NCBI RefSeq assembly: GCF_006345805.1
Contig: NW_021824273.1
Span: 1-20,412, forward strand
Source of the DNA: Octopus sinensis
Taxonomy: Eukaryota
DNA length: 20,412 bases
Reading direction: 5' to 3'
Shown one piece after another: positions 1 to 20,412 of this stretch (within the stretch, counting starts at the first letter, position 1; each line of letters begins with the position of its first letter). A model generated the notes under the pieces. The model did not search any database. It was given only the letters and a program-made list of their open reading frames with translations, and had not been told where the DNA came from. A program made the translations under genes and the position numbers.

Positions 1-75
1 GTCAGACACATTGCTTCAATGAGGCCCAACGCTTGAAAGGTGCTTTTTTTGTGCCACCAGCATGAGTGCCAGATG
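1..75 (-). mobile_element. Fragment of SINE-like family C
   Basis: GGTGCTTTTTTTGTGCCACCAG (about 39-60) is close to the reverse complement of the family C motif CCGGTGGCACGTAAAAAGCACC seen at about 13939-13960. Confidence 0.4.
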
Positions 76-106
76 CCTCTGTGAGGCACAATTATATATA
101 AAACTT

Positions 107-130
107 TGTGTGTGTGTGTGTGTGTGTGTG
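107..130. repeat. (TG)n microsatellite
   Basis: Direct dinucleotide run. Confidence 0.95.
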
Positions 131-251
131 ACTTATGGGATTTTATAAAAATTTCTGTAAAATATTTCAATAAAATTATGCACAAAATATTTGTAATATC
201 TTTTTAGATTGCAATCGTTAGTTAAATTAAGAAGGAAATTAAGTAAAAGCC

Positions 252-296
252 AATAAATAAAATAAAATAAAATAAAATAAAATAAAATAAAATAAA
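252..296. repeat. (AAAAT)n pentanucleotide microsatellite
   Basis: Direct run of AATAA units. Confidence 0.95.
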
Positions 297-553
297 TTGT
301 TTAAGTTGTGAGTGATGATCTATACCTATTTTGGCAGCCTCCTGGAATTTGTCTGGGACACACAGACACACACATCCTAATACTTCATTACACAGCACTT
401 CATGTCTTCGCTCAATCCTTCCTCAGTTTGTCATCTCTTCGTTGTTTCACTCATAAGACTGCAACCAATCCTTGTCGAGCCCACCACCACTTTGAAGGGT
501 TTCAGTTGATCCTATCGGTGCCGATATTTATTTTAAAACATTTTATTTTAAAA

Positions 554-1008
554 CTCTTTTACTCTTTGACTTGTTTCAGTCATTTGACTGTGGCCATGCT
601 GGAGCACTGCCTTTAGTCGAGCAAATCGACCCCAGGACTTATTCTTTGGAAGCCTATTACTTATTCTATCGGTCTCTTTTGCCGAACTGCTAAGTTACAG
701 GGGATGTAAACACCAGCGTCGGTTGTCAAGCGATGTTGGGGGACAAACACAGACACACAAACATATACACACACATATATACATATATAAGACGGGCTTC
801 TTTCAGTTTCCATCTACCAAATCCACTCACAGGGCATTGGTCAGCCTGAAGCTATAGAAGACACTTGCCCAAGGTGCCATGCAATGGAACTGAACCCAGC
901 TTTGGTTGATGTGGGGCTATAGTAGAAGACACTTGTCCAAGATACTGTACAGTGGGATTGAACCTGGGACCACATGGCTGCCAAGCAAGCTTCTCAACCA
1001 CAGCCATG
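554..1008 (-). mobile_element. tRNA-derived SINE family A, with a duplicated and diverged head segment (about 901-1008)
   Basis: Matches the other family A copies here: tail CTCTTTTACTC..GTTTCAGTCATTTGACTG, body GGGCTTCTTTCAGTTTCC..AAATCCACTCAC and head AAGACACTTGCCCAAGGTGCCA..GAACC. The head block occurs twice. Confidence 0.85.
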
Positions 1009-1020
1009 GTTATGACTTCG

Positions 1021-1617
1021 TATCATCGTCGTCATCATTCTTTAGCATCTGCTTTCCATTCTGGTATGGGTTGGACGGTTTGACTGAGGACTGGCAAGCC
1101 AGGGGCCTGCACCAAGTTCCAGTCTGATTTGGCATGGTTTCTACAGCTGGATGGATGGAAGCACTCCGTCGGTTACGACGACGAGGGTTCCGGTTGATCC
1201 AATCAACGGAACAGCCTGCTTGTGAAATTAACGTGTAAGTGGCTGAGCACTCCACAGACGCGTGTACCCTTAACGTAATTCTCGGGGGGATATTCAGCGT
1301 GACACAGAGAGTGACAAGGCCGGCCTTTTGAAATACAGGTACAACAGAAACAGGAAGTAAGAGTGAGAGAAAGTTGTGGTGAAAGAGTACAGCAGGGATC
1401 ACTACCATCCCCTGCCGGAGCCTCGTGGAGCTTTTAGGTGTTTTCGCTCAATAAACACTCACAATGCCCGGTCTGGGAATTGAAGCCGCGATCCTATGAC
1501 CGCGAGTCTGCTGCCCTAACCACTGGGCCATTGCGCCTCCACGTCTACAGCTGGATACCCTACCTAATGCCAACCACTCCAAGAGTGTAATAGGTAATGG
1601 TTTACATGCCACTGGGA
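1021..1617 (-). mobile_element. SINE-like family C copy, interrupted by a family B SINE
   Basis: 1021-1152 and 1544-1617 join into the family C sequence (reverse of GGAAGGGCATCCAGCTGTAGAAAC..TGGTGCAG..CCGTCCAACCCAT). A degenerate (ATC)n tail lies at the left end. Confidence 0.8.
1153..1543 (-). mobile_element. tRNA-derived SINE family B, full length, with 13-bp TSD
   Basis: Minus-strand head GGAGGCGCAATGGCCCAGTGGTTAGGGCAGCAGACTCGCGGTCATAGGATCGCGGCTTCAATTCCC has an A box and a B-box-like motif and resembles tRNA-Arg. TCTACAGCTGGAT is repeated at 1140-1152 and 1544-1556. A second copy lies at 3393-3775. Confidence 0.9.
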
Positions 1618-1620
1618 TTA

Positions 1621-1848
1621 CTCTTTACTCTTTTACTCTTTTACTTGTTTCAGTCATTTGACTGCGGCCATGCTGGAGCACCGCCTTTAATCGAGCAACT
1701 CGACCCCCCGGACTTATTCTTTTGTAAGCCCAGTACTTATTCTATCGGTCTCTTTTGCCGAACTGCTAAGTAACGGGGACATAAACACACAGCATCGGTT
1801 GTCAAGCAATGCTAGGGAGACAAACACAAACGCACAAACACACACACG

Positions 1849-1850
<2 letters not shown>
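1621..1850 (-). mobile_element. SINE family A, 3' half only
   Basis: Tail half nearly identical to 6188-6420; it ends in a CA/TA microsatellite with no head. Confidence 0.85.
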
Positions 1851-1896
<46 letters not shown>

Positions 1897-2074
1897 ATAC
1901 AATTGCAGCGTGGAAGGTGTTTATAAGCCATTTAAGAAACACACAAAAGCCGTTCGATTCACTCCAACATTTAAGTTTAATTTGTCAAAATATTTTCGTC
2001 GCTAAAATCCGCGACCTGTTCACTGACAAAGTCCGTGCTGCATCTAAGAAAGTAACAGTTAGTTCGTCATATAT

Positions 2075-2890
2075 ATGTACGTATGTATGTGTGTATGTAT
2101 GCATGCATGTGTGTATGTATGTACGTATGCATGTACGCACATACGCCTGCATGTGCATGTATGTATGTATGTATGTATGTATGTATATATGTACGTGTGT
2201 GTATAAGCACGCACATACACTCTATAAAACATAAAGTTATAAACCTGTAGCGATGGATGGATGTAGAGTGACCACTCATCACAACGCTATCAATTTCAAC
2301 TCCCTAACCGAGGCTAGAAAGTGAATTTATGATGCTTGCTCACAAGAACTATACCCTAAAATCTATTATCAGATTTTTATCTCTATATCACAGAACTAAT
2401 GTTTTACTATTGTTCGTATGTATGTATGTTGTATGTATGTATGTATGTGTGTGTGTATGTATGTATGTATGTATGTATGTATGTATGTATGTATGTATGT
2501 GTGTATGTATGCATGCATGTGTGTATGTAATGTACGTATGCATGTACGCACATACGCCTGCATGTGCATGTATGTATGTAGTATGTATGTATGTATATTA
2601 TGTACGTGTGTGTATAAGCACGCACATACACTCTATAAAACATAAAGTTATAAACCTGTAGCGATGGATGGATGTAGAGTGACCACTCATCACAACGCTA
2701 TCAAATTTCAACTCCCTACCACGAGGGCTAGAAAGTGAATTATGATGCTTGCTCACAAGAACTATACCCCCTAAAATCTATTATCTTTTATATCTCTATC
2801 ACAGAACTAATGTTTTACTATTGTTCGTATGTATGTATGTATGTATGTATGTATGTATGTGTGTGTGTATGTTGTATGTATGTATTATGT
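2075..2890. repeat. Direct tandem duplication, period about 411 bp, containing (TATG)n microsatellites
   Basis: TCTATAAAACATAAAGTTATAAACCTGTAGCGATGG starts at 2221 and 2632, and the unique stretch to ..TTGTTCGTATG is repeated. The differences are mostly small indels. Confidence 0.85.
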
Positions 2891-2997
2891 ATGTATGTAT
2901 GTATGCATGTGTGTATGTACATACGTACGCATGTGCGTATGTATGTATACGCGCTCGTATATGTCCATGTATGTGTGTGCGTACATGTACGTGCGTA

Positions 2998-3031
<34 letters not shown>

Positions 3032-3061
3032 CATATATATATTATACAATATACATATATG

Positions 3062-3119
3062 CATGGCACCTTGGGCAAGTGTCTTCTACTATAGCTCCGG
3101 GTCGACGAAAGCCTTGTGA
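3062..3119 (+). mobile_element. SINE family A internal fragment
   Basis: GGCACCTTGGGCAAGTGTCTTCTACTATAGC..AAAGCCTTGTGA matches the family A body. Confidence 0.75.
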
Positions 3120-3152
3120 TGTAGATTATATATATATGTATATATATATATG

Positions 3153-3188
<36 letters not shown>

Positions 3189-3190
<2 letters not shown>

Positions 3191-3352
3191 GACGGGCTTC
3201 TTTCAGTTTCCGTCTACCAAATCCACTCACAAGGCTTTGGTCGGCCCGGAGCTATAGTAGAAGAAACTGGCCAAAGGTGCCACGCAGTGGGACTGAACCC
3301 GGAACCACGTGGTTGGTAAACAAGCTACTTACCACACAGCCACTCCTGCGCC
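3189..3352 (-). mobile_element. SINE family A, 5' half with tRNA-like head
   Basis: Minus strand reads GGCGCAGGAGTGGCTGTGTGGTAAGTAGCTTG..GGTTCCGGGTTCAGTCCCACTGCGTGGCACCT, with A-box-like TGGCTGTGTGG and B-box-like GGTTCAGTCCC. Confidence 0.85.
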
Positions 3353-3392
3353 GGATTGGCCATGATTACGATTTCACTTGGCATATCACCAT

Positions 3393-3775
3393 GGAAGCAC
3401 TCTGTCGGTTATGACGATGAGGGTTCCGGTTGATCCGATCAACGGAACAGCCTGCTCGTGAAATTAACGTGCAAGTGGCTGAGCACTCCACAGACACGTG
3501 TACCCTTAACGTAGTTCTCGGGGATATTCAGCGTGACACAGAGAGTGACAAGGCCGGCCCCTTGAAATACAGGTACAACAGAAACAGGAAGTAAGAGTGA
3601 GAGGAAGTTGTGGTGAAAGAGTACAGCAGGGATCACCACCATCCCCTGCCGGAGCCTCGTGGAGCTTTTAGGTGTTTTCGCTCAATAAACACTCACAACG
3701 CCCGGTCCTGGAATCGAAACCGCGATCCTATGACCGCGAGTCCGCTGCCCTAACCACAGGGCCATTGCGCCTCCT
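3393..3775 (-). mobile_element. tRNA-derived SINE family B, full length, with 11-bp TSD
   Basis: Highly similar to 1153-1543. CATATCACCAT is repeated at 3382-3392 and 3776-3786. Confidence 0.9.
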
Positions 3776-3889
3776 CATATCACCATAGGTCTCAGTCACT
3801 TGTCATCACCTCCGTGAGGCCGAATGTTTGAAGATCATGCTTGACCTCGTCCCATGTTTTCCTGGGTGGACTTCCTCCACAGGTTCCCT

Positions 3890-3891
<2 letters not shown>

Positions 3892-3923
<32 letters not shown>
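3892..3923. repeat. (AG)n microsatellite
   Basis: Direct dinucleotide run. Confidence 0.95.
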
Positions 3924-3928
<5 letters not shown>

Positions 3929-3939
3929 TGGGATATGCA

Positions 3940-4097
3940 CAGTTTCCATCTAGAGAAATTCCAACCACAAGGAATCCGTTGGTTTGAAGATTCAACTGTA
4001 AAAAGAAAAGCACTTGGTCGAGATGCCATGCAGTGGGATTGAACCTGGAACTGTAAGGTGGAGTCGAAACGAACTTGTAAACCACATGGCTATGCCT
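3940..4097 (-). mobile_element. Old, diverged SINE A-like copy (head and body)
   Basis: CAGTTTCCATCTA..CCACAAGG..GATGCCATGCAGTGGGATTGAACCTGGAAC..ACCACATGGCTATGCCT is collinear with the family A 5' half. Confidence 0.6.
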
Positions 4098-4554
4098 AAC
4101 TCCCCAAACTCCTCCCCTGTATGATTACATGAAAATCTTGGAATCTTAACTGTTTACACATATTTGTCAATTTAGTTTAATTCCTCCTCTAGTATTTATT
4201 AATGTTGTCGAATTTCTAACGAGAAAGAAAAAAAAATGCCAGCAAACAAAAGATGAGTGACAAATAAAATAACATAAACAAAAATAGCAAAACAATAATA
4301 TAGCTTGAATTATTCAAATTTAGGTGACCTAATTAAAGGAGCGAAAATATATAGTACATTAAGTGGAGAGAGAGGGTGAGAGGGTTGGTGGGCAGAAGGT
4401 GGTGGGCAGATATGGTGTTCTGTGAGAGCATGTGCTTGTGTGTGTGGTGTAGTTTTAGAAAATATCGGCATAATTCCGACAAAAAATACTCATCACGAGA
4501 GAAAGAATATATAATATATATAAACCTTTTTTCACACACACACATGTATATATA

Positions 4555-4587
<33 letters not shown>

Positions 4588-4721
4588 CATCATCATGTGT
4601 GTGTATATATATATATGTATATAGGTCTTCGGCCTAATTTTCTCATACATGCCTCTATACAAATAATATATATATATTTATATTGTTGTATTTAGGAATG
4701 GTCAAGTAAAATAGCAGTCAT

Positions 4722-4905
4722 GGCAGATACTGGTGTCGCGTAAGAGCACCCATTACACTCTCGGAGTGGTTGGTGTTAGGAAGGGCATCCAGCTGTAGAA
4801 GCCATGCCAAATCAGACTGGAGTCTGGTGCAGCCTTCCTGCTTGTCAGACTTGGTTAAACCATCCAACCCATGCTAGCATGGACAACGGAGGTAAAATCA
4901 TGATG
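4722..4905 (+). mobile_element. SINE-like family C, 5'-truncated
   Basis: GGAGTGGTTGGTGTTAGGAAGGGCATCCAGCTGTAGAA..CCATCCAACCCATGCTAGCATGG followed by a short (ATG)n tail. Confidence 0.8.
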
Positions 4906-4915
4906 ATTATATATA

Positions 4916-4953
<38 letters not shown>

Positions 4954-4954
4954 C

Positions 4955-5361
4955 AGGCGTAGGAGTGGCTGTGTGGTAAGTAGCTTGTTTACAAACCACT
5001 TGGTTCCAGGTTCAGTCCCACTGTGTGACACCCTGGTCAAAGCCTCGGGCCGACCAAAGCCTTGTGAGTGGATTTGGTAGATGAAGAAAGAAAGAAGCTC
5101 GTCATATATGTATATATATGTATATGTATGTATGTATGTGTGTATACGTTTGTGCGTCTGTCTTTGTCCCCTCAACATCACTTGACAACCGATGCTGGTG
5201 TGTTTACGTCCCAGTAACTTAGCGGTTCGGCAAAAGAGACCGATAGAATAATTACTAGGCTTACAAAGAATAAGTCTTGGCGTTGGTGATTTGCTCGACT
5301 AATGGCGGTGCTCCAGCATGGCCACATTCAAATGACTGAAACATGAAAAAGAGTAAAAGAG
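4955..5361 (+). mobile_element. SINE family A, full length
   Basis: Head AGGCGTAGGAGTGGCTGTGTGG..GGTTCAGTCCC, then body, internal TA/TG microsatellite and 3' end ..GACTGAAACATGAAAAAGAGTAAAAGAG. Confidence 0.9.
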
Positions 5362-5368
5362 TATATAC

Positions 5369-5401
<33 letters not shown>

Positions 5402-5742
5402 CGTATAGGCTCTTTTGATCTAGTGTGTGTATGCATTGTGAGTGTGTGTTCCAAAATATCAACAGACCCCGTGTACTTGTGTGTGTGCGTACATATTTTC
5501 ACATATATATATATATCTATATTTGTGTATGTTTACAAAGAAACTGTTGACATTCTGGAATATATATTTGTTTGCGTGTCTCCCTGCGTGCAAAAACTAA
5601 AACAATCTTGAAGCAAATTATTCGTGTCGGGGCAGAGGGGGTGGTAAGAAGAAGCGTAGCCTCGTGCCAGTTAAGTGTCTTTTACTGTTTATATAACGTA
5701 AAACATTCTTTAATGTATGTGAAGGTATCTAGCCTAAATTCC

Positions 5743-5773
<31 letters not shown>

Positions 5774-6153
5774 CATTTAGTGAGGGAAGAAATGGAGCTG
5801 AACGAAGATTTTACAAAATTCCTTTTTATTATTTTCTACACATGTTTCAAAGGCTGCAAATTCCCTAATTCGGATTGAATAAGGAGACTGTTCTGCAGCT
5901 TTCTCTTCAGGAAAATCCAGGAACTTAAATCTCCAAACAAATGCGCAGCAAGCTTTTCGAACAAACGCTCCCTAGGAGCCCATGGTATGAATGGCACATA
6001 TATAAAACTTCAATTATCCGCACTAAGGCACGGTTGCGACACCCCATGGTCGTAACCTCAACCGTGATTTTTCTGTTGTGATTTTTGCTACCCAGGTATC
6101 GGTTAAATTTTGAATAATCCTTAACAAGATAATTCATTTATCCATTTCAATAA

Positions 6154-6187
<34 letters not shown>

Positions 6188-6605
6188 CTCTTTTACTCTT
6201 TTACTTGTTTCAGTCATTTGACTGCGGCCATGCTGGAGCACCGCCTTTAATCGAGCAACTCAACCCCCCGGACTTATTCTTTTGTAAGCCCAGTACTTAT
6301 TCTATCGGTCTCTTTTGCCGAACTGCTAAGTGACGGGGACATAAACACACCAGCATCGGTTGTCACGCAATGCTAGGGGGACAAACACAGACACACAAAC
6401 ATACACGCACACACACACACACATAAATATATATATATACATATATACGACGGGCTTCTTTCAGTTTCCGTCTACCAAATCCACTCACAAGGCATTGGTC
6501 AGCCCGGGGCTATAGCAGAAGACACTTGTCCAAGGTGCCATGCAGTGGGACTGAACCCGGAACCATATGGTTGGTTAGCAAGCTACTTACCACACAGCCA
6601 CTCTT
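6188..6605 (-). mobile_element. SINE family A, near full length
   Basis: Collinear reverse complement of 4955-5361. Confidence 0.9.
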
Positions 6606-6612
6606 GTATATA

Positions 6613-6766
6613 CTCTTTACTCTTTTACTCTTTTACTTGTTTCAGTCATTTGACTGCGGCCATGCTGGAGCACCGCCTGTAAACGAGCAACTCGACCCCC
6701 GGACTTATTCTTTTGTAAGCCCAGTACTTCTTCTATCGGTCTCTTACCACACAGCCACTCCTGCGC

Positions 6767-6769
<3 letters not shown>
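6613..6769 (-). mobile_element. SINE family A, internally deleted copy
   Basis: The tail segment ends at CTATCGGTCTC and joins directly to the extreme head TTACCACACAGCCACTCCTGCGCCT. Confidence 0.75.
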
Positions 6770-6796
<27 letters not shown>

Positions 6797-6798
<2 letters not shown>

Positions 6799-7078
6799 CA
6801 ACAATCAAGGAACGGCCATAATAGGCCATTCACCCACTAGAAATAACAGCCAAAGCTTCAACCGCAAATAAAAATTAATTCCGTAAACCAGGAGAAAATT
6901 TAAAAAACATTTACCCTGTAAATTTACAGGGTAAATGTTTTTTTAATTTTTTAAAATTTTCTCCTGGTTTTTTAAATTTTTTCCTGGTTTACGGAATTAA
7001 TCTTTATTTGCGGTTGAAGCTTTGGCTGTTATTTCTAGTGGGTGAATGGCCTATTATGGCCGTTCCTTGATTGTTGAT
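6797..7078. repeat. Long spacerless inverted repeat (fold-back palindrome)
   Basis: The centre CATTTACCCTGTAAA|TTTACAGGGTAAATG (6908-6937) has no loop. The outer arms of about 95 bp (from 6797 and to 7078) are complementary except for one mismatch. The right arm carries about 30 extra, partly duplicated bases. Confidence 0.9.
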
Positions 7079-7177
7079 GTTGAACTTAAAAATGGTCTAT
7101 GACTATTTAATTTTTTCCCACTAGGCCGCTGGTGGCAAAAAAATTCTACAAAATTTTTTTTTGCCACCCTATATTGA

Positions 7178-7213
<36 letters not shown>

Positions 7214-7244
7214 ATATATATACACACACATACTCTCATGCACA

Positions 7245-7465
7245 CACGCGGGGTGCTGAAAAGTTTCTGGCTTTAAGGGTATCGCAAAAGGCCTGGCTGG
7301 AGGCTCAGCCTTCCGAAATCTTTTACAGGGGTTAGAAAATATGAAGGACCACTGCAATAAGTGTGTGGATCTGAGAGGGGAATATGTTGAATAAAATCAT
7401 GATCAACCGATCCTTTTGTAATTTTCTCTTATCCAAAGCCGGGAGCTATTCAGCATCTCCTTGTA
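7245..7465 (+). mobile_element. Internally deleted mariner (Tc1/mariner) element, MITE-like
   Basis: Imperfect ~30-bp TIRs CACGCGGGGTGCTGAAAAGTTTCTGGCTTT (7245-7274) and AAAGCCGGGAGCTATTCAGCATCTCCTTGTA (7435-7465), ending in TA. The interior encodes AWLEAQPSEIFYRG, a frameshift, then [20 protein letters not shown] (stop 7392-7394), resembling the mariner transposase C-terminus. Confidence 0.8.
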
Positions 7466-7672
7466 TATGTGTATGTATGTATGTATATATATATATATAT
7501 ATACATGTATATATGTATGTATATATATGCATGTATATATGTATGTATATATATATATATATACATGTATATATATATGTATATATGTGTTTATGTATGT
7601 ATATATATGCATGTATATATGTATGTATATATGTATGTGTGTGTGTATGTATGTATATATATATATACATGT

Positions 7673-7712
<40 letters not shown>

Positions 7713-7729
7713 GCATGTATATATGTATG

Positions 7730-7772
<43 letters not shown>

Positions 7773-7789
7773 ATGTATATATATGCATG

Positions 7790-7847
<58 letters not shown>
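7466..7847. repeat. Compound (TA)/(TATG)/(TG) microsatellite
   Basis: Low-complexity run that produces the YIYI/CVCV pseudo-ORFs. Confidence 0.95.
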
Positions 7848-7851
<4 letters not shown>

Positions 7852-8190
7852 AGGCGCATGGCTCAGTGGTTAGAGTGTCGAGCTTACGATCGTGAGGTTG
7901 TGAGCTCGAATCCCGGACCGGGCTGCGTGTTGTGTTCTTGAGCAAAGCACTTTATTTCACGTTGCTCCAGTTCACTCAGCTGTAGAAATGAGTTGCGACG
8001 TCACTGGTGCCAAGCTGTATCGGCCCTTGCCTTTCCCTTGGATAACACTGGTGGCGTGGAGAGGCGAGGCTGGTATGCATGGGCGACTGCTGGTCTTCCA
8101 TAAACAACCTTGCCCGGACTTGTGTCTAGGAGGGTAACTTTCTAGGTGCAATCCCATGGTTATTCATGACCGAAGGGGGTCTTTACCCCC
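7852..8190 (+). mobile_element. tRNA-derived CORE-type SINE
   Basis: A box TGGCTCAGTGG (7859-7869) and B-box-like GAGCTCGAATCC (7902-7913). 7932-7992 (GTGTTCTTGAGCAAAGCACTTTATTTCACGTTGCTCCAGTTCACTCAGCTGTAGAAATGAG) aligns by eye to the MIR/CORE consensus (GTGACCTTGGGCAAGTCACTTAACCTCTCTGTGCCTCAGTTTCCTCATCTGTAAAATGG, from memory). Confidence 0.7.
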
Positions 8191-8267
8191 TTTTTTTATA
8201 TATATATATGCATGTATATATGTATGTGTATGTATATATATGCATGTATATATGTATGTATGTGAAT

Positions 8268-8328
<61 letters not shown>

Positions 8329-8331
<3 letters not shown>

Positions 8332-8560
8332 TTAGAGCTGTGGACTTGCAGTTGAGGGGTTGTGGGTTCGAATCTCAGACCGGGCAATGTGTATTTTTAT
8401 GAGCGAAACACCTAAGCTCCACGCGGCTCCAGCAAAAGGTAATGGGGAACTTCTGCTGACTCTTTCTCTCACTCTCTCCTCCTGCATGCAGCAGCTCACC
8501 TGTGATAGACCAGCATCCCATCCAGGTGGGGAATGAAACAAGGAAAGCAGTCCTTATGAG
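8329..8560 (+). mobile_element. Diverged tRNA-headed SINE related to family B at its 5' part
   Basis: GGTTAGAGCTGTGGACTTGCAG..GGGTTCGAATCTCAGACCGGGC..GAGCGAAACACCTAAGCTCCACGCGGCTCC matches the family B head. The downstream part (..GACCAGCATCCCATCCAGGTGGGG) differs from B. Confidence 0.65.
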
Positions 8561-8690
8561 CCAAGCATGGCTTGATAAGGAACAAACACCAACAATATAT
8601 ACACACACACACAGACACACATGACAAATTTCTATCAGTATCTGTCTATGAAATCCACTCACTAAGACTTAATTGGCCTAGGGCTATACA

Positions 8691-8905
8691 CTCTTTACTC
8701 TTTTACTTGTTTCAGTCATTTGACTGTGGCCATGCTGGAGCACTGCCTTTAATCGAGCAACTCGACGCCGGGACTTATTCTTTTTGTAAGCCCAGTACTT
8801 ATTCTATCGGTCCCTTTTGCCGAACTGCTAAGTAACGGGAACATAAACACACCAGCATCGGTTGTCAAGCAATGCTAGGGGGACAAACACAGACACACAA
8901 ACACA
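8691..8905 (-). mobile_element. SINE family A, 3' half
   Basis: Same tail block as 1621-1850. Confidence 0.85.
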
Positions 8906-8934
8906 CACATGCATATATATATATATGTGTGTGT

Positions 8935-9003
<69 letters not shown>

Positions 9004-9218
9004 TAATAAGAGAGAGACCACATGTGGTCACTCTAACACTAGAAATAGATCCGCAATATCTAGCGTTCTCTCTCTTATTACTTTTATTAATAATTTTTAC
9101 TGTATCCCAGTTTTTTTCGCTAGGCCACTTGGTGTTTTAAATTGATGTTATTAATTAATATTCAAATTTTTTCACCCTTATCATGATTTTATATATATAT
9201 ATATATATACATATATAT

Positions 9219-9376
9219 GACGGGCTTCTTTCAGTTTCCGTCTACCAAATCCACACACAAGGCTTTGGTCGGCCCGAGGCTATAGCAGAAGACACTTGCC
9301 CAAGGTGCCACGCAGTGGGACTGAACTCAGAACCATGTGGTTGGTTAGCAAGCTACTTACCACACAGCCACTCCTG
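9219..9376 (-). mobile_element. SINE family A, 5' half
   Basis: Same head and body block as 3189-3352. Confidence 0.85.
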
Positions 9377-9402
9377 TATATATATATATACACACACACA
9401 TA

Positions 9403-9493
9403 CTCTCTTTTGCCGAACCGCTAAGTGACGGGGACATAAACACACCAGCATCGGTTGTCAAGCAATGCTAGGGGGACAAACACAGACACACAA

Positions 9494-9532
<39 letters not shown>

Positions 9533-9806
9533 CATATATACGACGGGCTTCTTTTCAGTTTCCGTCTACCAAATCCACTCACAAGGCATTCGTCGGCCCG
9601 AGGCTATAGTAGAAGACACTTGCCCAAGGTGCCACGCAGTGGGACTGAACCCGGAACCATGTGGTTGGTAAGCAAGCTACTTACCACACAGCCACTCCTG
9701 TGCCGATAGTGGAAGATACTTGCCCAAGGTGCTATGTATTGGGACTGAACCTGGAACCATGAGGTTGGGAAAGAAGCGTATTACCACACAACCACACATG
9801 CACCTC
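9403..9806 (-). mobile_element. SINE family A (3'-truncated, 9403-9704) plus a diverged extra head (about 9705-9806)
   Basis: Collinear with the other A copies. The head block GAAGATACTTGCCCAAGGTGC..GAACCTGGAACCAT..TTACCACACAACC is repeated after the first head. Confidence 0.8.
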
Positions 9807-9911
9807 TATTTTAGGATTTTTTTTTTTTTTTAATTTGGGGTGGGATATTGTTCTCTTCTCCTTTTATGCAAACTGTCAAATTTAGCCCAACCACCTTGAA
9901 CAGCCATTCCT

Positions 9912-10080
9912 AGACTCCAATGAGGGTGCAACCAGAGGGCGCACACTCTCCTAGCTTGATGTAATCTCCAGGGATACAGGCATCCAGCAACAGGACCTCC
10001 GTAATGCTATGATGGACAGTGAAGTCTGGCGTAGCATGGTAAATTCCATCGTCTCAACCACGGTCGAAGAATGATGGTGA

Positions 10081-10131
<51 letters not shown>

Positions 10132-11556
10132 CATACATATCATCTCTTGTGAAAGGTAGAAGAGTCCAGTTTGCTGGACATTGTTGTAGAGCTGAAAAAG
10201 AGGTAATTTCTACTCTTCTCCTCTGGAAGCCATCTACTCGCAATACTAGAGGGTGTACACTCTCCTACCCTGATGTAATCTCCAGGGATACAGGCATCCA
10301 GCAACAGGACCTCCGTAATGCCATGATGGACCGTGAAGTCTGGTGTATCATGGTATATTCCATTGTCTCGACCACAGTCGAACAATGATGGTGATGATAT
10401 ATATATATATATATACATACATACATACATACATACATATCATCTCTTGTGAAAGGTAGAAGAGTCCAGTTTGCTGAACATTGTTGTAGAGCTGAGAACG
10501 AGGTAATTTCTGCTCCTCTCCTCTGGAAGCCATCTACTCGCAATACCAGATGGCACACACTCTCCTACCCTGATGTAATCTCCAGAGATACAGACATCCA
10601 GCAACAGGACCTCCGTAATGCCATGATGGACCGTGAAGTCTGGCGTAGCATGGTATATTCCATTGTCTCGACCACGGTCGAACAATGATGATGATGATGA
10701 TGTATATATACATACATACATACATACATATCATCTCTTGTGAAAGGTAGAAGAGTCCAGTTTGTTGTAGAGCTGAAAACAAGGCAATTTCTACTCTTCT
10801 CCTCTGGAAGTCATCTACTCGCGATACCAGAGGGGCACACTCTCCTACCCTGATGTAATCTCCAGAGATACAGACATCCAGCAACAGGACCTCCGTATGC
10901 CATGATGGACCGTGAAGTCTGGCGTAGCATGGTATTCCATTGTCTCGACCACGGTCGAACAATGATGATGATGATTATATATATACATCATACATACCTA
11001 CATACATATCATCTCTTGTGAAAGGTAGAAGAGTCCAGTTTGTTGTAGAGCTGAAAACAAGGCAATTTCTACTCTTCTCCTCTGGAAGTCATCTACTCGC
11101 GATACCAGAGGGTGCACACTCTCCTACCCTGATGTAATCTCCAGGGATACAGGCATCCAGCAACAGGACCTCCGTAATACCATGATGGACCGTGAAGTCT
11201 GGCGTAGCATGGTATATTCCATTGTCTCGACCACGGTCGAACAATGATGATGATGATGATATATATATACATACATACATACATACATACATATCATCTC
11301 TTGTGAAAGGTAGAAGAGTCCAGTTTGTTGTAGAGCTGAAAACAAGGTAATTTCTACTCTTCTCCTCTGGAAGCCATCTACTTGCGATACCAGAGGGCGC
11401 ACACTCTCCTACCCTGATGTAATCTCCAGGGATACAGGCATCCAGCAACAGGACCTCCGTAATACCATGATGGACCGTGAAGTCTGGCGTAGCATGGTAT
11501 ATTCCATTGTCTCGACCACGGTCGAACAATGATGATGATGATGATATATATATACA

Positions 11557-11587
<31 letters not shown>

Positions 11588-13279
11588 CATCTCTTGTGAA
11601 AGGTAGAAGAGTCCAGTTTGTTGTAGAGCTGAAAACAAGGCAATTTCTACTCTTCTCCTCTGGAAGTCATCTACTCGCAATACCAGAGGGCGCACACTCT
11701 CCTCCCCTGATGTAATCTCCAGGGATACAGGTATCCAGCAACAGGACCTCCGTAATGCTATGATGGACCGTGAAGTCTGGTGTAGCATAGTAAATTCCAT
11801 TGTCTCGACCACGGTCGAACAATGATGATGATGATGATATATATATACATACATACATACATACATACATATCATCTCTTGTGAAAGGTAGAAGAGTCCA
11901 GTTTGTTGTAGAGCTGAAAACAAGGCAATTTCTACTCTTCTCCTCTGGAAGTCATCTACTCGCGATACCAGAGGGTGCACACTCTCCTACCCTGATGTAA
12001 TCTCCAGGGATACAGGTATCCAGCAACAGGACCTCCGTAATGCTATGATGGACCGTGAAGTCTGGTGTAGCATAGTAAATTCCATTGTCTCGACCACAAT
12101 CGAACAATGATGATGATGAGATATATATATATATATATACATACATACATATCATCTCTTGTGAAAGGTAGAAGAGTCCAGTTTGCTGGACATTGTTGTA
12201 GAGCTGAAAAAGAGGTAATTTCTGCTCTTCTCCTCTGGAAGCCATCTACTCGCAATACCAGAGGGCGCACACTCTCCTACCCTGATGTAATCTCCAGGGA
12301 TACAGGTATCCAGCAACCAGGACCTCCGTAATGCTATGATGGACCGTGAAGTCTGGTGTAGCATAGTAAATTCCATTGTCTCGACCACGTTTTGAACAAT
12401 GATGATGATGATGATATATATATACATACATACACTACATACATCCCATATCATCCTTGTGAAAGGTAGAAGAGTCCAGTTTGTGTAGAGCTGGAAAACA
12501 AGGCAATTTCTACTCTTCTTCCTCTGGAAGTCATCTACTCGCGATACCAGAGGGTGCACACTCTCTACCCTGATGTAATCTCCAGGGATACAGGTATCAG
12601 CAACAGGACCTCCGAATGCTATGATGGACCGTGAAGTCTGGTGTAGCATAGTTAATTCATTGTCTCGACCACAATCGAACACTGATGATGAGAATATATA
12701 TATATATATAACATACATACATTTCATCTCTTGTGAAAGGTAGAAAGTCCAGTTGCTGGACATTGTTGTAGAGCTGAAAAAGAGGTAATTCTGCTCTTCT
12801 CCTCTGGAAGCCATCTACTCGCAATACCAGAGGGCGCACACTCTCCTACCCTGATGAATCTCCAGGGATACAGGCTCCAGCAACAGGACCTCCGTTTAAT
12901 GCCATGATGGACCGTGAAGTCTGGCGTAGCATGGTATATTCCATTGTCTCGACCACGGTCGAACAACAATGATGGTGATGATATATCTATATATATACAT
13001 ACATACATATCATCTCTTGTGAAAGGTAGGAGAGTCCAGTTTGCTGGACATTGTTGTAGAGCTGGAAACGAGGCAATTTCTGCTCTTCTCCTCTGGAAGT
13101 CATCTACTCGCGATACCAGAGGGCACACACTCTCCTAACCTGATGTAATCTCCAGGGATACAGGCATCCAGCAACAGGACCTCCGTAATGCTGTGATGGA
13201 CCGTGAAGTCTGGCGTAACATAGTAAATTCCATTGTCTCGACCACGGTCAAACAATGATGATGATGATGAGACTCCAAT
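9912..13279 (+). repeat. Tandem array (1 partial + 11 full units, about 273-300 bp) of RTE/RTE-X LINE 3' ends with (GAT)n tail and TA/TACA spacer, flanked by a 10-bp direct repeat
   Basis: Unit starts (CATCTCTTGTGAAAGG or variant) at 10141, 10441, 10732, 11010, 11295, 11588, 11873, 12153, 12452, 12725 and 13011, with a truncated first unit from 9922. AGACTCCAAT lies at 9912-9921 and 13270-13279. Confidence 0.9.
10141..10388 (+). pseudogene. C-terminal fragment of an RTE/RTE-X-clade non-LTR retrotransposon ORF2 (array unit; also open at 10449-10688)
   Basis: Translation KGRRVQFAGHCCRAEKEVISTLLLWKPSTRNTRGCTLSYPDVISRDTGIQQQDLRNAMMDREVWCIMVYSIVSTTVEQ* shows the RRxxFAGH..W.P..RG...Y.D.I..D.G....L..AM.DR..W pattern typical of post-RT C-termini of RTE-group LINEs. 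The stop runs into a (GAT)n tail. No RT or endonuclease domain is present. Confidence 0.8.
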
Positions 13280-13356
13280 TGTAGTGTGGTTGGTGTAGGT
13301 TGGGTGGGAGCGGAACATCTAATCCATGCTTGCATGGAAGGTGGATGTATAATAAT

Positions 13357-13668
13357 GACATGCACGTTCACACCGACATGGACGCTGCCTGACTGGCGTC
13401 CGTGTCGGTGACACGTAAAAGCACCAACCGATCGTGACCCTTTGCCAGCCTGCCCTGGCCCCTGTGCCAGTGGCACGTAAAAAACACCCACTACCCTCAC
13501 GAGTGGTTGGTGTTAGGAAGGGCATCCAGCTGTAGAAACACTGCCACATCAGACTAGAGCCTGGTGCAGCCTCCTTGGCTTACCAGACCCCGGTCGAACC
13601 GTCCAACCCGTGCTAGCATGGAAAAACGGACATTAAATGACGATGATGATGATGATGATGATGATGAT
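13357..13668 (+). mobile_element. SINE-like family C, longest copy in the window, with (GAT)n tail
   Basis: Two GG(T/C)(G/A)CACGTAAAA(A)(G)CACC-type blocks, GGAAGGGCATCCAGCTGTAGAAAC, and a 3' end CCGTCCAACCCGTGCTAGCATGGAAAAACGGACATTAAATGA(CGA)(TGA)n. Confidence 0.85.
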
Positions 13669-13691
13669 ATATATATATATATATACAAAAT

Positions 13692-13811
13692 TTAAAGGAC
13701 TGACCACACTTGCTGAGTTTTTTCTTGAGAACACATTCTCCGTGGAAAATAGCGATTTTGACGTCTATATCTAGCATACATGCTGTCCACTTTTAGTGGT
13801 CAGTCCTTTAA
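13692..13811. mobile_element. 112-bp MITE with TTAA flanks (Kolobok-like termini)
   Basis: TTAA (13692-13695) + AGGACTGACCAC ... GTGGTCAGTCCT + TTAA (13808-13811). The inverted match extends to 19 bp (13689-13707 vs 13796-13814). Purine-purine termini with a TTAA target fit Kolobok rather than piggyBac (CCC termini). Confidence 0.55.
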
Positions 13812-13920
13812 ATTGTGTGTAAAAATATTTTAATCTTCGGATTTTTTTAATATGCTAGGCCACTGGTTTTAATTGATTAATATCAATTTCTACCCTTATT
13901 CAATTTTATATATATATATT

Positions 13921-14183
13921 GGCCCGCTGGCCCCCATACCGGTGGCACGTAAAAAGCACCATCCAATCGTGGCCGTTTGCCAGCCTCGTCTGCCACGTAA
14001 AAAGCACCCACTACACTCACAGAGTGGCTGGCGTTAGGAAGGGCATCCAGCCGTAGAAACATTGCCAGATCAGACTGGGCCTGGTGCAGCCTTCTGGCTT
14101 CCCAGACCCCAGTTGAACCGTCCAACCCATGCTAGCATGGAAAACAGACGTTAAATGATGATGATGATGATGATGATGATGAT
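13921..14183 (+). mobile_element. SINE-like family C copy with (GAT)n tail
   Basis: Collinear with 13357-13668. Confidence 0.85.
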
Positions 14184-14190
14184 ATATATA

Positions 14191-14220
<30 letters not shown>

Positions 14221-14223
<3 letters not shown>

Positions 14224-14760
14224 CGCACGAGTGGCTGTGTGGTAAGTAGGTTGTTTACCAACCACATGGTTCCGGGTTCAGTCGGCACCTTGGGCCAGTG
14301 TCTTCTACTATAGCCTCGGGCCGACCAAAGCCTTTTGAGTGGATTTGGTAGACGGAAACTGAAAGAAACCTGTCGTATATATGTATATATATGTATGTGT
14401 GTTTGTGTGTATGTGTTTGTCCCCCTAGCATTGCGTGACAACCGATGCTGGTGTGTTTATGTCCCCGTTACTTAGCGGTTCGGCAAAAGAGACCGATAGG
14501 ATAAGTACTGGGCTTACAAAAGAATAAGTCCTGGGGTCGAGTTGCTCGACTAAAGGCGGTGCTTCAGCATGGCCACAGTCAAATGACAACCGATGCTGGT
14601 GTGTTTATGTCCCTGTTACTTAGCGGTTCGGCAAAAGAGACCGATAGAATAAGTACTGGGCTTACAAAAGAATAAGTCCCGGGGTCGAGTTGCTCGATTA
14701 AAAAAGGCGGTGCTCCAGCATGGCCGCAGTCAAAATGACTGCAACAAGTAAAAGAGAAAA
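14221..14760 (+). mobile_element. SINE family A, full length, with a 148-bp internal tandem duplication of its 3' part
   Basis: Head AGGCGCACGAGTGGCTGTGTGG at 14221. TGACAACCGATGCTGG occurs at 14436 and again at 14584. Confidence 0.85.
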
Positions 14761-15321
14761 GAGAAATATATGTATCTGTGTGTGTGTGCATGAAAAAATT
14801 CTGCTATACACTTATATTAGGAAGGTTGGTCAGCTGAGCGCAGGGATGGGCTAGGACTCTGCATTTGGCCACTCAACCTGGTACCAGTAGATATCTTCCA
14901 TTCCACCGTTCACATACCGTTCGAGGTTAAACACACATCAACTCATAACCGGAGTCGCCAAAAACCATCCACATTTTTGCATTCCGTTTTTTTATTTCAT
15001 TTTCATTCTTTACATCAACAAAACTACAACATCTTCGTTCTCGTTTGTGTACTAATTAACTAATATCAATTTTTCGAATAGGTTTAACGGTAACTTCTTC
15101 CTTGCTTTATTTCTTTCTCTAATTTTTTTTCTTTTTTCTTTTTTTTTTTGCTGTTTTTTTGTTTTGTTTTGTCTTGAGGGTGTGTGGGGTGGCTAGGATT
15201 AAGTCTCTATTCCAAATATCTGTAATCTGTGTGTAACATCTGCCTGCTGGAGAAAATTGTTTTTCTCTTGACCTGGATTCTGTTAAGTGGCAGTGGATGT
15301 GCTACTGCTCTTGTTAGTTTG

Positions 15322-15375
15322 CATATATATATATATATATATATATATACGTATATATATATATACGTACATATA

Positions 15376-15419
<44 letters not shown>

Positions 15420-15420
15420 C

Positions 15421-15462
<42 letters not shown>

Positions 15463-15685
15463 TACATATATATATATAATATATATATATATACATATAT
15501 ATATATATTATATATATATATTATATATATATCTATATACGTACATATATATATAGATATATATATATATTATATACTCTTATATACTCTATACACATAT
15601 ATATATATATATATATATGTATGTATTATATATACATCATACATACACATATAACATATATGTATATCTGTTATCTCTCTATCTA

Positions 15686-15725
<40 letters not shown>

Positions 15726-15745
15726 TACATACACACACACACATG
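15322..15745. repeat. Compound (TA)n-dominated microsatellite
   Basis: Low-complexity run. Confidence 0.95.
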
Positions 15746-15748
15746 TTT

Positions 15749-16144
15749 ATGTGTGTGGTAAATAGCTTGCTTACGAACCATATGGTCCGGGTTCAGTCCC
15801 ACTGCGTGGCATCTTGGGCAAGTGTCTTCTACAATAGCCTTGGGCCAACTAAAACCTTGTGAGTGGATTTGGTAGATGGAAACTGAAAGAAGCCCATCCT
15901 ATATATATATACGTATAAATGTGTGTGTGTGTATGTGTGTGTGTGTGTGTATGTTTATCCCCCCACCATTCCTTGACAATGGATGCTGGTGTGTTTACAT
16001 CCCCGTAACTTAGCAGTTCGGCAAAAAAGAGACCGATAGAATAAGTACTAGGCTTACAAAGAATAAGTCCTGGGGTCGATTTGTTAGACTAAAGGCAGTG
16101 CTCCTGCATGGCCACAGTCAAATGGGTGAAAGAAATAAAAGAAT
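15749..16144 (+). mobile_element. SINE family A, near full length
   Basis: TGTGTGGTAAATAGCTTGCTT..GGTTCAGTCCCACTGCGTGGCATCTTGGGCAAG..GCATGGCCACAGTCAAATG. Confidence 0.85.
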
Positions 16145-16163
16145 ATATATATATATGTATATA

Positions 16164-16209
<46 letters not shown>

Positions 16210-16628
16210 GATAAAATATACATTTGTGTATTTGGGTGTATATATGTGTATAGATATATATATGTAGATGTATATGTATATATACATGGAGAAAAGAACA
16301 CTCAATATGAAATGTAGTTACTCGTACACATACAGACATACAGACATAGACATCAGTATGTGTTTATACACAACTCTATATTTTATATTGAGTACTCCTT
16401 TCACCTTGTTTACACATCTTTTTTTTTTCTGTCAAAAAATATACATTTGTGTGTGTGTGTGTATGTGTATCAAGCCAATAAGCCATTTCGAAAATTATAC
16501 AAGTTGTTTCCCTTAGACTAATAAACCCTTTTTATCCTTTCAACTCCTTTTTTTCCAATTAATTCATTCCATTATTGTTACTACTATTACTACTACTACC
16601 ACCACCACCACCACTATTATTATTATTG

Positions 16629-17230
16629 CCTATTTCTTTACTACCCATAAGGGGCTAAACATAGAGCGGACAAACAAGGACAGACAAACGGATTAAGTCG
16701 ATTACATCGACCCCAGTGCGTAACTGGTACTTAATTTATCGACCCTGAAAGGATGAAAGGCAAAGTCGACCTCGGCGGAATTTGAACTCAGAACGTAAAG
16801 ACAGACGATATACCTATTTCTTTACTTCCCACAAGGGGCTAAACATAGAGGGGACAAACAAGGACAGACAAACGGATTAAGTCGATTACATCGACCCCAG
16901 TGCGTAACTGGTACTTAATTTATCGACCCCGAAAGGATGAAAGGCAAAGTCGACCTCGGCGGAATTTGAACTCAGAACGTAAAGACAGACGATATACCTA
17001 TTTCTTTACTACCCACAAGAGGCTAAACATAGAGGGGACAAACAAGGACAGACAGAGGTATTAAGGTGATTACATTGACCCCAGTGCGTCACTGGTACTT
17101 AATTCATTGACATTGAAAGGATGAAAGGCAAAGTCGACCTCAGCGGAATTTGAACTCAGAACATAATGGCAGACGAAATACCACCAGGCATTTCGCCCGG
17201 CGTGCTAACGTTTCTGCCAGCTCGCCGCCT
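16629..17230 (-). mobile_element. tRNA-headed SINE family E with a 184-bp B-box-to-tail segment in three tandem copies
   Basis: CCTATTTCTTTACT starts at 16629, 16813 and 16997 (period 184). There is one head only (minus strand AGGCGGCGAGCTGGCAGAAACGTTAGCACGCCGGGCGAAATG). Each unit has B-box-like GAGTTCAAATTCC. Confidence 0.85.
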
Positions 17231-17249
17231 TATTACCATCATCATCATT

Positions 17250-17537
17250 GCCTTTGCGCAGCTTCTAATGCTGGAGATGTACTACGGTGTCAGCTGTTCA
17301 CTACCAGTGAACTAAGGTAACACCTCTTATTTTTCGAGCACCTACAGGGTGTTTTCTGCAAGTGCACCCACCCTTATTGCAGCCCCTATTTGTTCCATGT
17401 ATTTCTTGAGATTTTTATTCACGGTTTCCAGTGCTCCGACAATTATTGGTACTACTGCTTCCTTTTTCATCAACCACAACTACTTAACTTCCCAAGCTAA
17501 CCTGTCATATCTCTCGACTTTTCTTTCTGCCTTATCT
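17250..17537 (-). pseudogene. Degenerate 3' end of an R4/Dong-like (restriction-like endonuclease) non-LTR retrotransposon, family 1
   Basis: Manual translation DKAERKVERYDRLAWEVK*LWLMKKEAVVPIIVGALETVNKNLKKYMEQIGAAIRV, then shifted-frame HLQKT..VLEK*. This fits the K..KY.DL..E...LW.....VP.V.GALG..K.L..........LQKT.LLGTA.ILR.VL C-terminal motif. A short 3' UTR contains hairpin GTTCACT-ACC-AGTGAAC (17296-17312). Confidence 0.75.
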
Positions 17538-17560
17538 CTTTATTATTATTATTGATTGAT

Positions 17561-17746
17561 TGAGAGAAAAGGGCATGCCATCAAAGTGACACTGGGGTAC
17601 AAATATACGAAGCCCATGTTTCCAAAGGTGAATTATCCAAACCTCTAAGAATTCCTTTCAACACATGGCTATGATGCTCCCCCACTACTTCTGCTCATGA
17701 TCAGAGATGCACATATCATCAGCCACTAAGGGACATGCTCAAATGG
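17561..17746 (-). mobile_element. Internally deleted copy of a TAA-embedded non-autonomous element
   Basis: Same ends as 17869-18264, lacking 210 bp between two CCCA motifs. The strand is inferred only from the orientation of the (TAA)n tract. Confidence 0.75.
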
Positions 17747-17766
17747 ATTATTATTATTATTATTGC

Positions 17767-17811
<45 letters not shown>

Positions 17812-17866
17812 CATTATTATTATTATTATCATTATCATTATTATTATCATCATCATTATTATTATT
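17747..17866. repeat. (TTA)n/(TCA)n microsatellite; further tracts at 18265-18444 and 18827-19008
   Basis: Trinucleotide runs that give the poly-I/L/Y/N pseudo-ORFs. Confidence 0.95.
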
Positions 17867-17868
17867 AA

Positions 17869-18264
17869 GTGAGAGAGCAGTTCATGCCATCAAAGTGACA
17901 CTGGGGTAAAATATACGAAGCCCAATATACCCATCATGACTACCCGTCTGATAAAGGTACACCAGGCACATGCATCACAACCATATGTGCGCGACATGGT
18001 GATCTCATATCAAGATAAACAGCACATGACCTTGCAGGTGGGGCCCAGTTAGAATTTTCTTCTGGTTGAGTAACCCATCCCACTAAAAAGGTCCCTGAAT
18101 AAGGGTTGTTTAAGGATGTTGAACGAACTACCCATGTTTCCAAAGGTGAATTATCCAAACCTCCAAGAATTCCTTTCAACACACGGTTATGATGTTCCCC
18201 CACTACTTCTGCTCATGATCAGAGATGCACATATCGTCAGCCACTAAGGGACATGCTCAAACGG
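17869..18264 (-). mobile_element. About 396-bp TAA-embedded non-autonomous element (SINE-like, no recognisable tRNA head)
   Basis: Flanked on both sides by (TTA)n, with a second, deleted copy at 17561-17746. No convincing coding signal. Confidence 0.7.
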
Positions 18265-18289
18265 ATTATTATTATTATTATTGCTATTA

Positions 18290-18335
<46 letters not shown>

Positions 18336-18369
18336 GCTATTATCATTATTATTATCATTATCATTATTA

Positions 18370-18418
<49 letters not shown>

Positions 18419-18444
18419 GCTATTATCATCATTATTATTAATAT

Positions 18445-18826
18445 TACTTTTTTTTTTCTTCTTTCAAATTTGCTTCCATTTCTTGCCGAGTGTCTTCCCG
18501 ACTCCTAGGGCAAAGAAACTCATAGTATACATTGGTAGGCCATTAAACCAAACTCAATAGTTCGTTCAATTCTTTTTTTTTTTTTTTCCTAAGTTAAATT
18601 AAAATACATTAGCAGCAACAGTTCTCACATCGACAATGCTCTTCTCAATACGTGTGATGTACCAGTTAAGACAATCTTTTGCACTTCTTGCAGGAATGGT
18701 AAACCAGGGATCATTCTCATATAATTTTCGGTTCCCTTCTTGATCATTCCTAGTGCTCCTACGATCACTGGTATTGTAACCGCCTTCAGATGCCACATTT
18801 TCTCAATTTCAATGAGTAGGTCTTTT
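18445..18826 (-). pseudogene. 3' end of an R4/Dong-like (restriction-like endonuclease) non-LTR retrotransposon, family 2: ORF C-terminus (18826-18625) plus 3' UTR
   Basis: Translation KDLLIEIEKMWHLKAVTIPVIVGALGMIKKGTENYMRMIPGLPFLQEVQKIVLTGTSHVLRRALSM* (TGA at 18627-18625) fits the RLE-LINE C-terminal motif. The N-terminal part of the 149-aa track ORF is only (TAA)n. The 3' UTR ends in an A-rich/(TAA)n tail. Confidence 0.8.
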
Positions 18827-18898
<72 letters not shown>

Positions 18899-18961
18899 TC
18901 ATTATTATTATTATTATTGCTATTATTATTATTATTATTATTATCATTATCAATATCATCA

Positions 18962-19008
<47 letters not shown>

Positions 19009-19160
19009 GAGGTGGTAATCTGGCAGAATCATTAACGTGTTGGACAAAATGCTTTGCAGCTTATCTTCCGGCATTTCATCCCTGGTTCAAGTTCTGCCGG
19101 GGTCAGCGTAGCCTTTCAGCTTTTTAGGGTCAATGAAAGAAAGTTTCAACTGAACAATGG

Positions 19161-19170
<10 letters not shown>
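19009..19170 (+). mobile_element. Old diverged SINE family E copy (5' part)
   Basis: GAGGTGGTAATCTGGCAGAATCATTAAC..GGTTCAAGTTCTGCCGGGGTCAGCGTAGCCTTTCAGCTTTTTAGGGTCAATGAAA is collinear with the minus strand of about 17070-17230. Confidence 0.6.
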
Positions 19171-19194
<24 letters not shown>

Positions 19195-19319
19195 TAAAAT
19201 ATACGTGTATTTGTGTTTATGTATGTGTATAGGCATGTGTATATATATGTGGAGTAAAGACTACTCAGTGGGTGCGTGTGGCTATGTTTATATTTGAGTG
19301 TTCTTTTCTCCATGTATAT

Positions 19320-19365
19320 ATACCATACGTCTATACACACACAAATACACACATATATATGTATA

Positions 19366-19438
<73 letters not shown>

Positions 19439-19862
19439 TATGTATATGCACACACACACGTGTATGTATGTGTGCATGTGGTCTGTTGGCAGATATGTGT
19501 ATGTATGTATGTATGTATATATATATATATGTATATGTATATATACATGTATGTGTATATATGTGTGTATATATATATATACACGTATATGTGTATATAT
19601 GTATGTATATATATACATGTATATGTGTATATATATGTGTGTGTGTATATATATATATGTATATATAAAAATATATATATATGTGTGTATATATATGTAT
19701 ATATACATGTATATGTATATATGTGTGTATATATATATGTATATACATGTATATGTATATATATATACGTATATGTATATATATACATATATATGTATAT
19801 ATATGTATATATACATGTGTATGTATATATATGTGTGTGTGTGATTGGGTGTATAAGTATAT
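19320..19862. repeat. Compound (TA)/(TATG)/(TG) microsatellite
   Basis: Low-complexity run; the overlapping 128-316 aa ORFs are artefacts of it. Confidence 0.95.
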
Positions 19863-20252
19863 ATAAAGAAAGAGAGCCGTATAGAGGACTGGCATTCTCA
19901 CCACTAAATCACAGATCTTCTCCCTACAGTAGACAATTAATATTACCTGTACAGGTAAGACTGTTCCAAGAAAATTTATCATGTTTATGACTAATTTCAC
20001 AAAAGGTATATAGTAAGGTGTAGCGTGAGAAAGGAGGGGTACGCATGTGTTGGTTTGGTGGTGGTGGTGGTGATGATGATGATGACGATAACTCACTGTG
20101 TTTATTGGTAAGTTTGGAAAAGGTAAGGAGTGGTGGGCCTGGGTGAGGTGAAGGAAGAGAAAACCAAAAATAATTGACTTAATTTTTTTCCGTGTTCTGG
20201 TATAACAAACAGAACGTAAAAACGTTGGTTTGATGTGGTCGTGAATTTTGAT

Positions 20253-20412
20253 TTTCTTTCTTTCTTTCTTTCTTTCTCTCTTTCTTTCTTTCTTCTTTCC
20301 TTCTTTCTTTCCTTCTTTCTTTCTTTCCTTCTCTTCTTCTTCCTTCTTTCTTTCTTCTTTCTTTCTTTCTTCTTTCTTTCTTCTTTCTTTCTTTCTTTCT
20401 TCTTTCCTTCTT
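20253..20412. repeat. (TTTC)n/(TTCC)n pyrimidine microsatellite running to the window end
   Basis: Direct run. Confidence 0.95.

What the first reader, a model, noticed from the sequence alone, without database searches (positions are those of the whole stretch)
9912..13279. TSD-flanked concatemer of RTE-LINE 3' ends: a possible retro-mobilised satellite
Seen: 11 full units plus one 5'-truncated unit, each an RTE/RTE-X ORF2 C-terminus + stop + (GAT)n tail + TA/TACA spacer. AGACTCCAAT flanks the entire array (9912-9921, 13270-13279). The array begins mid-unit, and the last unit ends on the bare (GAT)n tail with no spacer. At the 5' junction a 9-nt piece GAGGGTGCA (9922-9930) precedes a restart at ACCAGAGGGCGCA. 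Established: target-primed reverse transcription starts at the LINE 3' tail, truncates at the 5' end, makes TSDs and can leave 5' junction duplications. Inference: the internal units contain sequence upstream of the 5' truncation point, so they cannot come from duplicating one truncated monomer. The inserted template must already have been multimeric, for example a tandem-array transcript or a circular RNA copied in rolling fashion, as proposed for retrozymes. This would be a non-autonomous, LINE-tail-derived mobile satellite.
Basis: partly seen in the sequence, partly recalled or inferred. Interest (0 to 1): 0.85.

Follow-up and report, generated by a model that had tools for sequence, protein, structure and literature searches.

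The report
Retro-copied tandem array of RTE tails
Twelve head-to-tail copies of the last ~250 bases of an octopus RTE jumping gene sit between a perfect 10-base target-site duplication, so the block (or a short precursor of it) was most likely pasted in from a multi-copy RNA. This is an uncommon but not unprecedented way for a tandem repeat to reach a new site.

Summary
Window 9922-13269 holds one 5'-truncated unit and 11 full units. Each unit is the last 83 codons of an RTE-type endonuclease/reverse-transcriptase ORF. Its stop codon is the first TGA of a (TGA)n tail, followed by a non-RTE (TA)n(TACA)n spacer. The last unit ends on the bare tail, and AGACTCCAAT flanks the block and occurs nowhere else in the window.

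The best reading is a single target-primed reverse transcription event on an RNA holding more than one unit. The source was most simply a pre-existing genomic array, or an RTE with a tandemised 3' end. Local unequal exchange then followed, because the two terminal units are the most diverged. How many units were inserted, anywhere from about 1.6 to 11.6, cannot be told.

The retrozyme/circular-RNA idea fails its defining test: no ribozyme was found. The claim of a mobile satellite family is untested. Only one other copy of the family could be reached, a normal monomer in Octopus vulgaris.

Precedents exist: Bov-A2, TSD-flanked SINE multimers in a bivalve, and tandem insertions made by R2 template jumping. 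Interest is moderate.

The parts
9912..9921 (+). 5' copy of the target-site duplication AGACTCCAAT
   Evidence: Read directly. This is one of only two exact occurrences in the window.
9922..9930 (+). 9-nt 5'-junction piece GAGGGTGCA. It repeats unit positions ~112-120 just before the unit restarts at ACCAGAGGG.
   Evidence: The T/C difference from u0 lies at a CpG, so it does not show which unit the piece came from.
9931..10138 (+). u0: 5'-truncated unit (141 bp of RTE sequence from unit position ~107), a degenerate tail TGATGGTGA, and a (TA)n(TACA)3 spacer
   Evidence: 95% identity to unit positions 107-256. It has 6 private substitutions.
10139..10438 (+). u1: full unit, long (in-frame) form
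10439..10729 (+). u2: full unit, long form
10730..11007 (+). u3: full unit, short form (10-bp deletion), with four 1-bp deletions
11008..11292 (+). u4: full unit, short form
11293..11585 (+). u5: full unit, short form
11586..11870 (+). u6: full unit, short form, 3'-half variant b
11871..12150 (+). u7: full unit, short form, variant b; 0.4% from u9
12151..12449 (+). u8: full unit with a long-form 5' half and a variant-b 3' half (recombinant pattern); 3' hairpin disrupted
12450..12722 (+). u9: full unit, short form, with many 1-bp deletions
12723..13008 (+). u10: full unit, long form; its tail variant TGATGGTGATGAT is shared with u1, and the TGATGGTGA core with u0
13009..13269 (+). u11: last full unit, long form. 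It ends on the bare (TGA)4TG tail with no spacer and has 6 private substitutions.
13270..13279 (+). 3' copy of the target-site duplication AGACTCCAAT

Best explanation
The block is a 5'-truncated retrocopy made in one target-primed reverse transcription (TPRT) event by an octopus RTE-type LINE. The template RNA carried tandem copies of a unit made of three parts: the last 246 nt of the RTE ORF, a (UGA)n tail, and a (UA)n(UACA)n spacer.

**Inferred origin of the unit.** A 5'-truncated RTE copy sat in a (TA)n-type microsatellite. Unequal exchange between the flanking microsatellite repeats duplicated copy plus spacer into an array. This happened either as a free-standing array or at the 3' end of a full-length RTE.

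**Inferred insertion.** A read-through transcript of that array was bound by the RTE protein at a unit's 3' hairpin and tail. Reverse transcription started inside a (UGA)n run on DNA nicked at T|AGACTCCAAT. It ran back through at least one spacer and stopped inside a unit, with a small back-jump that left GAGGGTGCA. Second-strand repair then made the 10-bp duplication.

**Inferred later history, from the divergence pattern.** Unequal exchange at this locus duplicated and homogenised inner units. The present 11.6 units are therefore an upper bound on what was inserted, and about 1.6 units is the lower bound.

**Shown:** the anatomy, the RTE origin of the unit, the foreign nature of the spacer, the TSD, and the flush tail.
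**Inferred:** the RNA route, the source array, and the order of events.
For: 1. **RTE origin of the unit.** The peptide aligns end to end with the last 83 residues of ~1,020-1,060-aa proteins carrying Exo_endo_phos and RVT_1. These lie on 3.2-4.0-kb contigs. The best matches are P0049 at 81% and P0125 at 77%. DNA identity to L006 is 84% over the whole unit.
2. **Family tail.** All five distant relatives, plus the Octopus vulgaris copy L007 and the metagenome contig L008 (cephalopod origin inferred), end ..GGTCGA(A)C(AA)(TGA)n, and the stop codon opens the tail. The array's last 17 bases are therefore the family's true 3' end.
3. **Foreign spacer.** In L006 and L008 the coding sequence continues upstream of the unit's first bases (..CCACCTGT(C/T)TCATC..), where the array has (TACA)nTA.
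4. **What an ordinary insertion looks like.** The copy in O. vulgaris (L007, 94.8% to the unit) has its (TGA)3 tail directly against a 7-8-bp TSD, (A)AAAACCA, with no (TA)n. The array's outer ends look the same.
5. **Significance of the TSD.** The 10-mer is unique to the two boundaries. A matched simulation gives about 1e-4.
6. **The array did not arise here.** The junctions hold (TA)n(TACA)n, not AGACTCCAAT. A double insertion or TSD-mediated duplication at this site is therefore not what built the units (see the prediction in PMC5932611).
7. **Retained 3' recognition region.** The last 36 nt are 92-94% conserved in L003-L006, against 66-82% for the rest. A hairpin, CAUUGU.UCGAC(N4)GUCGAACAAUG, abuts the tail in 5 of 6 sequences folded.
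8. **A (TA)n target for the progenitor is plausible.** Three of four (GAT)n-tailed SINE copies in the window have (TA)n right after the tail, and one has it on both sides.
9. **Later local turnover.** Terminal units have about 6 private substitutions each, against 0-3 in inner units. u7 and u9 differ by 0.4%.
Against: - No second multimeric locus, source array, or empty site could be examined, so the RNA route rests on one TSD.
- The terminal-unit divergence shows much of the array is younger than the insertion. This weakens any claim that a long array was copied.
- The last unit's hairpin has a C-A mismatch (GGTCAAAC), although this may be a later mutation.
- Hairpin z-scores are weak, and no compensatory changes were seen.
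- Copy number and the many 1-bp deletions in u3, u9 and u10 may reflect assembly error.
- An exhaustive protein search found no other multi-unit antisense ORF of this family. That library holds only annotated or called genes, so the absence is weak evidence.
Confidence: 0.5

Rival explanations
1. One TPRT event on monomer RNAs, with no pre-existing array. The reverse transcriptase copied a transcript of a single truncated RTE copy flanked on both sides by (TA)n. It then switched template and copied part of a second unit. The switch was either an end-to-end jump or re-annealing of the nascent (TA)n cDNA to the (UA)n downstream of the tail, on the same or another RNA. This gave a multimer of about 1.6 units or more, which unequal exchange later expanded.
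For: - R2 proteins make longer products by jumping from finished cDNA to further template molecules in vitro. 'Tandem insertion' 5' junctions are seen in cells (PMC11371274).
- (TA)n follows the tail in 3 of 4 SINE copies here, so a monomer with (TA)n on both sides is realistic.
- (TA)n length differs widely between units, about 3 to 23 repeats, as out-of-register annealing would give.
- The small back-jump at the 5' junction shows this event did involve a template switch.
- Terminal-unit divergence fits a short initial insert.
Against: - All full units would then descend from one unit. Up to 8.8% divergence and the linked long/short and a/b variants would all have to arise at this locus. That is possible but needs more steps.
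- It requires the switch to fall precisely in the microsatellite.
- No monomer with this 5' end and spacer has been seen.
Confidence: 0.2
2. DNA-level origin at this locus, by one of three routes. (a) Two independent RTE insertions at one site followed by unequal exchange. (b) One truncated monomer insertion later lengthened by ectopic gene conversion or out-of-register repair from an array elsewhere. (c) Integration of an extrachromosomal circle of satellite DNA.
For: - Double insertion followed by expansion is a documented source of TE-derived arrays. It gives dimers with different 5' truncations (PMC5932611).
- TSD-flanked and TSD-separated SINE multimers occur in a bivalve (PMC11481361).
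- Four (GAT)n-tailed retroposons lie in the same orientation within 4.3 kb here.
- The edge-unit divergence shows that unequal exchange acts here.
Against: - Double insertion predicts the locus's own TSD in the junctions. The junctions instead hold (TA)n(TACA)n, which is absent from both flanks.
- A circle integration would not end exactly on the LINE tail, and is not expected to leave a 10-bp duplication.
- The conversion route still needs a pre-existing array elsewhere, and it is a rare event.
Confidence: 0.12
3. Rolling reverse transcription of a circular monomer RNA, as proposed for retrozymes.
For: The unit size (273-300 bp) and the tandem arrangement with a TSD resemble metazoan non-LTR retrozymes (PMC7761336).
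Against: - No self-cleaving ribozyme of any Rfam family is found on either strand. This holds at E <= 1 for the whole window and E <= 10 for four units.
- A circle gives identical units, but the units carry structured variants.
- A circle has no free 3' tail, yet the array ends exactly on the tail.
Confidence: 0.03
4. Assembly artefact or a chance flanking repeat: either the array or its copy number is mis-assembled, or the 10-bp repeat is coincidental.
For: - u3, u9 and u10 carry 4, 12 and 6 private indel columns, nearly all 1-bp deletions. This is typical of unpolished long-read sequence.
- The window is extremely repeat-rich. Loose criteria find some 10-bp repeat at 0.5-3% of random boundary pairs.
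Against: - Units differ by structured, shared variants rather than noise.
- Both flanks are unique.
- The 10-mer is unique to the two boundaries, and the matched simulation gives about 1e-4.
Confidence: 0.05

Closest known systems
Bov-A2 retroposon of ruminants (Onami et al. 2007, as described in PMC4324840)
   Same: It is a non-autonomous element built of tandem monomers homologous to an RTE-clade LINE (BovB). The monomers are joined by a linker. It ends in a trinucleotide repeat tail, has no pol III promoter, and is inserted as a multimer.
   Different: - Bov-A2 is a fixed dimer with one terminal tail and a 27-bp unique linker, and it is present in very many dispersed copies.
- Here there are up to 11.6 units, each with its own tail and a microsatellite spacer.
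- Only one locus is known here, so family-level mobility is not shown.
TSD1-(SINE-TSD1)n and TSD1-(SINE)n-TSD1 multimers in the bivalve Scapharca broughtonii (PMC11481361)
   Same: These are mollusc retroposon multimers of 4-15 units with target-site duplications. The authors discuss unequal recombination between TSDs as the route to their formation and expansion.
   Different: - The present array fits neither type. Its spacer is not this locus's TSD, and its first unit is the most truncated one rather than the most complete.
- It reads as a (unit-TSD2)n array copied to a new site and framed by a new TSD1.
- The 184-bp x3 SINE trimer at 16629-17182 in this window does fit their second type.
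Metazoan non-LTR retrozymes (PMC7761336)
   Same: Tandem repeats of roughly 150-300 bp with TSDs, no coding capacity, thought to spread through RNA using LINE enzymes.
   Different: Retrozymes are defined by a hammerhead ribozyme in each unit and by circular RNA. No ribozyme is found here. The unit here is a LINE 3' end that carries its own recognition signal and tail.
TE-derived satellites formed by double insertion and unequal exchange (McGurk and Barbash 2018, PMC5932611); SINE-derived satellites of squamates (PMC10702118)
   Same: Tandem arrays of TE fragments, tail-to-internal junctions, and expansion and homogenisation by unequal exchange.
   Different: Those arrays arise and stay where the insertions happened, and their junctions carry the local TSD. 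This array carries a foreign junction and is itself framed by a TSD and a flush tail. It therefore appears to have been moved.
Tandem insertions made by R2 reverse-transcriptase template jumping (PMC11371274)
   Same: Head-to-tail copies are made in one TPRT event. The 3' unit is complete, and the 5'-most unit may be truncated.
   Different: That case is an engineered R2 system with excess template RNA. Its junctions are template 5' end to template 3' end, with no microsatellite spacer.

Membership tests
RTE-clade LINE (origin of the unit) | Homology to the C-terminus of a single ~1,000-aa ORF with an AP-type endonuclease and a reverse transcriptase | tested here: met
   The unit peptide aligns with the last 83 aa of 1,017-1,061-aa proteins carrying PF03372/PF14529 and PF00078.
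RTE-clade LINE (origin of the unit) | Compact element (~3.2-3.6 kb) with almost no 3' UTR, ending in short tandem repeats rather than poly(A) | tested here: met
   Relatives sit on 3.2-4.0-kb contigs. The stop codon is the first repeat of a (TGA)n tail in L001 and L003-L008. The canonical RTE-BovB length of 3.2 kb and its expansion in cephalopods are reported in PMC10294476.
RTE-clade LINE (origin of the unit) | Placement inside the RTE clade (and BovB versus RTE-X type) in a reverse-transcriptase phylogeny with reference elements | not tested
   No reference LINE set was available. Pfam cannot separate LINE clades.
Single target-primed (TPRT) retro-insertion | Target-site duplication framing the whole insert | tested here: met
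   A 10/10 match, AGACTCCAAT, found only at the two boundaries.
Single target-primed (TPRT) retro-insertion | 3' end flush on the element's own tail, with the 5' end truncated | tested here: met
   The last unit ends (TGA)4TG directly against the TSD. The first unit starts at position ~107. An ordinary family copy in L007 has the same form.
Single target-primed (TPRT) retro-insertion | An empty site with one copy of the TSD in an allele, orthologue or paralogue | not testable with these tools
   The flanks are unique in the window. The right flank only holds an old SINE 3' remnant. The octopus genomes could not be searched at the DNA level.
Retrozyme (ribozyme-bearing circular-RNA retroelement) | A self-cleaving ribozyme (hammerhead type I in animals) in each unit | tested here: not met
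   Rfam 15 on both strands finds only microsatellite-driven miRNA false positives in the array. This holds at E <= 1 for the whole window (top 150 of 183 hits listed) and at E <= 10 for units u1-u4.
Retrozyme (ribozyme-bearing circular-RNA retroelement) | Monomer-length circular RNA | not testable with these tools
   This needs RNA data.
Bov-A2-like LINE-derived multimeric retroposon / 'mobile satellite' family | Many dispersed multimeric copies, each with its own TSD, a flush tail and a variable 5' end | not testable with these tools
   There is no other copy in the window. Collection scans found nothing. Protein routes reached only monomeric copies, L007 and L008.
Bov-A2-like LINE-derived multimeric retroposon / 'mobile satellite' family | Units derived from the partner LINE and retaining its 3' recognition region and tail | tested here: met
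   The hairpin plus tail is intact in u1-u6 and u10, and altered in u0, u7, u8, u9 and u11.
In-situ TE-derived satellite by double insertion (McGurk-Barbash) | The tandem junction contains the local target-site duplication | tested here: not met
   The junctions are tail-(TA)n(TACA)nT-unit. AGACTCCAAT is absent from all 11 junctions.
In-situ TE-derived satellite by double insertion (McGurk-Barbash) | Expansion and homogenisation by unequal exchange (inner units more alike than edge units) | tested here: met
   Private substitutions: u0 about 6 in 141 bp, u11 6 in 244 bp, inner units 0-3. u7/u9 differ by 0.4% and u3/u4 by 1.3%.

The most novel reading that the evidence does not exclude
Octopus genomes may hold a family of 'retro-mobile satellites'. 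These would be arrays of RTE 3' ends in which every unit keeps the LINE's hairpin-plus-(UGA)n recognition signal. The RTE enzyme could then start on any unit of an array transcript and paste multi-unit, variably truncated copies at new sites. Each copy would be a ready-made seed for a new satellite locus. This would be a ribozyme-free, LINE-tail-based route for spreading tandem repeats.
Probability: 0.25. Interest if true: 0.65.

Novelty: new variant of a known kind. Interest (0 to 1): 0.45.

Why it matters
How satellite repeats reach new chromosomal sites is a long-standing question. The proposed routes are extrachromosomal circles, carriage by transposons, and retrozymes, and few loci show the act itself. 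This locus carries a clean molecular signature (TSD, flush LINE tail, 5' truncation inside a unit) that a tandem repeat was moved by a LINE enzyme. If other loci repeat the pattern, octopus RTE arrays would offer a simple, testable model of satellite seeding by retrotransposition. They would also extend the Bov-A2 principle from dimers to open-ended arrays. For genome annotation, it warns that such blocks are neither plain satellites nor plain LINE fragments.

Tried and rejected
**Searches that led nowhere**
- Pfam on the 83-aa peptide found nothing.
- Exact-pattern scans used two conserved unit motifs. The first motif was scanned against metagenome, bacterial/archaeal genome and viral contigs; the second against metagenome and viral contigs only. 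No real hit came back. The one match, L002, is a chance 21-mer inside a bacterial gene with no extended homology.
- An exact look-up of ten window ORFs in the protein collection found none, so the window's own genome record could not be reached.
- The contig look-up for the Nucella protein P0138 was not on record.
- Search for a paralogous empty site: the joined flanks match nothing else around the insertion point. The right flank only contains a 45-nt remnant of an older (GAT)n-tailed SINE.
- Pfam on four other window ORFs gave only low-complexity hits.

**Ideas considered and dropped**
- Independent nested insertions into each other's tails. Rejected because all 11 full units share the same 5' end and spacer.
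- The (TA)n(TACA)n spacer as part of the RTE tail. Rejected because it is absent after the tail in L001 and L003-L008, and absent at the array's own 3' end.
- Using the T/C difference of the 9-nt junction piece as proof of a second template unit. Dropped because it is a CpG transition site.

**Statistics**
- A naive random-boundary simulation overstated chance because of microsatellites. It was replaced by a matched criterion.

**Literature**
- Searches found no description of RTE-derived arrays in octopus.
Full report
**1. What is there**

Window 9922-13269 is a head-to-tail array. Tandem Repeats Finder reports 10105-13270, period 285, 11.0 copies, 90% matches. Anchoring on the conserved unit start gives one 5'-truncated unit, u0, at 9922-10138. 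Eleven full units start at 10139, 10439, 10730, 11008, 11293, 11586, 11871, 12151, 12450, 12723 and 13009. They are 261-300 bp long. A consensus unit hits these twelve places at 90-96% identity and nowhere else in the 20.4-kb window.

Each unit has three parts:
- 234-247 bp that translate as ..SSLVKGRRVQFAGHCCRAE..LLLWKPSTRNTRGRTLSYPDVISRDTGIQQQDLRNAMMDREVWRSMV.SIVSTTVEQ.
- A (TGA)n run whose first TGA is the stop codon.
- A (TA)3-23(TACA)3-8T spacer.

Units u1, u2, u8, u10 and u11 have the in-frame 'long' form. Units u3-u7 and u9 share a 10-bp deletion that breaks the frame.

The last unit ends ..CAATGATGATGATGATG and abuts AGACTCCAAT (13270-13279). The same 10-mer lies at 9912-9921, followed by GAGGGTGCA and then the unit from ACCAGAGGGCGCA onward.

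The 10-mer occurs exactly twice in the window. A simulation matched to the observation asked for a 10-mer present only twice, flush with one boundary, and recurring within 12 nt of the other. It gives about 1e-4. Looser criteria give 0.5-3%, only because the window is packed with microsatellites.

**2. What the unit is**

The peptide has no Pfam match. It does hit short ORFs in metagenome assemblies. One of these, in L003, lies just downstream of an 818-aa ORF with Exo_endo_phos_2 and RVT_1.

Searching with that ORF found more than 100 proteins of about 1,020-1,060 aa on 3.2-4.0-kb contigs, most of them carrying endonuclease as well as reverse-transcriptase domains. The unit peptide aligns end to end with their last 83 residues. 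P0049 matches at 81% (residues 624-705 of 705), P0125 at 77%, and P0011 at 71% (941-1021 of 1021).

This architecture is that of the RTE clade: one ORF, about 3.3 kb, no 3' UTR, and a short-repeat tail. PMC10294476 gives 3.2 kb as the canonical RTE-BovB length. It also reports RTE-BovB as expanded, and RTE-X as nearly absent, in cephalopods. I did not run a phylogeny, so 'RTE' rests on architecture, and the BovB-versus-RTE-X question is open.

At the DNA level the whole unit is 84% identical to the 3' end of L006. In L006 and L008 the coding sequence continues upstream of the unit's first bases, where the array has (TACA)n. The unit is therefore a 5'-truncated RTE 3' end, and the spacer is foreign to the RTE.

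Every relative ends ..TCGACCnnGGTCGA(A)C(AA)(TGA)n. The last 36 nt are 92-94% conserved in four of five distant relatives, against 66-82% for the rest. They fold into a hairpin that abuts the tail in 5 of 6 sequences, with weak z-scores and no covariation. This fits the stem-loop-plus-tail recognition known for 'stringent' LINEs such as eel UnaL2 (my recollection of Kajikawa and Okada 2002; not checked here).

**3. Whose genome**

An antisense ORF of the array matched a 'hypothetical predicted protein' of Octopus vulgaris at 93% (P0130). Its locus is L007 (GCA_951406725.2, OX597819.1:90,383,548-90,403,901). It holds one dispersed copy that is 94.8% identical to the long-form consensus.

In that copy the RTE homology runs further 5' (..VEPILLYGSETWTL..). 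The (TGA)3 tail abuts a 7-8-bp duplication, (A)AAAACCA, and no (TA)n follows.

The parent RTE family therefore lives in Octopus. That the window itself comes from an octopus is an inference from this match and from its SINE content. An ordinary insertion of the family looks just like the outer ends of the array.

**4. How the array got here**

The inner units contain 106 bp of RTE sequence and a spacer that u0 lacks. The array therefore cannot have grown from one truncated monomer.

The junctions hold (TA)n(TACA)n and never AGACTCCAAT. This argues against the array being built at this site by double insertion or TSD-mediated duplication, both of which put the local TSD into the junction (PMC5932611; PMC11481361).

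The simplest reading is that a (unit-spacer)n structure formed elsewhere and was copied here by TPRT. The copying began in a (UGA)n run and stopped inside a unit.

A plausible origin for that structure is a truncated RTE copy lying in a (TA)n microsatellite, duplicated by exchange between the flanking repeats. In this window 3 of 4 (GAT)n-tailed SINE copies have (TA)n right after the tail, and one has it on both sides. The source could be a free-standing array or a full-length RTE with a tandemised 3' end. The latter would satisfy cis-preference.

**5. What tempers this**

- **Edge divergence.** The two edge units are the most diverged: about 6 private substitutions in 141 bp for u0 and 6 in 244 bp for u11, against 0-3 in inner units. 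Some inner units are near-identical, with u7/u9 at 0.4% and u3/u4 at 1.3%. This is the usual mark of unequal exchange inside an array. Many units are therefore probably younger than the insertion, and about 1.6 units at insertion would be enough.
- **Template switching.** A multi-unit cDNA can also arise by template switching on monomer RNAs. R2 proteins do this in vitro and give 'tandem insertion' junctions in cells (PMC11371274). A monomer flanked by (UA)n on both sides would allow repeat-guided switching.
- **Retrozyme idea.** It fails its defining test. Rfam finds no ribozyme on either strand, at E <= 1 for the window and at E <= 10 for four units.
- **Comparison.** No second multimeric locus, source array or empty site could be examined.
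- **Assembly quality.** u3, u9 and u10 carry many 1-bp deletions that may be assembly errors.

**6. Comparison with what is known**

- The nearest precedent for a LINE-tail multimer that moves is Bov-A2. It has two BovB-derived monomers, a 27-bp linker, an (AGC)n tail and no pol III promoter (PMC4324840, citing Onami 2007).
- TSD-framed SINE multimers are described in a bivalve (PMC11481361). The present array fits neither of their two types. It reads as their first type copied to a new site.
- SINE- and LINE-derived satellites are common (PMC10702118, PMC5932611), but their means of reaching new sites is seldom visible.
- The array is not a retrozyme.

**7. Verdict**

The structure is real and clean. 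A TPRT insertion of a template with more than one unit is the best explanation: confidence 0.5 for an array transcript, plus 0.2 for the template-switching variant. The 'mobile satellite family' claim is open, at about 0.25. I classify it as a new variant of a known kind. Interest is moderate and would rise if a genome search finds further TSD-framed multimers.

Noticed in passing
window 16570-17250 (minus strand): A tRNA-derived SINE whose 184-bp body is triplicated in tandem (16629-17182, 93% matches). It has one head, then two head-truncated bodies, and one microsatellite-like flank on each side. This matches the TSD1-(SINE)n-TSD1 type described in a bivalve (PMC11481361). Monomer copies of the same SINE are in L007 at 17625-17865 and 18133-18365.
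   Followed up: partly
window 13393-13668, 13927-14183, 4733-4935 (+), 1022-1153 (-): A SINE-like family ending ..CCCATGCTAGCATGGAAAACGGACGTTAAA(TGA)n, which is the same trinucleotide tail as the RTE. In 3 of 4 copies (TA)n follows the tail directly. In the copies at 13927 and 4733 the (TA)n is followed by the head of the tRNA-like SINE, which may indicate a composite element or a preferred (TA)n target.
   Followed up: partly
window 13312-13358: An old, diverged remnant of the 3' end of that (GAT)n-tailed family lies about 33 bp downstream of the array's 3' TSD (alignment score 39-46; shuffles reach at most 31). Four (GAT)n-tailed retroposons therefore lie in the same orientation within 9922-14183.
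   Followed up: partly
window 10730-11007, 12450-13008: Units u3, u9 and u10 carry 4, 12 and 6 private indel columns, nearly all single-base deletions. The other units have almost none. This could be unpolished long-read error inside the repeat, or real decay.
   Followed up: no
It weakly resembles the antisense translation of an RTE tail (..VPDFTVKQ.. versus ..TPDFTVHH..; E = 1.4e-5, 27% identity). It may be an RTE-tail array in a gastropod.
   Followed up: partly
window 2070-2919: A 411-bp unit repeated 2.1 times (95% matches), made largely of (TATG)n/(GTAT)n microsatellite blocks.
   Followed up: no
window 9606-9795: A 100-bp segment of the tRNA-like SINE repeated 1.9 times in tandem (84% matches), just upstream of the array's left flank.
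   Followed up: no
L007 10310-10395 (minus strand): The O. vulgaris RTE copy has an internal deletion relative to full-length relatives. The sequence ..YTRLLM joins directly to KGRRIQFAGH, so about 30 codons (RVKNLSWK..PxVSSLV) are missing.
   Followed up: no
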